Below are positions 1 through 53,515 of a stretch of DNA of 53,515 nt, one piece after another; within the stretch, counting starts at the first letter, position 1; each line of letters begins with the position of its first letter. The translations under genes were made by a program, and so were the position numbers. The stretch lies in NCBI GenBank assembly GCA_051747585.1, contig JBNJGH010000008.1:1-53515 (forward strand). Reading direction: 5' to 3'. The notes beneath the pieces were generated by a model. It did not search any database, was not told the origin of the DNA, and worked only from the letters and a program-made list of their open reading frames with translations. The stretch is from Candidatus Rifleibacteriota bacterium. Lineage in GTDB: Bacteria; Muiribacteriota; Ozemobacteria; Ozemobacterales; Ozemobacteraceae.

Positions 1-180
1 TTGCTCATCTCTGGCAGCCAGTTCGGCGACAGCTTCTTCATTGCTTTGCTCGGGAGCAGCCTGTTGAGTCTGAGCCTGTTCGAGCTGTTGCTGAAGCTGT
101 TGAATTTGCTCATCTCTGGCAGCCAGTTCGGCGACAGCTTCTTCATTGCTTTGCTCGGGAGCAGCCTGTTGAGCCTGAGC
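1..180. repeat. Intragenic direct repeat, period 105 bp (35 codons)
   Basis: 1-68 is identical to 106-173 (ttgctcatctctggcagccagttcggcgacagc...gcagcctgttgag); may continue beyond the window. Confidence 0.9.
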
Positions 181-576
181 TTCTTCAAGCTGCTTTTTCA
201 AGGTTTCAAGTTGAGCTTCCAATTCAGGAACTCTGGGATCTTCTATTACCTCTGCAGCGGCTTCAGAACCTTGTTGTTCTTCCAGCAACTTGTTCAGAGC
301 TTCTATCTGCTCATCTTTTTCTTTGCTGAACTGTTCGAACTGATTTTTTTGTTCGTTCAATTCAGCTTGTGTTTTTTCTACTTCAAGTGATTTATCTTCA
401 AGTGCTTTTTTTAATTCAGCGGATTCTTCACCTTCGGCTGCGCCAGATTCGATCTGATTTTTAAGATTACGTATCTGGAGCTGAAGAAGCTTGATCAGAT
501 TATCTTTTTGTACAATCTGCTGGTTTAATTTTTTGAAGAATTCGTTGCTGATCTCCCCATTTCCGTCTGGACTCAT
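1..576 (-). CDS. Coiled-coil protein with 35-aa tandem repeats (5' part; runs off the window edge)
   Basis: Not in the ORF track because it has no stop. Read by hand from ATG at 576 (GGGAG just upstream): MSPDGNGEISNEFFKKLNQQIVQKDNLIKLLQLQIRNL...; open to base 1; E/Q/K/L-rich heptads; QQAAPEQSNEEAVAELAARDEQ occurs twice. Confidence 0.85.
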   Translation of the reverse strand, partial: MSPDGNGEISNEFFKKLNQQIVQKDNLIKLLQLQIRNLKNQIESGAAEGEESAELKKALEDKSLEVEKTQAELNEQKNQFEQFSKEKDEQIEALNKLLEEQQGSEAAAEVIEDPRVPELEAQLETLKKQLEEAQAQQAAPEQSNEEAVAELAARDEQIQQLQQQLEQAQTQQAAPEQSNEEAVAELAARDEQ

Positions 577-794
577 ACCATCTCCCTACAATTCAAACAG
601 AATGAATTCGCATTATAAATTTGCGTTCCTGACCGGTTGCGCTTCTATTCAGCATCTAATAGTTCTATTCTTAATTACAATAGAAAAGCCTTGCCAGGCC
701 ATCTCTGAATTTAAGAACTAAAACAATAGACCACAGAGCGTTCAGCCCTAAACCACGAAAGTCTAGCACAGGTTAGGCGGCATTGCAACTTTTG

Positions 795-1253
795 TCAGCC
801 TTTTCGTTTGCCAACATGACCGCCGTCCCCATCCTTTTTCTTGTTGCTTCCGGGAATGTCTGATTTATTATTGTTATTATCATTGTCTTGATCCTGGCCC
901 GTCTCTTTTGCAAGCGAAGAAACCTGATCTTTCAGATCTTTTTTGCAATCAGCACAGATCATTCCGTCCATAATAGTTTTCTGACAAATCTGACAAGGGT
1001 GAGCAACTTTAACCCCAACTCTTTCGAGTCGTCCGGTTCTAATAAAATAATTTACCTGGTCTTGGCTGCATTCCATTGCCTCTGCCACTTCAGCAACAGT
1101 AGATCCGGGGTTTGAGCGCAGGTAGCCCTTAACTCTCTGGAAGAGTTCTTCTTCTTTTTGGAAGCACTTTGAGCAAATATCTCTTGCCAGTTTAACCATT
1201 ATTACTCCGCAAACCCGACATGAAATAAGTTTTTTCGTAGAATCGTCCGACAC
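795..1253 (-). CDS. YvyF-like (flagellar-operon, TIGR03826-type) zinc-ribbon/HTH protein
   Basis: CxxC...ICxxC...EEELFQRVKGYLRSNPGSTVAEVAE...FIRTGRL...CxxC...ICxxC pattern; GTG at 1253 is properly spaced from AGGAGG, whereas the ORF-track start 1262 abuts the RBS. Confidence 0.7.
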   Translation of the reverse strand: MSDDSTKKLISCRVCGVIMVKLARDICSKCFQKEEELFQRVKGYLRSNPGSTVAEVAEAMECSQDQVNYFIRTGRLERVGVKVAHPCQICQKTIMDGMICADCKKDLKDQVSSLAKETGQDQDNDNNNNKSDIPGSNKKKDGDGGHVGKRKG

Positions 1254-1449
1254 TCTGCTCACCTCCTTTTAAAAATATTGTATTCCAAAGACTAACCTAA
1301 TTAGAAAAAAAATGAAACTTTTTTGTAGCGGCAAACGTTCTATTATATAGAAATAAAATTTAGTTCAATTCCGCCAATTTGTATGATTGAAGCAAAACCC
1401 TTATGATTAAATTAGAGGAAATTATATTTTCTTTTTGAGGAGTAAGCAA

Positions 1450-3723
1450 ATGCGCAAAGCTTTTATTTTTTTTCTAATGAGTATCCTGATTAGCATTCCA
1501 GGCAGCATTTTAATAGCTGATGATCTTGTTTTTGACTCTTTTGAAGAAGCCGAAAAAGCGGCCCAAAACAGAGCTGCCGAATATGACAAGAAGATGGAAG
1601 AACATCTTCAAGAAGTTCATGATGACTGGGAACAGCAACAAAAAGACCTTGGGGAAAGCGACGCTTCTCCAGATATAACGGACATCACCAGTTCCAGTGA
1701 CGGCCAGGCCAGTTCTGACAGCAAAGCCAGCAAAGGAATGGAAGACGCTGTTGATTCAAGCGTAAACGACCTTAAAGACCAGATGATAAGCAACTCCGGC
1801 CCTAACACCACGGGTTTTGCAGGCGGAGGCGCAGGTTATCAGTGGAAAGTTAAATATGAAGACGGAAAATACGTTCTTTCTGACTCTTATAATGAAGCCG
1901 CCTTCGGGACAGGTTCTAAAAAAGATGATGAACCTGGTAAAGAAGCCTCAGGAGGCGATGAAGTCGCTGATGCCGAGTCCGCAGAAGCGAACGACCCCGA
2001 GCCAGAAGAACCGGCAGCACCTGACCCCGAACCTGTTGCCGAACCCGAGCCAGCCCCCGTTGCGCCACCAGCCGAACCAGACTCAACTTCAGTAGCTAAA
2101 ACTCCATCTACACCCGCCCCATCAGATTCAACTCCGGAATCAAGCGAAGGCTCTTCTCCTTCAGCTCCTCCAGCCACACCTCCTGACGAACCTGCTCCAG
2201 GTTTTGATCCCGCTCCGGAAAAACTTCCTAAACCTGCTGTAAGAATGGTCATTCAGCACCCGACCAATTTTAGAGAAGAGATGTTCAGCGCAAATGCCGA
2301 CTCTGATGATTCAATTGAATACGAACTCAATAAATTCAAGATTCCCGAAGATACCCGCGTAAAAATGCAGGTAGAAGTAGCAGACACAGTTAACCCTGAA
2401 GATGTATCATTGGTTGTCACAGACGAAGAAGGCCCCGGTCCCGAGGTTAAATCAGAAAAATTGAAAAATTTCAGACATATGTTCAGGGTTCCTTCAGACG
2501 ACAAATATTCTGCCCAACTTTACTATCAGGATAGCTCTACTCCGGGCTCAGCCAAAAAGCAACTGATGAGGGTTAAAATTCCTGTAAGCAAAGTTGAATT
2601 TGATAGCAGAACACTCGATAACCAGAAAATAAAACAAGGTGGCGAAGGCCAGTATTCTTCAAGCACCACCTCTTATTCAGATTCCAGTGCCGGACAAAAT
2701 CGTTCAAATTTTGGTCAATCCGAGCAAGTTGATTTGTCAGATCTATATTCTGACCCCTCCGCATCTGACTCGGGCAGTTCCTCCTTTTCGGGCTCTCAAA
2801 GTGAAAACGAATACGCTTCTAACCAAAGCTACGGCTCGGAAGATGACAACTACGGAAGCTCTTCAACCTCATCTTCAGACGAAAATGGCTCATCATACAG
2901 CCGGTCGGGCAGCAATTCATCGGCGAGCTCTTCAAGCGGAAGGAGCGGCTCAAACAACAATTACTCTTCCACTGGTTCAAGCAATAGCAGCGGGAAAGCA
3001 GGTAGCGGTAGCAACGTATCTGCTCAGGGCAATCAAGGGAATGCCTACCAGAGCTATGGCTCAAACAGTGGCAACAATGCTGCAAACAATCAGTATGCCA
3101 CGACTTCGGGCTCAGGCAGCAGTTCAAGTGGAAGTTCGAATGGAAGATACAGCAGTCAAGGCTCTTCTTCATCATCCGGTAGTAGCTCAAACTATGGCGG
3201 CAGCAGCTCTGGCGGTAGCAGTAGCGGCTCAAGTTCCAACTATCGTTCAGACCATCGTGAAAGCGATGCTTATGAAAATCAGGATTATAAACTCAGAGAA
3301 AATCAAGACAACAAGGTAAAATACGACAATAATGACGCAAGCGATGATATTCAAAAGAATCAAGGTGGAGTCGAAAGCGAAGAAAATCAAAATGAAGATT
3401 CTTTTATTATGGCATTGTCAATGCAATCAATCAGCAACGATATTTACCAGTCCTTTGATTTTATAGAAAACCCTTCGCCCACTTCGCATGTAATACCAGC
3501 CGGTTCAGAAGTTACTTTCAGCATGAATTTTGCTAACGACGTCGATATAAACTCAATTTCCATAGAACTACGCGATGGCAAAGAAGTAATAAGCGGAGAT
3601 ATAAATACCCTGGGCGAAGCTTTTGCCTATGAATTCAAAAACCCCAGTAACGCCAGCTTTCGAATAAGCGGAAGCTCGAGCCGAGACAACTTTTCTTACA
3701 GCCTGAAAATTCCAGTTAAATAA
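1450..3723 (+). CDS. Secreted hypothetical protein with Pro/Glu-rich and Ser/Gly/Asn-rich low-complexity linkers
   Basis: ATG at 1450 after GAGGAG; N-terminal signal peptide (MRKAFIFFLMSILISIPGSILIA); PEP/PAP tract ~1980-2235; Ser/Gly tract ~2650-3240; two globular-looking beta-rich segments. Confidence 0.75.
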   Translation: MRKAFIFFLMSILISIPGSILIADDLVFDSFEEAEKAAQNRAAEYDKKMEEHLQEVHDDWEQQQKDLGESDASPDITDITSSSDGQASSDSKASKGMEDAVDSSVNDLKDQMISNSGPNTTGFAGGGAGYQWKVKYEDGKYVLSDSYNEAAFGTGSKKDDEPGKEASGGDEVADAESAEANDPEPEEPAAPDPEPVAEPEPAPVAPPAEPDSTSVAKTPSTPAPSDSTPESSEGSSPSAPPATPPDEPAPGFDPAPEKLPKPAVRMVIQHPTNFREEMFSANADSDDSIEYELNKFKIPEDTRVKMQVEVADTVNPEDVSLVVTDEEGPGPEVKSEKLKNFRHMFRVPSDDKYSAQLYYQDSSTPGSAKKQLMRVKIPVSKVEFDSRTLDNQKIKQGGEGQYSSSTTSYSDSSAGQNRSNFGQSEQVDLSDLYSDPSASDSGSSSFSGSQSENEYASNQSYGSEDDNYGSSSTSSSDENGSSYSRSGSNSSASSSSGRSGSNNNYSSTGSSNSSGKAGSGSNVSAQGNQGNAYQSYGSNSGNNAANNQYATTSGSGSSSSGSSNGRYSSQGSSSSSGSSSNYGGSSSGGSSSGSSSNYRSDHRESDAYENQDYKLRENQDNKVKYDNNDASDDIQKNQGGVESEENQNEDSFIMALSMQSISNDIYQSFDFIENPSPTSHVIPAGSEVTFSMNFANDVDINSISIELRDGKEVISGDINTLGEAFAYEFKNPSNASFRISGSSSRDNFSYSLKIPVK

Positions 3724-3729
3724 AAAAAC

Positions 3730-4506
3730 TTAGAAGCTAGCGGGAGCCTGATTCTTTTTGATTAGAGTCAAGCTTCCGTTTTTTATTGCCTGTTTTCTGC
3801 CATTTCCGATAGAAATTACCAGGCTACCGTCGGGATTAAGACCTAACGGGCGAACCTTTTGCCTGTTATGCGATGAGGTCGCTAATATGAAGCTTTTCTG
3901 CCAGAACCGCCCTGCTTTCTTTGTCCAGAGATCTGCGGCTCGTTCATCTGAAATTTGAATGAGCCGGGAAAATTCCTCGAGAATTTTTAATAACAGCTGG
4001 CTGGCAGACACTTCTATGCCAGCCTGCTGCAACGAAGAGGTTTTCTCGGGCATTTCGCCGGGTTTTTTCAGGTTGATCCCTATTCCAATAACGGCATTCA
4101 TCTGTTTTTTTGCCACCTGGCTTTCTACCAGGATTCCGCCAACCTTACTTTCAGAATAGAAAATATCGTTTGGCCATTTCAGCCAGAAATCTTCATTATT
4201 CTTTAGCTTGTTAACAGCGCTTAAAACAGCAAGCCCGGTTCTTAAAGAAAGAGGGAATTCGGTTGTTTCAAAGGGACTGGAAAAAGAAAAAAGCAACGAG
4301 GTTTGTGGCTCTGCAATCCACTTTCTCTGGTACTGCCCCCGACCGTTCATCTGGAAATCAGTCATCAATATCCGCCGAACAAAGCCATGTTCAAGCGCTG
4401 ATTTTAATTCATCGTTAGTCGAACCTGTTTCTTTTACATGTTTAAACTCATGTTTTTTAAAAAAATCTATATTTTTAATTTTCTCGACCAGTTCGTTTTC
4501 AGTCAT
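3730..4506 (-). CDS. birA: Biotin--[acetyl-CoA carboxylase] ligase (no N-terminal HTH)
   Basis: TGSTND, QxxGRGQ..RKW, LKWPNDI, KVGGILVE and VIGIGIN motifs. Confidence 0.9.
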   Translation of the reverse strand: MTENELVEKIKNIDFFKKHEFKHVKETGSTNDELKSALEHGFVRRILMTDFQMNGRGQYQRKWIAEPQTSLLFSFSSPFETTEFPLSLRTGLAVLSAVNKLKNNEDFWLKWPNDIFYSESKVGGILVESQVAKKQMNAVIGIGINLKKPGEMPEKTSSLQQAGIEVSASQLLLKILEEFSRLIQISDERAADLWTKKAGRFWQKSFILATSSHNRQKVRPLGLNPDGSLVISIGNGRKQAIKNGSLTLIKKNQAPASF

Positions 4507-4544
4507 AAAACACCAGCCCGGTATATTAAGATTTCGGCTGACAA

Positions 4545-5303
4545 CTAAAGCTTTAAACCGCTCAGGTTCTCCAACATTGAATGGTCGGTTAGATCAATAT
4601 TAAGCGGTGTAACCGAAACAAAACCGTTTTTAACGGCAACCAGATCGCAGTTCTCATTTGTGTCTACAATTTCGGGATTTCCTTTAATCCAGTAATAAGT
4701 TTTTCCACTTGGATCGATTCTACGTTCATAAACTTCTTTGTAGTCAATTCTGCCGGTTTTTGTTACTTTAATGCCTTTTATCTGGTCTTTCGGCAAAGAA
4801 GGGACATTGATATTGTATACTTTTCCCTTTTGCATTTTTGCCGCAACCAGAGCTTTTATGGCTTTCATTGCAAGCCTGGCAGGCAATTCGTAGGGAATGT
4901 CGGCACGATAATCGTCAAGAGAAACTGCAATTGCGGGAATATTTTTAAAGGCACCTTCAAATGCGGCGGCAACTGTCCCGGAATAGAAAATATCGACACA
5001 CATGTTGGGGCCTTTGTTAATACCCGAAACAACCAGATCAGGTTTTTGCTCAAGAAGGTTTGATAAAGCAATTTTGGCACAATCTGCCGGGGTTCCATTT
5101 ATAGCCCAGGCTTTTTTTACAGGCACAGGGAACGAAACCTCTCTGACTCTCAATGGGTGAGCCAAGGTTAACGAGCTGCTTGCAGCACTTCGCTCGCTAT
5201 CGGGGGCAGCAACAAATACTTCCCCAAGGCAGATCAATTCGCCTGCCAGGGCAACAATACCTGCTGCACTGATACCATCATCGTTACAAAGTAAAACCCT
5301 CAT
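4545..5303 (-). CDS. surE: 5'/3'-nucleotidase SurE
   Basis: MRVLLCNDDG, GTPADC, PDLVVSGINKGPN, YSGTVAAAFEG, VSVTPL; ATG at 5303 follows GGAGG. Confidence 0.95.
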   Translation of the reverse strand: MRVLLCNDDGISAAGIVALAGELICLGEVFVAAPDSERSAASSSLTLAHPLRVREVSFPVPVKKAWAINGTPADCAKIALSNLLEQKPDLVVSGINKGPNMCVDIFYSGTVAAAFEGAFKNIPAIAVSLDDYRADIPYELPARLAMKAIKALVAAKMQKGKVYNINVPSLPKDQIKGIKVTKTGRIDYKEVYERRIDPSGKTYYWIKGNPEIVDTNENCDLVAVKNGFVSVTPLNIDLTDHSMLENLSGLKL

Positions 5304-5413
5304 AAAACCTCCGTGCTGTAATAAAATGCTGTGATACAGTCTTAAAACTAAATTGCTTGCGACTGACTGCAACTCATGATATGATGTTCTAACTTTGATT
5401 TCAAGGTTTTTTC

Positions 5414-7159
5414 ATGCTAAAAGGGCTGGTAATTTCACCTGGTTTTGCACTGGGAAGAATATATTGTCTCAGGCACATTTCGCTTGAGAATTTTGAGTCC
5501 AGTACAATTGATCCCGGCGAAATAGATTGTGAAATTAAACGATTCAAAGCAGCAATAGACCTTTCAAGAGCCGAAATAAGCCAGCTGCTGGAATTGCCCC
5601 AGATTAAAAGCAGCCTTGAAATCTCCAACATTTTTCAAGCGCATCTCACCCTTATAGACGACCCCGACCTGCAATGCGAGGTCACCAAAAGAATTAAAGA
5701 ACAGCTTCAGGATGTACAATCAGTTGTCAGAAATGTTATAAAAGATTACAGCAAATTTTTCAATAACCTTCCCGATCCACAGTTCCAAGGCAAAGCAATA
5801 GATATTATGGATGTTGGGAAACGTATTTTAAAAAACTGCAGTGATAATCATAAAAAAAAGAAGAGTTTTTCCAATATTGATGAAGGAATTATTGTCTGTG
5901 CTGAAGATTTAACCCCTTCAGAAATAGTTTCTTTAAACCCATCGAAACTTATGGGCATAGCCATTGAGAACGGCACTCCGACCTCACATGCCTCAATTCT
6001 GGCCAGGTCTCTGGGCATTCCCGCGCTTATTCAGGTTAATGGCCTGATGAAAAAAGCTCAGGACTGGAAACATGTAATTCTCGATGGAAATACGGGCAGA
6101 GTAATGATTAATCCTGACCCGGGTCTTAAAGAACAGTATTTTAATGAGCTTAATCACTACCGACAAAAACAGGAAAAAATCCTCGAGATATTAACCAAGC
6201 CTTCTATTACCAAAGATAATGTAAAAATTGATCTTAAAGCGAATATCGGTAAGCCGGGCGATGCTGAATCAGTTATAAAAAATTATGCAGATGGCGTAGG
6301 TCTTTATCGAACCGAATTTGCTTACCTCACTCGCAGGTCATTTCCAACTGAAACAGAATTAACTGAATGTTATGCAACTGTTATCAAACATCTCAATCAA
6401 AAAAATATTGTAATTCGCACTATAGACATAGGCGGCGATAAAATTTCTCACCTGCTCGGAAATTCAATGGAAAGAAACCCCGAACTTGGCTGGCGTGCGG
6501 TAAGAATGGCTCTCGATTGTGAAGAAATATTCGTTACTCAGTTAAGGGCCATTCTCAAAGCAGCAGGCCAAGCAGAAAAAGATCAGGTCAGCATCCTTTT
6601 TCCAATGATTTCAAATCTTTCTGAACTGAGAAAAGTTAAAAGTTTGTTAAACCGTGAACACGAGAATCTTATAAAAGAAAAAATTCCGACCCCGGATCGA
6701 ATAAGAACCGGCATAATGGTGGAAATTCCTTCTGTTGCTTTACTTGCAGAAAAGTTTGCCCGGGAAGTAGACTTTTTTTCGATTGGCAGCAACGACCTGG
6801 TACAATATACTCTTGCGGTTGATAGAACCAATTCAAAAGTTGCTCACTTGTATCAGCCCGCCAACCCCGCCGTAATCAAATTAATATCGCAAGTTGTAGA
6901 GGTGGGCAAGCAATACAATGTAAATGTCGGGCTCTGCGGCGAAATGGCCGGAGACAGCAAATACACGCTTTTGCTCCTGGGTCTTGGCTTAAGAGAGCTT
7001 TCAATGAACGCAGTTTTGATTCCAACAATAAAACAGATTATAAGAAATATATCCTGCGAAGAGGCAGAGAAGTTAATCAGACCAGTATTATCTATGGATA
7101 CCTCTGAAGAAATAGAAAACACGCTGGAAAAACTAAACAAAAAACTTGGAATATTGTGA
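5414..7159 (+). CDS. ptsI: Phosphoenolpyruvate-protein phosphotransferase (PTS enzyme I)
   Basis: TSHASILARSLGIPA phospho-His motif, GVGLYRTEF, RTIDIGGDK, ERNPELGWRAVR, MVEIPS, DFFSIGSNDLVQY, CGEMAGD. Confidence 0.93.
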   Translation: MLKGLVISPGFALGRIYCLRHISLENFESSTIDPGEIDCEIKRFKAAIDLSRAEISQLLELPQIKSSLEISNIFQAHLTLIDDPDLQCEVTKRIKEQLQDVQSVVRNVIKDYSKFFNNLPDPQFQGKAIDIMDVGKRILKNCSDNHKKKKSFSNIDEGIIVCAEDLTPSEIVSLNPSKLMGIAIENGTPTSHASILARSLGIPALIQVNGLMKKAQDWKHVILDGNTGRVMINPDPGLKEQYFNELNHYRQKQEKILEILTKPSITKDNVKIDLKANIGKPGDAESVIKNYADGVGLYRTEFAYLTRRSFPTETELTECYATVIKHLNQKNIVIRTIDIGGDKISHLLGNSMERNPELGWRAVRMALDCEEIFVTQLRAILKAAGQAEKDQVSILFPMISNLSELRKVKSLLNREHENLIKEKIPTPDRIRTGIMVEIPSVALLAEKFAREVDFFSIGSNDLVQYTLAVDRTNSKVAHLYQPANPAVIKLISQVVEVGKQYNVNVGLCGEMAGDSKYTLLLLGLGLRELSMNAVLIPTIKQIIRNISCEEAEKLIRPVLSMDTSEEIENTLEKLNKKLGIL

Positions 7160-7689
7160 AAAATAAAACAGTTACTATAATTTGTTGTATAATAACTATC
7201 TTGTTTTGTATTTCCTGCAAAGCAGATTCATCTACTTATTCAGCCTCAATCAACACAGAGAGTCCGATACAGGGCAACACACAAGGGCAAAAACTTCCCT
7301 TTTACGAAGCGGAATTAGCGGGTAACAAACTTGAGCTTATGCTGGCTCGAACCCATGCAGAAAAATCTGCGGGTCTAATGTTTTATGAAGATTTGCCTGA
7401 AAAAACCGGTATGCTTTTTGTTTATTCTTCACCCCGTATAATGTCTTTCTGGATGTACAACACCAGAATACCTCTGGATTTAATTTTTTTTTCAAACGAC
7501 CTTATGGTAACCGAATGGGTTAAAACTATGAAGCCCGGTTTCGGGAAAAATCCTTCTGAACTTCCCAGATATTTATCTGAAAATCCCGCCCAGTACGCTT
7601 TAGAATTAAAAGCCGGTTCAATAGAAAAACTGGGAATTTCTATCGGCGATCGTCTGGACATTCCAATAACCCTTCTTTATTCTGAATAA
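7156..7689 (+). CDS. DUF192 family exported/lipoprotein
   Basis: GLMF...GMLFVY...SFWMYNTRIPLDLIF...AQYALELKAG...GISIGDRL; hydrophobic N-terminus with Cys. Confidence 0.85.
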   Translation: MKNKTVTIICCIITILFCISCKADSSTYSASINTESPIQGNTQGQKLPFYEAELAGNKLELMLARTHAEKSAGLMFYEDLPEKTGMLFVYSSPRIMSFWMYNTRIPLDLIFFSNDLMVTEWVKTMKPGFGKNPSELPRYLSENPAQYALELKAGSIEKLGISIGDRLDIPITLLYSE

Positions 7690-10287
7690 ATGCTACCTAC
7701 TGCTGTTAATATACTAATGCGTATTACCGGCATTATTGCAACTATAATGCTGAGTATTCTTCCCTGGTTCATTGCAACAGGGACAAATGATCCGTTCATC
7801 AATCAAGAATGGATCATTTTATCATTGGCAGCTATATGTACCTGCATACTATCAGTTGTTTTCATCTTTTTCCGACCACGTAAAGGACACTTTCCTTTAA
7901 CTTATCCACTTTTATTTACTTATCTTGCCTTGATTTTTTCGATGTACTACTCGGAGTTTCTGATAAGCCTAAAAACTACTCTTCTCTGGTGTTCCATTTT
8001 ATTATTGATGGCATTTATGCGCCTTTCACGTAAAACTTCGGATAATTACTTCACTGCTGTTTTGATAAGCGTATCAGGAAGCGCAATGGCATGTTATGCT
8101 CTTATGCAATACTGTGGCTGGGACTTTTTTAACTGGACCGAATCTCCTTATAAAGTGGTTGGCACCCTTTCCAATCCGAATTATTTAGGAGCCTATCTTC
8201 TAATAACCTCGACCATTACTCTGGGAGCAGCCATAGAAGGGGTTTTCAAGCGCAATTTTAATCGGGTAATTTTGTTTATTCTTTTCGTTCTACAAACTCT
8301 ACCCATATTGTTAAATGGGGCCTTAAGCGCTAGAATCGGCTTACTTGTCGCTATTTTTCTTTTTTCAACCAGGTTCTGGGAAATAAAACCGGGAAAAATT
8401 CTTCGTATTTCACCTTTTTTAACAGGCTTAATCGTGGCAATTGTTCTGGCCCTGCTTCAGGGAATTGTATATTATGCAAGTACAACCTTCCCATGGGAAA
8501 ATTTAACCAGGCCGCCATATAATTATCTTTCGCTTGTTTCGCGCATGGTAGTCTGGCAAATGGGCTACCTGATATTTTTAAACAATCCGATTTCCGGCAT
8601 CGGCCCGGGAGCTATTGCTTATGAAATGGGGCAATATCGACCTGATTACGCCGGTGTAGCAGGTTTAAAAGGTTTCAACGACGCTCCCCATTCAATTATT
8701 GTAAGACTGTTAGGTGAGACTGGTTTTGTGGGCTTTTTAGCATTCGTAACTCTTTGCTGCGGTTTAATAGGAATAGCAATCTGGAGGCGCTCTAAAGATT
8801 ATAAAGCTCTTAAGATTACTGATGAGAAAGATGAAAAAAATGCATCAAGCAATTTGCCTGATTTCTGCTGGATGGCGATATTTATTCCGGCTCTTATTCT
8901 ATTTCTCGCTTTTGCTGCAGGTTTCTTAAGCTTGAAATTATTTTTCTTTACTATTCCGGCCCTGATTGCTTTCTTTGCCATTTTCAACAGTTTTGGCAAA
9001 AACAGCATTACTACCGTCAAGCCTCTTATAAAAACCCCTCTGGTAGCACTTATAACATTTTTTCTTCATTCAGCTTTTAATAACAATCTTAATGTGCCTG
9101 CCCTCACAACCTCATTTATTCTTATAGCCAGTATCATTTTTACCGGCGGCTTAAAAGATCTGGTCTGGAAAAAGAAGTTTTCATTTGTATCGGTTTTGTA
9201 TCTCTGCCTGCCGATAACATTTGTTTTTAGTGCTTATAATCTTGAATCGGCTTACCAGAAAGAACAGAAGCTTCTATATTCTGGTGCAAACTTTCAAATG
9301 CAACAAAACTATGAAGCCAGTCAAAAAATGTTTGAAGCTGCAATAAAAACAAATCCCCAATCTCTAAAAGCCCATTATGGCCTGGCAAAAAGTCTGCAGA
9401 ACCAGAAAAAATATGACATTGCCCAGGATGTTTACGAAAACCTTAACGCGATGGTTCCAGATGTATATAATTGCAATTACGAAATAGCAAAAATGCTTTT
9501 AGAACAGAAACGATTACTTGAAGCGCATAAATATGCCCTAAAAAGCCTGGAGTTCAGACCAGTACCAAGCACCTACCTGCTTTTGGGTGAAATTTTGCTG
9601 AAAGAAGGCAAAAATAATGATGCCAAAAAAATCTTTCGAGAAGGGCTTATTTATATCCCTGACATCAATTTTGGCGAACGAATTGCAGCTGACAAGCTAC
9701 GTTTAAATCTTGCTGCGCTGGCTGCCAACGAATCACGCTTTACCGATTGCACTGAATATCTTGATCAAATCAAAACCAGGGTAAAAAAAAGCAGCGATGC
9801 AATTTACTTAAGAGGATTACTTTTATCAAGAAAGAAAGAATTTAATCGAGCCTTAAAACTTTTTGAGGAAGCGCTGGCCCTGAGCCCTGAAAATCCGAGA
9901 TTTTTAAACGCAGCCGGTTACATTTTAACCCTGCAAGGTAAGCTCGAAAAAGCTCAAAATTTATTGGAAAAAGCATACAAGATTCTAAAAACATCAGAGT
10001 CGCCACTACTTTCAGATATGCTTATGATTGTTCATAGTCTGGGCAAACTTTACTGGAAACAAAACAAAAATAAACAGGCAGAAGAATTATTGAGAATAGC
10101 CTGGGAAAAATGCCCTCCGAGCTGGGAATCTTTAAAAAATGAGCGATTGAATGATTTAATAAATTTCTACAAAGACAATAACAATACAGAAGCTTTAGCA
10201 AAGCTGGGTAAGTTGACCGGAACTTCCAGCATACAACTTGATAGCGAAAGCTCACAAATAGAACAGCAAAACGAAAAAAATGAATAA
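7690..10287 (+). CDS. O-antigen ligase / O-oligosaccharyltransferase-like polytopic membrane protein with C-terminal TPRs
   Basis: Many TM helices; GTLSNPNYLGAYL, SRMVVW..G..IF..NPISGIGPG, PHS..RLLGETGFVG (Wzy_C-like); C-terminal TPR repeats. Confidence 0.8.
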   Translation: MLPTAVNILMRITGIIATIMLSILPWFIATGTNDPFINQEWIILSLAAICTCILSVVFIFFRPRKGHFPLTYPLLFTYLALIFSMYYSEFLISLKTTLLWCSILLLMAFMRLSRKTSDNYFTAVLISVSGSAMACYALMQYCGWDFFNWTESPYKVVGTLSNPNYLGAYLLITSTITLGAAIEGVFKRNFNRVILFILFVLQTLPILLNGALSARIGLLVAIFLFSTRFWEIKPGKILRISPFLTGLIVAIVLALLQGIVYYASTTFPWENLTRPPYNYLSLVSRMVVWQMGYLIFLNNPISGIGPGAIAYEMGQYRPDYAGVAGLKGFNDAPHSIIVRLLGETGFVGFLAFVTLCCGLIGIAIWRRSKDYKALKITDEKDEKNASSNLPDFCWMAIFIPALILFLAFAAGFLSLKLFFFTIPALIAFFAIFNSFGKNSITTVKPLIKTPLVALITFFLHSAFNNNLNVPALTTSFILIASIIFTGGLKDLVWKKKFSFVSVLYLCLPITFVFSAYNLESAYQKEQKLLYSGANFQMQQNYEASQKMFEAAIKTNPQSLKAHYGLAKSLQNQKKYDIAQDVYENLNAMVPDVYNCNYEIAKMLLEQKRLLEAHKYALKSLEFRPVPSTYLLLGEILLKEGKNNDAKKIFREGLIYIPDINFGERIAADKLRLNLAALAANESRFTDCTEYLDQIKTRVKKSSDAIYLRGLLLSRKKEFNRALKLFEEALALSPENPRFLNAAGYILTLQGKLEKAQNLLEKAYKILKTSESPLLSDMLMIVHSLGKLYWKQNKNKQAEELLRIAWEKCPPSWESLKNERLNDLINFYKDNNNTEALAKLGKLTGTSSIQLDSESSQIEQQNEKNE

Positions 10288-11632
10288 GTATCTTTTAATA
10301 ATTTTTATAATAAATACTAACAAATTACTGGCAGAGAACTCTGGACAGTCAGTAGTTGTTGAGTTATTTGACATACGCGCTCTTACAGCCATTGCAATAT
10401 TTGCCCTGGTAATTATTGCTTCTTTTTTTTCCCAGAGATATATTAACAAACAGCGAGCCCGGCTAAATATTAACGGAAAAAAAGACCAGACTTATAACCT
10501 TTTAATGACCTCTGGCTTAAGCACCGCAATTTTAGATATGAATCTGAATTTTCACTTCTGTAACAAAACATTTGCATCACTCTTAAATGTAACTCCAAAA
10601 AAACTACAAGGCAGTAATTTTCTGGAAAATTTTCCATTCAATAAATCAGGCCTTTTTTACAAAACACTCAAAGAGATTCATTCCAGCGGCCAGGCACCTG
10701 AAAATCCTGTAATTCTGGGCGTAAATCTTCACGATCAGCAAAAAATAGATTACATCCTTGATTTTTTTGCTCTGGTGCGACCTTATAAAGATGGCAATAA
10801 AACCTACCTGCTGATTGTTCTTGCCTTTTCCCGCTCTTCGAAGATATTACTCGATAACGTTGTCAAATCGATTGAGAAAAAAAACAATGACCTGAAGAGA
10901 ATTAAGGAAATTGATAAGTTAAAATCTGAATTTCTTGCAACCCTGAGTCATGAACTTAAAACCCCTTTGGTGTCGATCAAAGGCTATATGGACTTGATGG
11001 CCACTGAAAAATTCGGACCACTTACGGAAAAGCAGAAAAAAGCTCTAAGAGTTTCATTAAGAAATACAAGTCACTTAAACGCTCTCATCTCTTCTATTCT
11101 TAATTTTGCCCGCATGGAAGCAGGAAAATTGAAATTCGATCTTGCCACCCAGAAAATCGACCCGTTGATAAATGACACAATAGATGCAATGCAACCAATA
11201 GCTGATAATAACAGCATATCGATCAAAGCAAATCTAGATGAAAATCTGCCTAAAATAATTATGGATGCAGAGCTTATCCACAGAGTTTTAATCAATTTGC
11301 TTGATAACGCAATCAAGTTTTCTCCAGCAGGCAACGAGGTTTTCATCGAAGCCTGCCACCAAGATAAAGAGAATGTCATAATTTCAGTAATAGATCACGG
11401 TCAAGGTATAGATAAAGATAAGCTTGAAAAAATCAAAGCACCTTTTTTTCAGGCTGATGAGCCCGACACCAGACCAAGAGGCGGCCTTGGCCTTGGCCTT
11501 GCAATCTGCGAAAAAATACTTACAGGTCATGGCACTTCTTTAACAATCAGCCTTAATAAAGATTGTGGAACCAAAGTAAGTTTTCTGCTGAAAACCTCAG
11601 AGTCCGATTCTTCCAGAAAATTGATATATTAA
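10280..11632 (+). CDS. Membrane sensor histidine kinase (PAS-like, HisKA, HATPase)
   Basis: KSEFLATLSHELKTPL H-box, NLLDNAIKFS N-box, DHGQGI, GLGLGLAIC G boxes. Confidence 0.92.
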   Translation: MNKYLLIIFIINTNKLLAENSGQSVVVELFDIRALTAIAIFALVIIASFFSQRYINKQRARLNINGKKDQTYNLLMTSGLSTAILDMNLNFHFCNKTFASLLNVTPKKLQGSNFLENFPFNKSGLFYKTLKEIHSSGQAPENPVILGVNLHDQQKIDYILDFFALVRPYKDGNKTYLLIVLAFSRSSKILLDNVVKSIEKKNNDLKRIKEIDKLKSEFLATLSHELKTPLVSIKGYMDLMATEKFGPLTEKQKKALRVSLRNTSHLNALISSILNFARMEAGKLKFDLATQKIDPLINDTIDAMQPIADNNSISIKANLDENLPKIIMDAELIHRVLINLLDNAIKFSPAGNEVFIEACHQDKENVIISVIDHGQGIDKDKLEKIKAPFFQADEPDTRPRGGLGLGLAICEKILTGHGTSLTISLNKDCGTKVSFLLKTSESDSSRKLIY

Positions 11633-11638
11633 AACTTT

Positions 11639-13042
11639 TTATTTTTTAATATCGAGTTCTTTTAACTTCAAGTAAAGGTTTTTTCGATGCATCCCGGCAA
11701 TTCGAGCTGCTTCCGACATATTGCCTTCGGCCTTCTCAATCAATTCATTGAAATATTGTTTTTCAAAAGAATTAAGTAAAACTTCTTTGGCTTCTTTGTA
11801 TTTCATTGCCAGCAGGCCTTCTTTGATAAACTGATCGTTCTCCAGCCTTGAGCGCAGCTGAAACTTACTGGACTCATTTTGAAAAAGGCTCTCGTCTTCG
11901 AGTATAATCACTCTTTCAATTAGATTCTGCAATTCCCTGATATTGCCCGGCCATGAGTATTGCATGAGCCTACCCATGAAAGCTTCTGAAAAAGGCTGAT
12001 ATTTTCTGGAAAACTTTTCGCAAAATTTACGGGCAAAATTTTCGACGAGCAAAGGAATATCAGAAAGTCTATCGCGCAAAGGAGGCAAATGTATATTTAT
12101 TACATTCAGTCTGTAATAAAGGTCTTCTCTGAACGTGTTATTTTCGAGGGATTTTTGCAAATCACGATTTGTTGCAGTTATGACTCTGGTATCAACAGCA
12201 ATGGTTCGATTTCCTCCCAATCTTTCAAATTCCTTCTCCTGAAGAATTCTTAAGATTTTGGTCTGAGTTGCCTGACTCATTTCACCAATTTCATCGAGAA
12301 AAATCGTTCCTGAATGTGCAACTTCAAATTTACCGAGTTTTCGGCTGTTAGCCCCACTAAAAGCCCCTCTTTCATAGCCAAAGAGCTCACTCTCGATAAG
12401 ATTTTCGGGTAAAGCAGCACAATTAACCCGTACAAAGGGGTTGTTTTTACGGGAACTGAGACTGTGCACAGCATTGGCAACCAGCTCTTTACCAGTGCCT
12501 GACTCGCCGGTAATCAGAACGGTTACATCGGCAGGACCAACCCTTTCTATAAGATCATAAACATTCTGCATTTCTTCTGAGGCACCAATTATAGAGGCAA
12601 GACCTGTTCGTTCGTGCAATCTCTTCTTGAGTAGTCTGTTTTCTTTGCGAAGCTCGAGCTTTTCGCAGGCTCTTCTGACAGTTATTTTCAAGTCGTCGTT
12701 AGCAAATGGTTTTGGCAGATAATCGTATGCGCCTCGTTTCATTGCATCAACTGCAATTGTCTCTGAGCCATAAGCGGTAATTAGAATAACCAGAGTATCG
12801 TCTTTTATTTCGAGAAGGTGGTCTAACAATTCAAGACCGGAATTACCCGGCATAGTCAAATCAGTAATCACAAGATCAAAATTCTCAGTTTTAAATCTCT
12901 CCAGGGCTTCTTCTGCAGAGGAGGCTTTACCAATTTTATAGCCTTCAGGCTTTAAAATAGCTTCAAGCGTATAAAGAACCGAAGACTCATCATCGACCAG
13001 TAAAATCTCGGGGATCATACGCCCGCTATTATTTTTTTTCAT
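11639..13042 (-). CDS. Sigma-54-dependent NtrC-family response regulator
   Basis: Receiver domain (ILLVDDE, ITDLTMPG, KPF), AAA+ GESGTGKE, GAFSGA, FLDEIGE, WPGNIREL, Fis-type HTH; ATG overlaps the upstream stop (TGATG). Confidence 0.93.
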   Translation of the reverse strand: MKKNNSGRMIPEILLVDDESSVLYTLEAILKPEGYKIGKASSAEEALERFKTENFDLVITDLTMPGNSGLELLDHLLEIKDDTLVILITAYGSETIAVDAMKRGAYDYLPKPFANDDLKITVRRACEKLELRKENRLLKKRLHERTGLASIIGASEEMQNVYDLIERVGPADVTVLITGESGTGKELVANAVHSLSSRKNNPFVRVNCAALPENLIESELFGYERGAFSGANSRKLGKFEVAHSGTIFLDEIGEMSQATQTKILRILQEKEFERLGGNRTIAVDTRVITATNRDLQKSLENNTFREDLYYRLNVINIHLPPLRDRLSDIPLLVENFARKFCEKFSRKYQPFSEAFMGRLMQYSWPGNIRELQNLIERVIILEDESLFQNESSKFQLRSRLENDQFIKEGLLAMKYKEAKEVLLNSFEKQYFNELIEKAEGNMSEAARIAGMHRKNLYLKLKELDIKK

Positions 13043-15279
13043 CAATCTGTCTCCATGGGTAAAAGAAAGGTAAAAACAGTGCTTTCATTATTAGAGTGTA
13101 CTTCAATACAACCATTATGCAACTGAACAATTTTTCTTGTAATTGCCAGTCCGAGTCCTGTTCCATTTCCTTTGGTAGTATAAAAAGGCTCAAAGATGTG
13201 CTCCAATACAGATTCTTCAATTTTGGGGCCATCATTGATAAAATCTATGATTATCTTTCTATCGTTTTTATGAATTTTGATTTCTATAGTTCCGCCATTA
13301 CCAACTGCCTGAATGGCATTTAAAATAATATTCAGAAACGCCTGTTTCAATTTTTCAGGATCAACCCGTAACTCGCAGGGAAGTTCAGGCAGTTCTGTTT
13401 TGATACTGATGCCATTTCTGGCGGCCTCATGTCTTACCAGAACAATGAGTTCATTGATTATATCTTTTAGCTCTTTTACCTGCATTTGCGCCTGTTCGGG
13501 TTTAATCATACTTAAAAGCTCCACCACAACCCTGTTCAAACGGTGGACTTCGCCAAGAATAACCGTTACATGTTCTTTAAGGTCTCCCTGAACTTCATCG
13601 CCGATTATTTCAACCAGACTTCTAATAGCGACCAGCGGGTTTCTGATTTCATGAGCAACTGAAGCAGCCAGACGGCCGAGGACGGCCCACTTTTCAGATT
13701 CAACCATTTGCTGCTCAAATTGTTTCTGTTCTGTAATATCTTCAAGTACAATTACACTGCCTCTTACTTTGTTACCCTCATGTAAAGGCATTATGCGCAG
13801 TTCAACTTCCATGGTCCTGTCTGCTGTTATCAACTCTGCAGTTCGCCTGAGAATCATATTTTCAATTTTTGATCCTTTATCATTCAAAATAAATTCATCG
13901 CAGGAATTTTTAAAAATCAGGGCAAAATCACTATCTTTGATATTATTATATAATTTTTGTATATTAGACTCTTCGAGAGAAAAGTTAATCTCGGGAAAGA
14001 ATTTTTTAAAAGTCTGATTGACAATAATAAAACGTCCCCTAAGATCAATGGCTGCCAACCCCGAATGAACGCTGCTTAGAATATTGTTGACATTTGTATT
14101 CCATTCTGAGAGAGATTCATAGAGTCTTGCATTTTCGATCATCGAACCGGCTACCGGAGCAATGGTTAAAAGAAATCTTTTGATTGTTGCTGAATAAACG
14201 GCATTATCATGCTTGGCCAGAAATAATACTCCCTGAACTTTTCCTGCAGCAAGCAGCGGAAGAAAAAGTACTGAATAATTACTTGAATTCACTTCCTCGG
14301 GCTCGCCATTCAAAAAGCATCTGTTCAAGCCATTTTCATAGTCCTCCAATTTTAAATCAGGCAATTCCTCATCCTGTATTACTGCCTCAAGTTTTCCTGT
14401 TACCGAGTTAGGCAAAACAATCTGCGAGCTTGAACTGAATGAAAGGGTCTGGGCTTTTTCCATAAAGACCTGAAGAATAGATTCAAGTTTGAGATTTACA
14501 CTCATGCTCCTTGTTAGTTCATAGATTTCCCAGAGTTCCTGAATTTTTTCATCAAGCATACGGTTGCGCATAAGATTTTCTTTTGCATTCTCCTGAACCG
14601 TCGATGCCATTCGATTAAAGGTTTTGCACAACTGTTTCAGCTCACCGCTACCATTTGTAGCAACTCTATGGGCATAATTCCCTGCAGTAAAAGCATAGAT
14701 GCCCTCCATAAGGCCGTTGAGGGGCTGAAGAATGGATCGAGACAAAATTATGGCAGCTACTATACCAAGTAAAAGATTGATTAACAATATCAGGACAAAA
14801 TCCATGGGAGATGCACCTGAAGTCAGGTTATCTGTTACCGGAATCCCTATCCCAATGGCACCAATGCGGCCCATCTCATTAGATATTGGAATAAAAACCT
14901 CCCGGGAAATCCCCTTGGGGCCGGTTTTAATTACAACACTGTTCTCCTGAGAAAAAGACGGAAAGCCCTCGAGGGGAATTCTTATATCTTCACCTGCTTT
15001 TTTCCACCAGTTTTTGTCATAGAGAGTTACTTTTAGTTCGTTAATAAGACCTGAACGCCGATCTAATATTTCATTAAAACGTTTTTTGGAGTCGCCTAAC
15101 AATAATTTTTCTGCGGGACTGATAAGAATTTTGCCTAAAAAAATTGCACTTTGCAGCAACTTCTCTCCAGTCTGAATCTTTTCACGAGAAACGGCGACCA
15201 CAGCAAAAATAAGATTGGTCAACAGTATCAAGGCAAAAAACAAAAATACCAGTCTGGATTTTAAATTTTCTGAAAACAT
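13042..15279 (-). CDS. Sensor histidine kinase (2 TM, HAMP, GAF, PAS, NtrB-like kinase core)
   Basis: LGRLAASVAHEIRNPL, QAFLNIILNAIQA, FEPFYTTKGNGTGLGLAI; HAMP and GAF-like segments; coupled to the NtrC gene. Confidence 0.92.
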   Translation of the reverse strand: MFSENLKSRLVFLFFALILLTNLIFAVVAVSREKIQTGEKLLQSAIFLGKILISPAEKLLLGDSKKRFNEILDRRSGLINELKVTLYDKNWWKKAGEDIRIPLEGFPSFSQENSVVIKTGPKGISREVFIPISNEMGRIGAIGIGIPVTDNLTSGASPMDFVLILLINLLLGIVAAIILSRSILQPLNGLMEGIYAFTAGNYAHRVATNGSGELKQLCKTFNRMASTVQENAKENLMRNRMLDEKIQELWEIYELTRSMSVNLKLESILQVFMEKAQTLSFSSSSQIVLPNSVTGKLEAVIQDEELPDLKLEDYENGLNRCFLNGEPEEVNSSNYSVLFLPLLAAGKVQGVLFLAKHDNAVYSATIKRFLLTIAPVAGSMIENARLYESLSEWNTNVNNILSSVHSGLAAIDLRGRFIIVNQTFKKFFPEINFSLEESNIQKLYNNIKDSDFALIFKNSCDEFILNDKGSKIENMILRRTAELITADRTMEVELRIMPLHEGNKVRGSVIVLEDITEQKQFEQQMVESEKWAVLGRLAASVAHEIRNPLVAIRSLVEIIGDEVQGDLKEHVTVILGEVHRLNRVVVELLSMIKPEQAQMQVKELKDIINELIVLVRHEAARNGISIKTELPELPCELRVDPEKLKQAFLNIILNAIQAVGNGGTIEIKIHKNDRKIIIDFINDGPKIEESVLEHIFEPFYTTKGNGTGLGLAITRKIVQLHNGCIEVHSNNESTVFTFLLPMETD

Positions 15280-15281
15280 TT

Positions 15282-16286
15282 TTAGTTGAATGGAACCCAG
15301 AAAGACACCACAGTTCCTTCATTGAGACCGGAAACAATTTCAAACTCGCCGCCGGCAAGCCTTATTCTTTCTTCCATGCTTTTAAGCCCAAGTTTTTTCA
15401 GGGTTCCGTAATTTTTCTTTACTGTTTCAAGGTCAAAGCCTGCGCCATCATCTTTTAATACAACCGAAAGCTTTTGATTTTGTTGGCTGTATTTTACAAA
15501 GATATGTACTGAAGTAGGATCAGCATGCTTAATAGAATTATTGGCAGCCTCTTGTATTACCCTGAAAACCGCAAGTTCGGTATCCTGATTCATAGGAACT
15601 CTGTCACCTTCTATATTTACATAAACAGGAATTCCGGTTCGCTTTTTAAAGCCACTGATAAATTGCTCAAGAGTAGGAATTAAGCCAAGGTCATCAAGTG
15701 CCATTGGCCTTAAATCAAATATAAAACGACGTATGTCTTGTAAACTTCGCTTAACGGAAAGCTTTAGCTCTTTTAATTCATCAATTAGATGACCGCTTAA
15801 ATCTGGCTGATCCATGCAATAGTCTATTTTCATTGTCAAGCTTGCAAGAGTTTGCGCCGGTCCATCATGAATTTCTCTTGAAATTCTTCTTCTCTCTTCT
15901 TCCTGAGCCATAATTATGCCATTGGCGGTATTTTCGGTAGAATTGTATGCCTTAAGTATGGATTCTACTCTTTTAATGATCATATTTGCCTGACTTTGCA
16001 GTCTTAAAACCAGCTGAAGAATTTCTGCAGAACCATCAGAATCGGGAGGTGTCTCGACCGAACTTCGCAAGTCATCGAAGGCCTGTCGGGCTTTGCCAGC
16101 AACATGACCGGGCATACTCTCAGATGCCGCCAGTATTATATTTTCAAGATCATCGAGTTTTGCTCTAATTTGAGTTGGAGTGTTGGCTGATTGAGTTAAT
16201 TTTTTTATATTCTGCTGAATTGATGCAAGCGATTGTTTAAAACCTTCTGCTTCATGCGTCAATGCATCTAACAAAGTTTCCGGCAT
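15282..16286 (-). CDS. Cytoplasmic DegS-like sensor histidine kinase (HisKA_3)
   Basis: EEERRRISREIHDGPAQ, DLRPMALDDLGL, FRVIQEAANNSIKHA, DDGAGF, GLKSMEERI; no TM segment. Confidence 0.9.
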   Translation of the reverse strand: MPETLLDALTHEAEGFKQSLASIQQNIKKLTQSANTPTQIRAKLDDLENIILAASESMPGHVAGKARQAFDDLRSSVETPPDSDGSAEILQLVLRLQSQANMIIKRVESILKAYNSTENTANGIIMAQEEERRRISREIHDGPAQTLASLTMKIDYCMDQPDLSGHLIDELKELKLSVKRSLQDIRRFIFDLRPMALDDLGLIPTLEQFISGFKKRTGIPVYVNIEGDRVPMNQDTELAVFRVIQEAANNSIKHADPTSVHIFVKYSQQNQKLSVVLKDDGAGFDLETVKKNYGTLKKLGLKSMEERIRLAGGEFEIVSGLNEGTVVSFWVPFN

Positions 16287-16288
16287 TT

Positions 16289-18832
16289 CTAATCGTTAAC
16301 CTTCCTGATCTTACTGATTTCCCTCTTGACCCTTGCTACAACTGAGTAGCTTGCTGACTTTTCCCTGGTAATTGCCTGCAGCTGCTTAATTGCCTCTTGA
16401 TTATGACCGGTATTGGCAAGACATCTTGCATATTTAATTCTAAGATCTATGCGAAATGGCTTTTCTTCCAAGACGGCTTTAAGAAATTTACAACCCTCTG
16501 CAAATTTACCTGACTTTTCGGCAAGCTTGCCCAGCCTGATTTTATTGTTAATCTGGCGAAGACCCAGGTTGTATGCCTGCTGTGCAGCTTCAAAAGCATC
16601 TTTATACATTCCGAGTTTTTCAAAAATAATACTTACGACATCATAGGCGGCAGGATCCTTTTTTTTCTGAAGATATTCCAGGTATAAGGCCAGCGAGCTT
16701 TCCCATTTTCCCAGAGAATATTGTTTAAAAGCGCTTTTTCTTAAATCTTCAATAGCTTTTTTTGCGTTACCATCTTCAATGGCAACAGAATTCATTAGTT
16801 TTGAGCCCTGCTTTTTCTTTTTTTTCTCTATCTCAAGAAACGAAATACCTGATTCTGCAACTGATGCAAGAACTTGTCTTTCTGCCTCTTTTTTATCTTC
16901 AGCCTTTTGCTCAGCGCTTTCATCTTCTTGCGTTTTCTCTTTAGTTTCAGCTGCAATAGAGGCTTCGGGCTCAACATCATTGTTTCCATTTTGTATCACT
17001 TCTGGCGGAAGCGCATTTTGATCGAGAACCGCCTCTTCATCTTCATCAACTGAACTATCTTCGTTTTTAACAAACAAAACTTTGCTCTGCACCTGAGGAT
17101 CTGGCTTTTTGTCGGCTTTTTGAGCGACTTTAATCTTATTAGCAGCGGACTTAACTGTTTCTTCTTCATCCTCGGTATTTTGGTTTTCATAACTATCATC
17201 TGGAACAGCCTGTGGTGAAAGAGGCTGAGTTTCTTCATGGTCATCTGATCTGGAAACAACCTTAAAGCTTGAATTACCTTGAATAACCACAATCTCATCA
17301 TCTTCCTCGACATTTTTTTGTTCTGTTGCAACTACAGGAAGTTTTTTATCTATTGCTTTTACTGCTTCAATTGCATTGGTATGTCCAGCATCGAGACTGA
17401 CAACCCTTTTATAAAATCTGCGAGCTTCTTTAAGATCGCCGTTCTTTTTAAGGCTTTCTGCCAGAGCAACAACAAAAGTTATATTTAACGGTTCGTAAGA
17501 GACTGCTTTCTGTAGATATTTCACTGCATCTTCATAGAGTTTTAAATCAGAGTAGATAGATCCCAGCAAAAAGTTTCCCCTTACATTTTCAGGTTTTTGA
17601 GCCAGGCCCCTGACTATAGCTTGTGAAGCCTGGGCAAACTCTTTGCGGTCATACAATACTTTACCCAGATTGAACCATGCGCGAGCGTCATTGGGAAAAG
17701 ATTCAAGATACTTTCGCAGTTTCATTTCATAAGCCAGTTTATTTTCGCTACGATAAAAAGAATTCAGTATTATCTGCCAGACTTCTTTGCCGGGCTCATG
17801 TTCCTCCATGTCTCTTTCGAACTCGGCGGAAGCTTTGACAAACTCCCCTTTTGAAGCCATTTCAACTCCCCTGATAAATGGAACGTAGCGACTTTTGACC
17901 TTAGGCTTTTCTTCGACCTTCTCTGGGTTATCTGCCGGTAGTTTTTCTTTTATTTCAATATTATCAACAATGGTTTGTATTGATTTTTCGCCTTGTTGCG
18001 AAACTACTTTTTCCTTATCTTCTCCAATAGGTGCGGTTAAAGCAAAAAGGGTCGAACTGTTTTCGTTGGCGCTCATCTGCAAATCTGTGGTCTTATCTTT
18101 TTTGAAAACCCACATACCCGTAAGCAATAAAATAAGTGCTATTCCGAGATAAAGCTTCCAAGCCCCTCTGCCCGCAGTAGCCATCGTCGTCTGTTTCTTT
18201 AAAAGTTCATCAATCTCTTCTTCAGGATAAGTTTCTTTTTGCTCCCCGGCCTGACTTTTATTATCTGTTTTTGTAACCGGCTTGTTTTCTTCTTCGCGAA
18301 CACCGGCTTCAACCTCTATAATACCTTCTTCTAGAGTTTCTTCTTCTTTGGTCGGCAAACGTCTTTTTTCGCTATCTGTCAGCCCGGCAATTTCTATCTG
18401 CCCCTCGGGTGGTTCAATCAACCCCTTGCTGATACTGGTATTTTCCATCAAGGGCAATAAAACCCGCTCAACTTCGAACCAGTCTCTAAAACTACTGAAT
18501 AATGAAAGGTAGTAGGCATCCTTGATGTTATAAATCCAGACAAGAATAAATATCACACAAAAGCAATACGAAAGCATTACCAGCCCACTGGTTCCAATCA
18601 ATGGGCCCATTGTTTCATAAAGAATTCCCTTATTGTAAAGACTAAATATTGAAAAAATGCCGGAAACATAAATTCCAAGAAGTGTAATGCCCCTGTCAAC
18701 ATGACCGGCATATATTTGCCCGAGCCCCATGACAAAAAATGACATAAGAGCCGCAGCTCCGGGATTTCGGGAAGAACTACGCAATTTTTCTCTTCTCAAC
18801 TCATCAAAATATCCATCTTTATTGTTTTGCAT
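16289..18832 (-). CDS. Membrane-anchored TPR protein (N-terminal 'PGxAALxSFF..GLGQIY' TM hairpin, acidic linkers, two TPR blocks)
   Basis: RNPGAAALMSFFVMGLGQIYAG motif, further TM at WKLYLGIALILLLTGMWVF, TPR consensus repeats. Confidence 0.8.
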   Translation of the reverse strand: MQNNKDGYFDELRREKLRSSSRNPGAAALMSFFVMGLGQIYAGHVDRGITLLGIYVSGIFSIFSLYNKGILYETMGPLIGTSGLVMLSYCFCVIFILVWIYNIKDAYYLSLFSSFRDWFEVERVLLPLMENTSISKGLIEPPEGQIEIAGLTDSEKRRLPTKEEETLEEGIIEVEAGVREEENKPVTKTDNKSQAGEQKETYPEEEIDELLKKQTTMATAGRGAWKLYLGIALILLLTGMWVFKKDKTTDLQMSANENSSTLFALTAPIGEDKEKVVSQQGEKSIQTIVDNIEIKEKLPADNPEKVEEKPKVKSRYVPFIRGVEMASKGEFVKASAEFERDMEEHEPGKEVWQIILNSFYRSENKLAYEMKLRKYLESFPNDARAWFNLGKVLYDRKEFAQASQAIVRGLAQKPENVRGNFLLGSIYSDLKLYEDAVKYLQKAVSYEPLNITFVVALAESLKKNGDLKEARRFYKRVVSLDAGHTNAIEAVKAIDKKLPVVATEQKNVEEDDEIVVIQGNSSFKVVSRSDDHEETQPLSPQAVPDDSYENQNTEDEEETVKSAANKIKVAQKADKKPDPQVQSKVLFVKNEDSSVDEDEEAVLDQNALPPEVIQNGNNDVEPEASIAAETKEKTQEDESAEQKAEDKKEAERQVLASVAESGISFLEIEKKKKKQGSKLMNSVAIEDGNAKKAIEDLRKSAFKQYSLGKWESSLALYLEYLQKKKDPAAYDVVSIIFEKLGMYKDAFEAAQQAYNLGLRQINNKIRLGKLAEKSGKFAEGCKFLKAVLEEKPFRIDLRIKYARCLANTGHNQEAIKQLQAITREKSASYSVVARVKREISKIRKVND

Positions 18833-18841
18833 CAGTTTCGC

Positions 18842-20047
18842 TTACTCCATTATGTCGATCAAACAACCAGACTTAACAAGGCCAAGCTTAATGCCTTGCT
18901 GTAAACACTGCTCCACAAGGTCAGCTTTTTCATGGTTGGCAATAATCATTCCTCTTATATCAGCAGCTTTAAGCTTACCCTTGGTAAGCTCACTACCAAA
19001 AGTCTCGATGTTGCTGCGTAGATGTTTCATTAAACTGATAGCTTCTTCTACTTGACCGGAATCAGGTTTGAAAAGATTTTGAACAACAACCAGAACCCCT
19101 TTTTTATCCTGGCAAAGGAGATCAATACGTCGTTTCCTGCCTTCACTAAGGGTTACCGAATATTTCTGATGTATTACTCGCAACCCTGCTTCAAATTTTG
19201 AAAGATGGTTAGTCACCCAACTTTCAAATTCTTTTTTTGAATGAAAAAAACTGTTTGAGGCAAATTGTTCAAACAATGATTCAAGCATGTTTACCTGTTC
19301 TTTAAGCCTACGATTCTCTTCTTGAAATTGAGAAATTCTTTCCCATAACTTTTTATTCTCATCTAGAAGAACGATCAACCCCTTTACTTCACCTTCGTTG
19401 AAGCTGTCGAGAGGGCGAGAAAGCAAGTTGGTCACCAGCGAACGCAGCGAAGTGGTCCCATCTAACGGAAGCCGGGCTGCTGTTTCTTCCCTTTCTATTG
19501 CAAGAGTTGGGAAATCGGTTTCACGACTCCAGTAAATTAAAAGATCATCTCCGGGTGAAAATAGACGAAGAGCATCACCCACATAGAGATTTCTTTTTTC
19601 AAAGTCGGGAGCAACTCCTTTTATTTTTTTCCCTTGAATTGAAATATTAAAATCTTGAGAAAAGGAAAAAAGTCTTTCATACAATTCATCTTCACGGGCG
19701 AACCACTTCAAAAATCTGCGTGAATGCTCATGATGAGATAATCGCTTACGAATTACCATTTTTTCCTGTGGGGTGTAAATAGTGCAATCTACCGCCAGAG
19801 GCTTATCTTTAGCAGGCGTCAAAACCATTTCAGAGCCTGGCAAAGCCTGCGTAACGGGTTCACCTATAAAGAACCTTCGGTCTTTCCACTCCACCGAAAG
19901 ATTGACATATTCCTGACCTTCAAAAATTAAATCAAACACCAACGTCTGGGGTATTACAGCCTTAAGTTGCTCATCCAGACTTTCATCCCAAAAAATTGCG
20001 CCACTTTCGATCTCTCTTAATTCAAGCCTCTTACGAAATTCAACCAT
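18842..20047 (-). CDS. Protein with a duplicated N-terminal domain (B3/pseudobarrel-like), coiled coil and degenerate NucS/DUF91-like C-terminal domain
   Basis: Likely start ATG 20047, just after the upstream stop; RRIDLLCQDKKGVLVVV resembles the NucS-type IDIL..D..G..VVIELK motif; two ~85-aa N-terminal repeats. Confidence 0.65.
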   Translation of the reverse strand: MVEFRKRLELREIESGAIFWDESLDEQLKAVIPQTLVFDLIFEGQEYVNLSVEWKDRRFFIGEPVTQALPGSEMVLTPAKDKPLAVDCTIYTPQEKMVIRKRLSHHEHSRRFLKWFAREDELYERLFSFSQDFNISIQGKKIKGVAPDFEKRNLYVGDALRLFSPGDDLLIYWSRETDFPTLAIEREETAARLPLDGTTSLRSLVTNLLSRPLDSFNEGEVKGLIVLLDENKKLWERISQFQEENRRLKEQVNMLESLFEQFASNSFFHSKKEFESWVTNHLSKFEAGLRVIHQKYSVTLSEGRKRRIDLLCQDKKGVLVVVQNLFKPDSGQVEEAISLMKHLRSNIETFGSELTKGKLKAADIRGMIIANHEKADLVEQCLQQGIKLGLVKSGCLIDIME

Positions 20048-20049
20048 AT

Positions 20050-20868
20050 TTAAAAACCCCAGTTTAAAACTGCATCCTTCATACTTGAAGCTGAGTTTTG
20101 AAATTTTTTTATTATTAAATTTCCGCATTCCTCAAGCTTCTGAGCAAAAACTACCGACAAAGGAACAAGACTATAATCCGGTGGCGGCGTGAATTCAAAC
20201 CTTTTAGCAGGAATGGGAATATTGATCTTATACTGAATAACATTAAGCCTGCCACGTTCATCGCCTTCTGAGTCAAATTCTATAACCTGGTCAGGCAGAT
20301 AATTGGAATCAGAAAATCTTAAATTATAATAGCCTACTTCGAAAACTTCGCGAAAAACCGTTTTCATTTTTGGAGTGAACTTAAGAATATAATAAGTCTT
20401 TTTTTCATCTTCACTTTTAAAGGTTTTAATTAATTTAATCTTAAAAAGGGTAAAAAGGGTTTTGCGGGTCAGGTTGGTAAAAATATTTCTTGGATTGAAA
20501 AAAGAAACGTATGACCACCACGAGTTATCAGGGGCGGCAAAATGATAAAAGACCTCTTTGATTTCAGCAATTTTCAACCATAGCTTACTGCCATTAAAAA
20601 AGACCTCAATCGAAGAGTCATCAAATTCAATAGCAAATTTATCGGGACTCATAATTGAAAGAGAACACTTTTTTTTATGCAAAACGTTCTCTAACAGAAC
20701 ATCAACTCTAATAGATTTTATCTTTGCCGTTTGCTTTTCCATTAAGTCGAAAAGACGCTCTGCGTCTGAAATTTTTTCTTCAGCCGTTCCTTGTTGATTT
20801 GTAACCAGACATAGAATCAAAGCAATAAAAATAAAATTAATAATCTTTGTCTGCTTAAGGAATATCAT
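20050..20868 (-). CDS. LolA-family outer-membrane lipoprotein carrier-like protein
   Basis: Signal peptide; PDKFAIEF..FNGSKLW, YYILKFTPK, KINIPIPAKRFEFTPP are typical of the LolA fold. Confidence 0.75.
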   Translation of the reverse strand: MIFLKQTKIINFIFIALILCLVTNQQGTAEEKISDAERLFDLMEKQTAKIKSIRVDVLLENVLHKKKCSLSIMSPDKFAIEFDDSSIEVFFNGSKLWLKIAEIKEVFYHFAAPDNSWWSYVSFFNPRNIFTNLTRKTLFTLFKIKLIKTFKSEDEKKTYYILKFTPKMKTVFREVFEVGYYNLRFSDSNYLPDQVIEFDSEGDERGRLNVIQYKINIPIPAKRFEFTPPPDYSLVPLSVVFAQKLEECGNLIIKKFQNSASSMKDAVLNWGF

Positions 20869-21698
20869 CCACTGGCCTCTGTTGCCTTGCTACAGCTACT
20901 TCGAAATGCCTGACCGGTGTTTTTAAGTAAAAGACAAAACTTGTCTCTTACCTTCTGACAATCTTTAAAAGTCGCTCTGGTACTGTTATATAAACGCAGC
21001 AGTGCATTTATTCGTTGAAACTCAGATATTTTTTTATTTTTTTCCAGTTTATCTATTTCACTCAATACTTCTTCAATAGACATGGTGGAAATGAATTCGG
21101 GTTTAAAAAAAGCCTGAAAAGCCGCGAATTCACTAAGTCTTGTCTGGCTCTGCCATTCAGGCTCATCAAGGGCTGCATCTTTACCGGAAGCTTGAAGAAT
21201 TCTGCCAAAATCAATTGTTACAACAGCTACGGGCTCAGCTAAACTTTCACCGGCCACAGCCGAAAAAACACGACATTCGCCGGTTTCTATACCATTAAAG
21301 AAAACTCTGTAGGCTCCGCCTCTTTCAAGTAGTTCGCCTATTTCCGGAGATTGCCCCTCAATTATAAATCTCTGGCTGCTTTTATCGCCATAAAGTTCTT
21401 GCTGTATATCAAGCAAAAATTCTGAAAAAATATCAAGAAATTGTGGTGAATAGGGTTTAACCAGCCAGATTATTCCGGTAGTTAGATTGTGTGAATTACC
21501 GGAAGGACAAAATTGCTTTCTGGCCATGGTCTGAAAAACACAAAAAGATACAGGTTCTTTTTTAAAAATATTCAAAAGAATATCGGGGTGGTGCCAGCCA
21601 TCACTCAAAGCAGCCGGGAACCCCGGACATTCTTGAATTCCCTTCGAGATGAACCAGTGATGTAAGAAATCTTTAAATTTAAAAATATTCAAAAACAA
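20865..21698 (-). CDS. Degenerate paralog of glycine--tRNA ligase alpha subunit (GlyQ-like)
   Basis: Colinear similarity to GlyQ along its length (G.HHP...EPV...Q...R; VKP; VFFNGIE...VAG...VT...GR) with catalytic motifs substituted; intact 277-aa ORF. Confidence 0.65.
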   Translation of the reverse strand: [277 protein letters not shown]

Positions 21699-21786
21699 GC
21701 TCCAGGAAATCAGAGTCGATTTTTATATAATTGTCTGTTATTATACAGGAACTTTATTGCGCATACAAATTATAAAGGTCAGCAGG

Positions 21787-22128
21787 ATGTTAAATTTCGA
21801 TAATTTTGATCAAAAGATAATTGAAAAAAAGGCAATCGCAGTTATTTGTTTCGTTGCCGACTGGTGCAAACCATCTCTTTTACAACAGGATGTAATAAAA
21901 GAAATAGCAGAAGAATATGGCAAATCCGCCATTATCGAACTTGTCAATGTAGATAAGGACGAAAAGCTGGCCGACCGGTTCAATGCTCGAACCCTTCCAA
22001 CAACGGCTATCTTTGCAGAAGGTGAATTAATAGAAATTTTGCCGGGTTATCAACCCCTGGACTTTCTTCAGTCTTATTTAAAGCATATCTTTCAGCAGCA
22101 AGAAAAAATGAAAGAAAAAGAGACTTAA
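21787..22128 (+). CDS. Thioredoxin-like protein with CxxS active site
   Basis: FVADWCKPS, VNVDKDEKLADRFNARTLPT (cis-Pro loop); ATG 21787 is the more likely start than the ORF-track TTG. Confidence 0.85.
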   Translation: MLNFDNFDQKIIEKKAIAVICFVADWCKPSLLQQDVIKEIAEEYGKSAIIELVNVDKDEKLADRFNARTLPTTAIFAEGELIEILPGYQPLDFLQSYLKHIFQQQEKMKEKET

Positions 22129-22136
22129 AATAACGA

Positions 22137-22916
22137 CTATTCTTGTAAACGAAATCTTTCTATATGTTCCACCTTATTGTCAGATTCAATTTTTAGAAAA
22201 ATCCCCTCGATTTTTTTCTGACCTGAACCACAGACAAATTTATCAGAATAACCGTTCACAAATCTCCCTACAATGGTATTAGTGTCAACGCCCAGAATAC
22301 TGTTCAACGCACCGGTCATTCCCAGGTCAGTTATAACGGCAGTTCCCCTGGGCAGAACCCTTTCATCGGAAGTCTGAACATGAGTATGTGTTCCAACCAC
22401 AGCTGAAACTCGTCCATCGAGAAACCAGAACATGGCCTGTTTTTCTGAGGTCGCCTCGGAATGAAAATCAACAATTATGGGAACATCTTCATTAATAAGT
22501 GCCAGAAGGCTTTCGGCAGTTTTAAAAGGACATCTTGCTCTTTGCATAAAAACCCTGCCGGCCAGATTCATAACAGCTAATTCATTTTTACCACTGGCAG
22601 GATTTTTAAATATTCTTAAGCCTGTTCCCGGAGCATTCAGGTCTGCAAGGTTTTCTGGTCTAAGCAACCAGGCATCTTTAACGACCTCTGACCAGTCTTT
22701 ACGAGCAAACAAATGATTGCCGCTGGTAACAATATCTATACCACATTGTTTTAAAAGCTTGAGATGCTTTGCTGAAATACCATTTCCCGCAGTAGTGTTT
22801 TCTCCATTGGCAACTATCCAATCGGGCTCGAATTGTTGCTTCAGAATCGGCAGGAACTTTTTAATGGCTTCTCTGCCAGTTTTGCCGTATATGTCACCAA
22901 TGAGCAGAATTTTCAA
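22137..22916 (-). CDS. ymdB: YmdB/TIGR00282 metallophosphoesterase
   Basis: IGDIYG..GR, ANGEN, TSGNH, VDFHSEATSEK, VGTHTHVQT, TDLGMTG; directly downstream of rny; TTG start. Confidence 0.92.
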   Translation of the reverse strand: MKILLIGDIYGKTGREAIKKFLPILKQQFEPDWIVANGENTTAGNGISAKHLKLLKQCGIDIVTSGNHLFARKDWSEVVKDAWLLRPENLADLNAPGTGLRIFKNPASGKNELAVMNLAGRVFMQRARCPFKTAESLLALINEDVPIIVDFHSEATSEKQAMFWFLDGRVSAVVGTHTHVQTSDERVLPRGTAVITDLGMTGALNSILGVDTNTIVGRFVNGYSDKFVCGSGQKKIEGIFLKIESDNKVEHIERFRLQE

Positions 22917-22940
22917 TTAAAACTCCAGTCTAAAATTAAA

Positions 22941-22996
22941 CTGGAGCTCCTTAAAACCCTGAACGCAATGCGTTTTATGGTTTTAAAAAGCTCCAG
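22941..22996 (-). terminator. Long hairpin with U-rich tail between rny and ymdB (terminator/attenuator)
   Basis: ctggagct(22941-48)/agctccag(22989-96) and ttaaaacc/ggttttaa arms, inner aacgc/gcgtt; followed on the minus strand by UUUAAUUUU. Confidence 0.6.
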
Positions 22997-23018
22997 ATTC
23001 TAATCTGTATTAAACCAG

Positions 23019-24566
23019 TTAATGTGCAACTTCTACATTTCTGGTTTCCCTGATCAGTACGACTTTAACCTGACCCGGGTATTCCATGTCACTTTCAATT
23101 TTCTTAACGATATCACGACAGAGTTTAGGTGCTACTATATCGTCAACCTCTTCAGGACTGACCATAACTCTGATTTCTCTTCCTGCCTGTATCGCATAGG
23201 CCGAAGAAACACCGTTGAAACCACGGGCAATGGTTTCAAGTTCCTCAAGTCTCTTGATATACGCATCAAGAGATTCACTTCTTGCACCTCTTCTGGAGGC
23301 AGAAATAGCATCTGCAGCTGCAATCAAAACCGCCTCGGGCGTTTCAAAAGGAACATCTTCATGGTGAGCAGCAATCGCATTTACTACTCTGGGAGATTCC
23401 TGATATTTTCGAGCAAAATCGCCGCCAAGTTTTGCATGGTTCCCTTCATCACTCTCGATAACCTTACCTATATCATGCAGCAACCCGGCCCTTCTTGCCA
23501 TTTGAATATCTGCGCCTATTTCGGCGGCAAGATTACCGGCAAGATTTGCAACTTCGATTGAATGTTGCAAAACATTCTGCCCGTAAGAAGTTCGGTAGTT
23601 CAAACGACCAACAATGTCTACAAGCTCTTCACGAATGCTTTGAATACCAAGAGCAAGCATTGTTTGTTCGCCGGCTTCTTTTATTCTCAAATTTACTTCT
23701 TTTTCGGCCTTTTCATACATTTCTTCGATTTTAGCCGGATGGATCCTGCCATCAAGAGTCAGGGTTTCGAGAGTTACCCTGGCTATCTCACGTTTAATCG
23801 GATTGAAGGATGAAAGAACAACTGCTTCAGGGGTATCATCAATGATTACATCTACCCCGGTAAGGCTTTCAAAAGCTCTTATATTTCGGCCTTCACGACC
23901 GATAATTCTACCCTTCATTTCTTCACTCGGCAACTCTACCACTGTAACGATAGGATCTGTCGAATGGTCGGTCGAACATCTTTGAATAGCATTTGCAAGG
24001 ACTTCACGAGCTTTCTTAGCGCTGGTGCTTTTGATTTTCTGCTCAGATTCATTAACTTTTAAAGCAATTTCATATTGCAGTTCATCTTCAAGCTTTTTCA
24101 TCAGATGCTCACGAGCCTGCTCAGGAGTAAGTCCGGCGACTCGTTCAAGTTCCTTTTTCTGCTGTTCAAGGGTTTGCTCTTGTTTCTTGCGGATTTTTTC
24201 GATTTCGCTTTCGCGGTCACGAAGTCCATCGGCTCTTTTCTCGAGAGTCTCTGCTCGAGAGTCTACTTTTTCGATGCGACTGTTAAGAAGCGTCTCGAGC
24301 TTTTCAAGTTCCTGACGACGCTTGGCCGCCTCGCGTTCAGTTTGCTTGCGCAAATGTTGTTCTTTTTCTTTTATATCCTTTGCACGTTTTTGAGCTTTTG
24401 ACAACTCTTTTTGCGCAACTCTACGGGCTTCATCAAGGATTTCGTTTTTTTTCTGTTTGGCTGTGGCTAGTATTCCGTTGCCCTGTCTCCGGGTGAGATA
24501 GTTAGAAATGAAATACCCGATGAGGCCACCAGAAGCCAGAAACAAAACATAATACATGTATGGCAT
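23019..24566 (-). CDS. rny: Ribonuclease Y
   Basis: N-terminal TM, coiled coil, KH motif MKGRIIGREGRNIR, HD domain LLHDIGK, AADAISASR; ATG 24566 after GGAGG. Confidence 0.96.
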   Translation of the reverse strand: MPYMYYVLFLASGGLIGYFISNYLTRRQGNGILATAKQKKNEILDEARRVAQKELSKAQKRAKDIKEKEQHLRKQTEREAAKRRQELEKLETLLNSRIEKVDSRAETLEKRADGLRDRESEIEKIRKKQEQTLEQQKKELERVAGLTPEQAREHLMKKLEDELQYEIALKVNESEQKIKSTSAKKAREVLANAIQRCSTDHSTDPIVTVVELPSEEMKGRIIGREGRNIRAFESLTGVDVIIDDTPEAVVLSSFNPIKREIARVTLETLTLDGRIHPAKIEEMYEKAEKEVNLRIKEAGEQTMLALGIQSIREELVDIVGRLNYRTSYGQNVLQHSIEVANLAGNLAAEIGADIQMARRAGLLHDIGKVIESDEGNHAKLGGDFARKYQESPRVVNAIAAHHEDVPFETPEAVLIAAADAISASRRGARSESLDAYIKRLEELETIARGFNGVSSAYAIQAGREIRVMVSPEEVDDIVAPKLCRDIVKKIESDMEYPGQVKVVLIRETRNVEVAH

Positions 24567-24642
24567 GGTACCTCCAGGGAATTTTTTTTTAATTCGTTCA
24601 GATAGCAGTTTAGAAGCTATCGAGCTTTGTTTTTTCATTAAA

Positions 24643-26310
24643 TCAGAGTTTTTCCGGATATATCTTCACATTAAATTCACTTTTAGCTTCATCAACCAGC
24701 TGCGAAAAGGCAGCTTTCTGTTTCTGAGGAAGAATCTGAGCACGAATTTCTTCTTTAACTTCAGCAAATTCCTGTGTTCCAGCAGCAGTTCTTTCATTAA
24801 CTCTAATTATATGATAACCAAATTTGGTTTTTACCGGACCGGCAATTTCACCAATCTTAGCTTCTTTACAAGCTTTATCAAATTCAGGAACCATTTGCCC
24901 CTCTTCGAACATACCCAGCTTGCCACCTTCTTTGCCAGAAGGGCAAATTGATTTTTCGCGGGCAATTTCGGCGAACTTTTCCGGATTTTTTTTGAGTTGC
25001 TCGTATATTTTATTGGCCTCTTCTTCTGTTTTTACCAGAATATGATCTGCATCCATTCTTGCAGAGGCTTTGAATTTAGCGAGATTTTTATTGTAATAAT
25101 CTTTAAGTTCCTTATCGTTCAATTCGATAGAACCAAGTTTGCCGTCGAGCAATACTCGAATTGCGACTCTACGTCTGGCGTCTTCTACAACCTGAGGTTT
25201 TTCTTCCGCCAGAGTTTTATAGTTTTGCTCTGCCTCTTCAAGAGCAAGGTATCTTGCACTAAAATTGTTCAAAATATCTTCCAGCCCCTTACCGCTGAGA
25301 ATCTGAGGTCTCAAAAAAGGCGGAATCTGCTCTAACTCAGCCATCAAATCGCTTATTTTTATCTCTTTATCAGCATAGGTAAAAAGAGTTGTATTCTGCT
25401 CTTCATCGCTGAGCTCGGGCTTTTTAATTAAACTCAAAGCATCTTCCTCAAGATTGAATTTAAATTTTTTCCTGAGGCGATTTATTTCGTCGTTGTAAAC
25501 CATTCTTTGTTTATTGGCAGTTGCCTCTTTTCTGACCTGGCCCTCAACATCTTCAAAGCTTTTAACTTCGCCCTCTTTTTTTTCGGTAAATTTAATTAAT
25601 TGATACTTATCAGCCTCAACCCGCAATGGTGCTGAAACTTCATCTTTTTTAAGCTGGGCAAGGGTGTTTGAAATAACCGGAGAAACTGAATTCTCGGCAA
25701 CAAAACCCCGGTCGCCACCTTCTACCTTATAATCATCTTCGGATTCTTTTTTGGCAAGATTTAAAAATGACTTACCACTATCAAGCTGTTTTTTTATTTC
25801 AGCAGCTTTCTGTGGGTCAGAAAGAGAAATTTGAAAAAGATGATAAGAGGCAGGTTCGGCAAAAACATCTTTATTTTCATTATAGAAGCTCTTAACCTCT
25901 GCATCGGTTATAGAAGTATCTTCAACCGCTTTTTGCATGGTTTCCTGGGCAAGTCTGGCAATAGCAATTTCTTTAACCTGCTCTTTAAAGTCTTCGCCCT
26001 TGTCTATTCCCATTTTGTTGGCAAGTTTTTCCAGTGCATATATTTCACATATCTGGTTCAAAAACATTTTTTTCCCCTGTTGAGAAGAAAAATGCTGTGC
26101 CGCTTTAGGATCTGCGCTTGCTACAAAAGTATCCAGCTCTCGATTGAAGTCTGCACGGGTAATCTTTATCTCACCAACTTCAGCCAGAACATCCCGGGGC
26201 GATTTTGTTTCTGCAGTCTTGTCAGCGGCTGCAACGAATGAATAACAGCTAACTGCCATTATAAAAGTAAAAATTATCAAAGCGCGTAAACGCTGTTGCT
26301 TCTTGTACAT
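24643..26310 (-). CDS. Exported peptidyl-prolyl isomerase/foldase with two parvulin domains (PrsA/SurA-like)
   Basis: Signal peptide; ADHILVKTEEEA...FAEIAREKSICPS..EGGKLG...VKTKFGYHII plus an earlier degenerate copy; ATG 26310 after GGAGG. Confidence 0.88.
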   Translation of the reverse strand: MYKKQQRLRALIIFTFIMAVSCYSFVAAADKTAETKSPRDVLAEVGEIKITRADFNRELDTFVASADPKAAQHFSSQQGKKMFLNQICEIYALEKLANKMGIDKGEDFKEQVKEIAIARLAQETMQKAVEDTSITDAEVKSFYNENKDVFAEPASYHLFQISLSDPQKAAEIKKQLDSGKSFLNLAKKESEDDYKVEGGDRGFVAENSVSPVISNTLAQLKKDEVSAPLRVEADKYQLIKFTEKKEGEVKSFEDVEGQVRKEATANKQRMVYNDEINRLRKKFKFNLEEDALSLIKKPELSDEEQNTTLFTYADKEIKISDLMAELEQIPPFLRPQILSGKGLEDILNNFSARYLALEEAEQNYKTLAEEKPQVVEDARRRVAIRVLLDGKLGSIELNDKELKDYYNKNLAKFKASARMDADHILVKTEEEANKIYEQLKKNPEKFAEIAREKSICPSGKEGGKLGMFEEGQMVPEFDKACKEAKIGEIAGPVKTKFGYHIIRVNERTAAGTQEFAEVKEEIRAQILPQKQKAAFSQLVDEAKSEFNVKIYPEKL

Positions 26311-26476
26311 AATTCCTCCACAATAAAATTTAAACGCGCAGGAATTATACCACTCGCACAATTGATTTTCAATTAAACTTTATGAAATTTATATGGAGGA
26401 TTTACTGTTAATTTTGTTCCTTTAACTATCAGAATTTCACCACGGAGACCAGCAAACTGATCTTTTATTTTTTCAG

Positions 26477-27151
26477 TCATTTTAAATCAAAGGTTAAATC
26501 CGGATTCAGCTGTAGTTGATGATCTGCCAGACGGTTAACCTGCGCCTGATTGTGAGTGGCAAATATTACGGTTTTACCCTTTTGCTGAGCGAAATCAACA
26601 ATTAGCTCTTCGATTTTTGTTTGATGCTGATTATCAATATTGGTGCAGGGTTCATCAAGAAGCAAAACCGTCGGGTTGCTTATCAATGCTCTTGCTAAAG
26701 CAAGGCGCTGAATTTCACCGCCGGAAAGAGTTGCGCCACAGGCGTCAGCAAAAGCCTGCATATCGACTTTTCTTAACATTTCTTCAGTCAGTTCATTAAT
26801 CTTTTCTGAACTGTAATTACGATATTTCAAAGGCATACTCAGATTCTTTTTTACACTGAAATTAAAAAATATCGGTTGCTGGGTAATCATCGCAAGATTT
26901 TTACGCATTGGTTGAAGAAAACTTTCTTTAAAAATTAGCCGACGATCAAAAATTTCAACATTGCCTTCGTCTGGATATTCAACCAATGCAAGTATCTGTA
27001 ATAACGAAGTTTTTCCAGTGCCGTTCGGCCCGGTTACCGCGTAAATTTTTCCGACTTTTAAGGTTAAGCTCTGTATGTTTAACACCGTTCTTTGTCGGTA
27101 GATTTTTTTTAAATTAACTAATTTATAAAGCGTTTGAGTTGTATTTATCAT
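26477..27151 (-). CDS. tupC: Tungstate ABC transporter ATP-binding subunit
   Basis: GPNGTGKT, LSGGE, LLLDEP, FATH; operon with tupA/tupB. Confidence 0.82.
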   Translation of the reverse strand: MINTTQTLYKLVNLKKIYRQRTVLNIQSLTLKVGKIYAVTGPNGTGKTSLLQILALVEYPDEGNVEIFDRRLIFKESFLQPMRKNLAMITQQPIFFNFSVKKNLSMPLKYRNYSSEKINELTEEMLRKVDMQAFADACGATLSGGEIQRLALARALISNPTVLLLDEPCTNIDNQHQTKIEELIVDFAQQKGKTVIFATHNQAQVNRLADHQLQLNPDLTFDLK

Positions 27152-27839
27152 TTAAGTTGCCCTGATAATAGCTTATAACAATATTAATACTTAAGGTTAT
27201 GCTTAGCAAAATAAGTCCCAGGGCAATGGCTAACACGAATTGCCCCTTGTCGTATTCAAGAGCCATGGCAGTGGTCATTGTTCGGGTAAAACCCTTTATG
27301 TTGCCGCCAAGCATCATGCTTATACCAATTTCTGAAATAACTCTGCCAAAGCAAACGGCAATAGCGGCAACAATGCTGAACCTTGCTTCGTTCATCAGTA
27401 AAAGAGCGGTTTGCCGTCGATTGGCTCCAAGTGTCATAGCTGTGCGTCTATAGCGAATATCGAGTTGTCCCAGGGCGGAAATCAGCAAAATGGTTGCCAT
27501 GGGAATAATAAGAATCGTCTGACCTATAATAATAGCGTATTCTGTGTAAAGAAGGTTTAACGAACCAAGCAATCCCTGTCTACTCAAAAAGCCATAAACA
27601 AAAAGTGCAACTACAACGGTGGGAAGAGCAAGAAGGCTGTTAAGCACTGTTATAACAGCTCTCCGAAAGCGAAAGCGGTTCAAATAGATAGTGAAGCCTA
27701 GTGGAACACCTATAATGGAAGCAATAAGAGTTGAAATAAAGCTGACTTTCAAAGAAAACCATACGATTCTGAGTAACTCGCGGTCTGCTTTTATTATTAA
27801 ATCAAATGCTGCCAGAAGACTTTGCCCAAAAAAATCCAT
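27123..27839 (-). CDS. tupB: Tungstate ABC transporter permease
   Basis: LPTVVVALFVY..LSRQG.LG, FGRVISEIG.SMMLGGNIKGFTRTMTTAMALEYDKG. Confidence 0.88.
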   Translation of the reverse strand: MDFFGQSLLAAFDLIIKADRELLRIVWFSLKVSFISTLIASIIGVPLGFTIYLNRFRFRRAVITVLNSLLALPTVVVALFVYGFLSRQGLLGSLNLLYTEYAIIIGQTILIIPMATILLISALGQLDIRYRRTAMTLGANRRQTALLLMNEARFSIVAAIAVCFGRVISEIGISMMLGGNIKGFTRTMTTAMALEYDKGQFVLAIALGLILLSITLSINIVISYYQGNLNDKYNSNAL

Positions 27840-27840
27840 T

Positions 27841-28668
27841 TTAAAGCTCTTCTAAAAAAAATACCTGCTGATTATTAATTCTAAAGCTGCTTATGGCCTT
27901 TTGGCCGGCTTCTGACAGCAACCAGTTGAGGAACTCATTTGTTTCTTTATGAGCCACATAAGGATGCCTGGCTGGACTAACCGGAAGAAAAGCATACTCG
28001 TTGTAAAGTGCAGAATCACCAGCAAAAAGTATTTTCAGTTGTGTTTGGTCATTACAGTAATTTAAAAAAGTCGGGCGATCAACAAGAGTATAAGCTTGCT
28101 TTTCCGCAGCAATCAGCAGGGTTTTACCCATTCCTTGCCCAACACTCAGATACTGTTTGGCGGGCATTGTAACTTGAGCTTTATTCCAGAGCTTTTGCTC
28201 AAGAACATGTGTGCCACTCTTATCGCCGCGTGAAATGAATAAAACTTCTTTGTCTGAAAAAGCCAGGCTTTTGAGCGCCACAGCAATGTCTTTGCTTTTC
28301 CCAACCTGGGCGGGATCGTCTTGCGGCCCGACCAGCACGAAGTCATTGTGCATAACAGGGTAACGCTTAGCAGCAAACCCCTGAGCCACAAATTCTTCTT
28401 CAAGATCCCGAGCATGGGCAAGCACAGCATCTACATTGCCGTCACGGCCTTCTTTCAGCGCGGCGCCTGTTCCCCTGGCTATTATTTTTATCTGTATTTT
28501 ACTGAACTTGTTAAACTCGGCAAGCAGGGAATCAAGAAGTCCTGAATCCTGCAAGCTGGTGGTCGTTGCAATTTTTATCGAGGCTGCCGCTATTTTTGTT
28601 GGTAAAAGAATTTGCAGGCCAGAAAAAAAGAAAGCTACTAAGCAAAAAGAAAGCCACTTATTTTTCAT
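27841..28668 (-). CDS. tupA: Tungstate ABC transporter substrate-binding protein
   Basis: Signature ATTTS..DSGLLD, GTGAALK.G, MHNDFVLVGP..DPA, FISRGDKSGTH, GQGMG; ATG 28668 after GGAG. Confidence 0.9.
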   Translation of the reverse strand: MKNKWLSFCLVAFFFSGLQILLPTKIAAASIKIATTTSLQDSGLLDSLLAEFNKFSKIQIKIIARGTGAALKEGRDGNVDAVLAHARDLEEEFVAQGFAAKRYPVMHNDFVLVGPQDDPAQVGKSKDIAVALKSLAFSDKEVLFISRGDKSGTHVLEQKLWNKAQVTMPAKQYLSVGQGMGKTLLIAAEKQAYTLVDRPTFLNYCNDQTQLKILFAGDSALYNEYAFLPVSPARHPYVAHKETNEFLNWLLSEAGQKAISSFRINNQQVFFLEEL

Positions 28669-28878
28669 AAAATTCTCCAGTTTAAACAGCAAGTCTTAGT
28701 TAAAAACAGCTTTTTAACATGGTATTCTGAAGTATCAATATCTGCAACCAGTTTTATAGCTATTCTCAAGCAATGGTTATCAGCCTGTTTCAAAAAAGAC
28801 AATACTTCACAGACTCAGCCGCAAAATCAATCGGTATCGAGATCGGGTCTCAGAATCGAATAAAGAGTTCAAACTAAA

Positions 28879-28910
28879 CAAAAAAACGCCGGTAAAAACC
28901 GGCGCTTTTG
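28879..28910 (-). terminator. Intrinsic terminator after the FN3 lipoprotein gene
   Basis: cgccggt-aaaa-accggcg hairpin (28887-28904) flanked by A- and T-runs. Confidence 0.8.
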
Positions 28911-28918
28911 TTTTTTGC

Positions 28919-30871
28919 TTAGTTTACTCTGACGAACACCAGGGCATCGAGGAACAATGTTGCCCCCCCTCCTGAGCCTGAGTTAATAGCATGGCAGTCG
29001 ATATCTATACCCTCCACGCCTTCATTAATCTGTATCTGGCCAAGAGACAGACTCGTTCGTCCTCTGTTTACAGAACTATAACCATTCAAGTCTTTTTCAA
29101 GCAGAGTTGTGTTGATAATTCCGTTTTCTCTGATTGAGACTCGCCAGTTTCCACCCGAAGTGTGAGGAAAGTAATAGGCATAAACATTATAACGATAGGA
29201 ACCATTAGAGGGTGATGGAAGCCGGAAATAATCTGAAGAGAAAAGATTGCCGGTTCCATACCTGAAGGCATCGCCATTCCCCGGAGATCCTACAGTCGAA
29301 GGCACCAGCAATGCAGACCCTGCACCGGAGAAATAGTCTATGTTCGGATAATCCTTGGAGCTGGAAACCACATAAAAATGGTTCTGACCATCATCTGCTA
29401 TATCGTCAAATTCCCAGTTGGGATTTTCACCTTCGAGCATTGCAACAAACATACCGCCAGGATAGGCTTTTGCATAACTGCTAAGTCCACTTTCTTTTCC
29501 AGAAGAGCTTACTGCAGAAACCTTGAAAAAATACGGCATGCCAAACTCTAACTTTTTACCCTTCTTTTCAGGCTTTTGATTAAAGCTGCTCGGATAAGAA
29601 TTAATTACATAGTTAGAGGCTTCCGTCCACTGGGGCTGACCGGTAAGCATTTTTGTATAGCCGCCGTCAGCAACAGTAGAAAAATAAACATTGTAACTTA
29701 CTGCGTTATCGCTTGCCTTCCAGGCGAGTTTTATACCAGCTTCGGTAGCACTTGATGACCATGCTTTAACATCCCTTGGCGTTTCGGGTATATCTGCATC
29801 AGAAGACTGAGTCGTAACAGAACTAAGTCCACTTATATTGCCGTTACGATCAAGAGCTCTTACTGCATATAAGTTATAAGGAGTACCGTTGATATCTTTA
29901 AAAGTCTGAGTCATATTGGCGGTGCCATTGTCTTCAACAATTCCTATCAAAGAAAATAGTCCGTCGTTTGAATTGGCTCTGAAAATTACATAAGCATCGA
30001 TATCAAGTGTCGGGTTCTCACCATCAAATATACTTGAACCGTCTTCGTTATACATTGGCTTGTGCCAGCCTATAATCGGGTCTGTATCATTACTCAGGCT
30101 CAAATCGAACGGAGGCAGAGGAATGGTATCATCGCCGGATTTCAAGGTAACCTGAACCGGATCAGAATTCTCACTTTCAGTGTAATTTTCGTTAAAAGTT
30201 CTGATTATGTAAGTATATTGATCTGCTGAAGACTTCGTAACCGAAGTATCAACATATCCCGGCGTATCCTGAGGGACTGAAGAAATCCATTGAACGCCCC
30301 CTGCACTGGTTGAGAGACCACGATATATATTATAACCCTTGATATGGCTGGAAGTAACTTTATCCCAGGCAACATAGACAGCTTCTTTAGACGATCTTGC
30401 CTTCAAATTAACGACTCTTGGCGGCCTTTCTTCTGTAGGCAAGCCAGCTCGAATCTGAACCGCATTGGTTCGAGAAAGGTCTGATTCTTTTCCCTGAGAG
30501 TCAAAAGCAGCAATTTTGTAGTAATAATGCTGGTCATTTACCAGACCATTTTGCTGATCGTTATCAAAATATGAAGGTGCCGGCTGAGTGCCAACCGTTG
30601 CGATAAGAGTAAATGGTCCGCCAGAATTGTTTGACCGATAAACCCGATAACCTACCAGGTCCGGTTCCGTATTGGCGCTCCAGTTAATTAATATCGCTCT
30701 CTCTTTTCCGACCCCGGTAACGTCCTGGGGTATATTGGGTGCTTCATAGTCGGTTAACCCCGGATCTTTCTGCACCCCCGTAGTACATCCAAACAGGGTG
30801 AATAACATGAGCAGCAGTGCAACAGCCATGAAATTCCGCCCAGTCTTTCTGAGCATAACCTTTTTCCACAT
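28919..30871 (-). CDS. Lipoprotein with about four fibronectin type III-like repeats and a C-terminal beta-sandwich domain
   Basis: Lipobox LFG-C; repeated W....D..GY.VYR...Y.Y.I.A.D..G.ES units; ATG 30871 after AAGGAG. Confidence 0.82.
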   Translation of the reverse strand: MWKKVMLRKTGRNFMAVALLLMLFTLFGCTTGVQKDPGLTDYEAPNIPQDVTGVGKERAILINWSANTEPDLVGYRVYRSNNSGGPFTLIATVGTQPAPSYFDNDQQNGLVNDQHYYYKIAAFDSQGKESDLSRTNAVQIRAGLPTEERPPRVVNLKARSSKEAVYVAWDKVTSSHIKGYNIYRGLSTSAGGVQWISSVPQDTPGYVDTSVTKSSADQYTYIIRTFNENYTESENSDPVQVTLKSGDDTIPLPPFDLSLSNDTDPIIGWHKPMYNEDGSSIFDGENPTLDIDAYVIFRANSNDGLFSLIGIVEDNGTANMTQTFKDINGTPYNLYAVRALDRNGNISGLSSVTTQSSDADIPETPRDVKAWSSSATEAGIKLAWKASDNAVSYNVYFSTVADGGYTKMLTGQPQWTEASNYVINSYPSSFNQKPEKKGKKLEFGMPYFFKVSAVSSSGKESGLSSYAKAYPGGMFVAMLEGENPNWEFDDIADDGQNHFYVVSSSKDYPNIDYFSGAGSALLVPSTVGSPGNGDAFRYGTGNLFSSDYFRLPSPSNGSYRYNVYAYYFPHTSGGNWRVSIRENGIINTTLLEKDLNGYSSVNRGRTSLSLGQIQINEGVEGIDIDCHAINSGSGGGATLFLDALVFVRVN

Positions 30872-30958
30872 AAGGGATCTCCTTTTAGGTAACTTGACAA
30901 AGTTTCTCAATAAACATCGTCAAAGACCGGTCAAGTTATTAGTATTAAAATTGATTTA

Positions 30959-31666
30959 TTATTTAAGCTTTACGGCAAACGAGAACATACTTCCGTTTCT
31001 TCTTTTCTGGCGGCGATAAGAGAAAAATCTTTCTGAATCACAATAAGTGCATTTATTAAACATTTGAATATTTTCTCCAGGAAGCCCGGCACGCATCAGC
31101 TGAAATCTGTTAAGGCCGGCCAGATCTAGAAACCATTTATGTCGGCGGATGAAAAAATCTTTGTAACTTTTGTCGGCAGCAGCAAATTCATCATAAACTT
31201 CATCCCCCATTTCCAGACAACAGCTGCCAATACATGGACCAATAGCTGCTTTTACATCTATACCTTCCAGCTTAAAAAGACTTTGTAACTTTTTGACTGT
31301 TTTCCCGCCAATATCCAGCAAACAGCTTTTCCAACCGGAATGAACTGCTGCCACAGCTTTGTCACTCCAGAACAGCAAAGGAGTGCAGTCTGCAGAAAAT
31401 ACGCCAACCGGCAAATCTTTTGTTGAAGTAATTAATGCGTCAGCCTTTTTGACATTGGCTAAATTCGAAGCGCTGTCGACCTGGATAATATTATCCTTAT
31501 GTTCCTGCCAGGCAAAAGCTGGCCGACCAAGTCTAAGCTCTTTAACCCGCTTCAGCGCAAACCAGTTTCTGTATGCCTGCTCATTATCATTAAGATAAAA
31601 AGACAAGTCTCCATCAGTAGCCTCAGAAAAGCAAATTAAGTTTTTGGATGCTGAAACTTTAATCAT
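30959..31666 (-). CDS. pgeF: PgeF/YfiH-family (polyphenol-oxidase-like / purine nucleoside phosphorylase-like) protein
   Basis: QEH, ADALIT, SADCTP, AVHSGWK, IGPCIG.CC, CTYC...FFSYRR. Confidence 0.9.
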   Translation of the reverse strand: MIKVSASKNLICFSEATDGDLSFYLNDNEQAYRNWFALKRVKELRLGRPAFAWQEHKDNIIQVDSASNLANVKKADALITSTKDLPVGVFSADCTPLLFWSDKAVAAVHSGWKSCLLDIGGKTVKKLQSLFKLEGIDVKAAIGPCIGSCCLEMGDEVYDEFAAADKSYKDFFIRRHKWFLDLAGLNRFQLMRAGLPGENIQMFNKCTYCDSERFFSYRRQKRRNGSMFSFAVKLK

Positions 31667-31673
31667 CTAATTA

Positions 31674-33353
31674 TTAATATTCAGAAGACAGCTCTGCGAT
31701 CATGCGACCTGCCAGTTCGTCAACCGCATCTTTTCTATGAGAAACTTGATTAACTTTTTTCAAAGTTCGCAAAGCATCTTGAGTTCTACCCTTTTTTGCA
31801 TAAAGTGAGCCAAGGACAACATAAGCTTCTTTTAAGGTCTTATCCAGGGCAATTGCCTTCTTACTTTCTTCATAAGCCTGCTTAAGCTTTCCCTGGTTAT
31901 AGTAAAGAAGAGCAAGATCTTTATGAACTTCTGCGTTTTCGGGGTCGAGGGACAATGCTTTGAAAAATTCGTTTTCAGCTGTTTCATACTGACCTGACCT
32001 GAAAAAGTCTTTTCCCATGTCTATATGGGTTAAGGCTTTTTGCTCTGCCTTCTCTTCCTGCTTTTTTTTGATCTTCAACAGCAGACTTCTTGCCTGCCGG
32101 TGAACAGACGAACTCTGAGGAGCTTTTTGTATAATCTGTTCAAGTTCTTTTGCGGCCTCCTCTATCAACCCTCTGTCAAGATATGAATTACTCAAAGAAT
32201 ACTTTCTTTCCAGCATTCTTTCCTGCTTGACGGTTAACTGCCTTCGCCGCTGGTTTTTAACCGGATAAACCGATGATGCAGAGTAAGAAGAAGAAAGCGT
32301 GTCGGTATCATAAGAATTTTCACGACGGATTGGTTTTGAAGCTCTTACCATATTTTTCAATTCATTATAGCCACCTTGTTCAGTCTGACTATCGGAATTA
32401 GCTGAATGGGAATTTACAATATCGCTATTTTTTGCACTTACCGCGGTATAAGAACCATTGGACTCAATAGGGCTTGAAGAAGCCGAATAATTAGAAGCCA
32501 TAGAATTGCCGCGACTTTTACGATTTAAAAATTCTCTAAGCTTTGAACTTCCCTGTATTTTTTTTACATTATTGAAGTAATATTTACGGCTTTCATTAGA
32601 AAGGCTACTGACCTTTTTTTTAAGATGTTTTTTTATCGGCTGACTGTCGGGGGCAATTGCCAACGACTGCCGGTAGACATAAAGAGCCTGATTTTCCTGG
32701 CCAAGTTTTTCGTAACAATCGCCAAGAGAAACATAGGCTTTTAAATAATTGCGGTTAAGTTTGATAACATTTTTAAATAACTTGGCCGCCTGAGAATAGT
32801 TGTCTCTGGTAAACTCAACCAAACCAAGATTGAAATAAGGCTTGTAAAAGTTACGATCGAGTTGAATTGCAGCTTTAAAGTGTTCGGCAGCTTGGTGAAT
32901 TTTACCATCTTTATAAAGAGCCCAGCCAAAAGAATCTCTAAAGTTTGCTGATTTGGGCTTCAAGTCAACTGCGCGGCGACATAACTCGACCGCCTTATCA
33001 GTGTTTGATTCGGTAGTAGCCAATAGAAAGCCAAGATTATTAAGGGCAGAAGGATAATCCGGCTTAAGTTTCAGAGCTCTTTCATAAGCTTTGGCAGCGT
33101 TTTGCAAATCGCCAATGCGCTCAAAAGCATAACCGAGATTATGAAAAGCTTCGGAAAGATCGGGTCTCAATTTTACAGCCCTTTTTAGATCATTTACCGC
33201 GGCTACATAATTTTTTTCCTGAAGTTTTCCAGTTCCTCGAATATATAATTTCATCCCTTCATCCTGGTGGTTGGGCAGGGAATCAAAATTTAAAGAGAAA
33301 GCAGGAAAGACGAGAAAAAGCATAAACAAAACCGCTGGAACAAGCCTTTTCAT
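31674..33353 (-). CDS. Exported TPR-repeat protein
   Basis: Signal peptide; multiple TPRs (EAFHNLG, SALNNLG, DSFGWALY, YFNLG); Ser-rich linker; second TPR block. Confidence 0.85.
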   Translation of the reverse strand: MKRLVPAVLFMLFLVFPAFSLNFDSLPNHQDEGMKLYIRGTGKLQEKNYVAAVNDLKRAVKLRPDLSEAFHNLGYAFERIGDLQNAAKAYERALKLKPDYPSALNNLGFLLATTESNTDKAVELCRRAVDLKPKSANFRDSFGWALYKDGKIHQAAEHFKAAIQLDRNFYKPYFNLGLVEFTRDNYSQAAKLFKNVIKLNRNYLKAYVSLGDCYEKLGQENQALYVYRQSLAIAPDSQPIKKHLKKKVSSLSNESRKYYFNNVKKIQGSSKLREFLNRKSRGNSMASNYSASSSPIESNGSYTAVSAKNSDIVNSHSANSDSQTEQGGYNELKNMVRASKPIRRENSYDTDTLSSSYSASSVYPVKNQRRRQLTVKQERMLERKYSLSNSYLDRGLIEEAAKELEQIIQKAPQSSSVHRQARSLLLKIKKKQEEKAEQKALTHIDMGKDFFRSGQYETAENEFFKALSLDPENAEVHKDLALLYYNQGKLKQAYEESKKAIALDKTLKEAYVVLGSLYAKKGRTQDALRTLKKVNQVSHRKDAVDELAGRMIAELSSEY

Positions 33354-33392
33354 AATTTGCCTCCTGATTTTTTTCTATAATCTTCCTATTGC

Positions 33393-33419
33393 CTATCGGC
33401 AGAAGGTTGCAGAAAATTA
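33393..33419 (-). promoter_or_regulatory. Candidate sigma-28 (FliA/SigD-type) promoter
   Basis: Minus strand TAAT-N15-GCCGATAG versus consensus TAAA-N15-GCCGATAA, 40 bp upstream of the TPR gene start. Confidence 0.45.
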
Positions 33420-33470
33420 AGCTTACAGGTTATCTTGCCTTTAACAGACCAATATTAAACGGGGAAATAT

Positions 33471-34889
33471 ATGAACAAAAGAACCAGTATAGTTGCAACA
33501 CTTGGGCCAGCATCTTTTGAATGCGACATAATCGAAGAACTAATTGAAAGCGGAGCAAACGTTTTCAGATTGAATTTTTCTCATGGCACCCATGCAAGCC
33601 ATGCTCAATACATTAAAAATATTAGAAAAGTTTCACAAAAAACAGGTGTAGAAGTTGGGATACTGGGCGATTTGTGTGGCCCGAAAATCAGAACGGGAAA
33701 ATTTAAAGATGGTCCGGTTGAATTAAAAGAAGGTAACTGTTTTTTTCTCAGCGAAGACCCTGAAATGCCTGGCTGCAAAGAGGGAATTGGAACCAGCTAC
33801 CCTTTTTTAAGCAAAGACCTGAAGGTGGGCAACAAAATACTGCTTGACGACGGGAATCTTGAGCTGGAGGTCATTGAAGTTAAACAGGACGGAGTTCTAT
33901 GTACAGTTCTAGACGGAGGGCTGCTCAAAGACAAAAAAGGCATCAATATGCCGGGCATAGATTTAACAATTGACACCATTACAGAAAAAGACAAGCTTGA
34001 TTTGGCATTTATGATTGAGCATGAAATTGATTTTATTGCTCTAAGTTTTGTTAGAAAAGCAACAGATCTGATTCAGTTAAAAGAACTGGCAGGCGATAAC
34101 AAGATTAGAATTATAGCGAAAATCGAAAAACCCGAGGCTGTTAACGAACTTGAACAAATTTTAAATCATTGCGAAGGAATAATGATAGCGAGAGGAGATC
34201 TGGGGGTGGAAATGCCAATACAACAGGTTCCTGCAGTTCAACGACATATTCTAGACCGCTGTTCGAGACGTGGCAAGCCTGTTATAACTGCTACCCAGAT
34301 GCTTGAATCGATGATTGACAACCAGAGACCTACTCGCGCAGAAACCACGGACGTATTCAATGCCGTGCTCGAAGGATCGGATGCTGTTATGCTGTCTGGC
34401 GAGACTGCTTCGGGCAAAAATCCCGTTGAAGCAGTAAAGATGATGTCAGCCATAGCTCTTGAGGCAGAAAAACTCAATCTTGGTAAAGAAAATAGCGTTG
34501 ACCATCTGCTGCCGGAAGTAAAAAGAGAAATCGAAGAAATAATGGCTCACGCAGCTTGTGAGTCAGCTTACAATATTAATGCAGAATATATTGTTCCTTA
34601 TACCTTCAGCGGAAATACGGCCCAATATATTTCAAAATATCATCCCCCGACTCCTATAATTGCGCTTACTCCCAGACTGGATACATGTCGTCGTTTGAGT
34701 CTCAGCTGGGGCGTCACACCAATTTTAGTTGAAAAAATAAGCAACACCGATGAAATGATTAAATACAGTGAAGAGATTCTTTCCGTAAGAAACCTGGTAA
34801 ACCCCGAGGATATAATTGTAATAGTCGCCGGAGTGCCCTTAGGAGTAACCGGCGGAACCAATCTATTGAAAATGCATAAAATCGAATAA
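33471..34889 (+). CDS. pyk: Pyruvate kinase
   Basis: RTSIVATLGPAS, FRLNFSHG, GPKIRTG, IIAKIEK, IMIARGDLGVE, ATQMLESM, DAVMLSGETA. Confidence 0.97.
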   Translation: MNKRTSIVATLGPASFECDIIEELIESGANVFRLNFSHGTHASHAQYIKNIRKVSQKTGVEVGILGDLCGPKIRTGKFKDGPVELKEGNCFFLSEDPEMPGCKEGIGTSYPFLSKDLKVGNKILLDDGNLELEVIEVKQDGVLCTVLDGGLLKDKKGINMPGIDLTIDTITEKDKLDLAFMIEHEIDFIALSFVRKATDLIQLKELAGDNKIRIIAKIEKPEAVNELEQILNHCEGIMIARGDLGVEMPIQQVPAVQRHILDRCSRRGKPVITATQMLESMIDNQRPTRAETTDVFNAVLEGSDAVMLSGETASGKNPVEAVKMMSAIALEAEKLNLGKENSVDHLLPEVKREIEEIMAHAACESAYNINAEYIVPYTFSGNTAQYISKYHPPTPIIALTPRLDTCRRLSLSWGVTPILVEKISNTDEMIKYSEEILSVRNLVNPEDIIVIVAGVPLGVTGGTNLLKMHKIE

Positions 34890-34947
34890 ATAGAAAATAC
34901 TCTTAAAATTAAATTTATCCGCAATTTACTGGAGCAATTTATTCTAT

Positions 34948-35286
34948 TTATTTTTGCTCAAGTTCGCCATCAGATTGAGATTCATCTTCGTCAATAAAGT
35001 AATATCCACATTTTTCGGCAGTGTGCGGAAACACATCGGACTCGTTAAATGGGTAAATTTTACAAACATCAGGCTTGGTCTCATGAATGCTGCAAAGTGA
35101 TTTTCCATCTTTTTCATACAAAAACGGACAGGGAAATGAGGAGCGACAGCATGCGCCACAACCTTTACATTCTCCTCTTCTTCTTTTCAAACCACTTTCA
35201 ACAAAATCTTTTTTTAACAACAACAAATATCTTCTTTTGATCTGCATCTTAAAAGAAGTAATTACTTTTTTATATGCCTTTTTCAT
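34948..35286 (-). CDS. YkgJ-like CxxCxxCC cysteine-cluster (putative Fe-S/Zn) protein
   Basis: CKGCGACC...CPFL...CSIHETKPDVCKIYPF...CGY. Confidence 0.8.
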   Translation of the reverse strand: MKKAYKKVITSFKMQIKRRYLLLLKKDFVESGLKRRRGECKGCGACCRSSFPCPFLYEKDGKSLCSIHETKPDVCKIYPFNESDVFPHTAEKCGYYFIDEDESQSDGELEQK

Positions 35287-35476
35287 CTTTTCTCCATCCT
35301 TGTTAGTATTTAATTATACATTTTCAGATTTTTTCGTCAACCCGATTTCGCATTTTATTTAGTAGGCTTTTGCCGAAAAAAAATAAAAGTCTATTTAATT
35401 AAATCCTTTCTCTATCTTGAATTTATATGCCAGATGCGTTTATGATTATGAAACGAAAATTAATGGAGAAGTCAGA

Positions 35477-36322
35477 ATGCGGGAAATTTTTGATAACATG
35501 GTATTCAGAGCGTTTTCTTATGAGGATGACCCTGAAGCAATAGTCGACATGCACCGATGCGCAGAAACGCTTGAGGGCTCATGGTTCGATGCTGCACTCA
35601 CCTGTAAGCTACATTCAAAAATGGTTACCCGCACTCCCGGTTCAACCTGGGTTGTTACCTACGGAAACATAATTTTTGCCCACGCAGATTTAATTAAATC
35701 AATAACCGGCGAAGCCGTTATTGTCGGGTGGCGAATACACACTGATTATCATTATCCTCAGGTCGCCAGAAAATTGCTTGAAGGCCTTAAATTGGAAGCA
35801 AACAAAAGAAAAGCAACCGGTTTAATAATTTTTGCAGACAACTCTGAAGTTGTTTCAGATTTGTCCATGATTGGCTGCAGACCCGATCGTGAATACGCAT
35901 ACATTAGGCCTGGCGAATGTGAAAAAGGTATTGTCCTGGACTGTGAAAAAATCGACATTCACCCGGATGACCTGACAAACCAAGGGCTTTATCCATTTCT
36001 TGGCTCTCCTCTTCCACCTGCATATTTGAATTACCGCGCAGTAATGGCAGCAGAACAGGGAGTTTTTCATTACCGTCGGCCCTCTCTTTACCAAATAACC
36101 GTCGATCAACAAGAAGTTTACATTGCTTCTTTTGACGGTCGAGAATGGCACGTATTTAAAAAAGGTGATTTTAAAGGTGACAAAGACCTCATAGCCTCTC
36201 TGCTAAAAACAATCGCATCGATTAATCCGGCCAGAATTCTTTTGAATAAAGCTGCTATAGAAGCTGCCGAGGTTCTTCCAGCAACTGATGGAGTATTATA
36301 TGATTACTATAAAAAGATTTAA
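35477..36322 (+). CDS. Hypothetical protein with degenerate GNAT-like N-terminal domain
   Basis: ATG 35477 after GGAG; FRAFSYEDDPEAI...WVV...IHTDYHYPQVARKLLE.LK.EA follows GNAT spacing. Confidence 0.6.
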   Translation: MREIFDNMVFRAFSYEDDPEAIVDMHRCAETLEGSWFDAALTCKLHSKMVTRTPGSTWVVTYGNIIFAHADLIKSITGEAVIVGWRIHTDYHYPQVARKLLEGLKLEANKRKATGLIIFADNSEVVSDLSMIGCRPDREYAYIRPGECEKGIVLDCEKIDIHPDDLTNQGLYPFLGSPLPPAYLNYRAVMAAEQGVFHYRRPSLYQITVDQQEVYIASFDGREWHVFKKGDFKGDKDLIASLLKTIASINPARILLNKAAIEAAEVLPATDGVLYDYYKKI

Positions 36323-37100
36323 CAAATTTGTTTTCTGCCTTATTTCAATCTTTGTTTTTTCTGTATTATTCAACAATGCATCATCTGCTATGAAAGGTGT
36401 TGCAAGAAACTTTTGTCACGACTGCAAAATTCTAACCAAGCCCGATGCTGTAAGATGCCCTCAATGTGACAAACCCTTGAACCCATGTCTTGAATGCGGC
36501 TATTTGAATCCGGTCAATCTTGATTTTTGCGAAAAATGCAATTTACCACTGGCAGAAATGCGGGTATTAAATTCAATCGATCCTGAAACAAGAAAAAAAT
36601 TGAAACTTGGCAAATCAGACAGAGCAGTTCTGGAACGCGAATTAAACAAATTGAACAATCTTATCGAGAAAAACCCTGAAAACCTTGAGAGATTGCTCTT
36701 TCGCAAAGGGAAGATTCTCCATATGATGGAATTTCATTCCCGCGAAGCAATGCTGTGGAAAGAATATCTAAAGCTGTATCCAAAGACAGCAAAAAAATCA
36801 TTTATTCAAATCTATCTTTCTGAAGCACTAAGAAAATGGGGCTATTTATTTTATAAACAGCAAAATAAAAAGCAAGCGGCCAAACTTTTTATTGATGCTA
36901 CCGAAGCAAATCCGCTCAACTCAAAAGCCTGGCAATGGCTCGGTCGAATTAAAATGGAACAGAATCAAAACCAACAAGCCGCAAATGCCTACCTCGAAGC
37001 CTTAAAAATTGAACCGGGAAATAACGAAATAATTCATTTTTTGAGAAAACTGAAAAAACCCGTACCCGAGAAGCTTTTAAAATCAAAGAACAATAACTGA
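36300..37100 (+). CDS. Exported double-zinc-ribbon + TPR protein
   Basis: Signal-like N-terminus; four CxxC motifs (CHDC, CPQC, CLEC, CEKC); C-terminal TPRs; ATG 36300 after GGAG. Confidence 0.78.
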   Translation: MITIKRFNKFVFCLISIFVFSVLFNNASSAMKGVARNFCHDCKILTKPDAVRCPQCDKPLNPCLECGYLNPVNLDFCEKCNLPLAEMRVLNSIDPETRKKLKLGKSDRAVLERELNKLNNLIEKNPENLERLLFRKGKILHMMEFHSREAMLWKEYLKLYPKTAKKSFIQIYLSEALRKWGYLFYKQQNKKQAAKLFIDATEANPLNSKAWQWLGRIKMEQNQNQQAANAYLEALKIEPGNNEIIHFLRKLKKPVPEKLLKSKNNN

Positions 37101-37103
37101 ATT

Positions 37104-38546
37104 ATGGAGACAAATAAATCATTAAAATTTCTTGCCCAGGATTTCATGGCGGGTTTTGCCCCCGAAGGACTGGAATACATCGACAGACTTTTTGAACACT
37201 TGAAATTTGAAGCTTCAGGTAAGCTTGAAGACAATTTTGCTCTTGCCATGCCACCTGAAATGCGACGCAAAATTCTCAGCGAAATCGGCATCAAAAATTC
37301 TGAAACCCCTGAATTATCACAAAGGTATGTGCCCCACCTGATAATTATCAACAAGCTTTTCAAAAAACATGAAGGCAAGCTCAATAAAATCAATCGCGAA
37401 GAAATTGCAGGCTTTATATGGCAGGAAGGACGACGCCTTAAACTGTTTGAATATGAAATTCAAAAGCTTATAGATATAATACCAGATTGGATCAATCGAG
37501 TTGCCCAAAAGTGCTTTGTTGAATTTACCCCAGCCAATATATGCGAAGTAGAAAACAATGAAAAAAGTTTAACCAGCGAGCAGATTTCATTTAACGGCAT
37601 AATTGGCCGTTCAGAAAAAATGATCTCGATGTTTAACTGCCTGAAAAAAATTGGCAAAAGCAATCTTTCAATCCTTATACAGGGCGAAAGCGGCACCGGG
37701 AAAGAACTCGTAGCCCATGCCGTGCATTCAATTTCAGACAGATCGGCTAAAAATTTCATACCGGTAAATTGTGGCGCACTTCCTGACAGTATAATAGAAA
37801 GCGAGCTTTTCGGTTACGAAAAAGGAGCTTTTACCGGAGCCAACTACCAGAAAAAAGGATATTTTGAAATTGCCGGTGATGGCACGATTTTTCTCGATGA
37901 AATATCTGAAACTTCTTTAAACACTCAGGTCAAACTCCTGAGAGTTCTTCAAGAAAAGCAATTCTACCGAGTTGGCGGAACCCAACCTGTAGAAATAGAT
38001 GCCAGAATTATTGCAGCTACAAACCGCAATCTACTCGAACAAGTAAAAGACGATTCTTTCAGACACGACCTTTATTATAGAATTAACGAAATGACAATTA
38101 CCCTGCCTCCCCTGAGAGAGAGAAAAGTAGACTTACCTCTACTCACCAGTCATTTCATAAAAACTTTTGCCAGACAAAACAATAAACCAGCTCCCAGACT
38201 TTCTAAGCAAGCCGACCAGCTGATAAAAAATTACAACTGGCCCGGCAACATAAGAGAGCTGGAAAACGCCTTAAAAAGAGCGGTAGTTTTGGCAGAAGAC
38301 ATTATTGAGCCCTCTCATTTTCCTGCAATAATTAGAGATTTCGAAATTATAAATCCTCAGTTTGTTAACGACCTCGATAAAAACAGCCCGGGTTCACTCG
38401 AAGAAAAAATGAACCGGGCTGAAAAAATGATAATTTTAAAAGCTCTGGCCGAAAACAATAATAATGTATCCAAAACCTCCCAGGAGCTGAAAGTTTCACG
38501 CCGAACTTTACAAAGAAAAATAAAGCAGCACAATATCGAAAAATAG
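37104..38546 (+). CDS. Sigma-54-dependent transcriptional activator (Fis family) with unrecognised N-terminal domain
   Basis: GESGTGKE, ESELFGYEKGAFTGA, FLDEI, WPGNIRELEN, C-terminal HTH. Confidence 0.92.
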   Translation: METNKSLKFLAQDFMAGFAPEGLEYIDRLFEHLKFEASGKLEDNFALAMPPEMRRKILSEIGIKNSETPELSQRYVPHLIIINKLFKKHEGKLNKINREEIAGFIWQEGRRLKLFEYEIQKLIDIIPDWINRVAQKCFVEFTPANICEVENNEKSLTSEQISFNGIIGRSEKMISMFNCLKKIGKSNLSILIQGESGTGKELVAHAVHSISDRSAKNFIPVNCGALPDSIIESELFGYEKGAFTGANYQKKGYFEIAGDGTIFLDEISETSLNTQVKLLRVLQEKQFYRVGGTQPVEIDARIIAATNRNLLEQVKDDSFRHDLYYRINEMTITLPPLRERKVDLPLLTSHFIKTFARQNNKPAPRLSKQADQLIKNYNWPGNIRELENALKRAVVLAEDIIEPSHFPAIIRDFEIINPQFVNDLDKNSPGSLEEKMNRAEKMIILKALAENNNNVSKTSQELKVSRRTLQRKIKQHNIEK

Positions 38547-38558
38547 AGTCACTAATAT

Positions 38559-39371
38559 TTATGATTCGGCTAAGATAGTAGTTCCATAGACAATCGAGGC
38601 AATTTCCTTCATATTCTGGGCAACATATTCAAATGTATTTTTATCGACCTTTTTCAAGCCCGGAATCCAGGAAACTCTGTCTATAACAGAAGAATCTTGA
38701 AGTTTTACGGTTAATTGAGTAGGAGGAGCAATCTGGGGGGGTTCGATCGAATTTATATTTTTAACTGCACGTCGGGTTTCATCTTTTAATGTTTCTACGA
38801 CCCTGTCTGGATGAATACACAATGCACCGTTATTTCCGACCGGGAACTTACTGATAACCATGTGAGTAGAAGGCAGATTGGTTCTTGCCTGTTCTATTGC
38901 CGCCGAATCTCCGGTTACCATTATAGTCGGAACTTTAAATTCACCCGCAATCAAAGAAAGAAGATCAAATTCGCCTACCGGCTGACCAAAAATTTCATAA
39001 TTTATTTTATTGGTAAAAGTGTGTGGAATAACTCCTGAATTTGAACCCGTTTTTACATGCGCACCCAGAATTATCACTCCGGCAAAAGTTTTGTCTAATA
39101 AATCATAGCCGGATTCGGGCCTGAAACCACCACGAATAAGCATAGATTCAGGGGGAAGCTTTTCAGGTATTATGTTCAGCCCATTACCATGGAAATCATT
39201 AACGTATAATTCTTCGACACCCTCCTGTAATGCAGCTTCGCACACAGCTTTAACTTCTCGGGTATATTGCAATCTCGCCGCATTAAAATATGAAGAATCG
39301 CCACCCTCGGTTTGCTCTTTTGAAACAACCCCGGCAACTCCCTCGATGTCTGCAATAATATAAAGTTTCAT
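38559..39371 (-). CDS. M55-family D-aminopeptidase (DppA-like)
   Basis: MKLYIIADIEGVAGV, VNDFHG, GAH, HT, GEF, MVTGD motifs. Confidence 0.88.
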   Translation of the reverse strand: MKLYIIADIEGVAGVVSKEQTEGGDSSYFNAARLQYTREVKAVCEAALQEGVEELYVNDFHGNGLNIIPEKLPPESMLIRGGFRPESGYDLLDKTFAGVIILGAHVKTGSNSGVIPHTFTNKINYEIFGQPVGEFDLLSLIAGEFKVPTIMVTGDSAAIEQARTNLPSTHMVISKFPVGNNGALCIHPDRVVETLKDETRRAVKNINSIEPPQIAPPTQLTVKLQDSSVIDRVSWIPGLKKVDKNTFEYVAQNMKEIASIVYGTTILAES

Positions 39372-39440
39372 AATCAAACCGCCAATCAAGAAATTGTTTA
39401 ATTTAACTTTTTTTCGAACTTATATTATACTCATTTTGCA

Positions 39441-41555
39441 ATGAATGAGCAAAAAAACCGTTTCAAATTAAAAAGTCCTTTTCACTTACGTGGTGACCAG
39501 CCTCTGGCGGTAAAAAAACTGGAAGAATGGGTTAAAGCCGGAAATGACTGCATGACGCTGCTTGGTGTTACTGGTTCCGGTAAAACTTTCAGTATGGCCA
39601 ATGTTATAGAACGAATCCAAAGACCGATTCTGGTGATCACACATAACAAAACCCTCGCAGCACAACTATATACAGAATTCAAGGAATTTTTTCCCGAGAA
39701 TGCAGTAGAATATTTCGTGAGTTACTATGACTATTACCAGCCTGAAGCTTACATACCCTCCTCCGACAGCTACATTGAAAAAGACTCCTCGATAAATCAA
39801 CAAATAGACAGATTCAGGCATTCGGCCACCACTTCACTTTTTTCGCGCCGTGATGTTCTGGCGGTAGCTTCGGTAAGCTGTATTTTTGGTCTTGGTTCTC
39901 CGGTAGATTACTCCAAACTGAGAATATCCCTCGAGTTAGACCAGGAAATCTCCAGGCAGAAATTAATTCGCGAACTGATACAAATTCAATATTCCCGCAA
40001 TGATATGGATTTTGACCGTTCCAGATTCAGGGCTCGTGGTGAAACCGTAGATATTTTTCCTGCTTCCAGCGAGGTTGCCATAAGAGTTAAATTTTTTGGC
40101 GATGAAATAGAAAAGCTTGAAGAGTTTGATCCCCTGACCGGCGAAGTCAGCAAAAAACTTAAACAGGTAGATATTTTTCCTGCTCAACATTTTGTTACAA
40201 CAAAAGAAAAAATGGAAAAAGCCATGGTCAGAATTGAACAAGAAATGAAAGAGCAAATACTTTATTTTGAAAAAAACAATAAATTAATCGAAGCACAGAG
40301 AATTTATGAACGGACAAGATATGACCTCGAAATGATGCGCGAAACAGGCTTTTGCAAAGGCATCGAAAACTATTCCCGCCATCTTTCAGGCCGCAAGGCA
40401 GGAGAACCGCCAGATACTCTGGTAAATTACCTGCCTAAAGACTGCCTCATCATTTTAGATGAATCTCACATGACCGTGCCGCAGCTCAAAGGCATGTACA
40501 GAGGTGACCGAAGCCGAAAACAAACTCTTATTGATTATGGTTTCAGGCTTCCCTCTGCCCTGGATAACCGCTGCCTGACATTTGAAGAATTCCTCGAACT
40601 TAAACGTCCGTTGCTGTTTGTTTCTGCAACGCCCGGCCCCTATGAAATTCAAGCCTCAGAATCACGAATAGCAGAACAACTGATAAGACCCACAGGCTTG
40701 CTCGACCCCAATATTTCTGTAGTCAAGAGTAAGGGGCAAATCGATTATTTGATCAATCAAATAGAAAATAGGCTTGACGTAAACGAGAGGGTTCTTGTGA
40801 CTACCCTGACCAAAAAAATGGCACAAGAGCTTTCGGCTTATCTGACAGAACTCGATATTCCTACAGGTTATCTACATGATGAAATAGATACCCTTGAAAG
40901 AATTGAAATTCTGCGTGATCTGCGAATAGGCAATATTAAGGTTCTTGTAGGCATTAATCTTTTAAGAGAAGGGCTGGATTTACCCGAAGTATCGCTTGTT
41001 GCAATACTGGATGCCGACAAACAGGGCTTTTTAAGATCATCCTGGTCATTGATGCAAACCTGCGGAAGAGCTGCAAGAAATGCAAACGGCCAGGTTATAT
41101 TATTCGGCGATAAGATCACGCCTGCAATGAAATACTGCATAGACGAAACCGCAAGGCGGAGAAAAATTCAGCAGAAATATAACAAAGCCAACGGTATTAA
41201 GCCAAAAACCATCAGCAAAGAGCTTCCCAAATTATTTTTGCCCGGCAGCGAAGATGAGGCGACTTCTATACCAGATATTTCCAGAGATAAACTTAACGAA
41301 GTAGTAAACTCTTTGAAAAAAGAAATGGAAACTGCAGCAGAAAGAATGGAATTTGAAAAAGCAGCAATGATAAGAGATGAAATAATTTCTCTTCAGGAAG
41401 AGAACCTCGAACTGGGAGTATTAACCCAGCTGGGAAAAGCTCTTAAATCTGGCCGCAAAAAGGGCGTGGCGAAAAAACGTGCAATGCGAAATATTTCGCC
41501 GGAAACTGCGAGAAGAACAAAAAACAAAAAGAGAAAAAATAAACCAGGAAAATAA
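39441..41555 (+). CDS. uvrB: Excinuclease ABC subunit B
   Basis: GDQP, LLGVTGSGKTF, HNKTLAAQLY, YYDYYQPEAY, DESH, GINLLREGLDLPEV, GRAARN, C-terminal UVR domain, basic tail. Confidence 0.98.
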   Translation: MNEQKNRFKLKSPFHLRGDQPLAVKKLEEWVKAGNDCMTLLGVTGSGKTFSMANVIERIQRPILVITHNKTLAAQLYTEFKEFFPENAVEYFVSYYDYYQPEAYIPSSDSYIEKDSSINQQIDRFRHSATTSLFSRRDVLAVASVSCIFGLGSPVDYSKLRISLELDQEISRQKLIRELIQIQYSRNDMDFDRSRFRARGETVDIFPASSEVAIRVKFFGDEIEKLEEFDPLTGEVSKKLKQVDIFPAQHFVTTKEKMEKAMVRIEQEMKEQILYFEKNNKLIEAQRIYERTRYDLEMMRETGFCKGIENYSRHLSGRKAGEPPDTLVNYLPKDCLIILDESHMTVPQLKGMYRGDRSRKQTLIDYGFRLPSALDNRCLTFEEFLELKRPLLFVSATPGPYEIQASESRIAEQLIRPTGLLDPNISVVKSKGQIDYLINQIENRLDVNERVLVTTLTKKMAQELSAYLTELDIPTGYLHDEIDTLERIEILRDLRIGNIKVLVGINLLREGLDLPEVSLVAILDADKQGFLRSSWSLMQTCGRAARNANGQVILFGDKITPAMKYCIDETARRRKIQQKYNKANGIKPKTISKELPKLFLPGSEDEATSIPDISRDKLNEVVNSLKKEMETAAERMEFEKAAMIRDEIISLQEENLELGVLTQLGKALKSGRKKGVAKKRAMRNISPETARRTKNKKRKNKPGK

Positions 41556-41556
41556 A

Positions 41557-42186
41557 TTACTTCTGTAATTTTTTTCTTAAGATCGGTTTGCCAAAAATAT
41601 CGAAAGGAAGATCTTCTTTTAATTCAACTCGAATAAATTGAAGCATATCCATACACATTGTTCGCATTTTTTCACTTTCGGTCCAGAAAAGCTTAAACAC
41701 AACTTTCTCTGCTTCTTTTCTTAATTGCTTCAAATCATCAGATTGATGATTCACTTCCAAATTTTCAATGCTGTCGGCAATCTTGAAAAATTCTTCGCTT
41801 AACTTTTCGGGGCCTTCCGGGGAGTCATTGAAACCAAGAGGGAAATCAGGATATTGTTCACAAAATTTTATTTCTCTGGCTATGTAACGCATAAGCGAAG
41901 GTTTTTCTATCAAACCGATTTTTACGGCCAGAAGTTGAGCAGAAAGCCTTTCGCTGGTGGGGTTCTGTTCTTTAATCAGCTGTAAAGCTGCAACCAGATC
42001 ATTTATTCCGAGATAAGCCGAATTAATAAGACCACAAACAAACAGGGTCTTTTTTAATACCGCCTTCTTATCGGGTTTAAGAGGTTCACGATGTGCCTGG
42101 GCAAATTCTGGTGTTACTGCTGGCAAAGTAGCGCTGACTAATATAAATAAGGCCAGAGCTAAACAATATCGAGTTCTTTTATTCAT
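41557..42186 (-). CDS. Hypothetical exported protein
   Basis: 209-aa ORF with signal peptide; no recognisable motif. Confidence 0.65.
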   Translation of the reverse strand: MNKRTRYCLALALFILVSATLPAVTPEFAQAHREPLKPDKKAVLKKTLFVCGLINSAYLGINDLVAALQLIKEQNPTSERLSAQLLAVKIGLIEKPSLMRYIAREIKFCEQYPDFPLGFNDSPEGPEKLSEEFFKIADSIENLEVNHQSDDLKQLRKEAEKVVFKLFWTESEKMRTMCMDMLQFIRVELKEDLPFDIFGKPILRKKLQK

Positions 42187-42364
42187 AGAGTAAATTCCTT
42201 GCAGGGTTGTACATTATTCTATAATTGTATTAATTTAAAATGGTTTTGCCAAGGCTTTTTGCCTATTTTTTCTATCAAATAAATAAAAATTTAATTTACA
42301 TAAAGATTCTTGCTAAACCATCTTATTTCTGATATTTTTTATATATAAGCTATTTGACAATTTT

Positions 42365-42559
42365 ACCCTGCGGTGCACGTGATATTACAGGTTAAATTGA
42401 GCCGACACCTGTAACCTAAAGGGAATCTGTCTCTGTTTCTCACCGGGGCCAGCTTACGAACGGAGTCAAACCCGTTACGAAGTCCCTGATGATTAACAGG
42501 CGGACAACCGTACTATTATAGTCGGGTTCAGTTTTTCTTTTACACGGCAACTGCGGGGT
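42365..42559 (+). ncRNA. ssrS: 6S RNA (SsrS)
   Basis: ~195 nt; closing stem ACCCTGCGG-TGC-ACGTG pairs with CACG-GCA-ACTGCGGGGT; unpaired central bubble; inner stem TGAGCCGAC/GTCGGGTTCA; layout and motifs (TGAxCCGACA, GGGA, CGGGTTCA, ACGGCA) match the 6S RNAs I know; followed by a terminator. Confidence 0.82.
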
Positions 42560-42566
42560 CTAAAAC

Positions 42567-42627
42567 ACAATCGTCAGCTAATCGGTTTAAAAATATTCCG
42601 ATTATAACGGCTGGCGATTGTTTTTTT
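42567..42627 (+). terminator. Intrinsic terminator of the 6S RNA
   Basis: acaatcgtcagct/ggctggcgattgt stem with inner taatcgg/ccgatta, then a T-run. Confidence 0.8.
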
Positions 42628-42654
42628 ATAAAATATCCAGCTTTAAAATATTAT

Positions 42655-42718
42655 AGATTGCTTCTTCGCGATGCTCATTGCAATGACACCCTATTGCGGT
42701 CCCTGAGCGAAGTCGAAG
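42655..42718 (+). repeat. REP-like intergenic repeat remnants
   Basis: agattgcttcttcg...ttgcaatgac (42655-42687) resembles 49109-49178; followed by cggtccctgagcgaagtcgaag. Confidence 0.55.
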
Positions 42719-42789
42719 TAAAGCATTCTAAATGTCTTGAAACGGTTTTAACAAACGAATGGAGAATTACTGATCCTGTTCAAATTTTG

Positions 42790-42818
42790 TTGCTTTTGCA
42801 GAATTATCATTATATCAT
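42790..42818 (+). promoter_or_regulatory. Candidate sigma-70 promoter of the BMC locus
   Basis: TTGCTT-N17-TATCAT ending 9 bp before ATG 42828; no SD sequence present. Confidence 0.5.
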
Positions 42819-42827
42819 TGCTTTACA

Positions 42828-43916
42828 ATGACAAAACGACAGCTACTTATAATCACCGACAGTCATAAAGACAGAAGCCGTTTTTTTGCTTCACCTTTCG
42901 GCTTGAATCCTGAAATAACAAAAATTACAGGGGCTTCTTCTCTGAACTATATTTCATTTTCAGGTTTTAAAAGTATTGTCATTGATTCTCCCGGTCTTTA
43001 CCAGTGCTTAAAAAAGATATCACTTGGAATCCGGGACAGCGCAGACACAGAAGCCTTATGGCGCATTTTAAGCAAAAAATCCCCTGCCCCGGTTTTTTTT
43101 CTGGTTGATCGCAAATCTCCACCAACCAGAGAAATGACCAATCTGGATATAGCTTACATCCTTCCTCTGGAATTAAAAGAGATGGGTCAGAAACTATCTG
43201 ATCGTAACGAACAACTTATTACAACGCCTTCTTCCGGCCCTTCTTCAAATAACCTGCTGACCGCAGATGATATAAGACGAATGCACCGCGAAGGCAAAAG
43301 AACTATTAAATCAGAGCAAAAACTGACGTCATGGGCTAAGGAAGTAGCTGATTCTCTGGGTTTGAGTCAATCCACTCATAATACAAAACTCTTACTGAAC
43401 CTTGGCAAAGCTTCGCCCAAAACTCTAGAGAAAATTAAATCAGATGTTTTTGAACTTTCAACCAGATTTCCGGAAATGCTCTTTGTAGTCAACCCCTTGT
43501 GTATAACTGTTTTTAATAAGCTTTTTCCTTCTTTACAAGGGCGAGTAGTATCAACCAGCATTCACTGGGGCGAAAAAGGAGCTTTTACCGGTGAAACTTC
43601 TGCCGCCATGCTTGCAGATCTTCGCTGTGCCGGCGCGATTTTACCCGCGTCCATGCCATACTGCGAATCCACCAATCTTAAAGCTGTTTTAAATCAGGCT
43701 GCCAAATATAATATTGAGTTATTTTCAACTTTTTCCCTTGCGCCTGGTACAGGCTGTGATATAATTGCCACTGGAATTGCCAATGACGTAGCTTTTTCCA
43801 TGACGCCTCTGTTTGATCGCCAAGGCCTGACAGCAGAGGGGCTGCCTGAAACAAAAGCCGTCATTGAAGATATAAAATTTTTCAGGGAATTGCCCTCACG
43901 GAAAGGACATTATTGA
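42828..43916 (+). CDS. BMC-associated fusion: flavoprotein-like region + EutQ-N-like motif + inactive triosephosphate-isomerase-like domain
   Basis: LKKISLGIRDSADTE (aa 61-75); LLTADDIRRMHREG...LTSWAKEVADSLG (aa 143-178); IHWGEKGAFTGETSAAMLADLRC (aa 245-267) without GHSERR or AYEPVW. Confidence 0.7.
   Translation: MTKRQLLIITDSHKDRSRFFASPFGLNPEITKITGASSLNYISFSGFKSIVIDSPGLYQCLKKISLGIRDSADTEALWRILSKKSPAPVFFLVDRKSPPTREMTNLDIAYILPLELKEMGQKLSDRNEQLITTPSSGPSSNNLLTADDIRRMHREGKRTIKSEQKLTSWAKEVADSLGLSQSTHNTKLLLNLGKASPKTLEKIKSDVFELSTRFPEMLFVVNPLCITVFNKLFPSLQGRVVSTSIHWGEKGAFTGETSAAMLADLRCAGAILPASMPYCESTNLKAVLNQAAKYNIELFSTFSLAPGTGCDIIATGIANDVAFSMTPLFDRQGLTAEGLPETKAVIEDIKFFRELPSRKGHY
43738..43765 (+). promoter_or_regulatory. 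Candidate internal extended -10 promoter upstream of pduL
   Basis: TTGCGC-N16-TATAAT with TGn directly before the -10 (TGaTATAAT). Confidence 0.55.
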
Positions 43917-43919
43917 AGA

Positions 43920-44561
43920 ATGGACGAAAATCAGGTAAAAACCATTGTTGCAGAGGTCCTGAAGCATATTGATCTGCAGGACAGAATACAATCCGGTTCC
44001 ATTCCCTGCGGTGTCAGTAACAGACACTTACACGTATCCCAAAAAGATCTCGAAACACTTTTTGGCACCGGTTATGAACTAACTTCGTTAAAAGATCTTT
44101 CCCAACCCAAACAGTTTGCCGCCAAAGAATGTGTCATGATTGTCGGTCGTAAGGGCGTCATTGAAAAATGCCGCATTCTGGGCCCGGTCAGACCCGCCAC
44201 TCAGATTGAAGTATCAACCACAGACTGCTTCAAGCTTGGGGTTAAACCCACGCTCAGAGACTCTGGCGACATTGCCGGCAGCCCGGGTTGTGTAGTAGTT
44301 GGGCCTAAAGGTTCAGTGGTTTTAAACGAAGGCGTTATTGTAGCTGCACGTCATATTCATATGAGTAATAGAGACGCCGAAAAATTCGGCTTAAAAGATA
44401 TGGACAGGATTGCGGTTAAATCCAGCGGTCCCAAGTCTGTAATTTTTAACAATGTTCTAGTAAGAGCAAGCGATAAATACGCTCTTGATTTTCACCTTGA
44501 TACGGATGAAGCTAATGCCGCCGGAATTAAAAACGGCGACATGGTTGAAATAATTGCATAA
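43920..44561 (+). CDS. pduL: PduL-type phosphate acyltransferase with N-terminal encapsulation peptide
   Basis: GVSNRHLHVS, LSQP.QFA, RILGPVR..TQIEVS.TD, RDSGD, GVIVAARHIHM, FHLDTDEANA; N-terminal amphipathic helix QVKTIVAEVLKHI. Confidence 0.93.
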   Translation: MDENQVKTIVAEVLKHIDLQDRIQSGSIPCGVSNRHLHVSQKDLETLFGTGYELTSLKDLSQPKQFAAKECVMIVGRKGVIEKCRILGPVRPATQIEVSTTDCFKLGVKPTLRDSGDIAGSPGCVVVGPKGSVVLNEGVIVAARHIHMSNRDAEKFGLKDMDRIAVKSSGPKSVIFNNVLVRASDKYALDFHLDTDEANAAGIKNGDMVEIIA

Positions 44562-44594
44562 AATTTACGCTTAATAAAATTTTTGGAGGTTGTC

Positions 44595-44891
44595 ATGCAG
44601 GAAGCCCTGGGTATGATTGAAACTAAAGGATTAACAGCACTTATCGAAGCATCTGATGCTATGGTTAAAGCAGCTAACGTAAATCTCGTCGGCTGGGAAA
44701 AAATCGGTTCCGGTTATGTAACTGCATTCGTAAGAGGCGATGTAGCTGCAGTTAAAGCTGCCACCGATGCAGGCGCCGCTGCTGCCAAGAAAATTGGCGA
44801 GCTGGTTAGCGTACATGTAATTCCACGCCCACACTCAAACCTTGATGACATTATGCCAATCAAGGAAATTACCAGCAGCTCCAAGAAATAA
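44595..44891 (+). CDS. BMC hexamer shell protein (BMC-H, PduA/EutM-like)
   Basis: [12 protein letters not shown]...[12 protein letters not shown]...[13 protein letters not shown]...[11 protein letters not shown] 44595 after GGAGG. Confidence 0.96.
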
Positions 44892-44909
44892 TAAGACTGG
44901 AAATAAGCT

Positions 44910-45191
44910 ATGATACTTGGCCGCGTGTGCGGTACAGTTGTTTGTACCCGAAAAGATAAAAGCCTGGTTGGAATGAAGTTTCTTATTGTCGAAGAGTTAG
45001 ATCTCGACACAAAAAAGCCAACCGGAAAACATGTTGTTGCTTTAGACGCGGTAGGTGCAGGAGCCTCAGAGAACGTTCTTGTCGTATCCGGCAGCTCATC
45101 GAGATTAACCGAACGAACTCTCAAAAAGCCGGCTGATGCGGCTGTTTGCGCAATAGTAGATGAGGTTGTATTCGATAAAGAACGTTCCTGA
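44910..45191 (+). CDS. BMC pentamer/vertex protein (BMC-P, EutN/CcmL family)
   Basis: MILGRVCGTVVCTRKD..L.G.KFLIV...VALDAVGAG..E.VLV.SGSSSR...DAAVCAIVD. Confidence 0.95.
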   Translation: MILGRVCGTVVCTRKDKSLVGMKFLIVEELDLDTKKPTGKHVVALDAVGAGASENVLVVSGSSSRLTERTLKKPADAAVCAIVDEVVFDKERS

Positions 45192-45232
45192 ACTTCTGAT
45201 CAATTTGAAATTATAGATTGGAGTCAGCAGGA

Positions 45233-46645
45233 ATGAGTGTTTCAAAAGAAGATTTGAGCCTTATTATTCAAGAAGTAATGAAAAAGCTCAATACTTCTGA
45301 ATTGAACGCTGGAAACGCCCTGCCCAACAACCCCGGGAAAGGTATTTTCACCAGTGTAGACGATGCTGTGGCTGCAGCTGACCAGGCCCAGAAACAGCTT
45401 AGCGACCTTCCACTAGATACCAGAGAAAAAATAATTGCCAATATGCGCAAAAGATCCATGGAAAAGGTCGAAGAGCTTTCCAGGTGTGCAAACAGCGAAA
45501 CCGGGTATGGTCGCATAGACGATAAAATTCAGAAGAATAAACTCGTAATTGAAAAAACACCGGGGCTCGAAGACTTAAAGCCGATTGCCAGTTCAGGCGA
45601 TAATGGCCTTACACTTGTCGAGCAGGCCCCTTATGGAATCATAGGTGCAATTACACCTTCCACTAATCCGACAGCATCTGTGATCAATAATTCTATCAGC
45701 ATGGTGGCAGCCGGAAACGGTGTAGTATTTGCCCCCCACCCCGCTGCTGCAAAATGTAGTCAGTATGCCATGAGTATATTGAACGAAGCAATAGTCGAAG
45801 CAGGTGGTCCGGAAAATTTACTGACGACAGTAGCCACTCCCAGTATAGAAAATGCTCAGAAAATCATGACCCATCCCGGTATCAGGCTTTTAACAGTCAC
45901 CGGAGGTCCCGGAGTGGTAGCCGCCGCTTCCAAATCTCGAAAAAAATATATTGCTGCAGGTCCCGGTAATCCCCCGGCAGTTGTCGACGAAACGGCAAAC
46001 ATTCGCAAAGCGGCAAGAGATATTGTTTCGGGCGCGGGTTTTGACAACAACGTTCTCTGTATTGCAGAAAAAGAAATTATAGTTGTTGATTCCGTGGCTG
46101 ATGAGCTCAAGAAGCACCTGCGTAACAGTGGAGCCTATGAAGCATCTGTCCGGGAAATTATGCAACTTGAAAAAGCATGCATCGATTCTAAATCGGGCGC
46201 ACCAAACCGCAAACTGGTCGGCAGAAATGCTTCGGTAATTATGGAACAAATAGGGGTTCGAATACCAGAGGATACAAGAATTATTCTCTGCGAAGTAGAA
46301 CCTGATCATCCATTTGTGGTTGAAGAATTACTGATGCCTGTTATTCCACTGGTCAGGGTAAGAGATGTTTATGCAGCCATAGACCTTGCAGTCAAGGTTG
46401 AAAACGGCAACTTTCATACTGCGGTTATGCATAGCAAAAACATTGACAATCTTCACCTCATGGCCCGAAAATGCAACTGCTCTATCTTTGTTAAGAATGG
46501 TCCCAGCTATGCAGGACTCGGCTTTGGCGGCGAAGGATGCACAACTATGACTATCGCCTCCCCTACCGGTGAAGGCATTACTACCGCACGATCTTTTACC
46601 AGACAAAGACGTTGCGTTATAGTTGATTCATTCAGAATAGTATAA
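45233..46645 (+). CDS. CoA-acylating aldehyde dehydrogenase (EutE/PduP family) with N-terminal encapsulation peptide
   Basis: PYGIIGAITPSTNPT, TGGPGVV, AGPGNPP, FDNNVLCIAEK (catalytic Cys), ELLMPV, FVKNGPS, TIASPTGEG; EP-like helix DLSLIIQEVMKKL. Confidence 0.94.
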   Translation: MSVSKEDLSLIIQEVMKKLNTSELNAGNALPNNPGKGIFTSVDDAVAAADQAQKQLSDLPLDTREKIIANMRKRSMEKVEELSRCANSETGYGRIDDKIQKNKLVIEKTPGLEDLKPIASSGDNGLTLVEQAPYGIIGAITPSTNPTASVINNSISMVAAGNGVVFAPHPAAAKCSQYAMSILNEAIVEAGGPENLLTTVATPSIENAQKIMTHPGIRLLTVTGGPGVVAAASKSRKKYIAAGPGNPPAVVDETANIRKAARDIVSGAGFDNNVLCIAEKEIIVVDSVADELKKHLRNSGAYEASVREIMQLEKACIDSKSGAPNRKLVGRNASVIMEQIGVRIPEDTRIILCEVEPDHPFVVEELLMPVIPLVRVRDVYAAIDLAVKVENGNFHTAVMHSKNIDNLHLMARKCNCSIFVKNGPSYAGLGFGGEGCTTMTIASPTGEGITTARSFTRQRRCVIVDSFRIV

Positions 46646-46654
46646 TGAAAAACT

Positions 46655-46694
46655 CATATCAACAAAGCCCTCAGGGCTTTGTTGATATGTTTTT
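46655..46694 (+). terminator. Intra-operon hairpin/terminator after the aldehyde dehydrogenase gene
   Basis: Perfect 16-bp stem catatcaacaaagccc-tca-gggctttgttgatatg followed by ttttt. Confidence 0.75.
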
Positions 46695-46715
46695 CTAATA
46701 AGACTGGAAAATAAA

Positions 46716-48029
46716 ATGGCGAAACACAACATCGAAGAACTTGGTCTTGTTGGCTGTGGAGGAGCGGGCTTTCCTACTCATGTCAAACTTGCCGCCAATA
46801 ATGTTGAAACCATTATTGTCAATGCCGCTGAATGCGAACCGTTACTTCATAAAGATAAAGAAATTCTCAAGAATTTTACCAACGAATTTTTTACCGGCTT
46901 GATTAAAGCAATTGAAATGACGAATTCCAAGCAGGCGTTTATTGGCATGAAGAAAAAATATGCCGACCTGCTAAGCTATGTCGAAAGAGCAATCCCTGAT
47001 AAAAGAATAAAAATGCTGCCACTGGGCGATTTTTATCCGGCAGGAGATGAATACGAACTGGTCTATGAAGCAACCGGTAAACTCATTCCATTTGGCGGTA
47101 TTCCTCTCAATATTGGTTGTGTGGTAGCCAACGTAGAAACTCTGGTTAACCTGGGACTCAACAAACCGGTAACGACAAAATTTATTACTGTAACCGGCGC
47201 GGTTCCTAATCCGGTAACAGTCGAGATTCCTTTCGGAATAACTGTTGCCGAAGCAATGACCTTGGCCGGTTTAAAAGATCTATCGGGTCTGACAATAGTT
47301 GATGGCGGCCCAATGATGGGCAAAATCATTGAAAAAGCCCATGAAGAAATTGTCAGCAAAACCTGCGGAGGCCTGATTGCTCTACCCGATGATCATGTGC
47401 TTATTAGAAAAATGACCCGCAAAGAAAGCGAAAACTCACGTATAGCCCGCTCGGCCTGTGATCAATGCACAGACTGCACTGAGCTATGCCCGAGGGCCTT
47501 GCTTGGCTACCCCATAAGCCCTCATAAAGCTATGAGAACAGCCCAGTTCGCTCCTTATGCCAGCAGCAATTACGCGATAGATTCGATTTTCTGTAGTGAG
47601 TGCGGATTATGTTCTTTATTTTCATGCCCCGAAGATTTGCCGCCCCGTGAAATGTGCCAGAGCGCAAAAAATTATCACCTTTCAAAAGGCGTCAAAGCCG
47701 GAGAATTCAAAGGGGAACCCCAGGTTCACCCTATGCGCTCTGTTAGAAGAGTAAGCATCGAAAGGCTATTAAAAAAACTAGCTTTGCTCGATTACGACAA
47801 AAAAGCTCCTTTCTGCAAAATCAACGCCAGATTTGAAAGAGTTGAGCTGCCGCTTAAAATGCATATAGGCGCCCCGGCTAAACCTGTGGTCAAAGCCGGC
47901 AGCAAAGTAAAAAAGGGCCAGCTAATTGCCGCTATTCCTTCCGGAAAATTGAGCGCTTCTTTACACGCTTCTATTGGCGGACAAATTGAATCGGTCACAG
48001 ACAAGGCAATAACCATTATCAGAGAATGA
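46716..48029 (+). CDS. pduS: PduS-like (RnfC-related) FMN/[4Fe-4S] oxidoreductase
   Basis: GLVGCGGAGFPTHVKL, NAAECEPLL, FYPAGDE, GGPMMG, CDQCTDCTELCPR, CSECGLC...CP, PLKMHIGAPA. Confidence 0.9.
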   Translation: MAKHNIEELGLVGCGGAGFPTHVKLAANNVETIIVNAAECEPLLHKDKEILKNFTNEFFTGLIKAIEMTNSKQAFIGMKKKYADLLSYVERAIPDKRIKMLPLGDFYPAGDEYELVYEATGKLIPFGGIPLNIGCVVANVETLVNLGLNKPVTTKFITVTGAVPNPVTVEIPFGITVAEAMTLAGLKDLSGLTIVDGGPMMGKIIEKAHEEIVSKTCGGLIALPDDHVLIRKMTRKESENSRIARSACDQCTDCTELCPRALLGYPISPHKAMRTAQFAPYASSNYAIDSIFCSECGLCSLFSCPEDLPPREMCQSAKNYHLSKGVKAGEFKGEPQVHPMRSVRRVSIERLLKKLALLDYDKKAPFCKINARFERVELPLKMHIGAPAKPVVKAGSKVKKGQLIAAIPSGKLSASLHASIGGQIESVTDKAITIIRE

Positions 48030-48039
48030 GGTAAGTAAC

Positions 48040-48594
48040 ATGTTATACCAGAATGCAATCGGACTAATAGAACTTTCAAGCATTTCAGTCGGTTATCTTG
48101 TAACTGATAATATGCTTAAAACTGCCTCAGTTGATCTGGTTTTGTCTCGCACGGTTTGTCCGGGAAAATTCATCTGCATGGTCTGGGGTGATGTCGCCGC
48201 TGTTGAAGCCAGTGTTGAAGCCGGAATTCAGATAGGCCAGGGTTATCTGGTAAATGATCTGGTTATTCCAAATCTTCATCCTCAAATTTATCCTGCAATA
48301 ACTGCAACCAATAAAATTGAAGAGACCGGCGCACTCGGAGTTGTTGAGACTTTCGACATAGTTTCAACCATATTGGCTGCTGACGCCTCAGTAAAAGCAG
48401 CCGACATTGACCTTTGCGAAATTAGAATTGCAATGGCAATCGGCGGAAAAGCTTTTTACACAATGACCGGAGACGTAGCTGCAGTTGAAGCCGCAGTGCA
48501 GGCAGGTCTAGAATCGCTCGAGGGCAAAGGTCTGGTGGTTCACCATGTTGTAATACCCAGACCCAGAGAAGAATTGTTTCAGGAGTTCATTTAA
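48040..48594 (+). CDS. pduT: PduT-like tandem-domain shell protein (BMC-T)
   Basis: Two BMC domains; RTVCPGKF with the pore Cys; GDVAAV motifs; VIPRP. Confidence 0.9.
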   Translation: MLYQNAIGLIELSSISVGYLVTDNMLKTASVDLVLSRTVCPGKFICMVWGDVAAVEASVEAGIQIGQGYLVNDLVIPNLHPQIYPAITATNKIEETGALGVVETFDIVSTILAADASVKAADIDLCEIRIAMAIGGKAFYTMTGDVAAVEAAVQAGLESLEGKGLVVHHVVIPRPREELFQEFI

Positions 48595-49058
48595 TGCCTA
48601 AAATAATAATTGGTTCAGACCACGGCGGTTTTCCACATAAAGAAGAATTAAAAAAATACCTGCAATCTAAAAATCTTGTTTTTGATGATATCGGCACTTA
48701 CTCGACAGCTTCTGTCGACTATCCCGACATTGCCTATCTTGTCGCTTCCAGAGTCGCGCAAAACCCGCACAGCCTTGGTATAATTATTGACGGTGCAGGC
48801 ATAGGTTCATGTATGGCCGCCAATAAAGTCCCCGGGGTAAGAGCAGCCTGCTGCAACGATTTATATACTGCAAAAAACAGTCGCGAACATAACCATGCAA
48901 ACGTTTTAACTTTTGGCAGCATGGTTATCGGCACCGGCTACATGAAGCAGATTGTAGACACCTGGCTGGCGACCACGCCCGGGCCCGGGCGGCACGCAAA
49001 TAGAGTTGCAAAAATCACCCAGATAGAAAATATTTTTACAAACAACTCCAGTCAATAA
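48594..49058 (+). CDS. rpiB: RpiB/LacAB-family sugar-phosphate isomerase (DGAGIG variant)
   Basis: IGSDHGGF, VDYPD, DGAGIGSCMAANKVPGVRAA, SREHNHANVL, GRHANRV. Confidence 0.88.
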   Translation: MPKIIIGSDHGGFPHKEELKKYLQSKNLVFDDIGTYSTASVDYPDIAYLVASRVAQNPHSLGIIIDGAGIGSCMAANKVPGVRAACCNDLYTAKNSREHNHANVLTFGSMVIGTGYMKQIVDTWLATTPGPGRHANRVAKITQIENIFTNNSSQ

Positions 49059-49108
49059 GCAGTTATTTTAAATTAGTTTTTAAAAGCCGTTAGCTGTTTC
49101 AAGCTTTT

Positions 49109-49178
49109 GAGATTGCTTCGTCGTTCTGCTTCGCTAAAGCTACGAAGAAACCGGCTACGCAGAATTCCTCGCAACTAC
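49109..49178 (+). repeat. REP-like repeat with internal hairpin
   Basis: gagattgcttcgtcg...ttcctcgcaactac enclosing ttctgc/gcagaa and cttcg/cgaag stems; related to 42655-42687. Confidence 0.55.
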
Positions 49179-49203
49179 ATCCTGCTGTCAATTAAAGAAT
49201 TTA

Positions 49204-49412
49204 AACCACTGAGAACTCCGAGGGCACAGAGTTGTTTTTCTAATCTTTTTCAGCCTGGATTGTCCCGTGGACAATCAGCCGGCGGTTTCACCGCCTGGCT
49301 TTCCCTTCTTCAGCAAGCCTTCAGAAAAACACGAGTGCTTTTCTGAAGGCTTGCTGAAGAAGGGAACAATGGCTGAAAAAGATTCTCTGTGAGCTCTGTG
49401 CGCTCTGTGGTT
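49204..49412. repeat. Nested multi-branched palindromic element
   Basis: Imperfect outer IR 49204-31/49385-412; perfect 14-bp IR 49242-55/49371-84; perfect 28-bp IR 49301-28/49339-66; two small hairpins at 49258-76 and 49277-300. Confidence 0.85.
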
Positions 49413-49570
49413 ATTTTCTTTGGAGCTTAGTGGGAGGTTACTCTTTTTTAAAGATTTAATAATTTCTAACAGAGAATTACTGAAATAACTTTGTTAAATT
49501 CGCCTAAACCTGCTAAAAATATTATATTAGAATTGTTGGACAAATAAGACAATAATAGAAAGGATAGCTT

Positions 49571-50716
49571 ATGCGTGCTATATGTATAGTATTAGACAGC
49601 GCTGGTATCGGCCCAATGCCTGATCAGGCAGAATATGGCGATGAAGGCGCTTCAACCATACCAAATCTTGCAAAGGCCGCCGGCGGCATATATATGCCCA
49701 ATATGCAAAAACTTGGCCTTGGTAATATAACCAAAATAGAAGGCGTTGCCCCTGCAGAAAACCCCACAGGTGGTTTCGGCAAAATGCAGGAACTTTCACC
49801 CGGCAAAGACACCACCACCGGCCACTGGGAAATGATGGGCTACAAACTTGAATATGCTTTTCCCGGTTTTCCGGACGGTTTTCCCAAAGACTTCATCGAA
49901 AAGTTCGAAAAAGCAATAGGTCGAAAAACCCTTGGCAATTACCCGGCTTCGGGCACGGCTATAATTCAGGACCTGGGAGACGAACATGTTAAAACCGGCA
50001 GTCCTATTGTTTATACCTCTGCCGATTCTGTCTTTCAAATAGCTGCCCACGAAGAAGTTATACCGGTTAAAGAATTATATGAAATTTGCCAGACCGCCAG
50101 GGATATGCTGCAGCCACCTGATCTGGGCGTAGCACGAGTTATTGCCCGCCCCTTCGTCGGCAAATCAGGAAATTACACAAGAACCGCCAACCGCCACGAC
50201 TTCAGTCTTACACCGGATGAAACGGTCCTGGATATTCTTAAAAGCAAAGGGATCACTACTTACGGAATCGGTAAAATTTACGATATTTTTGCCGGCCAGG
50301 GTGTTGAACCTCATGTAACAACGCAAAACAACGATGATGGTATGAACAAAACCATGCAGGCACTGCAAAAGGTTGATTCAGGCTTTATTTTTACCAATCT
50401 GGTAGATACAGATATGAAATATGGTCATCGTCGAGATGTCGAAGGTTACAAAAATGCACTTGAAACCTTTGATAAATGGCTGGAAAGCTTTATTAAACAG
50501 CTCAAAGTCGACGATTTGTTAATGATAACTGCTGACCACGGGTGTGATCCCACCTACAAAGGCACAGACCACACCCGTGAAGTTGTGCCCCTGCTGGTTT
50601 ATCAGCCGGGCAAACCCGGCAGAGACCTTGGCACTCGCCACGGCTTCTGGGATGTAGCTGCAACCGTAGCCAAACATCTTGGCGTAGATTACCCCAAAGG
50701 CACTCCTGTCATTTAA
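49571..50716 (+). CDS. deoB: Phosphopentomutase
   Basis: IVLDSAGIG, SPGKDTTTGHWEM, ASGT.II, IVYTSADSVFQIAAHE, RVIARPF, NLVDTDMKYGHRRD, TADHGCDP, DHTRE. Confidence 0.96.
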   Translation: MRAICIVLDSAGIGPMPDQAEYGDEGASTIPNLAKAAGGIYMPNMQKLGLGNITKIEGVAPAENPTGGFGKMQELSPGKDTTTGHWEMMGYKLEYAFPGFPDGFPKDFIEKFEKAIGRKTLGNYPASGTAIIQDLGDEHVKTGSPIVYTSADSVFQIAAHEEVIPVKELYEICQTARDMLQPPDLGVARVIARPFVGKSGNYTRTANRHDFSLTPDETVLDILKSKGITTYGIGKIYDIFAGQGVEPHVTTQNNDDGMNKTMQALQKVDSGFIFTNLVDTDMKYGHRRDVEGYKNALETFDKWLESFIKQLKVDDLLMITADHGCDPTYKGTDHTREVVPLLVYQPGKPGRDLGTRHGFWDVAATVAKHLGVDYPKGTPVI

Positions 50717-50728
50717 ACCCAGCTAAAA

Positions 50729-50767
50729 GAAAAAAAGAGCGGCGCAGATTGCGCCGCTCTTTTTTTA
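50729..50767. terminator. Bidirectional intrinsic terminator
   Basis: aaaaaaagagcggcgca-gat-tgcgccgctctttttttt between convergent genes. Confidence 0.88.
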
Positions 50768-50780
50768 TGGGAGATTGAAA

Positions 50781-52268
50781 CTATTCCGGTCGTTTTGCCT
50801 CTACGCCTATAAGTAGGGTCGAAGCCGGACTGGCTACCGGTGGATTAATCATAATTCCATCTTCACTTGAAATATTGTAGGTTCCAGTTGCAGAACTAAC
50901 CGGGCTGACTGATACTGTGTAATATAACGAATATCCTACGGCCACATCGCTGAAAGTCAGATCCCATGTGCTTTGATTATTTATGTTATAAACCTGACTC
51001 GTAGTGCTGTTAGCCGTGTCAAATGGCAAACTTATTGCACCAGTGAGACTGTCACCGGTTCCTATATCAGGTCCGGCCACTCTGAGTATTACATCTCTGG
51101 CAATTATATTATCATACAAACCTGCGCGGCCGGATGCGCTATCGCCCTCTGAGAAGCTGAATTCTTCTGTGCCATTATCATAAAGGAAGTCGATGTCTAT
51201 TCGATAAGAACCCTGACTGCCTTCAGGAAGACTTGAAACAGTAACGATTTCATCCTCATAACCTCTTACCTGAATTCTCAAATCTACAGGAAGAGCAAGG
51301 CCTGGAACTTTAACCAGAGCCGGAAGATTGGGACCGGACAAGTTGCCAAGATCATCGATAGTTTGAGTCGCAATTATCTGAGGTGGTTTGTTTCCATCTT
51401 GAATCTCGGCAAAAATATTTACTACGCCGCCATTAATATAGTCAGGAACATTTACACATCTCATTAACAGGTTGTAGGTAACCGGCTCAAGAAACATATC
51501 AGCGACAATATCGCCCGAACCAGTAAATGATTCTTCTTTAACCAGATACAGGGATGAGTCGGCCTGAACTTTAGCCTCTATGACCGATCCGGCTTCGAGC
51601 TCAATATCATTGCCATTGATATCTTTACCGGCCATTAAATCGTTTACAGTGGTAGTATAAGTATCATTATTGAAAGAGACTTCAAAATTACCCACTCTGG
51701 TATTATCGAGAACTTCTCTTGTTTTACTGTCACGAAGTGTTATTTTGGCGGTAATAGATTCAGGCAACGGATTGGAAACCTTGATAAGGCCAACAGCGCC
51801 TATATCCGTAACAGAACCGCTTCTAACATATACCTTATCGACCTGTGAGGTTAAAGTTTCACCGGTTTCTTCATCGGCTTCTCCACCGCCGCTTGTTTGC
51901 GGATACTGCTTTTCGGCAAAACCGTTTGCTTGAAATTCAAATATAACGTTATCAGGGCGAACATTTTCAAAAACAAAGTCACCATCTTGATTTGTTCTCG
52001 TATAAGCATAGTTGTTACCCTGCTTCAGCTCTGAAGTGCCAATTTCTTCCATTGAGATCATTCTAACTGTAGCGCCTGAAATTGGAGCACTGTTACTACG
52101 ATCGACAACTTTCCCTTTTACCAGAGCAGACTTGACGCCTAACCCACCTTTTTCACAACCCATAGTTAACATTACGGCAATTCCTGCTAGAAACAGGAAC
52201 CAGCCGCCCCAGAATCTAAGATTCATACCTTTCAACCTCCCGAAATTGTCAGAAGTATTTTTACTCAT
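50781..52268 (-). CDS. Lipoprotein with carboxypeptidase-regulatory-like (transthyretin/Ig-like) domain(s)
   Basis: Lipobox TMG-C; VKGKVVDRSNSAPISGATV...TNQDGDFVFENV; alternative start ATG 52226 after GGAGG. Confidence 0.78.
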   Translation of the reverse strand: MSKNTSDNFGRLKGMNLRFWGGWFLFLAGIAVMLTMGCEKGGLGVKSALVKGKVVDRSNSAPISGATVRMISMEEIGTSELKQGNNYAYTRTNQDGDFVFENVRPDNVIFEFQANGFAEKQYPQTSGGGEADEETGETLTSQVDKVYVRSGSVTDIGAVGLIKVSNPLPESITAKITLRDSKTREVLDNTRVGNFEVSFNNDTYTTTVNDLMAGKDINGNDIELEAGSVIEAKVQADSSLYLVKEESFTGSGDIVADMFLEPVTYNLLMRCVNVPDYINGGVVNIFAEIQDGNKPPQIIATQTIDDLGNLSGPNLPALVKVPGLALPVDLRIQVRGYEDEIVTVSSLPEGSQGSYRIDIDFLYDNGTEEFSFSEGDSASGRAGLYDNIIARDVILRVAGPDIGTGDSLTGAISLPFDTANSTTSQVYNINNQSTWDLTFSDVAVGYSLYYTVSVSPVSSATGTYNISSEDGIMINPPVASPASTLLIGVEAKRPE

Positions 52269-52269
52269 A

Positions 52270-53514
52270 TTAATTCACCTGTATTGTTACAATTTGAGGA
52301 TCTGTACCATCATCGTTTACCATGACATCTTTTGAACTTATTGCTCCTTCACCCACAATATAACCGGAGAATGTCAAAGTATAGCCGGTTGGCATCTGAT
52401 TGGTGCCCAGATCTATTACTCTTGGTGTACCAATGGTAAAACCTGGTGGATTGGAAACTATTGTCTGCGGCCATTGGGTTCCGGTTTGTTCACAGAGAGC
52501 CCCTACGAAATCGTTGGTCGAAATACCGTTTCCTGAAACAATTATTCTTACATCACGCATTATCTGTGAGAAGTTATTTTTAAGAGAAAATTTCTGATAA
52601 ATTGTTCCCTGAAAATCACCTGAAGGATAAACAACAACCGGCCCATTCATTCTGTAGCCCTTGATTTCTGCTTCAATTGATACAGAAGTGCCTTTGGGTA
52701 TGTTTCTTATTTCAAAAGACTGAGAATTAAGGGTGGAAGTTGCGGTTGCAACCAGCTTGTTACCGGCGTAAGCAAAAATATTTGCAGTTGGAGCTTCCTG
52801 GAATACCCAGCCGGGAACATCTGTCCACCGACCGACAACTTTATATGATTCCGGTTTCATCATCACAGTACCCAGATCGATGTCGGTTGAAGGTCTCTCT
52901 ATAGGGAATGACATTCGAGCATATCCATCAACAGATATGTCACAATTTATAGCGCCTGTAGAAGCCGGGATGCGAAAACCGGTGGTAAACTCGGTTGGAA
53001 GTCTGTTGCTGAATGATTCTTTGCCAAAAACAAAGTTAGCGTTTCCATAAGTTATTTGAGAACCGTTGGTGGCGTCTTTCAGTGTTCCTTTTACAGTGAT
53101 GTATTGATTTTCGATTGTCTGATTCATTCTAATCTGAGAAACCGTAGCGGTCTCACTATCAACAACTACAACCCTTACAGCATTTGAAGCCGTATCGATT
53201 ATGGGAGAATAACCAAATTTATCAAAGGTTACTATCCACTCGCCGGCCCGCATATCATTCAGGTAAAAATTACCATTGCTGTCAGTATTGGTATATTTTG
53301 TTGCATCTCCATCAGTGTTTTCTCCTTCAGCTGTAGCCTTAACACTTACTCCGGATATACCTACCAGAGTTTTGTCATCTACAACAGTGCCTGTAATTGC
53401 ACCGGCATTAAGACCAAGCGAACCATTTTCACAGCCCACTAAGGTAAATATCAGCACTACAAATAGTGCCATCAGAAGTCCGAACGTTTTCGGATTCCGC
53501 CTTTCTCTATTCAT
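52270..53514 (-). CDS. Lipoprotein with carboxypeptidase-regulatory-like repeats (paralog-like neighbour)
   Basis: Lipobox LVG-C; ITGTVVDDKT..GISGVSV...TDSNGNFYL..M.AGEW.V...K.GY; start lies at the window edge. Confidence 0.78.
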   Translation of the reverse strand: MNRERRNPKTFGLLMALFVVLIFTLVGCENGSLGLNAGAITGTVVDDKTLVGISGVSVKATAEGENTDGDATKYTNTDSNGNFYLNDMRAGEWIVTFDKFGYSPIIDTASNAVRVVVVDSETATVSQIRMNQTIENQYITVKGTLKDATNGSQITYGNANFVFGKESFSNRLPTEFTTGFRIPASTGAINCDISVDGYARMSFPIERPSTDIDLGTVMMKPESYKVVGRWTDVPGWVFQEAPTANIFAYAGNKLVATATSTLNSQSFEIRNIPKGTSVSIEAEIKGYRMNGPVVVYPSGDFQGTIYQKFSLKNNFSQIMRDVRIIVSGNGISTNDFVGALCEQTGTQWPQTIVSNPPGFTIGTPRVIDLGTNQMPTGYTLTFSGYIVGEGAISSKDVMVNDDGTDPQIVTIQVN

Positions 53515-53515
53515 A

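Follow-up and report, generated by a model that had tools for sequence, protein, structure and literature searches.

A conserved triosephosphate isomerase-derived adaptor of SPU7-type microcompartments without TPI catalytic residues, and its possible pairing with TpiA

The sugar-phosphate-utilising (SPU) bacterial microcompartment (BMC) and its subtype SPU7 have been catalogued (PMC8217296; PMC11585597), and the SPU7 list in PMC11585597 holds eight genomes, including AUK22_ and CVV41_. According to the metabolic scheme in the part of that paper available to us, DERA splits deoxyribose-5-phosphate to acetaldehyde, which goes to the dehydrogenase and PduL, and glyceraldehyde-3-phosphate, and pfam00121 matches are treated as working triosephosphate isomerase (TPI). 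Dead-enzyme scaffolds in compartments also have precedent: the dead GRM aldehyde dehydrogenase, CcmM and the weak SPU RpiB are described there as non-catalytic core proteins. Salmonella EutQ is a shell-cargo linker, of which residues 9-41 associate with the shell (PMC12487888). In TPI, loop 3 makes up most of the dimer interface, with Thr75 bonding Glu97 and Asn10 of the other subunit and Gln64 bonding Gly76 of the other subunit, and the T75V and T75N variants have lower activity with dimer stability unharmed (PMC12874384, the review text as available).

The window analysed here is a stretch of 53,515 nucleotides from a Candidatus Rifleibacteriota bacterium (assembly GCA_051747585.1, contig JBNJGH010000008.1, forward strand). 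It carries a same-strand run of genes for a pseudo-TPI, PduL, BMC-H, BMC-P, aldehyde dehydrogenase, a PduS-like protein, BMC-T, RpiB and a phosphopentomutase-like protein (Table 1). The last we take to be deoB-like, a name given from the sequence and from general family features. The DGAGIG motif of the RpiB puts an Asp at the position of the catalytic Cys in the E. coli enzyme, as reported for SPU RpiB, and this protein is possibly a second impaired isomerase of the same operon. A satellite locus on another contig (G000:C28:13723-15829) contains a 506-aa DERA and two further pentamer genes. This DERA has four parts, i.e. an N-terminal helix, a flavoprotein-like domain, a Cys-rich linker with paired CxxC and the aldolase (TIGR00126, E 1.8e-88), and is full-length across most of the same family; PF02441 was found on five of the six sister-family DERA fusions tested, three of them above cut-off. 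DERA, aldehyde dehydrogenase and shell genes, the SPU set, are thereby divided between the window locus and the satellite, and PTAC, PduS, RpiB, a single BMC-T type and the BMC-P triplet are present as in the available description (PMC11585597). AUK22_04355 and CVV41_04940 (P0053, P0014) belong to the pseudo-TPI family. The locus is an SPU7-type sugar-phosphate microcompartment, the subtype being assigned via homologues in two listed SPU7 genomes.

Two further genes were observed apart from this operon. One, outside the main locus and on its own (G000:C44:8833-9180; L009:1363-1710), encodes a divergent BMC-H-like protein that is extended at the N-terminus. At window positions 34948-35286 (minus strand) a 112-aa Cys-rich protein (CxxCxxCC...CP) is encoded, apparent homologues of which are found two to three genes upstream of the module-bearing TPI in L130-L133.

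Table 1. Features of the pseudo-TPI gene and its operon in the window
Feature	Residues (aa)	Position	Strand	Remarks
Pseudo-TPI fusion gene (P0001)	1-362	42828..43916	+	362 aa; first gene of the BMC operon
Degenerate flavoprotein-like (PF02441/TIGR02536-like) alpha/beta domain	1-125	42828..43202	+	Profile alignment, structure model
Variable low-confidence linker	126-140	43203..43247	+	Conservation 0.15; pLDDT <50 at 132-140
EutQ H1/H2- and PduM-like module (LTADDIR...LTxWAxEVAxxL)	141-182	43248..43373	+	Predicted shell-docking
Shrunken TPI-derived TIM barrel	183-362	43374..43913	+	Without TPI catalytic residues
Loop 3 GAFTGE	251-256	43578..43595	+	T254 = TPI Thr75
PASMPY	273-278	43644..43661	+	Replaces catalytic-His motif GHSERR
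PduL-type phosphotransacylase		43920..44561	+	PF06130, E 1.8e-77
BMC-H shell protein		44583..44891	+	PF00936
BMC-P (EutN/CcmL) vertex protein		44910..45191	+	PF03319
Aldehyde dehydrogenase		45218..46645	+	PF00171
PduS/MNdh-like flavin Fe-S oxidoreductase		46716..48029	+	PF01512, PF13375, PF10531, Fer4
BMC-T shell protein		48040..48594	+	PF00936 in two stretches
RpiB-family isomerase, SPU type (DGAGIG)		48594..49058	+	PF02502
Phosphopentomutase-like metalloenzyme		49571..50716	+	PF01676; after the operon in most relatives

The first gene encodes, as a preliminary description of this DNA had proposed, a three-part protein consisting of a flavoprotein-like domain, a EutQ-like module and a TIM barrel. 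Pfam TIM was matched by aa 197-272 of the barrel with a score exceeding the gathering threshold (E 3.3e-6) and likewise by each of the 40 members of alignment A1, and both TIM-family homology and the (beta/alpha)8 fold were found; the TIM-family enzyme L-erythrulose-1-phosphate isomerase is among the fold matches. A TIM-like region had been placed at aa ~186-300 and equated with the N-terminal half of TPI: the fold was correctly recognised, the restriction to one half was not, the barrel being complete but shrunken. For the N-terminal domain, a flavoprotein-like stretch suggested at aa 61-90 was supported by hhalign, in which aa 1-125 aligned with the stand-alone PF02441 family of the genome (P 89.5%, E 2e-6, with 0 of 100 shuffles scoring as high) and the domain also aligned with the DERA-fused flavoprotein domains (E 3.7e-4). 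At the profile level homology to PF02441 was found (P 89-95%), while no direct Pfam PF02441 match was obtained in 40 members at E up to 1. K63, G67 and D70 are invariant or nearly so in the family, and the domain is modelled with a pLDDT of 91. Foldseek returned no match at E <0.001 for it, and its weaker matches were a mixture of receiver domains, Arf GTPases and UbiX/DmrB flavoproteins. The EutQ resemblance seen earlier at aa 143-178 corresponds to positions 3-44 of NF012001 EutQ (E 5e-4), and the module matches the TIGR02536 C-terminus as well; at E 5e-4 to 0.012, and 15-20 bits against a cut-off of 193, this resemblance to EutQ is weak, and full-length EutQ (H1-H4 and cupin) was not matched, only positions 3-46 of 233 being covered.

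No Shine-Dalgarno-like run was seen ahead of the start codon (window 42788-42830), the upstream DNA being AT-rich, and the transcript may be leaderless or its start weak. A stand-alone 230-aa protein combining PF02441 with the EutQ/PduM-like module is encoded at G000:C13:13118-13807 (L137:4119-4808, minus strand), distant from any shell gene; it has 30 homologues and probably belongs to the compartment as a satellite component that has escaped recognition.

The motif set comprised 75 family sequences, 72 of them full-length and three fragments. The altered NWK, the PASMPY in place of GHSERR and the missing AYEPVW reported before are present at roughly the places described, and the loss extends over the whole family: NWK, GHSER, EP(V/I)W, YGGS and GG(A/S)S each occur in 0 of the 75. 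Columns 190-194 of loop 1 are variable and hydrophobic among the 72 full-length members, and in the catalytic-His motif region His is kept in one, Ser in five, Glu in four and Arg in one. Loop 3 had been singled out as the best-kept part, and indeed GAFTGE is the most conserved 6-mer of the full-length members, followed by TADDIR; GA(F/Y)TGE is found in 72 of 72 (74 of 75 overall, the exception being a fragment that ends before loop 3). An ungapped block covering TpiA 60-100 contains 18 positions at which 40 active TPIs, used as controls, show conservation of 85% or more. Seventeen of the control TPIs are family-profile matches, which may inflate the loop 3 conservation of the controls, the family counts being unaffected. 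Half of the 18 positions are kept (G73, A74, T76, G77 and E78 in all 72 members, M83 in 71, C89 in 70, L84 in 63 and I93 in 53) and the other nine are lost (G63 0, Q65 0, N66 1, G95 0, H96 1, S97 5, E98 4, R99 1 and R100 0 of 72). The catalytic His, the Glu97/Arg98 loop and Gln64 of TPI are thus among the losses. In TPI, Glu77 pairs with Arg98 of the partner subunit. Judged by its sequences, the family keeps the residue that would serve catalysis in a partner, whereas in a homodimer none of the residues meant to receive it would be left. Pseudo-TPI is a TPI-derived protein without the TPI catalytic residues, standing outside the active TPI family, and TPI activity is predicted to be absent.

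A word-index search recovered 58 proteins, the query among them, the named ones mostly from Riflebacteria. When 1.84 billion representatives were searched with a profile and no index, 33 matches had E up to 1e-10, followed by ordinary TPIs at 1e-7 and weaker, and no longer or catalytically intact three-part form was among the 33 (longest 382 aa). Among 87 genomes of the phylum, 50 besides the source genome belong to its family, and the family alignment matched 37 of these, against 0 of 36 from ten other families. Homologues of the same architecture in other BMC loci, which the preliminary description recommended looking for, lie directly upstream of pduL in all 19 family loci fetched. Six of the 13 same-family genomes without the gene are 66-84% complete, and the remaining seven constitute genus g12, in which the gene was found in 0 of 7 genomes and BMC shell domains in 0 of the five searched (G016, G050, G051, G052, G054). 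Genus g12 keeps PduL, and a short stand-alone DERA was seen in G016. Shell and pseudo-TPI were probably lost jointly in one event, and it looks as if the organelle was lost and the enzymes retained.

Sister families offer a view of the origin of the protein. The operons of G033 and G027 have the same gene order, and the position ahead of pduL is taken there by an intact TPI that bears the EutQ-like module at its N-terminus; four genomes of one other family (G026, G032, G037, G040) have a module-TPI protein outside the fetched BMC locus; all six also have a housekeeping TPI. Residues 142-297 align colinearly with the intact module-TPI (154 columns, P 98%, E 3e-13). The simplest history is that a flavoprotein-module gene was fused to an organelle module-TPI gene, after which catalysis was lost; the module could come from either parent. 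This history rests on synteny and architecture, because the tree left the sister group unresolved, placing the family neither with the SPU TPIs nor with TpiA. In G028, G029, G030, G034 and, weakly, G038 the module is located at the C-terminus of RpiB, and in sister-family loci L081, L082-L087, L089 and L094 RpiB was observed with a C-terminal helix followed by the EutQ/PduM-like module. The module appears to move among TPI, RpiB, flavoprotein and a small protein of 131-141 aa (L090, L092). No TPI match was found within the fetched SPU loci of G038 and G029, and local TPI activity is therefore dispensable in some lineages. As a separate observation, loci L080 and L082-L088 (G026, G028, G029, G032, G034, G037, G038, G040) encode a protein of ~700-770 aa with a weak, partial DERA-like N-terminus, preceding the phosphopentomutase gene and mostly just after the SPU DERA; the G034 copy is cut by the contig end. 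It is possibly another degenerate TIM-barrel protein of SPU compartments.

We put at about even the chance that pseudo-TPI pairs with ordinary TpiA, a partnership already suggested in the preliminary description, and tethers a half-active heterodimer to the deoxyribose-phosphate-degrading SPU7 microcompartment. Slightly less secure is the fuller proposal of a dummy subunit, which would have given up its active site together with roughly one quarter of the barrel and would use loop 3 to capture TpiA for the organelle in place of a dedicated organelle TPI. Thr254 and Gly255 of loop 3 would insert into TpiA and complete its active site as in normal TPI dimers, the EutQ-H1/H2-like module would dock on the shell, and the flavoprotein-like domain would oligomerise, its partner being either another copy or one of its homologues in the DERA fusion and in the stand-alone flavoprotein. 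The recruited TpiA could then turn the glyceraldehyde-3-phosphate released by DERA into DHAP at the organelle, and TPI activity would be kept at the compartment without a dedicated enzyme. The intact docking-module TPI in the same slot of the sister lineages is predicted to do the same job.

Pairing with TpiA is favoured over a plain scaffold because loop 3 is invariant while the own active site and acceptor pocket have been lost. Of the 38 genomes that carry the gene, 37 have a full-length TPI match, which further supports the pairing, as does the intact TPI in the same slot of sister lineages. The housekeeping tpiA of the source genome is intact and adjoins pgk (contig C255), and NWK, HSER and AYEP(V/I)W are kept in 24 of 24 TpiA ORFs read from carrier genomes. 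Also counted in its favour are the result for genus g12, where neither the gene (0 of 7) nor shell domains (0 of 5 searched) were found, and the low dN/dS values given below. Engineered inactive TPI heterodimerises with some variants in flies (PMC4816394, as far as its available text goes), which shows feasibility only. Against the pairing, the pocket for the loop 3 of TpiA (the equivalents of Q65, N66, E98 and R99, and loop 1) is remodelled, and a heterodimer would therefore need a new half-interface and must compete with the TpiA homodimer, which is tight. Packing in a homodimer could account for the retention of Gly, Ala and Phe in loop 3, docking could be supplied by the second flavoprotein-module protein of the genome, and the new conserved Trp, Pro and Tyr in the acceptor half could equally fit a homodimer. 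Evolution faster than that of the neighbours, the unplaced position in the tree, the weak EutQ match and the TPI-free state of some SPU loci were also counted against it.

A rather unlikely, though still substantial, alternative is a structural linker, in which the dead barrel homodimerises via loop 3 and displays a pair each of docking modules and flavoprotein-like domains, thereby tying the shell to the enzyme core as the EutQ dimer does, with TpiA uninvolved. EutQ does dimerise via its C-terminal domain, its N-terminal helices joining shell and cargo, and non-catalytic scaffolds are known in BMCs, judging from the accessible part of PMC11585597. The family-specific invariants around the old interface (W247 in 66, P273 in 64, P277 in 63 and Y278 in 63 of 72) are those expected of a re-optimised self-interface. 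Such a linker leaves the invariance of Thr254 and Glu256 unexplained, their usual partners being lost, and a dimer devoid of active sites would give little reason for the Thr to be invariant, as Thr75 of TPI serves the activity of the partner.

The loop 3 evidence for TpiA binding applies equally to a regulator, which upon operon induction would bind TpiA and lower or relocate cytosolic TPI activity, steering triose-phosphate flux; a heterodimer would have half the sites and an altered acceptor pocket. Retention of Thr75 argues for an active partner, and the docking module and operon slot indicate the compartment, and we regard this role as improbable. A shade more improbable is that the barrel binds a new ligand or catalyses a new reaction through other residues, as a sensor of triose or tetrose phosphates for instance, for which the conserved C267, C310-D311 and FST motif of the barrel, and the isomerase of L-erythrulose-1-phosphate among its fold matches, could be cited. 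The C-terminal face of the barrel has no conserved Lys, His or Glu, however, and the phosphate-binding YGGS / GG(A/S)S motif is missing throughout the family. LerI-type enzymes keep the TPI catalytic set, which also counts against such a role.

The gene is old and under purifying selection, evolving faster than its neighbours. Its dN/dS, measurable in two same-genus pairs (two more were saturated), was 0.21 in one pair, where pduL, aldehyde dehydrogenase, pduS and tpiA had 0.04-0.09, and 0.30 in the second, where the same genes had 0.09-0.23, pduS (0.23) and tpiA (0.19) approaching the value of pseudo-TPI; it is 2-4 times that of pduL and aldehyde dehydrogenase. Recent decay of a functionless fusion, a question the preliminary description had raised, could be suggested by this faster evolution and by the separate building blocks present in the source genome and sister families, but it is highly improbable and largely refuted by the length and architecture shared by all 72 full-length members (median identity 36%, minimum 24%), the dN/dS values and the lack of internal stops in 38 of 39 genome matches.

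We conclude that pseudo-TPI is a real, conserved adaptor of SPU7 compartments, and residue conservation indicates that it probably acts within a TPI dimer as one of the two subunits. The whole barrel, the slot occupied by an active microcompartment TPI in sister lineages and the catalogued SPU7 type had been missed previously. No description of the family as a pseudoenzyme was found in the literature searched, a coverage which excludes most subscription journals. If the pairing is true, an organelle can be loaded with an enzyme that bears no encapsulation peptide, through a dead paralogue that hijacks the interface by which a core glycolytic enzyme dimerises. The engineered heterodimers with inactive TPI would then have a counterpart in nature, and the barrel would be a case of natural minimisation of the TIM fold; two small proteins would suffice for testing the pairing, which would be portable to microcompartment engineering. 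Even as a mere scaffold the protein corrects the SPU7 metabolic scheme, in which the family was probably counted as active TPI. The finding also highlights a mobile EutQ/PduM-like docking module shared among TPI, RpiB and flavoprotein-like carriers.

Compared with the SPU7 BMC as described in the accessible parts of PMC8217296 and PMC11585597, the present system is alike in PTAC, AldDH, PduS, RpiB, BMC-H/T/P, DERA and three pentamers over two loci. It differs from the SPU7 'TPI' as published there in that the TPI domain has no catalytic residues and the extension, given in Table S2 of PMC11585597 as an 'N-terminal tail', defined there as disordered, is predicted to form two folded modules. The published SPU7 tables probably count the pseudo-TPI family as ordinary TPI, as we infer, and the Wallbacteria entry could carry an intact TPI. 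The intact EutQ-module TPIs of sister families have the same N-terminal module on the TPI domain in the same register and share the slot before pduL in two genomes, whereas they keep N(W/F)K, GHSER, AYEP(V/I)W and YGGS and are without the flavoprotein-like domain. With Salmonella EutQ the protein shares a module that matches the shell-associating H1/H2 (EutQ 3-44) and is carried on a dimer-type C-terminal domain, but no H3/H4 or cupin match was found, the C-terminal domain is a dead TIM barrel and the score is far under the family cut-off. Residues 1-182 align over 134 columns with the stand-alone TIGR02536/PduM-like family (PF02441 and module) of the same lineage (P 94.6%, E 7e-8), although the pseudo-TPI domain is shorter, degenerate, without a direct Pfam match and fused to a TIM barrel. 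As in the non-catalytic BMC core proteins of PMC11585597, within the text available, an enzyme fold is retained for organelle assembly after catalysis was lost or weakened. Pseudo-TPI differs from these in that its best-kept element is one that, in TPI, acts in trans on the active site of a partner, pointing to recruitment of the housekeeping enzyme.
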